A DNA stretch of 58,530 nt, the filler included, from Malassezia furfur (taxonomy: Eukaryota), in assembly GCA_052055015.1 (NCBI GenBank). It is 2 parts of 2 records of this genome, joined end to end, with 100 filler letters (N's around TTAATTAATTAA, not from the genome) between each part and the next. Parts side by side here need not be neighbours in the genome. Positions count along the whole stretch, not along the records: positions 29,331 to 58,530 come from JBQJIT010000107.1; 1 more part is not named here. One strand, written 5' to 3'. A program made the position numbers and the translations under genes. Below, in pieces: positions 1 to 58,530 of this stretch (positions are counted from its first letter, which is position 1; each line of letters starts with the position of its first letter). The notes beneath the pieces were generated by a model. The model made no database searches. It worked only from the letters and a program-made list of their open reading frames with translations, and was not told the DNA's origin.

Positions 1-631
1 CGGACGCCGCGGGCGCGACCTGCGCCGGGGCCGACGCGGCCTCGGCGATCGCCGGCGCAGGCTTCACGTCCGGCACCACGGGGGCCGCAGTGGGCGTGGG
101 CGTCACTTGGGCAGGCTGCGGTGCGGCAAGCGCTGCGTCGTGCACGGGCTGCTCCGCAACGGGCTGTGCCTCCTCGGCCGCAGCGCTCTCGTCCTCGTCC
201 TCATCGTCCGAGAGGTAGCGGAAGATATCGTTGAGCACGTAGTATCCGTTCGGCTGCTGCGCAAGGAAGAAGGTCTGCGAGAACTTGCGCCAATTGCCGC
301 CGCGGTTGGAGAGCTCGCCGATGACCTGGATGATGATGCCACCGTCGGCAGAGGCCTGACTGTCGACGGTAGACACGTAGACCTTGGTATTCTCAAAGTT
401 GAGCGCCTGCAGGCGCTGGTGGATTTCTTGTTGGCCGAAGCTCGGCTGTGCGTCTTCCTTCTCGTCCGCGTGCACCAGCGTGCTCTTCTTCGTATAGAAG
501 CAGTGCAGGCGCGACGGGTCCTGGTTCATGCACGTATAGTACTGGGGCACGAACGTCCATCCGATCTCCGAGGCCTTGTTCGGCACCTGCGTGCCCGACA
601 CGCCATTCGCAACACCGTTGGTCTGAGACAT
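1..631 (-). CDS. NTF2-domain protein, G3BP/Bre5/Nxt3-like; 3' end runs off the window
   Basis: Manual translation from ATG 631: MSQTNG...EIGWTFVPQYYTCMNQDPSRLHCFY...GGIIIQVIGELSN...RKFSQTFFLAQQPNGYYVLNDIFRYL, then an acidic/Pro-Ala-rich linker. This is a typical G3BP-type NTF2 domain. Confidence 0.9.
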   Translation of the reverse strand, partial: MSQTNGVANGVSGTQVPNKASEIGWTFVPQYYTCMNQDPSRLHCFYTKKSTLVHADEKEDAQPSFGQQEIHQRLQALNFENTKVYVSTVDSQASADGGIIIQVIGELSNRGGNWRKFSQTFFLAQQPNGYYVLNDIFRYLSDDEDEDESAAAEEAQPVAEQPVHDAALAAPQPAQVTPTPTAAPVVPDVKPAPAIAEAASAPAQVAPAAS

Positions 632-736
632 CTTACACAAGCACGCTACACTCTTCGTGGCAGGAGGACTGCGAGACCCCACGGCCGGCCCTCGTGGTCA
701 TGTCACGTGGCACATTCGCTCGTCTAGGCCTGCCCG

Positions 737-2913
737 CTACACCGTCGCGACTATTTCCGAGGCGCTCTCGAGCGCCGCAATCATCTTGACACACTCGCGG
801 CGGCGCGCGATGACGTGGTCAGACTCCTTCATGAGATCCTTGAGTACCTCGGGCTGGTACAGCTCCTGGAGCAGCTCGCGCTGCATCGAGTCCTTGGCGT
901 GGCTCACGAGGTTGAGCATGATCGCCTTAGGGATCATGTCGATCACCGTCCGCTTCGTAATGTTGAAGTAGGACGTAATCAGCAGCTTAATCACGTCCGT
1001 CTCCATCGCCTCGCGGTCGGTGAGCGTGCCCGAAGCCTTCAGACTCGGCGGCGGCGCCTCCATCGCGCCCTTTTTCGCGGCCGTGCGGTTCTTGTTCGGG
1101 AAGAAGGAGCCAAAGAAGCCGCCCGACTCCTTGATGTCCACGTCGAGGTCCTTGTTGTTGTTTGCCAGACCCGGCGGGATGGGGCGTCCACTGCGGTACT
1201 CGGGCGTGGGCGCGGCATTGTTCTGCGACGCATTCAAACGCTCGCTCACGATCGCCAGCGCCTTGTGGCCCGACAAAAAGTCGGGGTGGCCCGTGTTCAA
1301 GTAGCACGCCTCGGATGCAATTATGTCGCTCACGAGCTTGGTCGTCGGCGCCATGCACCGCTTGAAGAACTGGATTACCACCAGGTTGAAGCGCTCACGT
1401 AGCGCAGGGAAGCGACGGAACGCGGCATTCTTCGAGAGCAGCTGCGACAAAATGCGCACCAGTTCATCGTACACCAGCGAGCAGCACTTGATGCTCGGGT
1501 CCTCAAGGCGCTTGATCTGTTGCTTGACAATCACCTCGAATGCCGTCGTCCCCACGAAGAGCGCCGGCGACGAGCCGGACGAGTTGTAGAGGATCGTGCG
1601 GATGTCGGCGTCCTTGACGTTGTCAAACGGATCGATCGCCTTGACACCGTTGCTGAACAGCTCGTGGAATACGAAGCTGATACGTGCACCGCCTGCCAGC
1701 TCGTTCACGCTCAGGTCATTGCTGTTCCCATCGATCACCGTGCGGAACTCGTTGCAGAAGTCGGTGATGATCGACAGCACAGCACCAGCGCTGTTCTGCT
1801 CACCGTGCGATCCGCCGAGCGCCTGCAGCTCCATCTGGAACTTGGAGAGCTGCGTCTGGATCTTGGTCTTGATGTCCGGCAGCGTGCTCCGGATGTGGTG
1901 CATCAGGATCGTGTTGAGTTTCCGCGCCAAGAAGGGCGTACCGCAATAGGCCGCCTTGCTCTGGTAGCTGGGGTGGCTCTCGAAGAAGTTGCGCTCGGCC
2001 TCGAGCGCATCCGCAACGCGCTTCCTGTTGTCAATGTCGCGCTGGCCACGGTTCACCACAGGAACGTAGCCCAGACGCAGCGGAATGACACGGCCAGCCA
2101 GGATGTCGACCACGTCGGTGCCCGCATCCATCAGGTCCACCTTGGTCAGCACACCAACCGTGCGCGTGCCATCGGGGTCAACCTCAGCAGCGAGCTTCAG
2201 ACCGTCCGAATTGGCCAAGTCGGTGTTGGCCGCCGTCACGGCGAGGATCACCGCATTGGGCTTGGCGATGAACTTGTACACCATATCGCGGATCTGGCGC
2301 TCGATGTCGCGCGGCTGGTCGCCCACCGGGTTTTTGGTCAGACCAGGCAGGTCCACCAGCGTAAGGGTCAGCACGTGGGGGCTGTAGATGCGCAAGTTGA
2401 TCGGTGCCGAGCTGATCCCTGCGTTCTTGCCCGTCTTGGCCTCGGTGTCGCGCACAATCTCCTCGCGGATCTTGTCAAAGTCGTAGAACTTTTCGCCGGG
2501 CAGGTGAAGAAACTCGCCCCATTCGTTGGGGTTCGTCGCATTGTCACCACGCGGCTCGATCTCACCATTGTCCGGCACGCGGTGGATGAGCTGCAACACG
2601 AGCGGACGACGCGTCACAATGCCAGTGCCACGCGGCAGGAAGTCCCGCCCAACAATGTTCTCCAGCACACTGCTTTTACCCGACGACTGGCTGCCAAGCA
2701 CCGTGATCTGCGGCAGATCAATGGGGTTTTGGATGCCGACCTGGCGTGAGTGGCGGTTTGGTACGTACGTTGGTGAACGCATCTTGTAGCTGTGCGGTGA
2801 GTGGGGGTGCAACGTACCTTGTTAACAAGCTCTGTTCAGGCCCACAGGGACCATGTGTTAGTACCGCACTCGCCACGCGTCCATCAGTACGCACTAATCA
2901 ATGACTGGTCCAT
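737..2913 (-). CDS. VPS1: Dynamin-like GTPase Vps1; exons 2913-2895, 2831-2818, 2789-2769, 2740-737
   Basis: [13 protein letters not shown] and TKVD motifs plus middle and GED domains. Splicing three GT-AG introns (63, 28, 28 nt) gives the conserved start [30 protein letters not shown]. Confidence 0.96.
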
Positions 2914-3058
2914 CGCGACAATACACGCTCCGCAACGTCTCGATGGCGGAGTAGGGCCACGTTGCGCACTAGAAGGCGCGGCCTCGGACCGCCGACCCCA
3001 GCGTGTATGGGAATGATGCGACTGCATATATCCGCAACCCTAGGACCCTCCCCACAGC

Positions 3059-4125
3059 ATGACCTCCACCTTGGTTGATGTAGGTCGCCGCCGCACTGAC
3101 GCAGGGTACGGTGCTCGGCTCACCGCAGCACATTGTCATCCCACCGAGGAACTGCGGCATGGAAAAGAATGGGAGGAGTGGATTGACGAAGTAAGGCGCG
3201 TCGACCTGCACCAGATCTGCGTCATGTCCACGGATATGGTGGACCAACCCCGCGTTGCGGAATTGGCGCGCACGGTGGACGACGGCAAGGTTGTGCCTTG
3301 CTTTGGTAGGTGATGCGCTTACCCAAAGGATACCACCCATGGGCAGCGCATACCATCTCGCTCGAGAAGACGCCAAATTCCCGCGCCCACTATGCTCGCC
3401 TGTTTGGCGAGGCCCAGGACGAAGAGACAGCCGCGCTGTACGACTCCCTGCCCGCGCCAACGCCGCTCTCGGATGCCCTTGAACAGCTGCGTATGCATCT
3501 CGAAGCCTTCCCCCATGCCCTCGTGGGGGAGGTCGGGCTTGACCGCAGTTTTCGGCTCCCAGACCCGCGCGTCGGTGGACGCCAACTCACGCGACTCCAG
3601 ACGCCCATCGACCACCAGCTCGCGGTGCTGCGGCCTCAGGTGCAGCTGGCGTGTGTGCTGGGGCGCAGTGTCAGCATGCACAGTGTTCGGGCAGCTGGCC
3701 AAACGACGGCATTCCTGGACGAGATGCGTAAGGAGAAAGGATTTGCCAGCATTGGTACGTCGGTGCCCTGACGCCAGGTCTCGTGCTGCACAGCTGCACA
3801 CTGAGCCCTGAAAGTATCCGTGGTGTGCAACAGACGCACCCCAACGTGTACATTTCATTTTCTACGTGCGTGCCTATCCTGACACAGAACCATCAACCAT
3901 CGTCAAAAGAACCTCGACGCGCAAATCGCGGCGTGTGATCTGGACCGTGTCTTGAGTGAGTCCGACCAGAACTGCTGTGCCGAGTTGGCGCGAAGTGTGA
4001 ACGATGTCGTTGCGCTGATGGCGCGAGTACGGGGAGAAGATCCCGCCGCGTTGGGCGTTCGGCTGACCGAAAACTTCCGTGTGTTTCGAAGAGACAAGCA
4101 CGCATCTAAGGACCAGGCACTATAA
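3059..4125 (+). CDS. TatD-family metallo-hydrolase/DNase (Scn1-like); predicted introns 3080-3104, 3106-3128, 3306-3328, 3755-3777, 3866-3887
   Basis: Spliced product carries TatD motifs LVDAHCHP, CFGYHPW, VGEVGLD, SMHSVRA, LHS, NVYISFS and LSESD. Stop TAA at 4123-4125. Confidence 0.88.
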
Positions 4126-4263
4126 ACTGGATAGTCTTGAAACGAGCGTAGCAACTGGCGAAAGAGGATGGTGCGGCCCAGGAGTTGGTATCGGGGCTGG
4201 TGCAGATGGATCATTACATTAGCAAGAGAGGGTCACGCATCAAATGAGAGCGGGAATGCGCAG

Positions 4264-5914
4264 TTAGGCCTGGGTAGTGCATGAGTATCCCGCAGGTTGG
4301 AGGGATGGGGGGGACGGATGGGCAGACAGAAACGCATGGTGGTTACGCAGAGCCCAGTTGCGAGCATAGATGCTGGCCTTGAGGAATTTTTTGCTCGCAT
4401 ATTTCTTGTACACGAACTGCGCCTCAAAGCCAGGCTCGATCAGGCGCTCAAGCAGCAAGCAAGCGCCCGGGATCAGTTGCTCTTCGCAAAAGTGCGAATA
4501 GTAGACAAATGCGTTGTCCCAGACGCCACCCAGCATGCGCTTTGCGAGATACATACCGATTGCCGCGATGAGACTTGGCCGCGCGCGCAAAAAGCAATGG
4601 TTGAGGAGCGTCACCTCCATGAGGAACTTGCACAGAGTGCGGGTTTGAATGTCGTAGTCATCTGCCTTGGAGATGCGCCGCACCCACGAGTACGGCGAGC
4701 AGTAGGTAGAGACGTTGAAGTCAAGCGTAGACAGCACGATACGCTCGCCCTTGAGGATCTCTTCGCGCGAGTAGCCGTTCTCGGTCATGAACACAAACTC
4801 TTCCACGCTGGGTGCCAAAATTTCTTCGTACTTGGCCGCAATAAACATGGCCGTGACACCGACGAGCTGCAGCTTGGCGAGGCTCACAATACGCGCACTC
4901 AGGAAGCGGTCGACCAGGTTGACCGCGATCCATAGCGTCTCTGGAAGCATGTGGTAGCGCATGTGCACCTGGAGAAGCCAGTCGATCAGCGTTGCACGCA
5001 TGTGCCACTGGATCTCGTCCTGGAAGTCCATATAGTTGGGGTTCGCCATAGATTCGCGCTCGCAGCACGCCATATACTCAAAGATGTCGGCAGCATACTC
5101 AGCGACCATGCTCGCGTCGCGTGCCTCTTCCGGGTCCAGACCCATACGCATGATCTCGTCGTCAAGTGCTGCCGCGGCCGGATCAAGCTCACCGCGCTGA
5201 ACGAGCTCACGACGCTCGGCCTGTGCGGCAAGTGCCTGCGGCACGAGCACCGTCTTTTCGAACTCTTCGCAAATATCGGCGACGCGCTGCTGCGCTTCCA
5301 GTTCGTACTCGAGTGGAAGGGTGACGAGCCCAGTGGGATCAACGTCGAGCTCAAGCACAGCGAGTGCCTCACTGTCCTCGGTCGCGAGGCTCTCAGTCGA
5401 GCGCGAGGCGCTCACCCGCTCGTCCAAAGAGGACTGCGACGAGAGAGAGGAGTGAGTGTGCGGTTCGCCGACGGTGCCTAGCGCACCCGGCTCGGTCGAC
5501 ATTGAGATATCCTGCGTCGAGAAGGATTCGGACGCAATGGGCAGCGCCGCGCCGCCCGGGACCACGTCGGCCTTCGCGGCGGTCTGTGTGCCGGAGTGGG
5601 AGAGCGTGATGCGGCTGCCATGGCGAGTCGCATCTGCCTGTTGTCCTGTCGGTGCCTCGCCTTGGCTTGGGAATACGCCAGCCGTCGGCGGCAGTGGGAG
5701 CGGTCCACGCTTGGCGTCTTTCAGCTTGCCGGGCGGGGCGAGAGGCTGGGTCAGCAAACGAACGCGGCCGTACCTGCTGGTGGGGATCACGGTTGCTCAC
5801 ATCAGCCAGCGCGGCGCGCTGTCCACGCGGCTGTGCGATCTGCTTCGCGTTGGGAATGAGTGAGGGCGGCGCCGCACCGAGGCGGGCCGGGCGCACACGA
5901 GAGGTAGGATCCAT
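4264..5914 (-). CDS. G2/M B-type cyclin; intron 5746-5773; start codon tentative
   Basis: Cyclin box MRATLIDWLLQVH...KLQLVGVTAMFIAAKYEE. An N-terminal destruction box RAALADVSN is joined in frame by a 28-nt intron. Confidence 0.92.
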
Positions 5915-6650
5915 CGATGCCGGGTACGACGGTTCAGAAAGTACACGATCGGTGCCAAGAATGGAAGATCAGCACAGTCACGGAACGAGAGATGGACACG
6001 TTGCGCGTATGCTGAGGCTCTGCACGCACACGATGCAACGAGGGAGGGGGCTGTAGGGACACGAGCGTAGCACAGCGGACGGACGGGGAGAACAGCAATC
6101 CCCCGTTGAGCACTACTCGGTGGACCGCGAGCCTCGGTTTGAAGTCCAATCCGCGGCGCACCTGGCTGGTCAATTGGACGTGCTGGCTAAGTTGACTCTC
6201 CGTCTACGCGTGCGTGTCTGAATTGACTGCAGCTACACACGGTGCATCACAATGCCAGGCCAGCGCAAATTGTCAACATCTTTGGAATCCGAAATCAAAA
6301 TACCCTTGGCTGCATTCGCCAATCGGTTCCACGGGTCGCACGAACCGCCGCCGTCCGCTCGCAGCGCACGTCACACCGTCGCGGACAGGCGCCATGCGAC
6401 TGCCCTAGGTCCGTTCGTGGAATGCGCTAACTCGGATGATCTATCGCCGCAACACGACACTTCGGCTGCATGGCTGCAGATCACTGCAGCCAGTGATATG
6501 CGAGAATATGCCGAAGACTTCCCCAAGCATCAGTGTGATAGCGCCGATCCGCGTAGGTCACGTGCAGGGCCGCGTCGGCTGCGAAGCCCTCGCGCCTAGA
6601 CGCCCGTGCCCGGGTGGAGGCAAGGCTCGCCGCGACGCGCTCCAAAGGCC

Positions 6651-7230
6651 ATGGCACGTAGATCGGCGGCGCATGGCCGTTCGATGCCGCTGCGCGCGCG
6701 AGCGCGAGCGCAGCCGGCGCGTGCTGTATCGGAGGCAGAAACTGCCGCACGCCGAGAACGCAATGCAATCCTCGGACAGCAACGACGTCATCGGCGCCTT
6801 CTGGAATTAGGCGCGACGTGCTTCCCAACGGAGCGCACCGCGCTGCAGGAACCCACGGTAGCTGCGGAGCAGGCCATATCGCATGTGCTCTTGCAGTCTG
6901 CTTCGGACGCCAATGCGCCTCCGGTCGCTGCGGACAAGCAGCTGAACAAGACGACGCCTGCCGTGCGCCGCTTGCTGCAGGCGCGCCGCGGCGCCAACGC
7001 ACTGCTGGACGAGGCTGCGAGCTTGGGGCATCTGCAGACCATGCCTGCGTTTCTGCTAGGCAGGCCCACCTATCCTTCGCGGCCGTTATGCGCCGTGTGT
7101 GGCTACTGGGGCGACGCACGCTGCATGGCCTGTGGCGAGCGCTACTGCAGCAACCGCTGTGGCCAAAGGTACGTACAGCCTACCCTGACCCAGCCACAAG
7201 GAGACCCGCTGCGACCGCGCGATCCACTAA
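6651..7230 (+). CDS. VPS71: zf-HIT protein, SWR1 complex subunit Vps71/Swc6/ZNHIT1-like; intron 7169-7193
   Basis: PSRPLCAVCGYWGDARCMACGERYCSNRC, continuing as (S)HKETRC after a 25-nt intron. This is the HIT zinc finger typical of ZNHIT1. Confidence 0.8.
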
Positions 7231-9383
7231 GCGTCCGCCGGCATGCCTCGCGTAAAGCTGGGACTTTTTTCGAGCCACCAGCGCATACCCTCTTCCCGTG
7301 TCGAGGTATTCATATCCCCCAGCGCCGCAAACGTGGCTTCGACAAGCTCAGTGCGCGCCGCGCTAGCCTCGGGAAGCATGAGGATCTGCGCACTGACCTT
7401 GTTGAGCAGCGAGCGGAGCAAGACGAGGTTCACGTGCGAGATGAGCGACGCCAGGCAGCGCGCCAGCACCAGAGTGCGGTCGTGCTGCCCCGCCATGCGC
7501 GCCTGGCTCAGCTCGCCACTGAGCTGCTCCACACACCACCATGCCAGTGAGTCGCTCCGGTCCGATAGCGAGGCGACCACGGTGGTGAGGACCGTATGGA
7601 GCTGCGTGTCGTTGAGGTGGCTGGGGTAGCTGCCAAGCAGCAACTGTACATAGAAGGGCGTCAAGTCCAGCGTACACGGACTTTGCACGCTAAATAGCGC
7701 CAATACCACCGAATGCGCCGACTCGAACGCGTCCTGAAACGTCGTGTCCTCCAAGTAGGGGCGGCAGATGGGCAAGAGCAGGCGGTCCACCATGGCCTCG
7801 GGGACGTCGCTCACGAGCTGCTCGGCAACGAGCAAAAAGTAGGTCGTGTGGATGCGTTGCGCGTAGTCCGCGCCCTGCGCGGTGACCGCCTCGGGCGATA
7901 CCCCGCGGAATACGGCGGTGGCGAGCGCCGCCGTGAGCTGCGTGCATGTTTCGGGGTCCCGGCCGATAACGTCGAGCGCAGAGTAGAACACTTTGCGGTA
8001 CGACTCGAAGCCATCCAGGCCAAATTGCGACGTGATGAAGTAGTAGGGTAAGTAGATGTGGACCACGTCGGTGATCACATGCAAATAGGGCAGCGGAGTA
8101 TTGCTGGTGGCCATCGCGGGGTAGCCGGTCGGCGACACGGCGTTGCGAGGGGGGGCGTACGTCTCGCTCGGCGAGGGGCACTGTTCGACCACCGCTTCGA
8201 CCACTGCGTCTAGCACCATCGTCACAGCGAACAGCAGCGTTTTCATGACCTGCCAGAGCGCCTTGGTCCATGCGCGGCTTGCCGGCTCAATGGCATCGAT
8301 TTCCGCGCCCGCCAGCGGGCTGCTGCACCAGGCGGCGTCGAGCTGGGTGCCGATACGCTGCAGCGCGGGCAGGAGGTGGGAGTCCTTTTCCCCCAACGCG
8401 TCTTCTACATCCGCAGGCGTAAGCGCAGTGCACTGCCGCCGGAGCGCAGCAGCCAACAGGCGCGATACGGGACCCGCGAGAGGATAGAGAGGGTGCGCTT
8501 CGACGCGGGACGCCCACCGCACGCACGGTGCATCGGCCGGCACGTGGATGCCTTGAGCCGAGCGTGTGACCGAGTCCATCAGGCCATCGAAGTGCACGAG
8601 TGAGTCGGCGCATCCAAAGATGTCTAGCAAGGCCGGGAGTGCGGTGTTGATCCAGGCGCGGTCCTCGATGCGCTGTAGCCGAGACTCGGGCACCAGGTCG
8701 ATGCACTGCGCAGCGAGCGCGACCGTGGCAAGACGGGCGCCGCGCACAGAACGCGGATCATGTTCCTCCCCGAGGAATGCCAGCTGTTCGACACAGTAGT
8801 CTGCCCACTCCCGCTGCAGTGTCGACGCGAGCGAGCGCAGGTGAAGCGGCGCGCCGGCAGACGCCTTCTTGGCTTGCCGGCGCTCCTGCCGAGCGGCCTC
8901 GACGCCACGAAGCAGTCCCGTAACAACAGCGAGTCGCGGGATGAGCATGGTGGTGCGTGGCCCCTGTGTGTCGATGCCCTTCTCGATCCCCTCGAACACG
9001 GCCCGGACCCATTTGCGCAGGTCGTTCCCAGCCCGTTCAGGGGAGTGACGCGCGACGTTTTCCAATATGAGGCGAATGCGCTCGTCCGTAGCAAAGATGA
9101 GTGCCTGTGTGATAGACATGGCACGGTTCACCAGGACTTGAGTCGCATCGGACGCCGGGGTCCACAGCGACGGCGACGTGGCGATGACCTCGGCGAACTC
9201 GCGGACGTTGGGGAGCGCCATCGCCGACAAGTAAAAGCCGATCGACCCATACAGAGCATTCCTATCCATCGCCTCGAGCTGATCTGAGTTGGTCGGCGCC
9301 GACAGAAGTAGCCGCCGGAGCGACTGGTACGCCGCATCGCTCCCAGTCGGTGTCCGCCTGGGCATCTGGGGTAGCGTCACCAT
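7227..9383 (-). CDS. PEX8: Probable peroxin Pex8 (all-helical); start could be the ATG about 6 codons downstream
   Basis: 718-aa ORF with segments recalled from filamentous-fungal Pex8 (TSPSLW, YFITSQFG, FESAHSVVLALF, PFYVQLL). Family assigned from memory. Confidence 0.65.
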   Translation of the reverse strand: MVTLPQMPRRTPTGSDAAYQSLRRLLLSAPTNSDQLEAMDRNALYGSIGFYLSAMALPNVREFAEVIATSPSLWTPASDATQVLVNRAMSITQALIFATDERIRLILENVARHSPERAGNDLRKWVRAVFEGIEKGIDTQGPRTTMLIPRLAVVTGLLRGVEAARQERRQAKKASAGAPLHLRSLASTLQREWADYCVEQLAFLGEEHDPRSVRGARLATVALAAQCIDLVPESRLQRIEDRAWINTALPALLDIFGCADSLVHFDGLMDSVTRSAQGIHVPADAPCVRWASRVEAHPLYPLAGPVSRLLAAALRRQCTALTPADVEDALGEKDSHLLPALQRIGTQLDAAWCSSPLAGAEIDAIEPASRAWTKALWQVMKTLLFAVTMVLDAVVEAVVEQCPSPSETYAPPRNAVSPTGYPAMATSNTPLPYLHVITDVVHIYLPYYFITSQFGLDGFESYRKVFYSALDVIGRDPETCTQLTAALATAVFRGVSPEAVTAQGADYAQRIHTTYFLLVAEQLVSDVPEAMVDRLLLPICRPYLEDTTFQDAFESAHSVVLALFSVQSPCTLDLTPFYVQLLLGSYPSHLNDTQLHTVLTTVVASLSDRSDSLAWWCVEQLSGELSQARMAGQHDRTLVLARCLASLISHVNLVLLRSLLNKVSAQILMLPEASAARTELVEATFAALGDMNTSTREEGMRWWLEKSPSFTRGMPADA

Positions 9384-9442
9384 GGTCGTCGCACGTGTAT
9401 GTGGAGGGTGGATGCGCGAAATCGGGCAAATTTCCTCCTAGC

Positions 9443-10390
9443 ATGCCGAAACGGCCCCCGGCGACGCCGAGCCGGCGAGCAGCCAACTCGCCGTTTGCCA
9501 AACTGGCGGAGAACACGGCATCGCCATCGAGCACACCGCCACACGGGGGCGCGAGTAAAGTTGGCTCTCCACGGACGGTGCCGGAGCCGCGCGATCCACA
9601 TGACGCGTTCTTGATACCACGCACTGCCGAGCAGACATACCACCGGCGTCTTCGCGCGCTCTTACAAGACTTTCTAAAGGAAGCGACGGCATGGGAGGAG
9701 GAACATACCCTAGAAGGGATCAAGTGGGCATCGGACGCAAAGCAGACATGGGAGGAGATTAGCAAGTATGTGACCCCACTGACCCCAGCCTGCTGCGGCC
9801 CACCAACACCGATACACAGTCCGCCCGTGATGACGAGCAAATACGATCCAGTGTGGTGCCGCTCTTGCAAAATCTCGAACAGGCGAGTGCCCAGCTCACG
9901 AAAATGCTCGATCGGCTAGTACGTCGCTTCTCCACGCTTACCCCTCCAGCGCAAGCACAATGCCAAGATCAGTGCACTCGCCGACATGGGGACCGACCTC
10001 CTGATCGAGACCGCAGACGGCGGGCGCGATGCGCTCGCATTTTCGCAGCCCATGTGGGCTACGTGGACGATGGAACAGTTTGGTACGTGTGTTCACCAGG
10101 GATCGGTTGTCATTAATACAGTTCTCGCACTACGCAGTCTATCTCTTCAATACGCTGTGTCCACGACCGAGATCGCAGCGCTGATTCCCAACCTATGCCG
10201 GCCGTTCGACGATCCTGACATGCTCCGCAAGCGGCGAGAGGCACTCGAAACGTTTGTCCGCCTACCGCATCTCCATCCCTCTGGACTCTCTAGCGCAGCA
10301 CCCGCCTTTGCCTCGGATGCGAGCCTGGTGACAGGAGCGAGCCGGCACTTTCTGGAAAACGTGTGCGAGGTGGAAGTGCGGGGTTGGTAG
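9443..10390 (+). CDS. Helical protein, possible CINP homologue; introns 9766-9788, 9919-9949 and probably 10083-10121
   Basis: Three ORF pieces joined in frame by GT-AG introns with branch-like motifs. See finding for the CINP resemblance. Confidence 0.75.
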
Positions 10391-10495
10391 GTAGTTCCCC
10401 CCGATCGTTCCGTATCGGGCGCTCCACCCGAAGACAAAGGAGGGCGTGGACAAAGCGTCGTGAAGACGCAGCGCTCCGGCTGTCTTTTGTACGAG

Positions 10496-11920
10496 ATGTG
10501 GCCCACGCCGGACGATCTGTGCCCAACACAGACGTCTATCGACCAGAAACATACCGAAGAATCGATTTATGAGCTCGTTGCGCCGTTTGAAAAGGGCGCC
10601 AGCCCCCTTCCGGCCCTGCGACGCAGAGAGCACGCGGCGTTCCTCTCGCGGATTCTCGAGCCGCTGCCGGCGCGTTACGTGTCATTCGACTCGAACAGGG
10701 CCTGGCTTCTCTACTGGATTGCGCACTCGCTTGATTTGATGGGCCTGCCGCTCACCGGTGCCAAGCAAGCACGAGCCATTTCAACGCTTCTGCACTTCCA
10801 GGATACGGAGCGCGGCGGGTTTGGCGGCGGCCCTGGTCAGATGGGCCACCTGATGAGCACGTATGCGGCTGTGTGTGCGTTAGCGATCGTCGGCGGGCCC
10901 GGAGGCATGCCAACGGCCCACGATATCGAGCAAGGGCAGAGCGTCGAGGTGGGGCGCGGCGGATGGGACTGCATCGAGAAGCACAAAATGTATGCATGGA
11001 TGCTGCGTCTGAAGCAACCTGATGGCTCCTTCTTGGTGCACGAACAGGGCGAGATTGACGTGCGCGCCACGTACTGCGTCTTGGTCGTCGCGAGTCTGCT
11101 GGGCCTGGTGACCGACGAGCTACTGGACGGCGTCGGCGACTACCTCGCCAGCTGCCAAACGTACGAGGGCGGCTTTGCAGCGATGAGCTGCGCGGAGTAC
11201 ATGGTGAATGACGGCGTCGTACACCCCCTCGGTGTGGTGCGTGATCAGCCAGCGCAGGGCGAGGCGCATGGTGGGTACGCGTTCTGTGCGCTTGCCTCGC
11301 ACGCGCACCTTGTGCAGCTTGGGCGCGCCGGCCGCGTGGATGTGCAGGCACTGCTCCGGTGGTCGACCTCGCTGCAGGGTACCGCATACGAGGGGGGCGG
11401 GTTTCGTGGGCGAACAAACAAGCTCGTGGATGGCTGCTACGGATGGTTCTGTGGCGGGGGCCTAATGACCTGCCTCGAGGGGCTTTTGCTCCCACCCACC
11501 GCTGAGGCGTCCGCGGACGACGACGACGGGGATGGATCGTGGGATTCAGTGAGTGACCACGACGAGGACCTGTACGACCGCCATGCGCTGCAGACCTACA
11601 TCCTCGCCGTCGCGCAGCTCGACACGGGGGGTCTGTGCGACAAGCCTGGGAAGCGTCCGGACGCGTACCATACCTGCTACAACCTGTCTGGTCTGTCCAT
11701 GACGCAGCACCGCGTGCGTCCCAGTACTGCGGCGGCCGCGCGGGCGGCCCAAGCGTGCGGGCGCACCGGGGCGCTGCAGCGATCGGTGTATGCCCAGAGC
11801 CTGGCGTGGGTGCCGAGCGACGGTGGGTCCGCGCCGGGCGATGCGGTGGGCGTGACGCACCCCGTGTTCAATGTAGCCGTACGGCACGTCGAGCGCCTCA
11901 TGTCTCATTGCTATACATAG
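10496..11920 (+). CDS. RAM1: Protein farnesyltransferase beta subunit
   Basis: WLLYWIAHSLDLM, GGFGGGPGQMGHL, GEIDVRATYC, GEAHGGYAFC, GRTNKLVDGCY and DKPGKRPDAYHTCYNLSGLS motifs. Confidence 0.95.
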   Translation: MWPTPDDLCPTQTSIDQKHTEESIYELVAPFEKGASPLPALRRREHAAFLSRILEPLPARYVSFDSNRAWLLYWIAHSLDLMGLPLTGAKQARAISTLLHFQDTERGGFGGGPGQMGHLMSTYAAVCALAIVGGPGGMPTAHDIEQGQSVEVGRGGWDCIEKHKMYAWMLRLKQPDGSFLVHEQGEIDVRATYCVLVVASLLGLVTDELLDGVGDYLASCQTYEGGFAAMSCAEYMVNDGVVHPLGVVRDQPAQGEAHGGYAFCALASHAHLVQLGRAGRVDVQALLRWSTSLQGTAYEGGGFRGRTNKLVDGCYGWFCGGGLMTCLEGLLLPPTAEASADDDDGDGSWDSVSDHDEDLYDRHALQTYILAVAQLDTGGLCDKPGKRPDAYHTCYNLSGLSMTQHRVRPSTAAAARAAQACGRTGALQRSVYAQSLAWVPSDGGSAPGDAVGVTHPVFNVAVRHVERLMSHCYT

Positions 11921-11923
11921 CCA

Positions 11924-13363
11924 CTACAGCTCGAAGCGGGCAAGCACTTCCTCGGCGATCTCTGCCTCGGTCTTCTTCTTATTCCGCGCTTCTTGGCGCA
12001 GGTTGATGGTCTGGATCATGCCCATGAGCAGGTCGTGGTGCTTCCGCATACTCTCCTCCATGTCCTTGGTGAGCGGGTAGCCCTCGTCGTCGGCGCCTGC
12101 CGCGAGCTGGTCCTCGATGGCGCGGATATCGTTGTTGATGCCGTCCAAGAGGAATTTCTCCGCCTCTTGCGTGGCATGCATCGCCTTGGCCGGGTTCTCC
12201 GAAATGATCTTTTCGGCCTTCTCCTTGGCCTCGATCGTGAGCGCAGCGAGCGAAGAGCCCCACTTGTCGCCAATGAGGTCCTGCATCTTGTCCATGAGCA
12301 TCTCGCCCGTCATCGGGTCGCGCTCCACCTCCGCCGCGTTGCCCTTTTGCTTGAGCTTGGCACTCGCGCGGCGCATCGCCTCGACCTGCCGGCGGCGCGC
12401 CTCCTTCTCTTTGGCGGCCTTGCGCTGCTCCTCGGCCTGCGCCTCGGCATCTTCACCGCTCTGCAGCTGCTCGCTGAGGCGCATCGCAGCGTGTGCCTCT
12501 TCGTCGCTGAGCCCAGCCTCTTTGAACGCGGCAAACTCCTCCTCGGGCGAGTGCTTGGCACGCTGGGGCTCCTCCTTAGGCACGGGCTCCTCGGGCTCCT
12601 CGGGCGCCACTTTGCCGTCAATGGCCTCGTCGAGCCAGCGGCGGATGTGCTTGTACTTCATCGCACCGCGGTACTTGTGCAGCTTCGGCGTGCCCGGCGG
12701 CCCCGTCACAATGTACAGGGCTGGCACGCGGTGGATGTCGAGCGTGACGCCGAGCGCCTCCTTCACCGCGCCGAATACCTCGTCCTTCAGCGCATAGAGG
12801 TACCCGAAAGGCACGCGCCCGCGGAAGTCTAGGGCGAGCGAGCGGTACATGGGCGAGGATTTGGACTTGGGCGAGACGAGGAGCACCTTGGGGCTATCTG
12901 GGTCCTTTTTAAGGAAACCCGGGAGCTTCTTCACGTCGAGACGGCGCACAGACTCGGCGGGAAGCGCGCTCACGACGTACTCCGTGATGGCGTTCGCGCT
13001 GCGTTCGCCGTTGTAGTCGCGGGGCAGGCGCTTCTTGGTGGAGGGGAAGAGCTTCAACGAGGGGAAGCCGCGCACGTTGTACTTCGCGCACAGCGGCTCG
13101 CTCGCACGGTCGTCGCAGTCCACGTAGGCAATCTTGACCACACCATCGAGCTCGGCGGCGACGCGCTGGTACTGCGGTGCGAGGTTTTTGCAGTGCCCGC
13201 ACCACGGCGCCGTGAAGGCGACCATTGCGGGCTTCTCGATCTGCAGAATCTCTTTGTCAAAATTGGCCGGGGTCAGCTTGAGCACGGGGCTCTGCGGTGC
13301 GAAGAGCGCAGCCTGCGCAAGTGCCGCACTCGCACAGGCGACAAGCACAGCCAGACGCAGCAT
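11924..13363 (-). CDS. ER protein disulfide isomerase family protein (Mpd1/PrpA-like) with a long charged helical C-terminal tail
   Basis: Signal peptide MLRLAVLVACASAALA, one active WCGHC thioredoxin domain, a second Trx-like domain, and C-terminal RFEL (xxEL retrieval-like). Confidence 0.9.
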   Translation of the reverse strand: MLRLAVLVACASAALAQAALFAPQSPVLKLTPANFDKEILQIEKPAMVAFTAPWCGHCKNLAPQYQRVAAELDGVVKIAYVDCDDRASEPLCAKYNVRGFPSLKLFPSTKKRLPRDYNGERSANAITEYVVSALPAESVRRLDVKKLPGFLKKDPDSPKVLLVSPKSKSSPMYRSLALDFRGRVPFGYLYALKDEVFGAVKEALGVTLDIHRVPALYIVTGPPGTPKLHKYRGAMKYKHIRRWLDEAIDGKVAPEEPEEPVPKEEPQRAKHSPEEEFAAFKEAGLSDEEAHAAMRLSEQLQSGEDAEAQAEEQRKAAKEKEARRRQVEAMRRASAKLKQKGNAAEVERDPMTGEMLMDKMQDLIGDKWGSSLAALTIEAKEKAEKIISENPAKAMHATQEAEKFLLDGINNDIRAIEDQLAAGADDEGYPLTKDMEESMRKHHDLLMGMIQTINLRQEARNKKKTEAEIAEEVLARFEL

Positions 13364-13396
13364 GCTGGGGTTGGGAAGGTCGGTGGAGGTGTCAAC

Positions 13397-13417
13397 GCCG
13401 CCGCCGCCGCCGCCGCC
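13397..13417 (+). repeat. (GCC)7 microsatellite in the 86-nt divergent promoter
   Basis: gccgccgccgccgccgccgcc read directly. Confidence 0.9.
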
Positions 13418-13449
13418 AACGTGGAAGTCACGTGTACCGTTCTGCCACG

Positions 13450-15450
13450 ATGCTCGTTCGTGCGCCGCGCACCCTGCGGGGGCGGGCGGGCGTGCTGCGA
13501 GCGCTGCACGCGCGTGCCGCGTACGTCGCACGCGAGAGCGTGCGTACCGCATACGGCGTACGTGAGCCGGTCGACACGGGCTCCAACAAGCAGCTTGATC
13601 CGCGCGGGATCGACTACGCGCTGTTCGAGCTGCCCAGCGAGGAGTATCACACACCCGCGTCGACGATGCACGTCGGCGTATCTTCGTCGGACGGCACACT
13701 CGCACCGCCGGCGGCGCTCCTGCAGCGCCTGCTGCGCAGCCGTGAGTTTGGCGACGCCATGCGCGCGCTTGCCCAGCTCGAGTCGCTCGACACCCCGCTC
13801 GGCACGCCGATCGTCGAGTACGCGCATGCCGCGCGGCACTGTGCCGCGCACAACGACACCGACGCTGCGCTGCGCTGGCTTGTGCTCGTGCCGCATGCCG
13901 CGGAGCTCGGCAGTGGTTTTGCCCACGACGGGCGCTGGCACGTCGACCAGGCGATGCACTGGCTTACCAGCAGCGACGCTGCAGTGGTGCAGCGCGCATG
14001 CATTCTCGCAGCATCCAAGGGCTACATCTCGGCGCTCACCACCGGTGTCACGCATCTGTACCGCACAGGCGCGTGGCGCGACGAGGGCGCCGCGGCGCTC
14101 TGGACGCGCATCGTCGCCTGCGCGCCGTATGTCCCCGTCGACGCCCGCGCCGCCGACCGGCAACTTGCGCGCCTGTACAACCGCGCTGTGCGCGCCATGG
14201 TCCACGGTGGTGCGGTGCGAGAGGCTCGCGCATGGGCGCACACACACACCTCGACGTCCGCCGCACCCTATGCGCTGGACGCCGCGACCGAGGCGTTGTT
14301 GAACGGCACTCATGCGGCGCCATCGGCGGCGCGTGCGCCGCGTCACTACCGCGCTGCGATGCCACCCGCGCCGATGCAGCATGCCGTCGACACGCGCGTG
14401 CTGGAAGCGCTGCGCGCGGGCGATCTGGCACATGCGCGGTTTGTGCTGCTGCACGCATTCGCTGCGCCGAGCGTCGATGTGCTGGCCACCTTTCTTGCGC
14501 ACGCCGGGCGTCACACAGCGATCGAAGTACCGCGCGATGCGCGCCGCGGGCGCGCAGGCGGCGCGGTGGCCACGGGCCGTTTCCTGCGGCCCGTGCGCAC
14601 GGCGATCGAGCGCCACGACCGCACGCTGTACGACACGGCGCTCGTGCGTGCGCGGCACAAGGAGCGCGACTGGCACGGCACGCTGCGCGTGTTCCAGCGG
14701 CGCTTCCAGCCGGTGCCCGGCTTGGACGCGGCGCTGCTGCACGCCGCCGAGCAGATACCCCCCGCGGCGTCCCTCGCTTCTTCACACGCCGCCGCTTCGC
14801 ACGCCAATAGCGACGCGCGGCGCGCCGACGCCCGTGGGCGGCGGGTGCGGCACCTGGCATCGCCGTACGTCGTGGCGTGCGTTTTGCGCGCGCTCGTGGG
14901 ACTCTGTGCGGGCGATGCGGCGCTGCTGCAGCGTCTGTACGCGCACTGCATCCGGCGACTGCCCCCGCGACATCTCACTGTGCGCGTATTCGAGGCACTG
15001 ATCCCTGCATGGAGCGCTGCAGCGCCGCACCAGTTTGTACAGGCGCCCGGCGGTGCGCTTTGGACGATGCTGCGCGACCTGCAGCGCGCGCACATTGAAA
15101 TGCGTGCGCTTACTTGGACGCTGCTGCTACAGGCGCTTGTGCGCGACGGCACGCATGAGAGTTGGGCGCTGGTCTGTGCCTTGCTCGAGCACATGAGCGC
15201 GGGTGCAGCGCAGCATGGCGTGCGCGAGGCGACAGCGGTGGTGCACGGCGTGCCGGTACCGCGCGCGACGCCGGCCATGTTTGCCGGCGTGCTGCAGACA
15301 CTGCACATTGCACCCGGTGTGCGTGCGGAGCGCGCCCGGCAGGTGCGCAATGTACTGCACGCCTCGCCGGATGCCGAGCTCGTGGCGGCCGCCGAGGCGC
15401 ATGCGCCACTGCAAGCGCAATTATCCATACTGGCATCTACAGAACGCTAG
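13450..15450 (+). CDS. Probable mitochondrial degenerate PPR-like helical-repeat protein
   Basis: Arg-rich, acid-poor N-terminus (MLVRAPRTLRGRAGVLRALHAR). PPR-like segments RLYNRAVRAMVHGG, TVRVFEALIPAW and ALTWTLLLQALVRDG...ALLEHM. Confidence 0.6.
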   Translation: MLVRAPRTLRGRAGVLRALHARAAYVARESVRTAYGVREPVDTGSNKQLDPRGIDYALFELPSEEYHTPASTMHVGVSSSDGTLAPPAALLQRLLRSREFGDAMRALAQLESLDTPLGTPIVEYAHAARHCAAHNDTDAALRWLVLVPHAAELGSGFAHDGRWHVDQAMHWLTSSDAAVVQRACILAASKGYISALTTGVTHLYRTGAWRDEGAAALWTRIVACAPYVPVDARAADRQLARLYNRAVRAMVHGGAVREARAWAHTHTSTSAAPYALDAATEALLNGTHAAPSAARAPRHYRAAMPPAPMQHAVDTRVLEALRAGDLAHARFVLLHAFAAPSVDVLATFLAHAGRHTAIEVPRDARRGRAGGAVATGRFLRPVRTAIERHDRTLYDTALVRARHKERDWHGTLRVFQRRFQPVPGLDAALLHAAEQIPPAASLASSHAAASHANSDARRADARGRRVRHLASPYVVACVLRALVGLCAGDAALLQRLYAHCIRRLPPRHLTVRVFEALIPAWSAAAPHQFVQAPGGALWTMLRDLQRAHIEMRALTWTLLLQALVRDGTHESWALVCALLEHMSAGAAQHGVREATAVVHGVPVPRATPAMFAGVLQTLHIAPGVRAERARQVRNVLHASPDAELVAAAEAHAPLQAQLSILASTER

Positions 15451-17713
15451 GGGTTGCGGAGGAGAAGGAAGAAGTCGTTGTCGTGGCCGGGTCGTGCACA
15501 AAGTCGACGCGCTTGATCGGGTGCAGCATCGATGGCGCGCGGCACACGTCCTCGCTGCCCTTCCAACCCATGTACAGCTCCTTGGAGTGCTGCGAGTGGT
15601 AGTAGAACGACGAGTCCTTGTGGAGGTTCTCGTTCTTCTTCATGTAAAAGTTTTGCCGGTTCAGCAGGCGCTCCAGCTCGCGCGGATCCCACTCGTGCCG
15701 GAAGTAGATGGGGTGTGGCGCAAACACGCCCTTAAACGGCAGCGGCAGGCTGTACGTGAAGCCTGCGGTGGGGTAGAACGAGTGGTCCTCGGAGCGCTCC
15801 ATCTGCGAGTGGAGCACCAGCGTGGTGGGCCACGCCTCGCAATGCAGCGACTTTTTCGCCTCGGCGTTGACCACGTTCATCGCCTCCAGCAGGCCGCGCG
15901 AGAGGCGCATGTTGGTCCCGATCGACGCGCGTCGGTCCGTGTCGCGCCCACGCGGGTAGTTTTGCACATCGTGTGTCCAGTACCACCCCGAGCCGCGCGG
16001 GTCAAAGATGGGGCCGAGCGTGATCATATCGGCCTCCTCGCCCATGCCGCTCGTCTCCAACGGCGGGCTGCGCCAGTTGCTCTCGGACTTGGACACGTTA
16101 CGCACATACCACGTGTCGTACTTGTTCATACCGGGCACGAGCGGCTCACGGCGCGCATACTCCTCGATTCCTTCGAAAAAGTCGAGGTAGTTGCCAATGT
16201 AGCGCACATCCATCTCCCAGTTGTACACGTAGTCGTACTCCTGGTGGTCCAGCCAGAACTTTTGCAGCGCCATCAGGCACGAGCGGTACGATGTCTGGGC
16301 AATCATGTTGTTGATGAAGCGCCCAGGCAGGCCCGCATACAGCACCTCGAGCTCCTTTTCCGTCCAGAAGTCGACCAGGCCCCAAAACTCGCGCGGCACC
16401 GAGGAGACCAACACGCGGTAGCGGTCCCACTCGGAGGTGAACACGCTCAAGTCACGGTTCTTCACCTCGACCAGGATACGGATGTCGTACGGCGTGTTGG
16501 GGTTGTTGAGCGACAGCTCGCTGATGAGCGCACGCAGGTTGAGGATGTCGTCCTCGCGCCACGGATAGCCCTCGTAGCTACGCAGCACTAGCGCCGTGCG
16601 CTTCGTCTTGGGGTCTGTGCCGCGCAGCTTGATCGCCTCGCTGTCCCACGCTGCCTGCGCACTGCTGAACGTGTGCGCCTTGGTCTCGCTCGGGGCACCG
16701 GCGGCCGCACTGCTGTTCACGCCGCGCTCCGCGAGGCGCTGCGCGTAGCAGTTGTCCATCAGCTGCCGCCAGTCGGGCACATACACCTCGTCGGCATCGC
16801 GCGTATTGTACCGCGCGAGGTCCGCACGCAGCCGGTCCTCCCACACGTTGGTGGGCACGTTGAAGTCGCGCTTCATCCCGTGCAGCGGGTCGTATCCGAG
16901 ACGCTCCCGCGTCTCTTGCACCGACGCCGTACGCGCCTTTTTGTGGCCGACGGGCAGTGGGTTGTCAGGGTCCTCGTCATAGATCAGCTGGTCATTCGCC
17001 TGCGGCAGCAGCTCGTCGGGCAGCCGGTAGGTGATGTTGAGCGCCTCGTCCGTGTACATGCCGTAGCGCTCACGGTACGTGATGCACTGCTCGTCGTCCA
17101 AGCCCACAAGCTTGTGGTCGCCCACGATCGCCTTGGGATGTGTGTCGGGCGTGGGGTGCGCGCCCGTGGGCGATAGCGGCACCACCTTGCCATGCGGACC
17201 CGGGCACTGGTGCATCTTGGGGGGGATAATGGGGTGCGACGGACGCACCGAGATCGGCACGCCCTGCGTGTCGAGCGGAACACGCGCATTGGGGTCCACA
17301 CTGTTGCGTTAGCATATCACATACCGGTAGTAGGCCATCTCGCGCCATTCCGGGCGGCTCATGTTGAAGATGAGCAGGGCTGCCGACAAACCCAGCGTCA
17401 CCACAAACGCAATGGCCTTCCATTTCAGCAGCAGCCAGTGCACGACATAGAGGAGCAGTACAGGGATCATGCCTAGCGTGCCCAGCCGGTCGTGCATCGC
17501 TGTGCTGCGCGGTGCGCCGGGCTGCAGGAAGGGCTGCGACGGCCCTTCGTTGGCAAAATCAGGCTCCTCATTGTCGGACACCGACACTGACTCATACGGC
17601 CGGAAATGGAAACGCTGAGAAAGTGCCGAGCCGCCAATGCCCTTGTCGACCGGCAAAGACACAGGCGTATCCTGCGAGTCGTCTTTCATCCCAGAGGGAC
17701 TTCCGCCGCTCAT
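15437..17713 (-). CDS. DUF3405-family type II membrane protein; intron 17301-17324
   Basis: N-terminal hydrophobic segments are joined by a 24-nt intron to a luminal domain with RTALVLRSY, LRALISEL, YDYVYNWEMDVRYIG, EEADMITLGPIFDP and LHPIK. Confidence 0.8.
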
Positions 17714-17857
17714 CGACGTTGCGCGCTCGTCGCGGCGCGCTGGACCTCGGCCGACACTAAGTTTTGTGCGCGGTGGAGGCAGCTGGCCCTGCCGTGCCGC
17801 CGCCCGCCGTACGCGCGCCGCCCGCCGCGTCACGATGCACGTCGTGGTCCTATTTCA

Positions 17858-19479
17858 CTAGTAAAAGTCCTGGTGGGAGCGTGGAGCGTGCCCACGCACT
17901 GCACGCAGATGCTCAGCAGCCAATGTCGCGTCCAAATCAATGTCGTGCGCCGGGTTCAAATCACGCGCCGTGCGCCGCGAACGCGTCGACGATTGGGCGT
18001 AGGGCAGCTCGCTCGACGATGTCGTCTCCTCCGTAGCATCGTACAAGCTCCGTGAGTATCCATGCGAGACAGGTGCTGCATCTGGCACGTCCTGACTCCA
18101 CTCTGAGTTGGGCGTGCGGTGCGAGCTGGCCGCGCGTCGGCGCCGGCGCCGGCGCCGGTGTGAGGGCGTGTCGAGCTGGTACACGGGCACCTCATCGTCG
18201 TAGTCATGCTTTTCGCTCGTAAGCTCCGAACTGCTCGGGAAGCTGTTAGGGCCCTCGGAAGGAGCGCGATGCGCCAGCGCTTCGGTCTCCTCGGGTGCCG
18301 TCCACTGCGTGCCGACGCCAGCAGTGCGATATGGATCCGCACCATAATCGGTCACAGGGTCAATCTCAGCGTCGACCCAGTTGTTTTCGCGCGACTCGCG
18401 CTTTTTCCGCGAGCGCCGCTTGGGCACTGCGCTCGCTTCGTCGGCCACATGCGGTTGCATCGCATCGATGGGCTGGCCGGGCACGTAGCTCGCATTGATG
18501 TCGGGTTGCGCAACTGGCGCTGGCATTTGAATCTGTGCAGCGGCCTCGCTGACCGGATCGCGGTAGGCATAGCCGTTGCCAGCATAGTAGCCCTCGTAGG
18601 TCGCCGGGTGCATGGGCTGCGCATAAGGGTCGTATGAAGGCGCAAATGAGAGGTTTGAGTGGTTCGGCGGCATGTTGTATTCCGACATGGTCGGAGGCGT
18701 GTAGGGCTGCTGCATGATCTCCCGTTCCTGCTTCTCGTGCTCGGTCGAGGCCCACCGCGCTATCAGCCACGCGATGAGGGCAAACAAGGCCAGACCGGCA
18801 GCACCGCCAACCGCGATGCCGACCACCGCCCCGACACTCAAGTGGCTGCCACCCACACCTGTGCCTGACGACGACGCATTGTTGCCCGCGATCGTCGGCA
18901 CGGCACTAGAGCTGCTGCTGCTCACACCATACACCGGAGCCAAGGACTGCACGGTGCTTGCGCCACCAAAGTCGTTTGCGGACGACAGGCTGGGGTATGA
19001 ACTGGTCGACGAGTCGTCGCCGTTATCGTCCTCATTGCTGCTGCCGCGCTGGCTACTGCTGCGATGCCGCGATGAGGAGCTGCGCGCTCCACCCCCTCTT
19101 TGGGAGCTTGTCGAGGTCGGGCTCGCCCTATTCCGCGAGGAGCTGGTCCGAGCCGCGCGATTGGACGAAGAAGACGAGCGACTGCGGCTCCCGTCACGGC
19201 TCGTGTCGCTTCCGGCGTCCACGCTGCTATCCGAGCCACGCTGGCCACGGCCAGACCCACGCGAGGAGGTCTGACTGGCACGACCCGAGGTGGCCGTATC
19301 CGACTCAATGGTAAAGGCACTGAGCGGATTGTATTCTGGATGAGTACGTGATCGTGCAACGAACCTCCAAAGAACGTGCGCGCGCCCGCAGCACGCGCGT
19401 CGAGAGCTGCATGGTTGTGCGGAGCCCGCCAGCGTCTCCTTATCGCACGGTGCGGCCCATGGAGACTCTCTTGTGTCAT
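17858..19479 (-). CDS. Ser-rich single-pass membrane protein (Mid2/mucin-sensor-like); 5' end uncertain, possible intron 19336-19364
   Basis: Ser/Arg-rich ectodomain, TM segment LSVGAVVGIAVGGAAGLALFALIAWLI, and a Pro/Tyr-rich cytoplasmic tail. No clear signal peptide was found. Confidence 0.65.
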
Positions 19480-20078
19480 GCTAGCGTCACGATGGTGGGC
19501 GTGGACCAAAGGTGCGGATGCCTTCCTTGAAGCGTCGTTTGAGTGGGGTTGTGCGCACAATTTCGCTAGGACCTGAGCCTTGGCTGACGCGCCTTAAAGT
19601 ACTCTGCATCCGCGATCATGCGCGTCTATGCACGTAACGTGTGGAGGCTTACTAGGTCGCTGTCACCTGCCCGCGGGGGCTTGTCAAAAAGTGCCAAAAC
19701 GGTGCGCAAACAAAAGCAGGAGGTGAAGGCGTGCATGAAAATCCTACGCGCGGCGTTCAGGGGTAACGCGGCGCCGGATGAATAGGGAAAGCGGAGCATG
19801 TCGTGAGCGTCATACGATCGACCTTGCACCTGATGTCTAACCCGCGCACGGCATGGATCCGCCATCAACCATACGGGGGCGCGCGACGCTCGTCTGCGGT
19901 CATTTGCAGCCCACCCACATAGCAATGGAACGGTAACTATGCGACATTAAATAGAGCTTGCATCTTGGCGAACGAGTTGATGTGACATGCGCGAGCGAGC
20001 GCCGGACGACCACTCTAAGTGGCTTCACTGACAGCCACATGTTTAAGAAAGCACATTTGACATAACTTGTGATTTTGT

Positions 20079-20196
20079 TCTCCTGTCGTCTAGTTGGTTT
20101 ATGACACGGTGCTTATAGAGGTTATAGCCCCTGTGACGGCCCGCTTCGCTGCGGATAGAAACGCCGTTGTCCCGGGTTCGAGTCCCGGCGGGAGAA
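20079..20196 (+). tRNA. tRNA-Ile(UAU) with a 43-nt intron (20118-20160)
   Basis: Acceptor stem TCTCCTG/CGGGAGA and D-arm GTC-TAGTTGGTTTAT-GAC. Anticodon stem CGGTG/CGCCG with loop CT-TAT-A^A, intron at the canonical 37/38 position. T-arm CCGGG-TTCGAGT-CCCGG and discriminator A. Confidence 0.9.
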
Positions 20197-20202
20197 TTTT
20201 TT
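20197..20202 (+). terminator. RNA polymerase III oligo-T terminator
   Basis: TTTTTT immediately after the tRNA 3' end. Confidence 0.8.
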
Positions 20203-20290
20203 GGGCGTGTGCGGGGTTATGCGGGGCAAAACACCGCGTGCCCCCGCGCTTAGGTGAGCCAATTCTCCCGCCGCACTGTTCACGTCGTCG

Positions 20291-21711
20291 ATGGAGGTGC
20301 TGCGTGCGCTGGGAAGGTCGCCGGGCCGTACGCTCGGGTATGCGCTGGGCGCGTGGGCGGGCGCATGGGGCGTTTTTTACTTATTCCAAGAGACGCACCG
20401 ACACCTTGAGCTGCGCGCGCGGCAACGCAAGCATCCGCTGCAGTCGCGCGACGAACAGAACGATGCGGCATGGTTTGGCTGTGCGAGCGAAAAAGAGCGC
20501 ACCCACATCATGTCGCGTTTTGCACCTCTCCGCTTTTGCGGTCGATACCTCAATGTGACACCGGAATGGCGCGAGCAGGGCATGTGGGAGTGGATGTGGT
20601 GGAAGGTGGTACACACCGCGTTGTATCACGGCCGGTTTGGCTGGGACGGCGGCTTTGCACAGGACGAGCAGACTGAGGAAGGTCGCAAAAAAATTGAGTC
20701 GCTGCTGCCGGTACAGCCGCTGGACTCAGCACGACTGTGGGGCTCGGGAACGGAGCCTGCGGCGCCCGCTTCGGGAATTACCTATACGTGGTATGTGTGT
20801 GTGCAGCGACTGATCTTGCGTAGGATTGGGCAAAGCACCTGTTTGGTTCAGATGCACGGCCTGACAATGCTGACGGATCCTGTGTTTGGCAAACAGCCGC
20901 TGGAAAGTATTTTGAGCCCGACGCGGATGCGACCGATGCCGTGTACCATTGACGAAATTCGCAACGTCGATGTGGTGCTGGTGTCGCACAAGTACGTGAA
21001 TCGTCTGACCTAGTCACTTTGACCACCTCGATCTGTCCATTGTCCCGCATATTCCCCACCACACGCGATGGGTTGTGCCGCGGAATGTGGCGCCGCTGCT
21101 GGTCCGCAGCGGGGTGCGTCCGGAGCAGATCACCGAGCTGAGCTGGTGGGAGGAGGCACAGGCGGCATTCCGCGTTAGGGTGCAGGCGGATGGCGGCGTG
21201 CGCTCGGCAGAGCGCACGCTGCGTGTCGCGGCGGTACCCGCGAGCCACTGGAGTGCACGCACGCCGCTCGACACCAACAAGTCGCTGTGGAACTCGTATG
21301 CGGTGCAGGTACAAGCTGCTGACGAGCCCGACGCACGTCTCTTCTTCTGCGGAGATTCGGGCTACAGCCCCTCGCTGTTCCAGGCGGTGGGCCGCTTGTA
21401 CGGTCCATTTGCGCTGGCAGCGATCCCGATCGGGTCGTACGAGCCGCGCTGGCACCTCAGTCTACAGCACATGGACCCACACGGCTCGGTGTGTGTGGCG
21501 CGTGATGTGGGTGCGCGCACAAGCTTTGCGATGCATTGGGGGACGTGGAGTATGAGCGGTACGTATGGTGCGCATGTGCGCCGCTAACGACGCAGACGAG
21601 CGCTGGGACGACCCGCCTAAGGACTTGGCGCAGGCGCTGCAGCTGGAGCGCCTGCCCACGGCCTTTCTACGTACAGTGCCCTTTGGTGCGACCCAGTCTG
21701 TATCGCTGTAG
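20291..21711 (+). CDS. NAPE-specific phospholipase D / Fmp30-like metallo-beta-lactamase; introns 20791-20823, 20992-21013, 21559-21595
   Basis: Spliced product has TWIGQST, LTDPVF, VSHNHFDHLD (HxHxDH), PASHWSART, FFCGDSGY, IPIGSYEPRW, HMDP and MHWGTW. Confidence 0.9.
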
Positions 21712-21969
21712 CCCACGGAACGAGGCGGCCGCCACGCATCCGACGGTCGCTCAGGTGGTGGGCTGCCGCGCACGCGGCGATCAATGATCCCACGTGCGCC
21801 CTTGCTCTGGCGCTCCGCGGCGCGCTGCGTGCGTGGCAAGGCGACACGCAGCGCACGGTGCGCGGCAGGCGCCCAACTGACGGTGCTGTTTGGCAGCACT
21901 GGCACGGCCCGCGGGCCGTGCATGGATGGCCGGCGGCCTGCGGGAGAAAAATCACGGTAGATTGTCTGC

Positions 21970-24204
21970 CTAGGAAACGACGTTGCCGCTGGTCGAGAAC
22001 TCGGGATGCTTTTGGCGTTCACCCTGCTCGAATGCACGTGCGCGCGCCAAGCGACGTGCGAGTGGGTCCTCCTTCTTCACCTGGTATATACGCACGAGCC
22101 AGTTTTGCGAGGTGAATACCTCGTCAAGGATGCTCAGCTCCGGCGACTTGGACGGCCCCCGCGAGCCACGCACGCGGTCGGTCCCTGGCGTGCCGCCGAA
22201 CAGCTCATTGAAGCGGTAGTAGCTCATCTTGTACATGAGGCTCTCGCGCATAGTGGGCGTGGCCTGGTCGTCGACGCGGTACTCGCCGTTGGGCGTGAAG
22301 AACTTGCTCTCGTTGATTTCTTCCGGCCAGATGCCCTGCGAAATGCGGATCATCCACAGGAACTTGTTCAGATCGTCGCCACTGTAGCCGATGAGCCCGC
22401 CAAAGATGATCAGGATGTAGTCCACGTCGTGCTTGCGCAGGATCGGGTACGCCTTCTCCTCGGTTGTCGCCATGGCGCGGCCGACGGTGGCGATGTGCGT
22501 GTTGTTCCACGTGTTGTTGTCCACCAGTGTCGGACGGTCGGCAAAGCCGGCAATTTGGTAACCGTAGTCCCACCAGCTCATCACCTTGGCGTCGCGCTTG
22601 GTGTTTTCGTGCAGCCAGTAGTATGCCTCGCGGAAGTCGTCAATCATCGACATGCTCCCATCCGGACGCGATGAGGCCAGCACCACCGACGGCGACGAGT
22701 AGGCCGAGGCCGTCGTGTAGGTGCAGTGCAGCACAAACAGCACCAGCATGCCAACCATCGACAGGAACACGAGCGCACGCGTCGCAAGCGAGGCGATGCG
22801 CGGCGCGCGGCGCGGCACGTCGGGCATGTCATCGTCGGTGTCGCGCTTTCCCTTGGTGCTCTTCTTGGTGGCGGAGGGCATGGGTGCCGGCGGCGGGTTC
22901 GGCGTCGCGAACGTGTCGAGCAGCGTGCTGACGGCGACGGCCGCACACACACACACGCACGGCGTGAGCGTGAGCATCAGGCGCACCATCACGCCCGAGA
23001 AGTAGGAGCCCATCACCGCGTAGATAATCACAAAAACGTGCTCATCGCGCAGTTGCTTGAACAGGAAAAAGACGCCCACCGGGAAGAAGACGATGAGTGC
23101 CTGCAGGTCCATAAAGTACGCGGGCCATGCGGGCGGCTGGTGCTCCGAGACGGAGGCAATGATCGGGATGTGTTTCTTGGCGTAGCCCGTGTCCCAGAGC
23201 GAGTAAAAGCGCCCGGTCCATGGCGCAATGTACCCGCCGTAGGTCAGCGCGACGAGCGCGGCAAAAGCGAGCGCCGCAACCATCACGACAAATGCACGCA
23301 CGAGCAGCTTAAATTGGCTCGTGTTGACGTACGAGCGCATCAGCTCAGTGAGCGCCACGAGCTGCACCAGGCCAAACACACCGAGCGCCGCCATGTGCTC
23401 GCTGGTGCGCACGGGCTGGAAGCCGACAAACGGGATCTGCATGCTCGCCAGTGTGCCGATCACATAGAACGACGAGTAGGCAACGTACACACGCGTGCTG
23501 TAGCGGCCCATGAGTAGCAGCACAAACACGTGCAGCGGAATCATGTTGGTGATGAACACGTAGCCGCCCCAGGCCGCGACCATGTAAAAGTAGAACAGCG
23601 CTGTGAATACACCATACAGCATGCTTCCATCCTTCACTGCGCGGATCCACAGGTAGAAGGTGAAGAGCAGCAGGAAGATGGCAATCGCCTCGTTGTCGTA
23701 CGACCCAGCGACCGAGCGCGAGATATAGCCCGGTGCGATGCCGACAAATAGCGCGGCGAGCAGGCCGGCCGACTCGTCCTTCATCGTCTTGGTGAAGGCG
23801 TATGCGGCGAGCGCCGTGAAACCACTGAAGAGCGGCGCCAGCATCACGCAAATGTCACGAATGTTGACAGGAATGTTGAAGAAGTGCAGGATGTTGTATA
23901 GCGTGCCGCTCGTGATCATCAGACCAGGGAACACGGTGCCGCCCGCAGCACGCCCGAGTGGGTACCACGCAGTGGGGTCGAACCAGTTCCAGAACCGGTA
24001 GTAGCCGTCCTTGGTGAGCACCTTGGTCGCCCGGTAGTTGAACCACGGGTCGAACTCGTGGATGATCGACTCGTAGCGCACCACCGCGAACAGCCGCGAG
24101 GCCACCGCGGCTCCAATGATCATGATCAGAATGACTGTGCGCAGCAGCGACAGCATCACGCGCGCATCCGCGTCCGCGAGGCGGTCGCCTCGCACCGTGC
24201 TCAT
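21970..24204 (-). CDS. STT3: Oligosaccharyltransferase catalytic subunit Stt3
   Basis: ESIIHEFDPWFNYR, SVAGSYDNE, SVSEHQP, WWDYGYQI and DNNTWNNTHI motifs. ATG at 24204. Confidence 0.97.
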   Translation of the reverse strand: MSTVRGDRLADADARVMLSLLRTVILIMIIGAAVASRLFAVVRYESIIHEFDPWFNYRATKVLTKDGYYRFWNWFDPTAWYPLGRAAGGTVFPGLMITSGTLYNILHFFNIPVNIRDICVMLAPLFSGFTALAAYAFTKTMKDESAGLLAALFVGIAPGYISRSVAGSYDNEAIAIFLLLFTFYLWIRAVKDGSMLYGVFTALFYFYMVAAWGGYVFITNMIPLHVFVLLLMGRYSTRVYVAYSSFYVIGTLASMQIPFVGFQPVRTSEHMAALGVFGLVQLVALTELMRSYVNTSQFKLLVRAFVVMVAALAFAALVALTYGGYIAPWTGRFYSLWDTGYAKKHIPIIASVSEHQPPAWPAYFMDLQALIVFFPVGVFFLFKQLRDEHVFVIIYAVMGSYFSGVMVRLMLTLTPCVCVCAAVAVSTLLDTFATPNPPPAPMPSATKKSTKGKRDTDDDMPDVPRRAPRIASLATRALVFLSMVGMLVLFVLHCTYTTASAYSSPSVVLASSRPDGSMSMIDDFREAYYWLHENTKRDAKVMSWWDYGYQIAGFADRPTLVDNNTWNNTHIATVGRAMATTEEKAYPILRKHDVDYILIIFGGLIGYSGDDLNKFLWMIRISQGIWPEEINESKFFTPNGEYRVDDQATPTMRESLMYKMSYYRFNELFGGTPGTDRVRGSRGPSKSPELSILDEVFTSQNWLVRIYQVKKEDPLARRLARARAFEQGERQKHPEFSTSGNVVS

Positions 24205-24267
24205 CGTCGTCGTGCGTGCGCGGGGCGTGCAGCGCCACGTGCCGACACGTGGCGCTTGCTTCGCACG

Positions 24268-27200
24268 ATGGCCTTGCCGTACGTGCGCGCACGCGCGTAC
24301 ACGCTCGCGCAGGACGTGGCGTGGGACGATGTGTACGTCACTGCGTCGCTTGCCGATGTGCTTCGGCACGGCGAGGTGAGCGCGGCGCCGCTCGCCATTT
24401 CGGTCGCTTCCGCGGCGGACGCTCGCGAAAAACGCGCGTCGTTGCTCGCCTCCGGCACGCTCGCCTGGGCGCACATGGCCCCGCCCGAGATGGAGGACTC
24501 GTTTGGGATCGAACGCGGAGAGCTCGCCGTGCTTGTTCCGCTCGCGCACGCCTGGCGCAGCCTCCAGGGTGCCGAGTCGGTCGCCGTGTGCGCCGTCCAG
24601 CCGGTGCCACTCACGTGCGTGTACCTGACACTGCCGCACGACGCGTACACGGCATACACGCAGCGCCAGGACGCGCGCGCGATCCTGGCCGAGCTCGACG
24701 GGCACATAGTGCGTGCGGGTGGCGCGGTGCATGCGCCGGGCCTGCCGTGCGCCGCGCATTGCCTGCACACAGAGCCGGTTGCGCAGGGCGCCGTCGACGC
24801 ACGCACCACCGCGCTGTACCTTGTGGATGGTGGCGCGATGCCGCCCGGCGGAGCGCACGATACGCACGTACCCAACGCCGCGGCAGCGGCGTCGGTGCCT
24901 GACGCGGAGCTCGTCCTCGACGAGACCTTCCTGGAGCGGTCACTTGCGCGTGCGACGCTCGACGACGAGGCGCCCGCCGAGGCCGTGCAACGCACCGTGC
25001 TGCGCGTCGCGCTGGATGCGGACCGCGGCGTGTTGGAAGACGCCATCGCCCACTGGCACAGGGCGACAAGTACCGACACGTACGTCGACATGGAGAGCGT
25101 CGTGCTCGTGAGCGACGCGGCGCTTGCGCGCCTTGCCGCCTTCAACGGCGATTGGGCGCTTGCCGAAGTGCCCGACGCCATGCGGGCGCCGCGCCTCGTG
25201 CGCATTTTGTCGGGCCGCACCGCGCACGCGGCGGTCCCGCCGACGCTCGCGTGGAACTTGGCCGGGGATGCAGCGCTGGCGGCGGACGCACTCGACGTCG
25301 CGCTGCAGCCTCTGCCGACGCACGTCACCGACGAGGTCGAGGTGCTGCGCGATGCCAGCGATGCCGACGTGCGTGCGCTCGCCGGCACGCCGGCGCAGCC
25401 GCCGCTCATGCCGCGCGCCGATACGCTGAGCATCGCGCGCGTCGCATCGCCGCTGTCGACTGACCGCGCGCTCGAGGCCGCGTGCTTGGATGCGCTGCGC
25501 GCGCACCTCGAGCACCACCCGCGCGTGCTGCACCGTGGCGATGTGTTTGCCGTACCGGTCGTTGCTGCGCGCGCGCGCTTTGTGCAGCGCGACGCCGAGG
25601 AGGACGCGCCGTCCGACGCGGCGCGCGACGTGGCGCACGGCGCACAGCTCCCGAGTACACTGGCGCCCTCGTACGCACGCGGCGCTGTCTACTTTTGCGT
25701 GGGGGAGCTGGACGCGCACCTCGCAGACCCGGCGACGGTCCGTGCGCAGATCCCCGCTGGTGCACCGGCGCTGCAGCGCTGGCACGCGACGCTCACTGCG
25801 TCCGGCGCGATGGACCGTGCGGGGTGCTGGGTAGATGCAGAGCACACACGCATCGTGCAGAGCGGCGTGGTGCAGCGCCGCGTCGCGGATGTCACCGCAT
25901 GGCTCGGCCTGACGAACGACACGCCGCCGTGCCCGCCACCCGACACGCCGTTGACGAGCGACGCGAGTGTGTATGGGCGCTTTGTGCGCCTGGTGCGTGC
26001 GGCGCTCTCGCCTAGCGCACAGCAACTTGGTGTGCACCTCGCGGTGCTGCTGCAGGGCGCGGCGGGCTCCGGGAAGCGCATGGTCACGCGTTGGGTCGCG
26101 CAGCGTACGGGCGTGCATCTGCTCGAGCTCGATGCATACGAGTTGGTCTCCGACACGGACGCACGCACCGAGGGCGTGCTGCGTGCCAAGTTTGCGCGCG
26201 CCGCCTCGTGCACGCCATGCATCCTACTGCTCCAGCACATGGACGTGCTCGCGAAAAAGGGGCAGAACGAGGCACAGACCGCGGCGCTCGTCAAGATGCT
26301 GCAGCGGTGCATGGATGAGCAGAACATGCGCCGCGGCGCGCCCCTCTTCCTTGTGGGCACCACCGACGACGCGGAAAAGTGTCCGCCGACGCTGCTTGCG
26401 TGCTTCAACCAGACGCTGCAGCTCGATCCGCCCGGCGAGTCGGAGCGCAAGCAGCTGCTCGACATGGCGCTTGCGCGGTACGCGGTCGCGGCGGATGTAG
26501 ATACCAAGCAGCTCGCGGTGCAGACCGCCGCGCTGCTCCCCGCGGACCTGAGCGAGGTGGTGGAGCGCGCGCGCCTGCTGTCCACCGCGCGGCTCGCATC
26601 CTCCCTCGCGCCCACGTACACCACGACGGACCTCGCGGCGGCGCGTCCAGTGCTCGTGCATGCGGACCTCGACGCGGCGCTCGGCGCGGTGCGTGCGTCG
26701 TACAGCGAGAGCATCGGAGCGCCCAAGATTCCCAACGTGACCTGGGATGACGTCGGCGGCCTCGCAAGCGTCAAGCACGAGATCCTCGACACGGTGCAGC
26801 TCCCGCTCGAACACCCCGAGCTCTTCTCGGACGGGGTCAAGAAGCGCAGCGGTGTGCTGCTCTACGGGCCACCGGGCACGGGCAAGACGCTGCTCGCCAA
26901 GGCGGTGGCCACCACGTGCTCGCTCAACTTCTTCTCGGTCAAGGGCCCTGAGCTGCTCAACATGTACATCGGTGAGTCGGAGGCCAACGTGCGCCGCGTG
27001 TTCCAGCGTGCGCGCGACGCCAAGCCGTGCGTCATCTTCTTTGACGAGCTCGACTCGGTCGCACCGAAGCGCGGCAACCAGGGCGACTCGGGCGGCGTGA
27101 TGGACCGCATCGTCAGTCAGCTCCTCGCAGAGCTCGACGGCATGGCCAGCGGCTCGGCAGCCAGCGACGTGTTTGTCATCGGCGCCACGAACCGCCCCGA

Positions 27201-27870
27201 CCTGCTCGACCCGGCGCTGCTGCGCCCCGGGCGCTTCGACCGCATGCTGTACCTCTCGGTCTCCGAGACGCACGACGCACAACGCAACATTCTCCAAGCG
27301 CTCACGCGCAAGTTTACACTCGACGACGACGTGGGTGACATGTCGGTCATCGCGGAGCAGTGCCCCTTCAATCTGACCGGTGCCGACTTCTACGCTCTGT
27401 GTTCGGATGCTATGCTCAAGGCGATGACCGAAAAGGCGTCCGACATCGATGCCAAGGTCGCTGCGTGTGACCGGCTGCCGCGTACAGACGAGCGCGCGCA
27501 TTGGCCCGTGCCGCTCACCCCGCAGTTCTATTTGTCCGAGCTCGCAGCACCGGACGAGGTCCAGGTGCGCGTGCACCGCCGCCACTTTGAGCAGGCGCTC
27601 GCCGAGCTCTCGCCGAGTGTCAGTGAGCAGGAGATGGAGCATTACCGCCAAGTCCAACGGCAGTTTTCGCAGCCGGCGCCCGCACCGACGGCCGATGCGG
27701 CGTCGGCACCAGCGCCCAGCGAGGCGCCCGCCACGGTGCGTGGCCCGATCGAGGCGGCCATCCCGCCGCCTGAGCCAGTAGCGCCCACACCGTACAACGA
27801 CGCCGACACCGCGCCGTCGGTACCCCCCAAGAAGGACAAGGGCAAGGGCAAGGGCAAAAGCCGTGCGTAG
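24268..27870 (+). CDS. PEX6: Peroxisomal AAA ATPase Pex6
   Basis: Degenerate D1 (GAAGSGKR). D2 has SIGAPKIPNVTWDDVGG, GPPGTGKT, LLNMYIGESEANVR and GDSGGVMDRIVSQLLAELD. Confidence 0.96.
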   Translation: MALPYVRARAYTLAQDVAWDDVYVTASLADVLRHGEVSAAPLAISVASAADAREKRASLLASGTLAWAHMAPPEMEDSFGIERGELAVLVPLAHAWRSLQGAESVAVCAVQPVPLTCVYLTLPHDAYTAYTQRQDARAILAELDGHIVRAGGAVHAPGLPCAAHCLHTEPVAQGAVDARTTALYLVDGGAMPPGGAHDTHVPNAAAAASVPDAELVLDETFLERSLARATLDDEAPAEAVQRTVLRVALDADRGVLEDAIAHWHRATSTDTYVDMESVVLVSDAALARLAAFNGDWALAEVPDAMRAPRLVRILSGRTAHAAVPPTLAWNLAGDAALAADALDVALQPLPTHVTDEVEVLRDASDADVRALAGTPAQPPLMPRADTLSIARVASPLSTDRALEAACLDALRAHLEHHPRVLHRGDVFAVPVVAARARFVQRDAEEDAPSDAARDVAHGAQLPSTLAPSYARGAVYFCVGELDAHLADPATVRAQIPAGAPALQRWHATLTASGAMDRAGCWVDAEHTRIVQSGVVQRRVADVTAWLGLTNDTPPCPPPDTPLTSDASVYGRFVRLVRAALSPSAQQLGVHLAVLLQGAAGSGKRMVTRWVAQRTGVHLLELDAYELVSDTDARTEGVLRAKFARAASCTPCILLLQHMDVLAKKGQNEAQTAALVKMLQRCMDEQNMRRGAPLFLVGTTDDAEKCPPTLLACFNQTLQLDPPGESERKQLLDMALARYAVAADVDTKQLAVQTAALLPADLSEVVERARLLSTARLASSLAPTYTTTDLAAARPVLVHADLDAALGAVRASYSESIGAPKIPNVTWDDVGGLASVKHEILDTVQLPLEHPELFSDGVKKRSGVLLYGPPGTGKTLLAKAVATTCSLNFFSVKGPELLNMYIGESEANVRRVFQRARDAKPCVIFFDELDSVAPKRGNQGDSGGVMDRIVSQLLAELDGMASGSAASDVFVIGATNRPDLLDPALLRPGRFDRMLYLSVSETHDAQRNILQALTRKFTLDDDVGDMSVIAEQCPFNLTGADFYALCSDAMLKAMTEKASDIDAKVAACDRLPRTDERAHWPVPLTPQFYLSELAAPDEVQVRVHRRHFEQALAELSPSVSEQEMEHYRQVQRQFSQPAPAPTADAASAPAPSEAPATVRGPIEAAIPPPEPVAPTPYNDADTAPSVPPKKDKGKGKGKSRA

Positions 27871-28040
27871 AAACTTGGTAGCAGTGGCTGCGTGCGCACA
27901 GACCCTTCCACGTGGCCGGCTGGCGAAGGGACCGGTGGTCTGTTCGCCCCCCGCAGACCGGTGCACGTGATGCCGAAGCTCCCGGTTCCGGCCGCGGACG
28001 GGGCCACCTTCTTCCCCCACACACACGAACTTTAGATACA

Positions 28041-29039
28041 ATGGTGAAGGCTACGGTTATTGGTGCTGCTGGTGGTATTGGCCAGCCTCTCTCGCTGCTG
28101 CTCAAGCAGTCGCCGCTTGTGACGGAGCTGTCGCTCTACGATGTGGTGAACACGCCGGGTGTCGCGGTGGACCTGTCCCATATCAACACCCCCGCGCCGG
28201 TGACCGGCTTCACGCCGCAGGACGATGGCCTGGCCAAGGCGCTCAAGGGCACCGAGGTCGTGGTGATCCCCGCCGGCATGCCGCGCAAGCCCGGCATGAC
28301 CCGTGATGACCTGTTCAACGCGAACGCCTCGATTGTGCACGGCATCGCCGAGGCGATCGCCAAGAACGCGCCCAAGGCGTTTGTGCTCGTCATCTCGAAC
28401 CCCGTCAACTCGACGGTGCCGATCGTTGCCGAGGTGTTCAAGAAGGAGGGTGTGTACGACCCCAAGCGCCTGTTTGGTGTGACGACCCTCGACGTGGTCC
28501 GCGCCGCGACCTTTGTGTCGGAGGCCGCCGGCAAGCCGCTGGACGCGGGCAAGTACCATGTGCCCGTGGTGGGTGGTCACTCGGGTGTGACCATCATCCC
28601 CCTCCTGTCGCAGTCGCAGCCCTCGTTCTCGGCCAGCGAGAAGGAGATTGGCGAGATCACGCACCACATCCAGTTTGGTGGTGACGAGGTCGTTCAGGCC
28701 AAGGAGTCCAAGGGTAGTGCGACGCTGTCGATGGCCTACGCCGGTGCGCGCTTCGCGCTTGCACTGATCGAGGCGCTCGCGGGCAAGACCTCGGAGCTGC
28801 CCGAGTACTCGTACGTGGACCTCACCGCGGACGCCGAGGGCGCCAAGGCGGTCACCGAGGTGATTGGCTCCAACACGCCCTTCTTCTCGGTGCCGCTCAC
28901 GCTTGGCAAGAACGGTGTGGAGAAGATCCACCCGCTTGGCAAGCTGTCCTCGTTCGAGAGCGAGGCGCTCAAGAAGGCCGTCGAGGCGCTGGGCGACAAC
29001 ATCACCAAGGGCATCTCGTTCAAGGCGAACAAGCTCTAA
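28041..29039 (+). CDS. MDH: NAD-dependent malate dehydrogenase without mitochondrial presequence (cytosolic/peroxisomal), C-terminal -NKL
   Basis: [38 protein letters not shown] and [11 protein letters not shown]. Confidence 0.96.
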
Positions 29040-29101
29040 AAGGATTGATTAGCGCCGCATAGAGACGACACGACATTTAGTCATCCTACCGTGGCCGCCA
29101 G

Positions 29102-29230
29102 ATGCCGTCCGTGCAGGACGACCGTGCGGCGTGGCTCGCGGACACGGTGCGTGTGCCGCCCGGCGCGCCCACCGACGCCGCGGGCGCCTGGTCGCAGCGC
29201 CTCGCAGAGCGCGGCGCTCCGGACCTGGCG
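29102..29230 (+). CDS. Possible 5' fragment of a gene cut by the assembly gap
   Basis: ATG-initiated open frame MPSVQDDRAAWLADTVRVPPGAPTDAAGAWSQRLAERGAPDLA with mostly G/C third positions. No recognisable motif. Confidence 0.3.
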
Positions 29231-29330
29231 NNNNNNNNNNNNNNNNNNNNNNNNNNNNNNNNNNNNNNNNNNNNTTAATTAATTAANNNNNNNNNNNNNN
29301 NNNNNNNNNNNNNNNNNNNNNNNNNNNNNN
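29231..29330. other. Artificial contig-join spacer: N44-TTAATTAATTAA-N44
   Basis: Exactly 100 nt, with a palindromic six-frame stop linker at 29275-29286 centred in Ns. Confidence 0.97.
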
Positions 29331-32300
29331 GTGAGGCGGTGGTCATGTCGCTGGACCAGTACGTGGGCCCCGAGGGGAACCTGCTGGACCTGTACGAGAA
29401 GCAGTGCAACCGCATCTATCTGCCGAGCCCCGTGCTGAGCATCAAGGAGATGGCGGCGCTCAAGAACATGGACGCCGTGCAGCCCGAGTGGACCTCGGTG
29501 ACGATCGACATCACCTTTGAGCACAGCGAGGGCGAGGCCGGCTACGAGCGCACGCTCGACCGTGTGTGTGCCGAGGTGTCGCAGGCGATCAAGGACAACC
29601 ACAAGATTGTGGTGCTGTCTGACCGCAACGTGAGCGAGTCGCGCGTGGCGATCAGCTCGCTGATTGCGTGCGGTGGTGTGCACCACTACCTGATCCGCAA
29701 CAAGCAGCGCAGCAGCATCACGCTGGTGGTCGAGACGGCCGAGGCGCGTGAAGTGCACCACGTCTGTGTGATGGTCGGCTACGGTGCGGACGCCATCTGC
29801 CCCTGGCTTGCGCAGGAGGCTGTGATGAAGGTCGGCCGCGAGGGTCTCTCGAAGAAGGACCTCACCGAGGAGCAGCTCACGCAGAACTGGCGCCACGCTG
29901 TTGACGGTGGTATTCTGAAGGTGATGTCCAAGATGGGCATTTCCACGCTGGCGTCGTACAAGGGTGCACAGATCTTTGAGGCGCTCGGTCTGGACAGCCG
30001 TGTGATTGACCGGTGCTTTGCCGGCACTGCGTCGCGTATCCAGGGCTCGACGTTTGAGATGCTGGCTGCGGATGCGTTTGAGATGCACGAGCGTGCGTGG
30101 CCGAAGCGCCCGACGGTGCACTTTGCGGGTCTGCCCGAGAGCGGCGAGTACCACTGGCGTGACGGTGGTGAGCCGCACATCAACGACCCGAGCTGCATTG
30201 CTGCGCTGCAGGACGCCACGCGCCAGAAGAACCAGGCGGCGTGGGATGCGTACTCGAAGGCGTCGCGCAAGGCCGTCGAGAAGGTGTGCCTGCGTGGTCT
30301 GCTCGACTTTGACTTTTCGCAGGCGCAGCCGATCCCCATCGACCAGGTGGAGCCGTGGACGGAGATTGCGCAGCGCTTCTGCACGGGTGCGATGTCGTAC
30401 GGCTCGATCTCGATGGAGGCGCACTCGGCGCTTGCGATTGCCATGAACCGGTTGGGCGGCAAGTCGAACACGGGTGAGGGCGGTGAGGACCCTGAGCGTT
30501 CGATCCCCCTGCCGAACGGCGACTCGCTGCGCTCCAAGATCAAGCAGGTGGCGTCGGGCCGCTTTGGTGTCACGTCGTACTACCTGTCTGACTCGGACGA
30601 GCTGCAGATCAAGCTCGCGCAGGGTGCCAAGCCCGGTGAGGGTGGTGAGCTGCCCGGCCACAAGGTGTCGGAGAGCATTGCGCGCACGCGTCACAGTACC
30701 GCGGGTGTGGGTCTCATTTCGCCGCCGCCGCACCACGACATCTACTCGATCGAGGACCTGAAGCAGCTCATCTACGACCTCAAGTGCTCCAACCCCCGGT
30801 CGCGCGTGAGTGTCAAGCTGGTGTCCGAGGTGGGTGTCGGCATTGTCGCTGCCGGTGTCGCCAAGGCGAAGGCGGACCACGTGCTGATTGCGGGCCACGA
30901 CGGTGGCACGGGTGCGTCGCGCTGGACCGGTATCAAGTACGCCGGTCTCCCCTGGGAGCTGGGTCTTGCCGAGACGCACCAGACGCTCGTGCTGAACGAC
31001 CTGCGTGGGCGTGTCACGGTGCAGACCGACGGCCAGCTGCGTACGGGCCGCGACCTGGCGATTGCGACGCTGCTCGGTGCGGAGGAGTTTGGGTTCAGCA
31101 CTGCGCCGCTCATCTCGATGGGCTGCATCATGATGCGCAAGTGCCACCTGAACACGTGCCCCGTCGGCATTGCGACGCAGGACCCCAAGCTGCGCGAGAA
31201 GTTTGCGGGCCAGCCGGAGCATGTGATCAACTTCTTCTACTACCTCGCCGAGGAGCTGCGTGCGATCATGGCCAAGCTCGGCATGCGCACGGTGAACGAG
31301 ATGGTGGGTCGCTCGGACCTGCTGCGTGTCGACGAGTCGCTGCGCACGCCCAAGACGTCCAACATCAACCTGAACGCGATGCTCAAGCCCGCGTTCCAGA
31401 TGCGCCCCGGCGCGGCGACGTACAAGGTGCGCCAGCAGGACCACAAGCTGTACGTCCGCCTGGACAACAAGTTTATCGACGAGGCGGAGCCGGCGCTCAC
31501 CGGCGGTCTGCCCGTGCAGATCGACTGCCAGGTGGTCAACACCGACCGTGCGCTCGGCACCACGCTCTCCTACCGCGTCTCGAAGCAGTTCGGCGAGGAG
31601 GGCCTGCCGCGCGACACGATCCACATCAACGCCAAGGGCAGTGCGGGCCAGTCGTGCGGTGCGTACCTCGCGCCGGGCATCACGCTCGAGCTCGAGGGCG
31701 ACGCGAACGACTACGTCGGCAAGGGTCTGTCGGGCGGCCGCCTGATTGTGTACCCGCCGCGCGTGTCGCCGTTCAAGGCGGAGGAGAACGTGATTGTGGG
31801 CAACACGTGTCTGTACGGTGCGACCAGCGGCCACGCGTACATCTCGGGCATTGCCGCCGAGCGCTTTGCGGTGCGCAACTCGGGTGCGCACGCGGTCGTC
31901 GAGGGCGTCGGTGACCACGGCTGTGAGTACATGACGGGTGGCCGTGTCGTGGTGCTCGGCAGCACGGGCCGCAACTTTGCGGCCGGTATGAGCGGCGGCA
32001 TTGCGTACGTGCTCGACATGAAGCGCGACTTTGCCTCGAAGTGCAACATGGAGATGGTCGAGCTCGGCAGCGTGCGCGACCCGCACGAGATTGCCGAGCT
32101 GCGCAACCTGCTCGAGGACCACCGCCACTACACGGGCTCGCCCGTGGCCGAGCGTGTGATCCACGAGTTCCACCACCTCCTGCCCCGCTTTGTGCGTGTG
32201 ATGCCCACCGACTACAAGCAGGTGCTGGAGGCGGCGGCCGCCAAGGCCGCCGAGGAGAAGAAGCGCTCGAGCCACGTCGACCTGCTCGGCACGCTCTCGC

Positions 32301-34003
32301 GCCGCGGCAGCCAGGTGGACGTCACGCTCGAGAACGAGCCGAACGGCACCGGCAAGGACGCCAAGGCGCACGAGCCGGCGGTCACCGACATGGAGGACGC
32401 CATGCTCGACGCCGACCTCGCCGAGGCGCGTGCGGGCAAGCTCGACAAGATGCGCGGCTTCATGAAGTACAAGCGCCGCGGCGAGTCGTACCGCAACGCG
32501 GGCGCGCGTGTCAAGGACTTCAAGGAGCTCTCGAAGCGCCTTACCGACACCGAGCTCAAGCTGCAGACGGCGCGCTGCATGGACTGCGGTGTGCCCTTCT
32601 GCCAGTCGGACACGGGCTGCCCCATCTCGAACATCATCCCCAAGTGGAACGACCTGGTGTTCAAGGGCCAGTGGCGCGACGCGCTCAACCGCCTGCTCAT
32701 GACGAACAACTTCCCCGAGTTCACCGGTCGCGTGTGCCCCGCGCCGTGCGAGGGCGCGTGTGTGCTCGGCATCATCGAGAACCCGGTCGGCATCAAGTCG
32801 ATCGAGTGCGCCATCATCGACAAGGCCTGGGAGGAGGGCTGGATGGTGCCGCGCCTCCCCGAGCGCCGCACGGGCAAGACGGTCGCCGTGATCGGCTCTG
32901 GTCCGGCGGGCCTTGCGTGCGCCGACCAGCTGAACCGCGCGGGCCACTCGGTGACGGTGTACGAGCGTGCGGACCGCATCGGCGGTCTGCTCATGTACGG
33001 TATCCCCAACATGAAGCTCGACAAGCACGTCGTCGACCGCCGCGTGCAGCTGATGGCCGACGAGGGTGTGCGCTTCATCACGTCGACCGAGGTCGGCCGC
33101 GACGTGGACGCCGCGGACCTGCACCAGCAGAACGACGCCGTGGTGTTTGCCACGGGCGCCACCTGGCCGCGCGACCTCAAGATCCCCGGCCGCGAGGCGG
33201 ATGGTATCCACTTTGCGATGGAGTACCTCACCTCGACCACTGCGAGCCTGCTTTCGTCGCAGCTCGCCGAGGGCACCTACCTCAGCGCCAAGGGCAAGCA
33301 CGTCGTGGTGATTGGTGGTGGTGACACGGGTAACGACTGTATCGGTACGGCGGTGCGCCACGGCGCGGCGTCGGTGACCAACTTTGAGCTGCTCCCGCAG
33401 CCGCCCGAGGAGCGTGCGCCGAACAACCCGTGGCCGCAGTGGCCGCGTGTGTTCCGCACGGACTACGGTCACACCGAGGTCAAGGCCAAGTGGGGCAACG
33501 ACCCGCGCGAGTACTGCATCTCGACCACCGACTTTGAGCGCGACGAGAACGGCAAGCTCGTGGCGCTCAACACGGTGCGTGTCGCTTGGGAGCTCGACGC
33601 GAGCGGCAAGTGGCAGATGAACAAGGTGCCGGGCAGCGAGAAGCGCTTCCCGTGCGACCTGTGCTTCCTGGCGCTCGGCTTCCTCGGCCCCGAGAACGAG
33701 GCGATCAAGTCGCTCGAGCTCAAGCAGGATGCGCGCAGCAACATCCTTGCCGAGCCCGTCGGCGGCAAGAACCCGTACCGCACTTCGGTGCCGCGCGTGT
33801 ACGCTGCGGGTGACTGCCGCCGCGGTCAGTCGCTCATCGTGTGGGGCATCCAGGAGGGCCGTGCCGCGGCCGCCGCTGTCGACACGGACCTCATGGGCAA
33901 CTCGTACCTGCCGTGGGCGGGCAGCATTCCCCACCGCATCTACGGCCCGGAGCCCGTGGACGAGTCGCAGCCCACTTCGCAGACGGTCGAGGCCCAGGCT
34001 TAG
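29331..34003 (+). CDS. GLT1: NADH-dependent glutamate synthase (GOGAT), 5'-truncated by the gap
   Basis: FMN domain ([42 protein letters not shown]), Fe-S motif [20 protein letters not shown] domain and fused small subunit ([22 protein letters not shown]). The N-terminal amidotransferase domain is absent. Confidence 0.97.
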
Positions 34004-34196
34004 GCAAGACCGGAACCTTAGAGAGAATTTGGCGCCGCACAAGTCCCTGGAGCGGGGCTCCGCCGGCGTGCCATAGTTCCTACCCCAAGTTCGCTTTGTA
34101 ATCCGCGCGTATTTCCCTCGCCACCCCATTTCACGCCGCGCCCGATCGATTTTCGGGTGCTCCCGTCGTGCTAGAGCCACGCGTCGCGAAGTGGTG

Positions 34197-35469
34197 ATGG
34201 AGACGCACGCCGCACCGACGGCGGCGCCACGCGATGCTGCATTTTCGTTTGTGTGTCTCGGAGTGGGCGGTGGGCCCCTCGAGACCAACTGCTCGGGCTA
34301 TCTAATGAAGCCCGCAGACCGTGCCTGGAGCGATGGCACCACGCTACTGGAAGCAGGTACGTCGGACCCCCGCGTCGCGCAGCGTACTTACCGCGCAGGC
34401 TCATGGCTCGGCGCCCTCGCGAATATGCTAAATGAGCCAGAGCACGCCTTCTACGATGCGTCCTTCCCCGAGTGCAGTGCCGAGGGCAAGGCCGAGTTGG
34501 TGAACACATGGGTGCGCCAGGCCCTCATTTCGCACGGCCATCTCGACCACATCTTCGGCCTGGTGCTCGCCTCAGCGGTGCAGCGTGTGCAGCGCCCCGT
34601 GTACGGTCTAAAAGATACGCTTGAAACGATCCTCGGCATATTCAATGGGCGGTTATGGCCCAAACTTGCCTCGTACGATGCGAGCAATCCAATGGCCCAC
34701 TACCACCTGCGCCCGTACGTCTCTGCACACGCTCACACAGCATGGACATCGGCAAGGTTGTTCCGCTTGACAATGGTCTCACGGTGCGCGCATTCCCCAT
34801 CAGCCACGGCGCGTCGCTCATCTCGGACGACACCGCCAACTTCTCCACGATCCGCACCGCCTCGCATTTCCCTGCGGTGTGTGGCCCCCTATCGGGCCAC
34901 CTATCGACCACGGTATCGACCGCATTTGTATTCACACACACACACAAGGACTGCGACGTGCTGTTCATGGGCGACGTCGAGCCTGATACGGTGAGCGGCA
35001 GCAGCCTCAACCGCCACGTCCTCGAGGCGGTCGCTCCGCGTGCGGCGCAGGGTAAGCTGCGCGCCGTGTTCCTCGAGTGTAGCTACAGCTCGTCGCAGCC
35101 GAACGAGTTCCTGTTTGGGCACCTGACGCCCAAGCACCTCTATGCCGAGCTCCATACGCTCGCCGAGTGCGTGCGCGTCGAGCGCGGTGCCAAGGATACC
35201 AAAGGCATACTGCGCGGCGTGAAATGCGTCGTGATCCACGTCAAGGACATGATGCTTCCCGGCGTCGGTGTCCCGTGCCGTGTCCCGTCCAGCAAGGCGC
35301 TGGACGGGCTGGGGGCGAACGAGCCGCCGGCGCTGCCGATCGACCTGCGCACGCAGATCGCGGCGGAGCTGGCCTCGCTGGAGGCCGAGGCGCAGCTCGG
35401 TGTCGAGCTGATCATCGCAAAACAAGGACTGCGTATTGGTATGTGCGACGTGCTCACCCAGAATGCTAG
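34197..35469 (+). CDS. PDE1: Class II (low-affinity) cAMP phosphodiesterase; introns 34357-34398, 34715-34740, 35439-35461
   Basis: LGVGGGPLETNCSGYL, EAGS, ISHGHLDHIFG, IFNGRLWP, FMGDVEPD, FLECSY, LFGHLTP and HVK motifs. Confidence 0.9.
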
Positions 35470-35552
35470 TGGCGGTCCCTTCTGTATACTAGTACATCAT
35501 CGCCCGGTTCCATAGCGGCCAGCGCCACCAGACAATGTAACCTGCTGTGTCT

Positions 35553-38548
35553 TTACTGCCTCCCGAGGCCCTCGGGCGGCACATTCCGCAGCGGGCGCTG
35601 CTGGAAATCGGCCGTGGTCTGCATCACCGTGTTGCCCCACCACGATAGCTTCCACCGGTCGTCGGACGGCAGCTGGATCACAAAGAAGATGAGCAGCTCC
35701 GAAATAATCGTCCCTGCGTCGAGTGCGTTCGCCGTGACAAAGTTGTACTTGGACCACCACCGGAAGTTGTGCCTCCGCAGGTAGTACTGGAACACGAAGG
35801 CCACGATGAAGAATGCGGTAAAGTTGATGCTCGTTGACGCGGGCATCGCCGCGGCCCCGGCGAAGAAGACGGGTACACTGGCGTAGCGCAGCCAGGAGCG
35901 GGGGTAGCGCCGCTTGACGAGCCATACGAGTACGGGCAGGACCGCCCCGACAAACAGGCCGTACAGGATGAAGCGGTAGTAGTGCTCCGTAAAGATGCGC
36001 TGGGGACCAATTACGCCCCACATCATCGACGACGTGAAGAACACGTTGACCGATTGGCACGTCAGATGGTATTCTTGGTTCGGCAGGCACAGGTCCGGCA
36101 CGAGCGACACCATGAGATGCTTCACGCCGAGCTGCACACACACCACGGCGAGAGCGCCGACCAGCTGCACGGCGTACACTGCGCGCGGCGGCAGCTTCAT
36201 GTAGTGCCCCACCTTCATGTCCGACGTGTAGCCCAGGCTGCTGATCAGCGTCTGCACCGTGAGCGTTTTGAACAGCAGGAACGCCTTGGGGTGGCCGTTC
36301 AGCAAGTAGCCGGCAATGATGTCGCCGACGATGTTGGTGCCGATCATCTGCCCACTCAGCGCATACACGTAGCCGCTAGGCAGCGCATACAGCGCCGGGA
36401 TCACGAGCGCGAGCAGGATGAGCGCGGGCGTGATGGACAGCTCCGAGTAGTCCAGCACAATCAGGATCGCGATCAAACACACCACCACGAGCCACTGGTA
36501 CCACCACACGGGCACTGGCTTGTAGCGCCGCATGAGCTTGGCATGAATGTCGTCAGGCGCGCGCGGCCGGAAGCCCAGGCTACGCAGGAAGTCGCTGCCG
36601 TGGTTGCAGATCGCGTGTGCAAACACGGCGGTGACCGTCATGAACCCGGAAAAGTAGGACAACACAAAGGTCGCCGGCAGGTAGATGGGCGAGTAGGCTT
36701 CGTAGCTCTCCTGGTCGAACTTGAACGAGGACATCTCGATCACGCGCTGCGACTTGTACGCCTTGCCGAACCGGTCAAAGGCGCGGCCCATGTTGAAGGG
36801 GAAGTAGGACAGGTTCATGGTGTTGGAGAAGTAGAGGGCCGGCGCCAGGATCCACATGAACAGCACAAATCCGCCAAAGATGTTCATCTCGGCCCACCAC
36901 GGTGTGACGAGCGGCGAGCCGAGATAGGAGGCCTGTGTCCAGTCGAACGTCATGCTCGTGAGGCCCATGCCGTACACGCCCGTCACGATGTTGGCCGTGA
37001 TGTTCTCCTTGGCGATCCAGCACACCCAGCACATCTGCGACAGGGCATTGAAGAAGAAGTTCGGCAGGAAGTTGTACACGCACGCGCCAACGCCCGTGTA
37101 CACAAACCAGCGGAGGCGCGAGATGCCCTGGTCCGACGGTTCTTCTTCTGCGTGCAGCGTGTTGAGGATGGTCGAGGTGACCAATGTCTGCGGCCATACC
37201 ATGTCGGCTGGCCACACCAGGAAGCGGTGCAGGAAGCCCGCGATTCCAAAGCCGGTCACCTGGCTGCAGATGGCAAAGATGAACTCAAACACGGGCTCCA
37301 CGGGCGAGTTGTAGTAGTGCGGCAGCTCGGTCACGAGCAAAAAGTTGATCGCGTACGCCTGCGAGATGGTGATGTTGATCATGATGGTGATCAGCGCGTG
37401 CTCCTTGATGTTGAACGCGCCCGGATTCAGGGTGAAGCGGAAGCCTCCGAGCCACCACGGGAGGTAGTACTCGTCGATCGGCAGCACGTACGCGAGAAAC
37501 TTGCCCATGAAGTAGGCGAGCAGCTGCAGCACCACCGGCGAGAGCAGCGGCGACGGGAAGCGTAGCGACAGGAACGTGTTCACTGCGCCGCCGACGCACG
37601 AGAGCAGCAGCGCCAGGAACCACATGCGCAGCGTCACGGCCGGCATGCTCGGGTCGTCGATGTTGGACACCGACGCACGCACCTCGGCGTACGGCGAATC
37701 TTCCTCGGGGTCAATGTCCGGGTCGGGCTCGACGTAAGGGTCGTGCGGCTCGGCGGCAGGGTCGCGCTTGCCGACGACATGCAGCGGGAAGGAATCTGCA
37801 TCTTCGGGGGTGTATTGGAAGCGTGAGCGCGGGCGCGCCGTCATGTCGCCCACAACGCTGTCGATAGCGATTGAGTGCGCCGTCGACGGCACATCCGAAT
37901 ACTCGCCCACGGACTTGGTGCGGTGCAGCGACACGGCCGGAATGCGGTCCGAGTAGCGTATGTCATTCGGCATTGCGGCATCGGTCTCGTACCTGTCCCA
38001 CTCAAAGGTGTCGCGAGACGACGCCGGCTCGTGTCGTGCCGAGCTGGGGGTGAGCGTTTTCCCGTCGCGGCTCTCGCCGTAGCGGCTGAAGCTATCGGCC
38101 CACGAGAAGCGGTCGAAGAGCGGCTGCTTGGCCGAGTCGCGTACCGACTCGGCCTGGTCGAATGCTTCGTCGTCTTCGTACGCGTCGGTTTCGTCGCGGG
38201 GCAGGTCGAACGATGTCGTGCGCGTGTGGTCCCAGAAGGGGTTGTGCGGCGCGTGCTTCTCGCGCGCGACGCTCACCGATGCTGTGTAAGGCGCCGGATG
38301 TTAGGGTACGTACGAGGCACAAAGGCAAACACGTCATCCTCGTCGTCGTCGTCGGCGGGGAGCAGGTCACTGGCATTGGAATGCGTATAAGCGTGGCTCG
38401 CGACCGACACGTCTTCGGGCACATTGGCGTCATCGGACGGTGGACGGTCCAGGCCAGGATGCCTATGACGCGCTGTGACTGGCCGAGGGGCCGCGCTCTT
38501 GGAGTAAGAGTTGGAGTAGCCGTGGCCCGGCGCACCCGGCGACCCCAT
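35553..38548 (-). CDS. OPT-family oligopeptide transporter; intron 38282-38313
   Basis: EEDSPYAEVRASV, LNPGAFNIKEH, DMKVGHYMKLPPR and WWSKYNFV...ALDAG signatures. The N-terminal exon (MGSPGAPG...) is joined in frame by a 32-nt intron. Confidence 0.93.
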
Positions 38549-38604
38549 AAGCACAAAGGAGGGGCGTCGGTCGGACGGCAGGAAATACACCTCCACACTA
38601 CGGC

Positions 38605-41600
38605 CTATGGGTCCTGGTCCATGGCCAGCGGCTCGGCGCTGGCGTGCGCGGCGGCGGGGGTGTCGTGCGTGTCGTTGCCGCGCCACGGAATGGTCGTCGT
38701 GTCGAGCAAGGAGCGCGCTGGCCCAAACTCGAGTGTGCGGGGCTCGCGCGGTGGCTCGTGCGGCAGCAGCGCCGAGTTGATCGATGCACACGTCTCGTTC
38801 GACAGCAAGTCGGCGACGGGCTGCGCGACGTCGCGGCAGGTGTGGTGCCGGAGCGCAGCGACCAGCTGGCGAAGCGCCGGGGGATGCTCTGCGTCGGGGT
38901 ATAGGTCGGCGGAGTGCCACACCTGGCGCACGGTGCGCGCCAGCGCGATGCGGACGTCCACCACCGGGTCGTGTGCGAGGCGCACGAGGTGGTGGAGGAT
39001 GAGCGACTCGAAGCGCTCGTGCGAGAGGCCGTGCGCAACGAGGGCGTTGACGACGTGCAAGAACGTGACGCGCTGGCGGTAGGCCGCGGCGTCCACCAGG
39101 TCGCACAGCATGCTCAGGAAACCATCGGCGATCGCCTCGTCGTGGGCCGAGAAGGTGGTGTACACCACCGGCACGGCGTGTACGCCCACGTCGCGCAGCG
39201 CATTTACCGGGTCGTTGAGCGCGAGGAGCAGCAGCGTGACCAGGCACCCGTCCTCGTCGGCGAGCAGCAGCGATGGGGCCAGCGCCGGGATGTGCTTGGC
39301 GACGCTCTCACGCAGGCGCCAGTCGTGCGAGTACTGCGAGAGCCACAGCATGGGGAGCTGCTTGAGCTGCGCCTTGGCCGACTCGGTGGGGATGCGGAGC
39401 CAGAACTCGTCGATGTGCTCGAGGAGCGTCGCGGTGACGTCGGTGCAGGTGTCGCGCAGCAGCATCTCTGCGACCGGCACCAAGTCGCGGTTCGCCGCCT
39501 CGGCGCCGATCAGCTTGGCGATCTCGTGCAGCGATGCACCCAGCGAGTTGCGAACATTTTCGGAGGTGTGGTGCGTGAGGCGCAGGTAGAGCTCGCGCAG
39601 CGTCTCCCACTGCGCGGCGCCCATCGTCAGCACCACGGCGGGGAAGTTGAAGGCGACGATCAGCGACTTGTCTGCGTTGCTCAGCAGGTCGCCGGTCTCG
39701 TCCTCCGGCGCGCCGTCCTTGGGTGGCTGCATCGGCTGGCCCAGGAAGAGGTGCACAAGCTCCGGCGGAACGCCCGCAGGGTCCTCGTGGAAGAGGTAGA
39801 TCACCTCGCCGATCATCTCGAACGCGGCGAGCTGCACGTTCGGCGACACGTCCTGGTTGAGCGCACGCATGATGATCACCAGGTCGCGCCGCCGGTCGGC
39901 GCCCGCGGGCTGCAGCGAGAAGATGCCAGGCAGCGAATAGCAGGCCGCCTGGCGCACCTGCCACACGTGGTCGAGCAGCACACGGTTCACCGCAGTGAGT
40001 AGACGCTGTGGCGCATCGGTCGTGGCGTAGTCAAACGCGTTCTCGCCCTGCTCCGCCGTCTGTGCGACGAGCGCCTTGCCGATGATACCGATCGCTGCGG
40101 CGACCTCCTTGCGTACGAAGAATGCGGGGTCCAGCGGCCAGTTGGTAATCTCGGGCACGACGCGCAGCGCAAGCTGCTCGATGGTGAAGCCGCCCTCGAC
40201 AGTGATGGCCGCGAGCAGGTTGACCGACATCATGCGCCCGAGCGCCGACTCCTCGTCGTAATTCCCGTGCTCCAACGAGCGGCCAAGCAGGCCCTCGGAT
40301 GCGGCGCCGAGCGAGGTGCTCGGCGCGGACTGCTTGTCGGCCGCCTGCTCGTCGCTCTGCAGCGAGCGCGCGTCGTTCGCAGGGTCGAAGCGCGAGATGG
40401 CGATCGCAACGTTGTCAAACAGCTCGTTCAGCACCGCCTCGCGCGCGGCGCGTCCAAACTCGTACGGCGCAAGCGGCACCATCTTACCCTCACGCGCGGT
40501 ACCCTGCACGATCAGGTCGGTCGTGCGGACCTCGTCGGCGTTCGCGAGCGCCTCGGGGCTGCTGTCCGACGGCATGCCATCAACCGCCTCGTCAAACTGC
40601 TTGGTGCGCAGGAAGTACTCGACAATCGACGCCTGCGTCGCACCCGACACGGCCGAGTTGGGGTTGAGCAGCAGCGAGCACAGCAGCGGCGTGAAGATGC
40701 CCACCGGCAGCTTGGGGCGGGGGATGATCTCCTCGTCGCTGCGCGGCTCCGGCGGCGCCTCGCCGAGCTCGGCCAGCGGGCAGTTCCGGAAAAAGAACCA
40801 CATGAGCCGCCCGAGCTCAGGCGCAAACACCGCGCTCACCTCGATCTCGTCCGTAGCCAGCTCGTTGAGCAGCGGGATGACATACTCCACCGCGTCGGTC
40901 AAATCCACTTCGCGGATCCACTCGGCCAGGCACCGCGACACCAGCACGCGGTGGTACGCCATGTCGCTCTTGGCAAACAAAAAGATGCGCTCCAGGCTGC
41001 TCAGCCCCTCGTCCAGCGACTCGGTCTCGGGCAGCGTCGGGCTGTCCGTCACCACAGGGTCAAGCGCGGGCTCTTGGACAAACTCGGCCATCGGCGTGTC
41101 CTCCATGTCGTCGAGCCCACGTGCGGCAAAGGGGCCCATGGCCTGCTTGGGCGACACATCGCGCGACACTTCGTCCTCGGCATCGGCGTCGTTACTAGTG
41201 TCCTCGTCCTCGATCGCCTCGCGCTGGTACGAGGCATCTTTTGCGTGCCGCGGCGCATCTGCATGGCCCGATGTCGCGGCCGCCTGGCGCGCCATCTGCC
41301 AGTTGCGCAGGCGCGCACTACTGTCCTCGGCGTCCTCGTCGTCGTCCTCGTTCGCGTTACCGTCGGCCTCCGTCTCGGAGCCAGAGCCGGAGCTGCTCAG
41401 CCCCGAGCCGTTCGAGCCGTCCGTCTCGGAACGCAGCGAGTCGGAATCGTCGCTCAGCGAGTAGCCCGACCGGGGCGGGAGCGCAATGTTGCTCCGCACT
41501 TTCGGGGGGCTGTCGGGGGGGTTGCTCGACACCGCATGCGACGCATGGGGCGAGCCGCGTGGCGACGTCGACATGCTGGATGCAACCGATCCCGCACCGG

Positions 41601-42386
41601 ACGGCGACGATTGGCCTGCATCGCCCACCACAGGCGGCGATGCGCTCAGCGACAGAGAAGACAGCCGAGGGAAACCGAGATTCACCTTATCTGCCGGGCT
41701 TTCCCCACTCGGCGACAACACAGGCGAGCCTTGGGAGCCGGTAGCACCCGCGGGGCTGTTTGCCGCCCCTGGCGATAGGCTCGAGCGTATGGGCGGCGAA
41801 TCCACCCAGATCGAGTTGACCACATCGGGCGCCATGCTGGGGCCACAGGGTGCCTGCTCTTCGGCCGCCTGCTCCAGTGCATTCTCAACAAGCGGCGAAG
41901 ATATCCGCGCGTTGGTCGACGCACTAAACTGGCCCTCGGGCCACATACTGCCGCTGTGCTGGATCCAGTTACCGCCCGGCGGCGAGCTGGCCGTGCCGCC
42001 GAGCGACGAGCCCACCGATGGTTTGCGTCCGAGCGACCAGGTCACACTGAACGGCGGGCTGTACGTCGGCGACGTCGCCGCATGTCGACTTTCGTGATAC
42101 CTCCGCGCGCTGGCCGACTGGGGCGAGCTCGGCGAAGAAGATAGGGCGCGGTCACTCGAATCATACACTGTGCGGTGTGAGCCGTGCGAGGCTATGCCCG
42201 GCTCTCCTCGACCTTCGCGGCGGGGGCGCTGAATGGGGATCGGCTGCGGCACGGCGTGGCCCGCGCCGTGTCGGTCAGCGTCGCCGTCGGACGGCGATTT
42301 CTTGGAAGTTTCTGAGGAATCTGCAGTATGGTCAGCATATGTCCAAGAATCTTGTTGCAATACGAACCTTCATGGGTGTTGGCCAT
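38605..42386 (-). CDS. HEAT-repeat protein, PP4 regulatory subunit 1 / PP2A-A-like, with a long Ser-rich N-terminus; intron 42321-42367
   Basis: LSSLERIFLFAKS, DPAFFVRKEVA, DHVWQVRQAAC, VAFNFPAVVLTMG...W, VRNSLGASLHEIAKLIG, DWRLRE and DPVVDVRIALA. Confidence 0.8.
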
Positions 42387-42448
42387 GATTGTATCGTTTT
42401 GGGCAGGTCACAAACACTGCCCACGCTTGCTTCCCGCAAACAGGGAAG

Positions 42449-42461
42449 AAAAAAAAAAAAA
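42449..42461. promoter_or_regulatory. A13 poly(dA:dT) tract about 60 nt upstream of the HEAT-repeat gene; probable nucleosome-disfavouring element
   Basis: 13 consecutive A in an otherwise GC-rich window. Function inferred. Confidence 0.5.
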
Positions 42462-42852
42462 CAAGATTAAAGGGGCCGGATCTGTCCAAAACAATGCACA
42501 GCGCACAGTCACTGGACTGGGTATATGAGCTGCGTCACAGCAAGCAGCAAGTCGTTGCCTGCGTCCGCGGCCGTGCCGGACCTAAAAAAGCCGATTGTCA
42601 CACCAAAGCCTTCTTGGCGACCCAAGTTATGCGGCAGCAAATCGGGTGGGCGCGCAAATTTGATCTTAATCTCCCTTGTCCCGCTGGCCCTCCACATGTG
42701 CGCGTCAGGGCTGGCCGCGTGCCGAGTACAGGTGCACAGGGTGGGGTAGCGAGTGCTAGGTGCACACAGCGGCACGCCGTGTATGCGTGTCGGAATCAAA
42801 TCACACGCGTACTATGGAGGAATCGAAACGAGAGGCATGTACATACTAGATA

Positions 42853-43425
<573 letters not shown>

Positions 43426-43439
43426 TCACGTTCGTCGAG

Positions 43440-45339
43440 ATGGCGCCCAGTGTAGGTATTCTGTATGCTCACGACAGCCGGTGAAAGGCAGCCGCGTAGC
43501 CGGCGGCAAAATGCTGCGTAGCCGTGCGCGCACGGCGACAATCGATGAATCGGTCGCGAAAAAGATCAAGGAGCACCAGAGCGAGCTCGTGAAGCAGAAG
43601 CAAGAAGAGGGCCTGAAGCGCTTCAAGGGCGAAGACGGTGGCGGGCGCGACACGAACGAAGAGGTGTTCAAAAAGTACGAGAGCTACCGCCGCGAGAGCC
43701 AGCTGCCTACCAAAGTGGAAGACCTTCGAGTACGTTGCGCACCACGACTGACTTGAGATCCTCGTCGACCAGCGCGCGCAGTCGCTGATTCTTCCGATCA
43801 ACTCGTACGCTGTGCCGTTCCACATCAAGACGGTTAAGAATGTGAGCAAGTCGGACGAGGGCGAATACACCTACCTGCGCATCAACTTTGTGACACCCGG
43901 TCAGCTGTCGGGCAAGAAGGACGACGTCCCCTTTGACGACCCGGACGCGACCTTCATCCGCAACATCAGCTACCGCTCGACGGATGCGCGTCACTTTGAT
44001 GACGTTTATAACGAGATCACCGAGATGCGGCGCATTGCGTCCAAGCGCGAGGCGGAGCGCAAGGAGATGGCCGACGTCGTGGAGCAGGACCAGCTCATTC
44101 TCAGCAAGGCGCGGCCCCTCGTGTTGCCAGAAGTCTTCCCGCGCCCGGCGCTGGAGGGCAAGCGTCTCCACGGCTCGCTCACCATCCATCAGAATGGTGT
44201 ACGATTCATGTCGCCGTTGCGGCAGGACCAAAAGATCGATATCCCCTTCAGCAACGTCAAGCATCTCTTCTACCAGCCATGCGACAAGGAGCTCATTGTG
44301 CTCGTCCACTTCCATCTGAAGTCGCCCGTGATGATCGGGAAACGCAAGACGCGTGATATCCAGTTCTACCGCGAGGCGTCCGACGTGCAGTTCGACGAAA
44401 CGGGCAACCGCAAGCGTCGCTACCGCGCGGGCGACGAAGACGAGATTGAGCTCGAGCAGGAAGAGCGGCGCCACCGCCACATGCTCAACAAGGAGTTCAA
44501 GCACTTTGCGCAGCGGATCGCTGATGCGTCCGACGGCCGGCTGCAGGTCGACATTCCGTACCGCGAGCTGGGTTTCAACGGTGTGCCCTCGCGTGCGAGT
44601 GTACTGCTGCAGCCCACGACGGACTGCCTCGTGCATTTGTCGGATCCGCCGTTCCTGGTCGTTACGCTGTCCGAGCTCGAAATCGTGCACCTGGAGCGTG
44701 TGCAATACGGCCTCTCGTCCTTCGACATGGTCTTTGTGTTCCGCGACTTTTCGCGGCCTCCTTTGCACATTAGCAGTGTGCCGAGCTCGTCGTTGGATGA
44801 TGTGAAGCAATGGCTTGAGTACGTTACTGCCACACTGACCCTTAGCTCAGTTGACGTGTGCGTCACAGAGGGCGCCGTCAACCTTAATTGGAGCGCAATC
44901 ATGAAGACGATCAATGAGGGTACGTGGGGAGATACGTGGGAGCTCACACAGACCCGTATGCCTTTTTCCAGGAGGGCGGATGGGAGTGTACGTTTTGCCG
45001 TGTGACTGACCCACAGTCCTCCAAGCTGATGGCAGCGGCAGCGAGGAAGACTCAGAGAGCGAGGCCGAGTCGGAGTTCGACTCGGATCTCGCCGGCGACC
45101 AGCAGGAGTCGACTGACTACTCGGAGAGTGGCTCCAACTTTGGCGCCTCGGAAGAGGACAGCGAAGAAGGCTCCGAGGGCTACGACGACAGCGAAGAAGG
45201 CGAGGACTGGGACGAGCTCGAAGCCAAAGCGGCGCGCGACGATCAAAAGAAGCGCCAGGAGCGGGGCGACGGCAGTGGCAGCGAGGACGACGACGTCAAG
45301 CCGAAGAAGAAGAAGAAGGGCGGCTTTGGTAAACTGTAG
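43440..45339 (+). CDS. SPT16: FACT subunit Spt16 lacking the N-terminal peptidase-like domain (585 aa predicted); introns 43452-43477, 43730-43757, 44819-44845, 44920-44951, 44988-45016
   Basis: [76 protein letters not shown] and [14 protein letters not shown], then an acidic tail and KKKKK. Confidence 0.93.
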
Positions 45340-45656
45340 CGACTTCTACGATAGAGGCAAACGCATACAACGGCGTTGCTCACGTACTCGAGCGTGCCGC
45401 GGACGCGTACACACCGTGCGTGCCCGTCTACGCCGCGCTGCGCGCAGTGCCTCCGACCGCGCACGCATGGGTCGCGTCATTCGGTTGCTTATTCGTCATT
45501 TGCTCAAATTGATTCGTCACGCGTGGTCCAATCGCGCACCGGAATTTACCAACGCCGACACCGTGGCCTAGCGGCCTGTCCAGCAGCCGGGCGCACGCCA
45601 AGGCTAAGAAACGAGAGCGAGAAAGCCAGTGCTATCGTTACGCGAATACGACACTA

Positions 45657-46619
45657 TTAACCGACAACAATCTGAAAGTGTTAGCTTCCGTAGGATGGAT
45701 CGTCGACATACCTTGTTCTCGTCGTCGTTAAAGTCGTATTCAGGGATCTCCAGGTTCAGAGGAGCAGGGCCCTTGCGAATGCGGCCACTGATGTCGTAGT
45801 GGCTACCGTGGCAGGGGCAGAACCAGCCGTCGTAGTCGCCAGCCTCACCGATCGGCACACATCCCAGATGCGTGCAGACACCAATCATGACAAGCCACTC
45901 GGGGCGCTTGACACGCTGAGCGTCCGTCTCCGGGTCGCGGAGCTTGCCCACATCCACGTTCTCGGCCTCCTTGATCTCATCAGGGGTGCGGTGGCGGACA
46001 AACACGGGCTTGCCGCGCCACTTGATGATGGCATTTTTACCCTCGGGGATGTTAGCCATGTCGACCTCGACCTTGGCAAGCGCAAGGACATCGCTCGAGG
46101 CGCTCATCGTCGACAGGAAGTTGGTAACGGTCGAACGAGCGCTCGCGGTAGCCAGGGCACCGAAGCTACCGATTAGAAAGTAGGAGAAAGCACGGTGTGC
46201 CTCGGGGGACTTGGGGCGGTATTGGCTGAAGTCAGGGGTCTCGAGAGCACGGGACGTGGTCGAGAAGGCGCGGACAGGGACCATGGATGCACCAGAGACC
46301 TTGGCTGAGAGTAAGCAACACACCCGTCTAACATACCATTCACCGGCGTGCGCGACAGCACGTTCTGGCCACGAACGCTGTATTTGCTGGTCCACGAGGG
46401 AAGCACATCGATGTCCGCACGAGGGCCAGTGCTCTCGTGGGCGTGCGGGTCCTTCGGCGCCTGGACGTTGAGGTTCAGGCCGCGCGCCAGAGGGACACCC
46501 GTCGCGCCGTACTGGGCGGTCGGACTGCGGTTAGTACGCTGGCAGGCGCTGGGCTCTACCTACCCGACGTTAATGGCCCGGCGCGACACGAGACTCCGAG
46601 AAAAAGCGGCAGAGGACAT
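45657..46619 (-). CDS. RIP1: Rieske iron-sulfur subunit of cytochrome bc1; introns 46525-46563, 46305-46336, 45672-45711
   Basis: MSASSDVLALA, KWRGKPVFVRHRT, CTHLGC, CPCHGS and GPAPLNLEIP. Ends IVVG*. Confidence 0.95.
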
Positions 46620-46866
46620 CACGATTCACACGCGGTAAAGGTGAAAACTTTGCCGAACGGCGGCGTGTGGTAATCAAAGAAAGGCCCAACGGTTACGGGA
46701 GCAATTCCAACTGCAACTTCGGTCGAGTGCCCGGCGCTTCCCGGCAGTTTGTCAGCAACGCACGTGACCTACCAGATTTGGACCCCGAGGCGCGGCTCCA
46801 CGCGGGATTGGCGCTGAGAAGTCTCCGCAGGAAGGTTGCTGCGCCTCCCCATTCTGACTCGACCTT

Positions 46867-47886
46867 ATGTCTACCGACAACCCGAAAATCCTGCCGAGCG
46901 CGAACAGCGCCGAAAAGACCGCGGCGCTTTCGCGCGGCTCCGGTAACCTCGGAACGTTCGGTGTGAAGAGCGGTCTCGCGCAGATGCTCAAGGGCGGTGT
47001 CATCATGGACGTCGTCAATGCGGAGCAGGCGCGCATTGCGGAGGAAGCCGGTGCATGTGCTGTCATGGCGCTGGAGCGCGTTCCGGCAGACATCCGTGCG
47101 GATGGAGGTGTGGCACGCATGTCGGATCCTGCGATGATCCAGGAGATCATCGACGCAGTCACCATTCCGGTCATGGCCAAGTGCCGTATTGGCCACTTTG
47201 TCGAAGCGCAAATCCTGCAGGCGTGCAACGTGGACTATATTGACGAAAGCGAGGTGCTGACGCCGGCGGATGACGAGCACCATATTAACAAGCACAACTT
47301 CAAGGTGCCGTTTGTTTGCGGTTGCCGCAACCTGGGCGAAGCGCTGCGCCGCATTAGCGAGGGCGCTGCCATGATCCGCACCAAGGGTGAGGCCGGTACT
47401 GGCAATGTGGTTGAGGCCGTGCGTCACCAGCGCACGGTCCAGGCTGAGATTCGCCGTGCCGCGAGCATGAGCGACGATGAGCTGTATGCCTATGCGCGTG
47501 ACCTCAAGGTACGTCGGGCTCCTTTGTTGGCTTACATCAGGCTCCCTTCCATCTGCTGAAAGAGACGGCGCGTCTGAAGCGCCTGCCTGTGGTGAATTTT
47601 GCCGCGGGCGGTGTTGCGACGCCGGCCGATGCTGCACTCATGATGCAGCTCGGCAGCGATGGTGTGTTTGTTGGCTCTGGTATTTTGTACGTGCAATCGT
47701 ATGCAACTGACCGGTAGCAAGGGCGAGAATCAGGCGGAGCGTGCTAAGGCCATTGTCCAGGCGGTGGCACACTACAATGATGCACAGAAGCTCGCTGAGG
47801 TGTCTTCGAACCTCGGCGAGGCGATGGTTGGTCTGACGATCTCGGACAACATGAAAGGCGGCAAGCTTGCAACGCGGGGCTGGTAG
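46867..47886 (+). CDS. SNZ1: Pyridoxal 5'-phosphate synthase subunit (Pdx1/Snz1); introns 47509-47540, 47687-47717
   Basis: [60 protein letters not shown] and C-terminal ATRGW. Confidence 0.97.
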
Positions 47887-48148
47887 ATCGGTGCCTTGCC
47901 CCGCTCATCGATTGGGTTTCCCTGTGCATGTGGGTTTCCGAAAATATCTCCGTACATATCTCATAAATGAAATGCGGCAGAACTGCAGGTCCCACGTGGC
48001 CGACGTTCCCAAGTGCGCGGTCGTCGGTTTGGACGACGACAGCGCCAGATCAGAGCTAATATTGGCTTCGTGGCTGTCACTGGGTCCTTTGTCTCTACCC
48101 CCCGTGTACCCGATTGATCAAGTGTCTTTTGTTTGAACTTACCGGATT

Positions 48149-50704
48149 ATGGTGCCTGTAGAAATGGCACCTCCTCCGACGCATTCATATTCGCAAGCGG
48201 CATCCCATGGCCCCAGTGCTCGGGTCGCCAGTGCGGCGGGCCCGCGCTCTGGGCCTGCGGCTGAGTCGCTACCGGTTTCTGTGGGCAGCACAACGCTTCC
48301 TGTGCCCTATGTGGATGTGCGACACCGCACGCCACCCCCGCACGAGCTGTCGCGTCTGTCCCCGCGCGCCTCTTCCGCGATGCCCCACGAAGTTGCCGAT
48401 GGAGCCCCGATGGTCCCTGCTAGTGACAGCATGCCACCGATCCTCTCGAAGCTGAGTGCTGCCAATGAGCAAACGTGGCTTTCCATTGGCTCTGCGGCCG
48501 AGGCGATGGAAGACTACACGAGGGCGCTATCGGCGTACGATTCGGCGCTGCTGCACAATCCGTACTCGGTGCCTGCACTGAGTGCGATGGCGACCATGTA
48601 CCGTACGCTGGATCACTTTGATCTCGCCGTCGAGTGTTTCCAGCGCGTGCTGAATATCACGCCGGACAATGGCGAGGTATGGGGTGCGATGGGCCACTGT
48701 TACCTGATGATGGATGAGCTGCAGAAGGCGTACACCGCGTACCACCAGGCGCTGTACCACCTGCCGAACCCCAAGGAGCCGAAGCTGTGGTACGGCATCG
48801 GCATCCTGTACGACCGCTACGGGTCGCTGGAGCATGCGGAGGAGACGTTCACGAGTGTGGTGCGGATGGACCCCAACTACGAAAAAGCCAACGAGATCTA
48901 CTTCCGTCTTGGCATCATCTACAAGCAGCAGGGCCAGTACGAGTCGAGTCTGGAGTGCTTCAGGTACATCTTGAACAACCCTCCCAAGCCGCTCACCGAG
49001 ATGGACATCTGGTTCCAGATCGGCCACGTATACGAGCAGCAGGAGGAGTACCAACGCGCAAAAGAGGCATACGAACGCGTCTTGTCTGAGAACCCCAATC
49101 ATGCCAAGGTGCTCCAGCAGCTCGGTGGCCTGTACATGCAGTCTGCAACGGGCTTCTCGGACCGCGAGATGGCGATTCAGCTCCTGTCCCAGAGCCTCGA
49201 CTCGGACCCGAGCGACCAAAAAGCGTGGTACCTCTTGGGCCGCGCCTACATGGATGCAGAGGAGTACAACAAGGCGTATGAGGCGTACCAGCAGACCGTG
49301 TACCGCGACGGCAAGAACCCTGTGCTATGGTGCTCGATTGGGATCCTCTACTTCCAGATCAGTCAGTACCACGATGCACTCGGCGCCTACTCGCGCTCGA
49401 TCCGGTTGAACCCGTACATCCCCGAGATCTGGTTCAACCTCGGCATCCTGTACGAATCGTGCAACAACCAGATCTCGGATGCGATCGACGCATATCGCCG
49501 CGTCCTCGAGCTCGAGCCGGAGAACACCACGGTGCAGCGCCGGCTGCAGCTGCTGCAGGACGCCGAGAGCTCCGGAAAACCCGTCCCATCGATCCCTGCG
49601 CCGCGCGACGTGAACCCCGCGCTGTTCTTCACCGCCGCACCCCCGCCGGGCTCGCCGCACCCCGCCGACGAGGCGCGCGAGGGCGCCGAGGGCGCTGCGC
49701 GGCCACCCAAGGACGCCTACCTTCCCCCGCACGACGTCGCTGCGGACAGCTCGGTGGATTTCCCGAAAGGCATGCGCGCGCCGCCAGACATTGACACGCC
49801 GCCGCGTCGCCGCACCGACGATGCCCACCACACCTCGCCCAAGCTGCCGTCGTACGCGGCGACCTATGCCGACTACCGCCACGAGGCGACTGGTCCTGGC
49901 TACAGCAGCGCGGGCCCCACGTCCAACCGGTACTACCAGGCCGAGCCGTATGAGTGGGATCGGCAGTACTACGGCAGCGGCTATGAGCCCGGCCCGCGCG
50001 GTGAACTGATGCCCCCGTCGATGGGCGGCGCTCGCTCGTCGTCGATGCGCTATGCCTACGACGCGCCGTCGGAACGTACACACTACGACATGCGCTCTGG
50101 CCGCCCTTACAACTCGATGCGTAATCCCAGCATGGCGCCGCACGCGCCACGCGGACCGGACGAGTACCGCGAAGAAACGCCGCGTGAGTCAGCAGTGCTC
50201 GATGCGCGCCGCGCGCGGAGACCCGTCGCTGAGCCTCGGCGTGCGCACGATGTGCCCGAGACACGGTCGCCGCGGGCCACGCACGCCGACGCCGTGCGCA
50301 AGCCGAGCGGATCGGCGGCCCGCATGTCCAAGCCCGAGGCGCGCGCCGAGCCGCCGCGCGCGCCGGCGCCGCTGCGTACGCGGGAAGTGGACGAGGACTA
50401 CGACGATGGCGCAGCGAGTGCACTTATGGGCCTCGCTGGCGCGGCCGCGTCGGCATACGAGGCTTCCAACGCTGAGCGCCAGCGCGAGTCGGAGGCCTCG
50501 AGTGACCAAGCGAACAAGCACACCATTGAGGCGCCCGTACCCCCCGAGCCGGCGAAACGGGCACGCAGCGATGCCGAGGCACCGAGTGCTGGCGACATGT
50601 CGCTAGACGAGATGGCGCCCAAGCACCCCGCCGGAGGAGTCGAGGGTCCCCCCCCATCCAGCGCGCCCGATGCGTCGGGCGGAGCCTCCACGGAGCGTAC
50701 CTGA
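48149..50704 (+). CDS. SSN6: General transcriptional co-repressor Ssn6/Cyc8 (TPR)
   Basis: ANEQTWLSIGSAAE, PKEPKLWYGIGILYDRYG, KANEIYFRLGIIYKQQ, DIWFQIGHVYE, YESCNNQISDA and late motif VDEDYDD. Confidence 0.95.
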   Translation: MVPVEMAPPPTHSYSQAASHGPSARVASAAGPRSGPAAESLPVSVGSTTLPVPYVDVRHRTPPPHELSRLSPRASSAMPHEVADGAPMVPASDSMPPILSKLSAANEQTWLSIGSAAEAMEDYTRALSAYDSALLHNPYSVPALSAMATMYRTLDHFDLAVECFQRVLNITPDNGEVWGAMGHCYLMMDELQKAYTAYHQALYHLPNPKEPKLWYGIGILYDRYGSLEHAEETFTSVVRMDPNYEKANEIYFRLGIIYKQQGQYESSLECFRYILNNPPKPLTEMDIWFQIGHVYEQQEEYQRAKEAYERVLSENPNHAKVLQQLGGLYMQSATGFSDREMAIQLLSQSLDSDPSDQKAWYLLGRAYMDAEEYNKAYEAYQQTVYRDGKNPVLWCSIGILYFQISQYHDALGAYSRSIRLNPYIPEIWFNLGILYESCNNQISDAIDAYRRVLELEPENTTVQRRLQLLQDAESSGKPVPSIPAPRDVNPALFFTAAPPPGSPHPADEAREGAEGAARPPKDAYLPPHDVAADSSVDFPKGMRAPPDIDTPPRRRTDDAHHTSPKLPSYAATYADYRHEATGPGYSSAGPTSNRYYQAEPYEWDRQYYGSGYEPGPRGELMPPSMGGARSSSMRYAYDAPSERTHYDMRSGRPYNSMRNPSMAPHAPRGPDEYREETPRESAVLDARRARRPVAEPRRAHDVPETRSPRATHADAVRKPSGSAARMSKPEARAEPPRAPAPLRTREVDEDYDDGAASALMGLAGAAASAYEASNAERQRESEASSDQANKHTIEAPVPPEPAKRARSDAEAPSAGDMSLDEMAPKHPAGGVEGPPPSSAPDASGGASTERT

Positions 50705-50831
50705 GCACCTACCACGTGAACCGTGCCCAGCCCGTGCTGCATATACGCTTAGATAATCGTTACCCCATCCCGCTAGAGCCCACGGGCATTTGGCCGCTGC
50801 CCACGGTTTGTTGCGCTCTGCCATTGCCGCG

Positions 50832-52031
50832 ATGGGGTTGCTGGACCATGTTAGCTCTGCTGTGAACAAAACGAGTCAAAATCTGAAGCCGGGCAAAGAA
50901 GACCGTGCGCCAGAGGGCGCAGCCGCGGAAGATACCGAAGAGCTCGATGAGGAGTCGGGCAACATTCTTCTTAGTCTTATCAGCCAACTTCGCATCGGCA
51001 TGGATCTGCACAAGGTGACGCTGCCCACGTTTGTGCTGGAGCCGCGGAGTATGCTTGAGCGGATTACCGACTTCTTGAGCCACCCCGAGATGATTTTTGG
51101 CGCAGACAAACTGCAGTCGCCCGAGGAGCGCTTTGTGGCCGTGCTTGCATACTACATGTCGGGCTGGCACATCAAACCCAAGGGCGTCAAGAAGCCCTAC
51201 AACCCGATTCTCGGTGAATTTTTCCGGTGCTCCTACAACTACCCCGACGGGAGCAAGGGGTGGTACATTGCTGAGCAAGTGTCGCACCACCCGCCCATCA
51301 GCGCGTTCTACTACGTCTCCGCGGAGAACAATCTACTAATTTACGGCGATTTGCGCCCGCGGAGCAAGTTCCTGGGGAACTCGGCTGCCACTTTGATGGG
51401 TGGCGAGACTAACGTGGCGCTGCTCCAGCGTCCCGAGGACGGCACGTACCGCATTAGCATGCCGAACATGTACGCGCGTGGCATCATGTTTGGGCGCATG
51501 GTGCTGGAGCTGGGTGACACGAGCGAGGTCGAGAACAAAAACAACGACCTGTCGAGTGAAGTGGAATTCAAGGTGAAGGGCTACTTCACGGGCACCTACA
51601 ACGCGGTCGCGGCCAAGGTGCAGCGTGGGAACAAGACGATCGGCGAGCTGAGTGGGAAATGGAGTGACAGGATGGAATACAAGAACCTGCAGTCGGGCCA
51701 GACGCGCGTGCTGTTTGACGCACACAAAGCTTCGGCGGTCCAAAAAGAAGTGCCTCCACTTGAGCACCAGGAGCCCATCGAGTCGCAGCGCCTGTGGGCA
51801 ACAGTCACCGAGGGCATCAAGAAGAAGAACATGGGCCTTGCGACGGAGGCCAAGACGGCAATCGAGGAGGCACAGCGTGAGCAGGCGCGCCAGCGCGAGG
51901 CCGAGGGCAAGTCGTGGTCGCCACACTTTTTCAAGCTGCTCCCCGACGGACGCTACGTGCCCAAGCTCGAGGCGCTCCCGCAGCCGTACCACCCCCCGAA
52001 CGTGGAGAAATACTTTGCGTCGGGTGTCTAG
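50832..52031 (+). CDS. Oxysterol-binding-protein family lipid transfer protein, Osh6/Osh7-like
   Basis: GMDLHKVTLPTFVLEPRSMLER, KKPYNPILGE and EQVSHHPP. The LPTF(I/V)LE motif is typical of the PS/PI4P exchangers. Confidence 0.92.
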   Translation: MGLLDHVSSAVNKTSQNLKPGKEDRAPEGAAAEDTEELDEESGNILLSLISQLRIGMDLHKVTLPTFVLEPRSMLERITDFLSHPEMIFGADKLQSPEERFVAVLAYYMSGWHIKPKGVKKPYNPILGEFFRCSYNYPDGSKGWYIAEQVSHHPPISAFYYVSAENNLLIYGDLRPRSKFLGNSAATLMGGETNVALLQRPEDGTYRISMPNMYARGIMFGRMVLELGDTSEVENKNNDLSSEVEFKVKGYFTGTYNAVAAKVQRGNKTIGELSGKWSDRMEYKNLQSGQTRVLFDAHKASAVQKEVPPLEHQEPIESQRLWATVTEGIKKKNMGLATEAKTAIEEAQREQARQREAEGKSWSPHFFKLLPDGRYVPKLEALPQPYHPPNVEKYFASGV

Positions 52032-52077
52032 GCATAATCTCGCACATATAGTACCGTACCTTGACCGTTTATGTAGT

Positions 52078-52840
52078 TCACTCTGCCTGGCTCGAATGAC
52101 CGCTCTCCCCCGACGACGCACTGTGCGCCGACTCCTCGACAAAAAAGTGTTGTGGAGGCAGCAGCCAATCGGGCACGTAGTCGATGGGCGGTAGGGTGAC
52201 GAGGTCCGTGTCGAACATTTCAATGAAGCATTCGTTGGCGCTGCGCGAGAGCGATCCGGCAAAGCCGCGGTACTGGCGGTGTAAGTGGGGAGCGCGCGAC
52301 CTACCTCGACCAAGATGCTCAGAATGTTCCAGCCCTGCATCTTGCGCAGGCAGCCCAGCAAGGTGCCCGTCTCGAAAATTCCGGCTCTGCGTGAGTGACT
52401 TGTGCAACGTACGTGTCCGTCACGAGCACCGGGTGGTTTCGCACGTCGAGCAGCAGCTCGAGTGCTTCCTTAACGATGGACTCAAGCACGCTGGACGAGT
52501 TGATTTCGTGCGGCGACATGAACAAGCGACTCGCCTTGGATGCCGCGCCGTACGTATGCATCATGCCCGCAACGTTGGGTGTCGGCCATCTCCGCTCGAT
52601 GCCAAAGTGATGCAGCTCGATATGGTTCTTGGCGCAAAATGACTCGAGGGTCGTGGAGGGGTACTCGATCGAGAGCAGCACGATGCTGCGCAGCCCGAGG
52701 GATGCGAGAAATGCGAATGACTCAGGCGTGGATGATGGGTCGCCACTGCGGAAAATATGGGGGCACACATGGGCAAATTCCGGCGGGGTTGTGGCTGCAG
52801 CGAGCTCGACCGTGGGCAGCGCCTCCGTCCGCGCGCTCAT
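52078..52840 (-). CDS. Siw14/OCA-family (Y_phosphatase2) protein with degenerate P-loop, Oca4-like; introns 52387-52412, 52273-52304
   Basis: PPEFAHV..IFRS, FLASLGLRSIV and ALELLLDVRNHPVLV-TDTAGIFETG-TLLGCLRKMQGWN...EYRGFAG...NECFIEMFD. Confidence 0.85.
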
Positions 52841-52941
52841 CGCATCGAGTCAATGCTGAGTCAGCGCGCGCGTTGGGGTTGGCCCCTGCGCAGGGGCCAC
52901 CGCGCGGTGTATTTGAGGCGCGAGTGGCGTTGTGGGCCGCC

Positions 52942-54729
52942 ATGGATACGGCCATGGACCGATTGACCGAGGGGTTCGTGCATCTCGGATGTGCGGACCC
53001 GTCGGCTACGAATGATCTAGACAAACAAGCATGTTTATCACGACAACTACGACGCATGATAGACCGCGGGGGTGGCGAGGTGCTCGTCGCGCTCGTCGGC
53101 GAGGCCAGTCCCCCGCGGGGCACGTACGAGGTGCTCCACGTGCCCTGGGAGCTGCACACGGCATGTTGCGAGCAAATCGAGGCGGCGGCCACGACGCTTG
53201 GTGCGTGTGTTACGCAGCCGTACGCCTCGGCGGCGTACCAGCGCACGGTGCTGCTCGTGCGTGCGGTGCCGCGGGTCGAGGAGGAGCACATCGAGGTGCG
53301 CGTTGCGATCGTCGGCAACGTGGACGCCGGCAAGAGCACGCTGCTGGGCGTGCTGACCAAGGGCGCCCTGGACGACGGGCGAGGGCGCGCGCGCGTGGGC
53401 CTGTTCCGGCACAAGCACGAGCTGGACACGGGGCGTACGTCGAGTGTCGGCACCGAGGTGATGGGCTTCCGTGCGGACGGCCATCCCGTCGTGGAGCTGC
53501 ACGCGGATAGCACTGCGGCACGGCGTGTCGCGTGGGAGACGGTGTGTCGCGAGGCGGCCAAGGTCGTGTCGTTTATCGACCTCGCGGGCCACGAGCGCTA
53601 CCTCAAGACGACCGTGTACGGCATGACCAGTGGGCTGCCCGACTACGTGGTGCTCATGGTCGGTGCAAATGCCGGACTGATTGGGATGAGCAAGGAACAC
53701 CTGGGGATTGCGCTGGCGCTCGGCATCCCCGTGTGTGTGGTGGTGACCAAGGTGGACATGTGCCCTGCACACGTCCGCGAGGCGACGCTGAAGCAGATCT
53801 TCAAGGTGCTGCACTCGCCTGGGTGTCGCAAGACGCCCGTGCGCATCGACAGTGCCGAGGCACTCGCCGACGCCGCGGCGCAGCTTCCCGTGGAGCGCAT
53901 CTGCCCCGTGTTTGAGGTGAGCAACGTCACGGGCGAGCACCTCGACTTGCTGCGCAACTTCTTCAACCTGCTGCCCTCGAGCCAGGCGCGCTACGTGCCG
54001 CTGCAGCACGAGCCCGTCGAGATGCCCATTACGGACGTGTTCAGCGTGCCGTTTGTTGGGACGGTCGTGTCCGGCGTGCTGACGTCCGGCGTGGTGAATG
54101 CCGGCGACACGCTGCTGCTTGGCCCAGACAGCCTGGGCCAGTTTGTGCCGTCGGCGGTGCGCTCCATCCAGCGCAAGCGTGTCCCGGTCGAGAGCGCCAG
54201 CGCGGGGCAGTCGGTGAGCTTCGCGCTGAAGCGCATCCGGCGCAACCAGGTGCGCAAGGGCATGCTGCTCCTTGCGCGCACGGCGCAGGCGCCCGTGGCG
54301 CATCAAGAGTTTGAGGCCGAGGTGCTCTGTCTGTACCACAGCACCACGCTCTCGCTTGGCTCGTGCATTGTGCTGCACGCTGCCAGCATCCGGCAGACGG
54401 TGCGGATCGTGGCGATCGCCAAGATGGACGCACATGCGGCGCGCCCGACAGCGGCGCTGCGCCACGCCACGGACGACACTAAGCCCGTGGTGCGCATGGG
54501 CGACCGCGCGCGCGTCCGGCTCCAGTTTCTGGCGCAGCCCGAATACATCCGGCCAGGTACCAAGCTGATTGCGCGCGAGGGCAAGACGCGGCTTGTGGGC
54601 GTCGTGCGCGACGTCGGCGATGGAATGCAGCTGACGCCCGCGGCGCCAGCGCCGTGGCGCGCGGCGCGCCCAGCAGGGCCCGCGGCGCTGGCGCCGCCGT
54701 CTGCAACACGCCTGTCGGGAACTGCGTAG
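52942..54729 (+). CDS. GTPBP1: GTP-binding protein 1-like translational GTPase
   Basis: GNVDAGKST, LDDGRG, LFRHKHE, GRTSSV, FIDLAGHERYLKTT and TKVD, followed by EF-Tu-like beta-barrel domains. Confidence 0.9.
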   Translation: MDTAMDRLTEGFVHLGCADPSATNDLDKQACLSRQLRRMIDRGGGEVLVALVGEASPPRGTYEVLHVPWELHTACCEQIEAAATTLGACVTQPYASAAYQRTVLLVRAVPRVEEEHIEVRVAIVGNVDAGKSTLLGVLTKGALDDGRGRARVGLFRHKHELDTGRTSSVGTEVMGFRADGHPVVELHADSTAARRVAWETVCREAAKVVSFIDLAGHERYLKTTVYGMTSGLPDYVVLMVGANAGLIGMSKEHLGIALALGIPVCVVVTKVDMCPAHVREATLKQIFKVLHSPGCRKTPVRIDSAEALADAAAQLPVERICPVFEVSNVTGEHLDLLRNFFNLLPSSQARYVPLQHEPVEMPITDVFSVPFVGTVVSGVLTSGVVNAGDTLLLGPDSLGQFVPSAVRSIQRKRVPVESASAGQSVSFALKRIRRNQVRKGMLLLARTAQAPVAHQEFEAEVLCLYHSTTLSLGSCIVLHAASIRQTVRIVAIAKMDAHAARPTAALRHATDDTKPVVRMGDRARVRLQFLAQPEYIRPGTKLIAREGKTRLVGVVRDVGDGMQLTPAAPAPWRAARPAGPAALAPPSATRLSGTA

Positions 54730-54746
54730 CGCTATATGATCGATGC

Positions 54747-55997
54747 TCATGTACGGGTGGCGGGTTTCGAGGGGTTGTTCCAACTGAGGAGATTGAGGTC
54801 GCCCGGGCGGCGCGGCTTAACGAGCTGCTTGGCGGCGAGGATCAGTGCAAGCGCGAAGCACAGCACCGCGACCGAGATGTGCAGCAGGCCGAGCTCGAGG
54901 TTGCGCCCGCCGACCCAGGTGGTGGTGCTGATGATCATCGCCTTGGTCCCGTCGTACATGGCGACGGGGTAGTTGTCGTCGATGGTCACGCGGTAGCGCC
55001 CGACGGCCATGGGCTCGTCATCGTTGCGCTTGTACAGCTTGCGGAAGGTCGGGAAACTCGCGGTGCGCATCCACACCTGGAAGTGCTCGTCTTCGCGCGG
55101 GTTGAACACCTGGCCCTCTTGGTATCCGTTCGGATACCCATACGGACCCGTGGCGCCCTGCCAGAAGGGCGGGGGCACAATGTCGCTCGCGTTGTACGTC
55201 GGTGCCGCGTACCGCTTGTACTCGCCAGACCACACGATCCCCTTCTCGCTCATCGTGTAGTTGCGCACGGGCTGCGACGCGGCATCCAGCAGCACGGGGT
55301 CGGAGAAGGTGTCGTTGAACATGCTATTGGCGATCAGGCCGCACGGATAGATGCCCTTGCCCGTCGCGGGGTCGCGACCGACCGGCTTGCACTGCCCGTC
55401 GTGCAGCTGCTTCGCGGTGCGTGGTTTGCTGAGCATCTGCTCGTAGTCGACACTCTTGAGGTACCGCCGGTGGTTTTGGTAAAAGTTGGTCAGCCGGTAG
55501 TAGAGGAACACGCCGCCGCTCAGCTCGTTCGGCACACTGAACGAGACCGTGCACCGGTACGCTGCTGGGTTCCCCTCGGGCACAGGGATCGGCGTTACAG
55601 ACCACTGCGGGGGGGCATACGCCGACGTGTTGAGGTTGTGGAAGTGGTACCACACCTTGTCCGCGGGGATGTCCACGGGCGCCTGGTTCGGCGGCAGCCG
55701 GCGGCAATCGGTGTAGTCGATGGTCAGCTCGTTCACCAGTTCCACCGACCAGTAGGCCACAGCGCCGATGATCGCGAACAGCACGCTGATGCCCACCAGC
55801 AGCGGCAGCACAGTGGCATGCGTCAGCAATGGGTGCCACGCCTTGAGACGCTGCTGCCGCAGCGCCGTATTAGCCGGGCGCTGCAGCATATACGGCTTCT
55901 TGGGTTCCTTGGCATCCTCATTGTCATCCAGGCGGTCCTCATCCGCGTCCGCGTCTTCGCCGCGGCGGCCCCACCGCGGACGTAGTCTCGACAACAT
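54747..55997 (-). CDS. CDC50: Cdc50/Lem3-family P4-ATPase (flippase) beta subunit
   Basis: RPANTALRQQRLKAWHP, YYRLTNFYQNHRRY, YPCGLIANSMFNDTF, FQVWMRTA, GGRN and KPRRPGD...LSWN. Confidence 0.93.
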   Translation of the reverse strand: MLSRLRPRWGRRGEDADADEDRLDDNEDAKEPKKPYMLQRPANTALRQQRLKAWHPLLTHATVLPLLVGISVLFAIIGAVAYWSVELVNELTIDYTDCRRLPPNQAPVDIPADKVWYHFHNLNTSAYAPPQWSVTPIPVPEGNPAAYRCTVSFSVPNELSGGVFLYYRLTNFYQNHRRYLKSVDYEQMLSKPRTAKQLHDGQCKPVGRDPATGKGIYPCGLIANSMFNDTFSDPVLLDAASQPVRNYTMSEKGIVWSGEYKRYAAPTYNASDIVPPPFWQGATGPYGYPNGYQEGQVFNPREDEHFQVWMRTASFPTFRKLYKRNDDEPMAVGRYRVTIDDNYPVAMYDGTKAMIISTTTWVGGRNLELGLLHISVAVLCFALALILAAKQLVKPRRPGDLNLLSWNNPSKPATRT

Positions 55998-56002
55998 GGT
56001 GG

Positions 56003-56009
56003 TCACGTG
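56003..56009. promoter_or_regulatory. TCACGTG E-box in the 39-nt CDC50/TBC divergent interval (representative of 13 promoter-proximal CACGTG sites)
   Basis: Motif read directly. Recurrence described in findings. Confidence 0.55.
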
Positions 56010-56036
56010 GCGACCAGGCCGCTGCTCCGCCCCCAT

Positions 56037-58418
56037 ATGGCCGCCGCCGACATTGCGCCGCGGACGGTGCCGGGCGCCGCGCGGCCGTTGGATCTGGCGC
56101 ATACATTATACCCCCGCACGCGCGGCGTCGTGGACCTCGATGCTTTGCGTACCGCATGCACCGCCGGCGAGCTGCACACGCACCCGCCGTGGGTGCGCAC
56201 GCAGGCGTACAAGCTCCTGCTCGGCTACCTGCCGCCGGACGTCTCCGCGTGGGCGAGCACGTTGCAGCGCCGACGCACCGAGTACTGGCAGTTCCTCGCC
56301 GACTTTTCTGACGAGCGGCAGTCGGGCGCGTACGCGGCACGCTCACCCGATCGCGTGCTCGATCAGGTGTACAAGGACCTGTTTCGCGCCGCGGATGTCG
56401 ACCCCGACTTTTACGACGCACCCGCGCGGTGGATCAGCGACGCATACGCCGCGGGTGCCCGTCACTGCCTTCTCGACCGCCTTGAGCGCGTGAACCAAGA
56501 CTTTGCGCGCGCCGCGGCCCACGACCGTCCCCTGCACGCGCGCTTCGTCGACCGCCAATGGCACGCGGTGCTCCGTGTGCTGTTCTTGTACGCGATGCTG
56601 AACCCGAGCATCGGCTACATCCAGGGCATGAACGAGGTCGTGTACGTGCTGCTGCACGCGTTCTTTGCGACGCGCGACGAGGAGCTCGCTGCCTGCTCCA
56701 CGTCCGACCGCGCCGAGCTCGGCGTGGAAAACACGGCCGACGCCGAGGCCGATGCCTTCTGGTGCTTTTCGCTGCTGATCGGCGGAATGCGCGAGGTGTA
56801 CGATTTTGGGCACGGCGATGCCACGACCGTCCAGGCGATGCGCGGCCTCGCCGACCCGCTCCACGTCGACGCGCGGCCGCCCGACAATGGACTGGCGGCC
56901 GCGCTGCACCGCATGAGTGCACAACTCTCGCAGTTTGACCCGGTGCTCGCCGAGGTGCTTGCCGAGCACCAGCTCGACCCCCGGCTGCCGTACTACTCGC
57001 TACGGTGGCTCGTGTGTCTGTACGCGTGCGAGTTTCCGTGGCCGGGCGTACTGCGGCTCTGGGATGTGCTGCTTGCCCAAAAGCACGACCTGCGTACCGC
57101 GCATGGCATGACCAACGCACAAATCAACTTTTTGCTGGACATTGGCTGCGCGCTCCTGGTGTCGGAGCGCGACGCAATCCTCTCGCTCGCACACACGACG
57201 CCCGACGTCTTCCAGCACGCCATCGAGCTGCTCCAGCCGCGCGCACCGCACGACGTCGGCCGCGTGTTGGCTCTGGCGCTGGATATTCTGCACCAGCGCA
57301 CGCAGCAAGCGGCCCTACCGCGCACCGCCGCCGGCCGGCGGCAACCGCCGATCGCCGCGCGGAATCACCGCAACGCATCGCTGCAGCAGCGCCTCGCGGC
57401 GACGGTGCAGCGCACGCTGCATGCGCCGCCCGTGCGCGCCGCGACCTGGACGCCCGGCATGCCGTCGCAGCGCGTGCCAGACACCGACGGCCCCGCATCG
57501 CATGCACCCGCGCCGTCTGCGCCGCGGGTGCCCATGTCGGCGCCCGTGGGCAGCGATGCGGCGCCGCACACACCGACCAAAAAGCCAGTGGAGCAAGCAC
57601 CTGCGTCGCCCTCGACGCCGACCACGCCGTCGATTGCGTCGTCGAGCCGCGCGCTTTTCCGGCGGTACACCGAGGCGCTCCAAGATAGCAATGCGGTCGC
57701 GAGTGTGTCCAAGGCACGCACGAACCTGGCCGCCAAGGCGCTCGCGTGGCGCTCTGCGTCGGGCAGCTCGGCGAGCGACAATGGCGCTGCGCCTGCGTCG
57801 CCGCCCGTGTCTGCCCCGTCCGCAGCAGCGTACGACGCGCCACAGTTCCCGATCCCATCTGTGGTCGACTCGCCGCAGGACCGCGACGCCTACCACATCA
57901 TGGCCCGCACGCGAGCAGGTCTCCCGCCCGTGTCGACGCCGACGCATGATGCAGCGCGGCGCCTCATGCCGGCCTATTCGCCCGCGGCGTCCGAGGATGA
58001 CTCGTTCAGCTCGACCACGAGCGGCGTGACGCACCTATCGCTGCCGAGCATGCGCAAAGCCGCCCAGATGGGCCTGCTGCGCACGCCGTCGTCGAGTGAC
58101 GCGCCGTTCGGTGTGCCGCTCAGCTCGTCCGAGACGTCGCCGAGCCAGGGCGCGGGGCTGACGCGGCGCATCCCGTCGGGTCAGCGCGTAGTGCGCCGCC
58201 GTGCGTCGGACCGGGTCCCGGAGCCGGGCGCGTCTCCGAACGACGCACCGGCGCCGATGCCACCGGCGTCCGCGGCACATCATCCGCGTGTGCGCACGCA
58301 CGACGTCGCGCCTGCGGCCGCAGCCGACGGTGCATCCGACAGCCCCGGGACGCATGCCACCGAGCACCTCGACGCGCTGCTGCACGAGCTGCAGACCACC
58401 GAGTGGATCCGGGACTGA
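56037..58418 (+). CDS. TBC-domain Rab-GAP (TBC1D13-like) with disordered C-terminus
   Basis: YKLLLGYLP, Arg finger KDLFR, Gln finger GYIQGMNE, AEADAFWCFS, YYSLRW and VLRLWD. Confidence 0.88.
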   Translation: MAAADIAPRTVPGAARPLDLAHTLYPRTRGVVDLDALRTACTAGELHTHPPWVRTQAYKLLLGYLPPDVSAWASTLQRRRTEYWQFLADFSDERQSGAYAARSPDRVLDQVYKDLFRAADVDPDFYDAPARWISDAYAAGARHCLLDRLERVNQDFARAAAHDRPLHARFVDRQWHAVLRVLFLYAMLNPSIGYIQGMNEVVYVLLHAFFATRDEELAACSTSDRAELGVENTADAEADAFWCFSLLIGGMREVYDFGHGDATTVQAMRGLADPLHVDARPPDNGLAAALHRMSAQLSQFDPVLAEVLAEHQLDPRLPYYSLRWLVCLYACEFPWPGVLRLWDVLLAQKHDLRTAHGMTNAQINFLLDIGCALLVSERDAILSLAHTTPDVFQHAIELLQPRAPHDVGRVLALALDILHQRTQQAALPRTAAGRRQPPIAARNHRNASLQQRLAATVQRTLHAPPVRAATWTPGMPSQRVPDTDGPASHAPAPSAPRVPMSAPVGSDAAPHTPTKKPVEQAPASPSTPTTPSIASSSRALFRRYTEALQDSNAVASVSKARTNLAAKALAWRSASGSSASDNGAAPASPPVSAPSAAAYDAPQFPIPSVVDSPQDRDAYHIMARTRAGLPPVSTPTHDAARRLMPAYSPAASEDDSFSSTTSGVTHLSLPSMRKAAQMGLLRTPSSSDAPFGVPLSSSETSPSQGAGLTRRIPSGQRVVRRRASDRVPEPGASPNDAPAPMPPASAAHHPRVRTHDVAPAAAADGASDSPGTHATEHLDALLHELQTTEWIRD

Positions 58419-58530
58419 GTATAGTAGATGATACACCTCGCATTGCACTAATTACGCCGGCGCGGCTGGCGCAGCGGCTTGATTTGACGGCCCGCCGGCG
58501 CGGGCGACGTGCCCATATTGAACAAGTTTT

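Follow-up and report, generated by a model that had tools for sequence, protein, structure and literature searches.

Two micro-introns near the 5′ end of a TatD-family gene of Malassezia furfur probably flank an exon of a single nucleotide, a G at position 3105 that completes the alanine codon of the conserved sequence V-D-A-H-C-H. The gene lies on the plus strand at positions 3059-4125 of the stretch of DNA analysed here, which is 58,530 nt long at its full length (filler included) and is referred to below as the window. Between the aspartate codon GAT and the sequence CA CAT TGT CAT there are 49 nt, made up of a 25-nt unit that runs from GT to AG, the single G, and a 23-nt unit that again runs from GT to AG; the two units with the G between them are called the twin. 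This layout had been noted in an earlier reading of the sequence made without database searches (the sequence-only reading), and it proved right base for base. That reading had also proposed that the G is an exon which builds the DAHCH motif. The proposal is the only canonical solution for the 49 nt, and comparison with other sequences now lends it backing from an accepted intron of M. sympodialis, from the twin layout and the intron-like variation seen, through protein sequences, in relatives, and from the near-invariance of the aspartate.

Identity and organization of the gene

The gene encodes a hydrolase of the TatD/Scn1 family, is interrupted by five introns and ends with TAA. Exon 4 alone matches the Pfam profile TatD_DNase (PF01026) with 28.8 bits against a cut-off of 27, and the same profile is matched less strongly, at 15.5 and 13.1 bits, by the exons towards the two termini (N and C), in the correct profile order. 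All 78 homologues found in a protein database search carry PF01026, the best named relatives being the 'Cut9-interacting protein Scn1' of Malassezia species (51-58% identity). With the family profile, a structure search reached human TATDN3 (2y1h) and YcfH-type structures; a PDB search with the single M. sympodialis sequence P0012 gave no match, the matches having come with the profile. The GEVGLD, SMHS, LHSC and ESD motifs are invariant or near-invariant columns of the alignment, and all of them are present in the spliced model. From what is known of the amidohydrolase fold, we take the downstream Glu, His, His and Asp of these motifs to be metal ligands.

Exon 1 (3059-3079), delimited by the sequence and by ORF calling, runs from ATG to GAT and encodes MTSTLVD. 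Its ATG (3059-3061) is the first past the in-frame stop of an ORF at 3044..3313, and GAT (3077-3079) is codon 7, for Asp7. It is followed by intron I1 (3080-3104, 25 nt), recognized by the intron pattern, with the 5′ site GTAGGT, the branch motif CTGAC and a terminal CAG; by the proposed one-nucleotide exon (3105), which in the splice models is base 1 of an Ala codon G+CA; and by intron I2 (3106-3128, 23 nt), also recognized by its pattern, with GTACGG, CTCAC and CAG. Exon 3 (3129-3305) begins CA CAT TGT CAT and encodes HCHPTEEL..PCFG, as judged from the sequence, Pfam and the splice models. The other introns of the gene had been put at 22-23 nt, and this is what was found. Intron 3 (3306-3328, 23 nt; GTAGGT, CTTAC, AAG) leaves a junction PCFG|YHPW that is collinear with the intronless relative P0003, intron 4 (3755-3777, 23 nt; GTACGT, CTGAC, CAG) is placed by the intron pattern and the splice models, and intron 5 (3866-3887, 22 nt; GTGCGT, CTGAC, CAG) has the same position as a 24-nt intron of M. 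sympodialis. Of the exons that they separate, exon 4 (3329-3754), which carries the GEVGLD and SMHSV motifs, is supported by Pfam TatD_DNase and the alignment, exon 5 (3778-3865), with the LHSC motif, by the splice models, and exon 6 (3888-4125), which extends to the stop codon, by ORF calling and the splice models.

Splice models of the 5′ end

Six splice models were built from the coordinates. When both units are taken out, LVDAHCHPT is restored in a predicted protein of 316 aa, as the sequence-only reading had supposed; with introns 3-5 also removed, this protein begins MTSTLVDAHCHP, and its N-terminal region is predicted to contain LVDAHCHPTEELR. The N-terminal D-x-H-x-H that belongs at the start of the profile is present, as VDAHCH, in the twin-spliced product only, and the unspliced ORF enters the TatD_DNase profile at Ala24, at profile position 3. 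Removal of unit 1 alone leads to a stop at codon 37, removal of unit 2 alone to one at codon 35 and removal of all 49 nt to one at codon 29, in keeping with the earlier claim that each of these events shifts the frame. Two further claims hold as well: the unspliced form stays in frame with 16 additional aa, ORF 3044..3313 being stop-free, and there is no canonical single intron of 48 nt, whose ends, read from the sequence, would be TA..AG or GT..CA. An alternative 5′ site at 3084, spliced to 3128 with 45 nt removed, keeps the frame and gives 317 aa with VDVAHCH. In sum, a canonical AG and a canonical GT are separated by one base, each flanking unit is complete in itself, and G3105 is required both for the frame and for the sequence that is conserved in comparison with intronless orthologues.

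An xxHxH sequence is found near the N-terminus in 44 of the 78 homologues, and it reads D[AS]H[CA]H in 41 of these 44; the other 34 have no xxHxH in their first 220 residues, and many of them begin at an internal Met. In this alignment the Asp is near-invariant next to HxH, which is a statement about conservation, and its part in metal binding is putative. Among the three exceptions, P0007 and P0011 come from ORF calling, and their upstream in-frame reading crosses intron-like sequence that ends in ..LTQ ahead of AHCHP. The read-through of P0011 matches an intron in the DNA of a metagenomic locus, L003, and the closest annotated relative of P0007, P0006 of M. nana, has the Asp. The third exception, P0005 (Malassezia sp. 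CBS 17886, WFD31496.1, residues 12-33), has a 14-aa in-frame insert between LVD and AHCHP. This insert stands at the site of the twin and fits no twin in the back-translation test described below, which counts against the one-base exon; reasoned from the protein alone, it fits no single canonical in-frame intron either. The annotated orthologues of M. pachydermatis, M. cuniculi and M. equina (P0004, P0009 and P0015) start at an internal MSTD and are without HxH. Most likely, their small 5′ exons are unmodelled.

Introns of the window and chance expectation

To place I1 and I2 among the introns of the same DNA, 26 plausible introns of the window were retained from a loose pattern. Three of them, in this gene, are validated by collinearity, and two, in a neighbouring dynamin gene, were read by eye; the remainder were judged on their signals and on open frames to either side. 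The 26 introns are 22-42 nt long, with 12-30 nt from the 5′ site to the branch motif, which is CTGAC, CTTAC, CTCAC or CTAAC. Between the branch A and the 3′ end the distance is 5-9 nt, and in all 26 the first AG past the branch is the one used. The 5′ sites are GTACGT (17), GTAGGT (3), GTATGT (3), GTGCGT (1), GTATGC (1) and GTACGG (1). Both I1 and I2 fall within these ranges, a fit that is partly circular because the set was picked with the same loose pattern; a 49-nt intron falls outside them, with 39 nt from its 5′ site to its branch motif. The GTACGG of I2 is a minority form, found once among the 26, and counts against the twin.

An arrangement of one loose intron, 1 nt and a second intron occurs once in the window, at 3080-3128. 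First-order Markov simulations of the window produced such twins at a mean of 0.023 per window, 5 of 300 runs containing one or more, and a search of the rest of the window for twins whose gap is 0-5 nt found none. Two further measures were considered and set aside. The raw count of intron patterns (45, versus 39.6 in the Markov simulations) was dropped as an argument because it is barely enriched, and an ORF score from codon usage was dropped as too noisy in sequence of 64% GC.

The neighbouring dynamin/Vps1-like gene (2741-2913, minus strand) appears by eye to begin with very small exons of its own. Its ATG is at 2913-2911, and its first intron, of 63 nt (2894-2832), contains TACTAAC. The two exons that come next measure 14 nt (2831-2818) and 21 nt (2789-2769), and each is followed by an intron of 28 nt. 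The translation of these small exons presumably resembles the N-terminus of yeast Vps1. Two runs of N, of 44 each, stand in the window at 29231-29274 and 29287-29330.

None, one or two introns at one codon

DNA of relatives came from a scan of metagenome contigs, which gave 44 loci, five of them Malassezia-like (L001-L004 and L044) and none from the clade of the window. A scan of genome contigs yielded one bacterial locus, and one of viral contigs no match. In two of the five loci (L001 and L044) the gene of the P0003 type is one uninterrupted ORF of 323 aa, and in a third (L002) a second orthologue is one uninterrupted ORF of 313 aa. Aligned with P0003, the 316-aa twin-spliced product shows no gap at any of its five junctions, and its LVDAHCHPT faces LIDAHCHPT.

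The two remaining loci (L003 and L004) have a single intron of 23 nt at the matching codon boundary, GAT|gtacgt..ctgacgcag|GCG CAT. When this intron and one of 24 nt are removed from L003, the translation is exactly the annotated 308-aa protein of M. sympodialis (P0012). RNA-seq and proteomics went into the curation of that species' annotation, in which introns average 30 bp and 5271 of the 5350 are supported by RNA-seq (PMC5389616, Table 2). Judged by position, then, I1 is the orthologue of an accepted intron of M. sympodialis, and the two introns end alike, in ..ctgacgcag|G. Relative to M. sympodialis, I2 amounts to 23 extra bases that split the G from the CA of the Ala codon; it is not present in L003 or in the intronless loci L001, L044 and L002. 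It follows that, if I1 is spliced as in M. sympodialis, I2 must go too, or else the frame is lost. As to the gene as a whole, the copy in the window has five introns and that of M. sympodialis two, which share the first and last of the five positions; two other Malassezia-like loci have no intron in it.

The in-frame insert of close relatives

Nine ORF-called sequences have in common a 16-aa insert between LVD and AHCHP: that of the window itself (P0079), seven of the P0080 cluster, and P0081, about 87% identical. The insert is not an assembly error, given that two of the nine occur on 44 and 41 contigs. A more distant sequence, P0092 (60% identity in exon 4), has MTARLVD, a 15-aa insert and AHCHP. 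A search of a representative library found no further lineage covering exon 1.

The inserts were examined by exhaustive codon choice, asking whether a peptide can encode a unit, a G and a second unit, in windows of 12-20 residues from 107 proteins. All ten insert peptides back-translate to a twin at residue 8, of 25+1+23 or 22+1+23 nt, a result at the level of protein, and the same was possible in 3 of 6838 other eligible peptide windows. The Gly-Tyr that spans AG-G-GTAC is invariant in the nine relatives and P0092. This supports conservation of the AG-G-GT arrangement in ten sequences of two lineages, as read from amino acids rather than DNA.

The manner in which the insert varies also supports the view that it evolves like an intron. 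Variable residues make up 9 of 16 in the insert and 13 of 66 elsewhere (one-sided Fisher p = 0.0055), and each of the nine changes in the insert requires one base change from the codon in the window. Seventeen splice-critical positions had been preset, namely the GT and G5, the branch C, T and A, and the AG of each unit, together with the exon G. None of the nine deduced base changes falls on these 17 positions (P about 0.012). Several of them leave a splice signal in an acceptable form: CTGAC becomes CTAAC, CAG becomes TAG in two instances, and GTACGG becomes GTACGT. Intron 3 appears to behave similarly in P0088 and P0089, where manual back-translation gives CTTAC to CTCAC with the AG kept. 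The sequence upstream of the insert is of a different character: MTSTLVD is identical in all nine close relatives, with P0079 of the window counted, and on these comparisons an invariant exon 1 makes sense only if LVD joins AHCH.

In both twin lineages the insert is in frame and stop-free, over 48 nt in the window (3080-3127) and 45 nt in P0092 (residues 8-22). This may reflect a bias in how the sequences were found, or it may mean that read-through is tolerated. In-frame cases are preselected because ORF callers join M..LVD to AHCHP only when the insert is in frame. Other in-frame introns are translated through as well, namely the 24-nt intron of M. sympodialis (L003, 3507-3530) and, as far as back-translation can tell, an apparent 21-nt intron in P0092 near CFG..GFHPW. 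Since ORF callers read through short in-frame introns, in-frame reading is no evidence of coding in these yeasts. Spliced proteins from transcript assemblies of the window's own species or of its 87% relatives were looked for in the protein database in the length ranges 45-144, 79-254 and 255-2000 aa and none was found; this says little because products with the three undoubted introns removed are equally absent.

Alternative explanations

Of the other ways in which the 49 nt might be read, the one that fares best is that 48 nt are left unspliced, and that the functional protein keeps the 16-aa insert VGRRRTDAGYGARLTA before AHCH as an exonised former pair of introns. We regard this as unlikely. 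The open frame in the window, in nine close relatives and in P0092 speaks for it, as does the NCBI annotation of P0005, which reads through a similar insert; however, the in-frame cases were selected by ORF calling, and accepted in-frame introns are read through in the same way. An expressed insert would moreover turn the Asp of 41 of 44 homologues into Ala, would leave the invariant MTSTLVD as a leader without function, and would have to accept radical substitutions (R/W, G/V, D/N and T/I among the changes at 9 of 16 positions) with its splice signals intact.

It is very improbable that 3080-3128 is a single intron of 49 nt, in which case the upstream frame would be lost and the protein would either start at the internal Met (MSTD..), without HxH, or have a decaying N-terminus. 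The outer GT..AG pair is canonical, and the annotated orthologues of M. pachydermatis, M. cuniculi and M. equina do start at MSTD, although unmodelled N-terminal exons account more simply for such starts. Against a single intron stand the stop at codon 29, the loss of a conserved exon 1 and of an HCH that is kept in every relative, and the geometry of splicing, in that the 39 nt from 5′ site to branch compare with 12-30 nt in the window and a good branch motif and the first AG would both be skipped.

Slighter still are the chances of a single 45-nt intron from the second 5′ site at 3084 (GTCGCC) to 3128. Such an intron would be in frame, with a product of 317 aa, yet GTCGCC is not among the 5′ sites of the 26 window introns, and the resulting V-D-V-A-H-C-H has two residues between Asp and His, a spacing seen in 0 of the 41 homologues with the Asp motif. 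By manual back-translation, the equivalent site in P0092 gives D-V-P-H, and the corresponding hexamer in P0080 differs. Finally, a non-canonical 48-nt intron (TA..AG or GT..CA) would give an identical mRNA without a one-base exon, such that the sequence of the mRNA alone does not discriminate, but it is scarcely credible, with its non-canonical ends, with two complete canonical units ignored and with an internal AG-G-GTAY, conserved by back-translation in ten sequences, that a single long intron would not need.

Proposed mechanism and origin

Under the one-base exon reading, each unit would be recognized alone by intron definition, through its 5′ site, its branch motif of the form CTNAC and the first AG downstream of the branch, and intron definition together with the first-AG rule would make the twin-spliced mRNA the default product. 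I1 and I2 would be removed one after the other, in either order; sequential removal is probable because two spliceosomes would hardly fit on 49 nt together. G3105 would stay in the mRNA and join GAT to CA CAT, to give Asp-Ala-His-Cys-His.

How the twin arose is a matter of conjecture. When introns were compared with the M. sympodialis intron, I2 had a similarity score of 12, the top of 28 compared, against 10 for I1 and 9-10 for unrelated introns of the window. The likeness of I2 hints that the twin may have arisen by copying of an intron, although the margin is small and too weak to serve as proof. A fuller scenario, which we put forward tentatively and consider doubtful, is that a copy of an intron of about 23 nt was inserted one base downstream of its parent and has persisted in Malassezia lineages that diverged deeply. 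The pair would then have a length divisible by three and free of stops, such that fully spliced and unspliced mRNAs could both be translated and half-spliced or exon-skipped forms would be destroyed, and splicing would act as a switch on enzyme activity. In the sequence-only reading, too, skipping of the exon was put forward, as a speculative possibility, as an off switch.

If RNA confirms the twin, this would be a one-base exon between introns of 22-25 nt, which are among the shortest spliceosomal introns known, with 49 nt in all. The case tests how near two splicing events can be to each other, and its history can be read from relatives that have no, one or two introns at the same codon. It also offers an explanation for why gene finders have truncated or misread this gene in several Malassezia genomes, with starts at an internal Met and one read-through.

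Comparison with known systems

Two kinds of closely apposed splicing events are natural points of comparison. At recursive splice sites, adjoining 3′ and 5′ sites are used in succession, as would be the case in the window; in Drosophila nothing is retained as very long introns are removed stepwise, whereas in the window one base is retained. The twin was rejected as a recursive site on the ground that one G stands between AG and GT and is needed in the mRNA. In fungal stwintrons, two spliceosomal introns in direct contact are removed consecutively, as is proposed for the window, and one of the two is nested within a splice signal (donor, acceptor or branch) of the other. This candidate was also rejected, since 5′ site, branch motif and AG are intact in each of the two units of the window.

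The sequence-only reading had called one-nucleotide exons very rarely documented. They are indeed rare, but examples were already known from Arabidopsis, Fusarium and Coprinopsis (PMC4674806, PMC12940212, PMC12230235). For Malassezia, a search of open-access literature turned up no account of micro-exons or of exons of one base.

In Arabidopsis thaliana, a single-nucleotide exon of APC11 is described on the evidence of cDNA and reporter mutants (Guo and Liu 2015, PMC4674806), in an account that also cites the recursive sites of long Drosophila introns as zero-nucleotide exons. The APC11 exon resembles that of the window in that one nucleotide stands between AG and GT, is needed for the frame and was missed by annotation, and its authors likewise propose intron definition with removal of the introns one after the other (PMC4674806). 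It differs in that it lies within a stretch first annotated as a 422-nt intron, whereas the whole twin of the window has 49 nt, with introns of 25 and 23 nt.

Among basidiomycetes, a long-read annotation of Coprinopsis cinerea lists 13 one-nucleotide exons in 13 genes (PMC12230235). The setting is similar in that very short internal exons, when missed, break gene models; the Coprinopsis exons form a genome-wide list from long reads (PMC12230235).

A third case, and another fungal one, is that of the CYP621A P450 genes of Fusarium, in which SRA reads cross the joint of a one-nucleotide exon (Nelson and Syed 2026, PMC12940212). These genes belong to an ascomycete, with an intron region of 139 nt in F. 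graminearum, and the gene of the window to a basidiomycete yeast with introns of about 23 nt (PMC12940212). In both, the single base completes a codon of a conserved motif, and the argument for CYP621A was made in the same manner as here, from an alignment of orthologues with an intronless relative as a marker of length (PMC12940212).

Follow-up and report, generated by a model that had tools for sequence, protein, structure and literature searches.

The stretch of Malassezia furfur DNA analyzed here (the window, 58,530 nucleotides with filler) carries a six-exon SPT16 gene on the plus strand. Spliced from 43440 to 45339, its open reading frame encodes 585 aa with zero internal stops, and all five introns are of the GT-AG type and very short (26, 28, 27, 32, and 29 nt). 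The gene lies head-to-head with ATG8, whose start codon at 43309 on the minus strand leaves exactly 130 nt to the SPT16 start.

42880-43309, minus strand: ATG8, head-to-head with SPT16 (PF02991, E 6e-23); 3′ end approximate
43310-43439, no strand: divergent intergenic region between ATG8 and SPT16, 130 nt, with no N-domain relic, one CACGTG, and one ACGCGT
43440-43451, plus strand: SPT16 exon 1, a four-codon micro-exon with the start codon; an identical exon occurs in the second copy
43452-43477, plus strand: SPT16 intron 1, 26 nt, GT-AG; the spliced start agrees with the public M. furfur protein
43478-43729, plus strand: SPT16 exon 2, covering the last part of the ancestral linker and the first part of the dimerization region; 55% identity to residues 459-547 of Testicularia Spt16
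43758-44818, plus strand: SPT16 exon 3, dimerization domain (PF08644) and tandem-PH middle domain (PF24824, PF08512)
44846-44919 and 44952-44987, plus strand: SPT16 exons 4 and 5, end of the middle domain
45017-45339, plus strand: SPT16 exon 6, acidic C-terminal domain (PF21091) and lysine-rich tail; stop codon at 45337-45339

The model differs from the public M. furfur protein KAI3628175.1 (585 aa) at a single one of 585 residues and from a second public M. furfur record at 12. Runs of N occur in the whole window only at 29231-29274 and 29287-29330, 14 kb from SPT16; these two 44-base runs, with 12 bases between them, join contigs C106 and C107. The original prediction of a four-codon start exon followed by a 26-nt intron, a 585-aa product, a divergent ATG8 gene 130 nt upstream, and no assembly gap nearby is thus borne out, the closest N run being 14 kb upstream.

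Domain content of the short Spt16

The encoded protein is 71% identical over 569 aa to the full-length Spt16 of Testicularia (1033 aa), but the alignment starts only at Testicularia residue 459. The Pfam families SPT16, PH_SPT16, Rtt106-like, and SPT16_C were present, whereas neither the N-lobe (PF14826) nor the M24, peptidase-like domain (PF00557) was detected by Pfam in this protein, so that the earlier claim of a product beginning in the linker and missing the N-terminal domain (NTD) holds. The dimerization domain (PF08644, E 5e-44) matched PDB 4khb (Spt16D) at residues 67-189, the tandem-PH middle domain (PF24824, E 6e-48; PF08512, E 7e-20) was 80% identical to that of Testicularia, and the acidic C-terminal domain (PF21091) scored 30.1 bits against a cut-off of 27.1; the solved Spt16D (4khb) and Spt16M (4kho/4ioy) structures were matched over nearly their full length. 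Compared with fungal Spt16/Cdc68 (PDB 7nky_Q, 7xt7_j, 4khb, 4kho), the dimerization, middle, and acidic domains are likewise complete and in order, but residues 1 to about 458, comprising the PF14826 N-lobe and the PF00557 C-lobe, are missing and the new start falls in the linker. Across nine Malassezia proteins the middle domain was 79-82% identical to that of Testicularia, compared with 72% for full-length Meira. Where an NTD is present, its identity to the Testicularia NTD is 56% in Meira and 68% in Violaceomyces. Judged from these alignments, the retained domains do not appear to be decaying, being fully aligned and conserved as in full-length relatives. The gene for the partner subunit, POB3, was complete, with POB3_N, SSrecog, PH1, and Rtt106-like domains (contig C612; one copy found).

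The second gene copy and the search for an N-terminal domain

SPT16 was found at only two places in the genome assembly (13.7 Mb, 1856 contigs), in the window (contig C107) and on contig C41, and both are short. On C41 the start, the first intron, and the divergent ATG8 are as in the window copy, and window positions 36148-53102 are collinear with C41 21000-38000 at 88% DNA identity over 17 kb. Haploid M. furfur assemblies are given as 8.1-8.2 Mb and hybrid parents as about 10% apart (PMC9040865), and we infer that this genome is an M. furfur hybrid with two subgenomes and a short SPT16 in both. That both subgenome copies are short argues against a local misassembly. A full-length SPT16 elsewhere, which would have made the window copy a partial duplicate, was sought and not found, the sole other copy being equally short.

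The NTD itself is likely absent from this genome, as judged from several kinds of sequence search. The real matches of two full-length Spt16 queries lay at the two known loci and began no earlier than about residue 455, and among three NTD-containing queries none detected an NTD: one matched by its linker part and had one further hit at E 0.74, and two matched nothing. A genome search with the N-lobe family PF14826 produced no candidate, with the prokaryotic controls of that search also silent. The PF00557 search returned 10 places, down to 66 bits, where Testicularia Spt16 scores 103 bits on the same family. We considered that an NTD might be hidden among these M24 peptidases, but none of the 10 loci is of Spt16 type, all scoring at most 13.5 bits on an NTD profile built from 18 fungal proteins, compared with 324-609 bits for 9 of 9 NTD-bearing controls from outside this genome. 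Six of the 10 were scanned with Pfam and are M24 proteins, three of them with AMP_N or Creatinase_N-type N-domains. Run on all six reading frames of the window, the same profile gave no match (lowest E-value 7). A relic of the NTD upstream of the start was also considered and rejected; one match reached query residue 403 through a stop codon and was judged an alignment overrun, and against shuffled sequences 1 of 18 comparisons fell below p = 0.05 (0.013), a result not repeated in other species.

An alternative explanation for these results is gene fission, in which the NTD would be made in Malassezia as a separate protein encoded elsewhere, either rejoining FACT or acting alone. The break does fall in the flexible linker, where a fission would be expected to fall, Tof1 is kept, and the assembly is incomplete, with three of nine genes seen in one copy only and fragmentation throughout. 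Set against this, no NTD appeared in an assembly of two subgenomes, even though family searches of it were sensitive enough to pick up POB3 exons at 24-44 bits. The same family search gave no Csm3/Swi3, however, and may overlook real genes. Nor did searches outside this genome give a free NTD named as Malassezia. When the Testicularia NTD was compared with proteins shorter than 568 aa, 58 of 6144 candidates matched, none named as Malassezia, Acaromyces, or Lipomyces, with most carrying no name. Sixteen NTD-only or fragmentary matches were looked up (20 records including two short C-part proteins and two fragments), and none was named from these genera; those of NTD type that had names proved to be partial sequences or records from a single species, all in other taxa. 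An NTD profile search of representatives clustered at 50% gave 7575 matches, of which 150 were listed, and at that level of clustering a free NTD might be masked by a full-length representative. A search of the ESM Atlas that skipped C-part families recovered only clusters of bacterial aminopeptidase P. We therefore consider fission very improbable. Of the two possibilities first raised for this gene, a naturally minimal FACT is supported by the empty NTD searches of the genome and the equally short second copy, while fission found no support in this genome from NTD queries, PF14826, PF00557, or the NTD profile.

Short forms across Malassezia and in other fungi

The short form extends across the genus. 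Named Malassezia Spt16 sequences comprised 16 proteins from 15 species, 501-597 aa long (in the largest of their clusters, 40 of 212 members were read), and included M. cuniculi, the deepest Malassezia branch in our tree. Relatives of 195-623 aa numbered 714, and the top seven were 86-95% identical and without an N-domain family; among 2417 relatives longer than 623 aa the highest identity was 77%, and the 120 that were listed included no protein named Malassezia. Eleven Malassezia Spt16 records carry the name ‘Xaa-Pro aminopeptidase’ although they have no peptidase-like domain.

Metagenomes yielded 38 SPT16 loci. All eight Malassezia-like loci (88-90% identity) had ATG8 head-to-head and no NTD signal, while among the other 30 loci all 24 that were informative, with at least 775 nt upstream, carried NTD matches (66-609 bits), the other six being too short upstream to judge. 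Downstream of SPT16 the Malassezia-like loci had RIP1 (8 of 8) and SNZ (7 of 8), with a HEAT gene upstream in 7 of 8; their conserved gene order is HEAT-repeat gene, ATG8, SPT16, RIP1, SNZ. In 10 of 10 Malassezia-type loci a first exon of 3-7 codons precedes a phase-0 intron 26-39 nt long, and the distance between the SPT16 and ATG8 starts is 125-215 nt. The divergent promoter contains CACGTG in all 10 of these loci and ACGCGT in eight (all 10 have ACGCG), lying 26-68 nt upstream of the SPT16 start; the motifs were chosen after inspection, with single-locus p values of 0.07-0.6. We take them to resemble E-box and MCB (G1/S) elements.

These patterns also bear on whether the short gene could be an artefact of assembly or annotation, or a partial copy accompanying a full-length gene. 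The assembly is indeed fragmented, but two separately assembled copies with 88% DNA identity share the arrangement, eight independent metagenome contigs show it as well, named Malassezia records from contigs of 0.77-3.1 Mb give the same short protein, and the first micro-exon and intron are conserved. An artefact or partial duplicate is largely refuted by these observations and can hardly be the explanation; the possibility of a misassembly raised initially was checked indirectly, through the second contig, collinear at 88% over 17 kb, and through the other species with the same arrangement.

Short Spt16 proteins were also found in two other groups, in both cases known from annotated proteins alone. 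In Lipomycetaceae there were 21 such proteins under 13 species names (528-576 aa), and in Acaromyces ingoldii one of 590 aa, which with two near-identical or related records spans 590-639 aa. Alignments of the Lipomycetaceae and Acaromyces proteins to Testicularia start at residues 459-478 with no NTD, and within each short-form group the proteins share a conserved first methionine of their own, a pattern that favors true starts over mis-annotation. These proteins thus resemble those of Malassezia in having no NTD but differ in origin. In quick maximum-likelihood trees of 46 rows, the Malassezia clade had SH-aLRT support of 100 and was sister to Ustilaginomycetes (97), Acaromyces was sister to full-length Meira, and Lipomycetaceae fell among ascomycetes. 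A single origin of the short forms was rejected by a topology test on 25 of those 46 rows (p-AU 4.7e-8 with Malassezia and Acaromyces joined, 6.3e-6 with all joined). As reconstructed from these protein sequences, the tree would need three separate changes. In Lipomycetaceae and Acaromyces the short forms may reflect loss, fission, or an unannotated long intron. Overall, loss of the Spt16 NTD is probably recurrent in fungi.

Some isolated records were set apart from this count. Spt16 consists of the C-part only in a 607-aa protein of Dacryopinax primogenitus and in a 577-aa protein of Athelia sp. TMB, the latter with two records; both are single-species annotations and were left out of the loss count. 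Mycena albidolilacea has a 454-aa NTD-only protein, on a 1.9-Mb contig. These oddities of Dacryopinax, Athelia, and Mycena may be mis-annotations, paralogs, or further events. One sequence assigned to the fern Adiantum nelumboides is almost identical to the Acaromyces ingoldii Spt16 and is probably fungal contamination of the fern assembly.

FACT function and evolution with a short Spt16

The gene groups with the SPT16 of its nearest relatives, and both loci in the genome are short with no other copy type, making it the Malassezia SPT16 ortholog. We are confident, short of certainty, that it is a working gene whose NTD was truly lost in the genus ancestor with core FACT activity kept. The genus ancestor would have deleted the peptidase-like NTD of about 450 aa; translation now begins from a micro-exon, inside the former linker. 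The short Spt16 would pair with Pob3 through its dimerization domain, and nucleosome reorganization would be kept, the middle domain binding H3-H4 and the acidic tail H2A-H2B. What would be lost, if the NTD acted as in yeasts, is a docking module for the Tof1 C-terminus, MCM, Mrc1-FBD2, Abo1, and Swi6/HP1. Recruitment to the fork would then most likely run through NTD-independent middle-domain contacts (Mrc1-FBD1, Pol1, and co-chaperoning of histones with Mcm2), through the mass action of a higher FACT concentration, or through both. Expression, function, and the route of compensation of the short Spt16 are inferred throughout.

Engineered yeast proteins offer the closest comparison. The same module is missing and the same core kept in the spt16-deltaN alleles and S(deltaN)-P FACT described in PMC8860610 and PMC10681723, but those are laboratory alleles, whereas the Malassezia short form is the natural wild type fixed across a genus. 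With the engineered alleles, yeast is sensitive to hydroxyurea, FACT binds MCM less strongly, and parental histones are recycled less well. Yeast FACT without the NTD reorganizes nucleosomes nearly normally, its enhancement of chromatin replication is down 58%, and a 4-8-fold excess rescues that replication defect (PMC8860610); deletion of the NTD weakens MCM binding and lagging-strand histone recycling (PMC10681723). Further sources place Mrc1-FBD1 and the Pol1-NTE in contact with Spt16-MD (PMC11380579), describe FACT sites on the replisome as apparently redundant (PMC12839341), and present the NTD as unseen in the FACT-hexasome structure and as a platform for H3-H4, CHD1, Tof1, Swi6, and the Abo1 FIN helix (bioRxiv 10.1101/2024.06.17.599424). 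Since the NTD is needed in yeast for survival in hydroxyurea (PMC8860610) and for parental histone transfer (PMC10681723), its loss should carry a cost.

The genome keeps two copies of Tof1, which is known to bind the NTD, and a simple story of co-loss therefore does not fit. The PDB match to Tof1 spans its N-terminal part only. A family search of the genome for Csm3/Swi3 (PF07962), which had no positive control, gave no candidate, which reflects either a true co-loss from the fork protection complex or a gene that the search overlooked.

A competing account of why the NTD was lost, as distinct from whether it was lost, is that inheritance of H3K9me/HP1 heterochromatin is absent in reduced genomes, leaving the NTD dispensable; we consider this unlikely. 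S. cerevisiae, which is not known to have H3K9me, keeps a 1035-aa Spt16, and this counts against it. On the other side, heterochromatin inheritance in fission yeast uses NTD-Swi6 and NTD-Swi1 contacts, with the NTD binding Swi6 (PMC9953268) and maintenance abolished by deletion of the Swi1 CTD (PMC11380579), and Malassezia are described as lacking RNAi and having genomes below 9 Mb (PMC7025860). Lipomyces starkeyi, however, has H3K9 methylation and an HP1 (PMC7397231), yet its annotated Spt16 is 530 aa.

In a eukaryote-wide survey, an N-lobe and a peptidase domain belong to the standard make-up of Spt16 (PMC6502085). We found no report of natural loss of the Spt16 NTD in a search, largely of papers open without subscription, on Spt16 together with Malassezia, Lipomyces, microsporidia, lineage-specific loss, or domain architecture, and only a passing mention in literature joining Malassezia and Spt16. 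Public annotations already include the short proteins, in some cases under a peptidase name, and no paper was found remarking on them.

A genus-wide loss of a domain from an essential chromatin factor is real. It touches a standing question, namely why Spt16 has so strongly conserved a peptidase domain that is catalytically dead and that budding yeast can do without. Recent work casts the NTD as the docking site linking FACT with the replication fork and with the recycling of parental histones. A wider proposal, to which we give slightly less than even weight, is that the NTD was lost outright at least three times in fungi (all Malassezia, Acaromyces, and Lipomycetaceae), each time by a cut within the same linker, including in a yeast with H3K9me/HP1, that FACT without it replicates chromatin and passes on parental histones, and that its partners lost their NTD-binding motifs in step. 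If this is true, motif loss in Tof1, Mrc1, Abo1/Yta7, and possibly Csm3 would map the true NTD partners by co-evolution. The compact 585-aa Spt16 may also serve structural work on FACT. The short forms are natural test cases for co-evolution of partner motifs and for histone-recycling assays in a natural deltaN organism, and whole lineages without the NTD would show that docking can be bypassed over evolutionary time.
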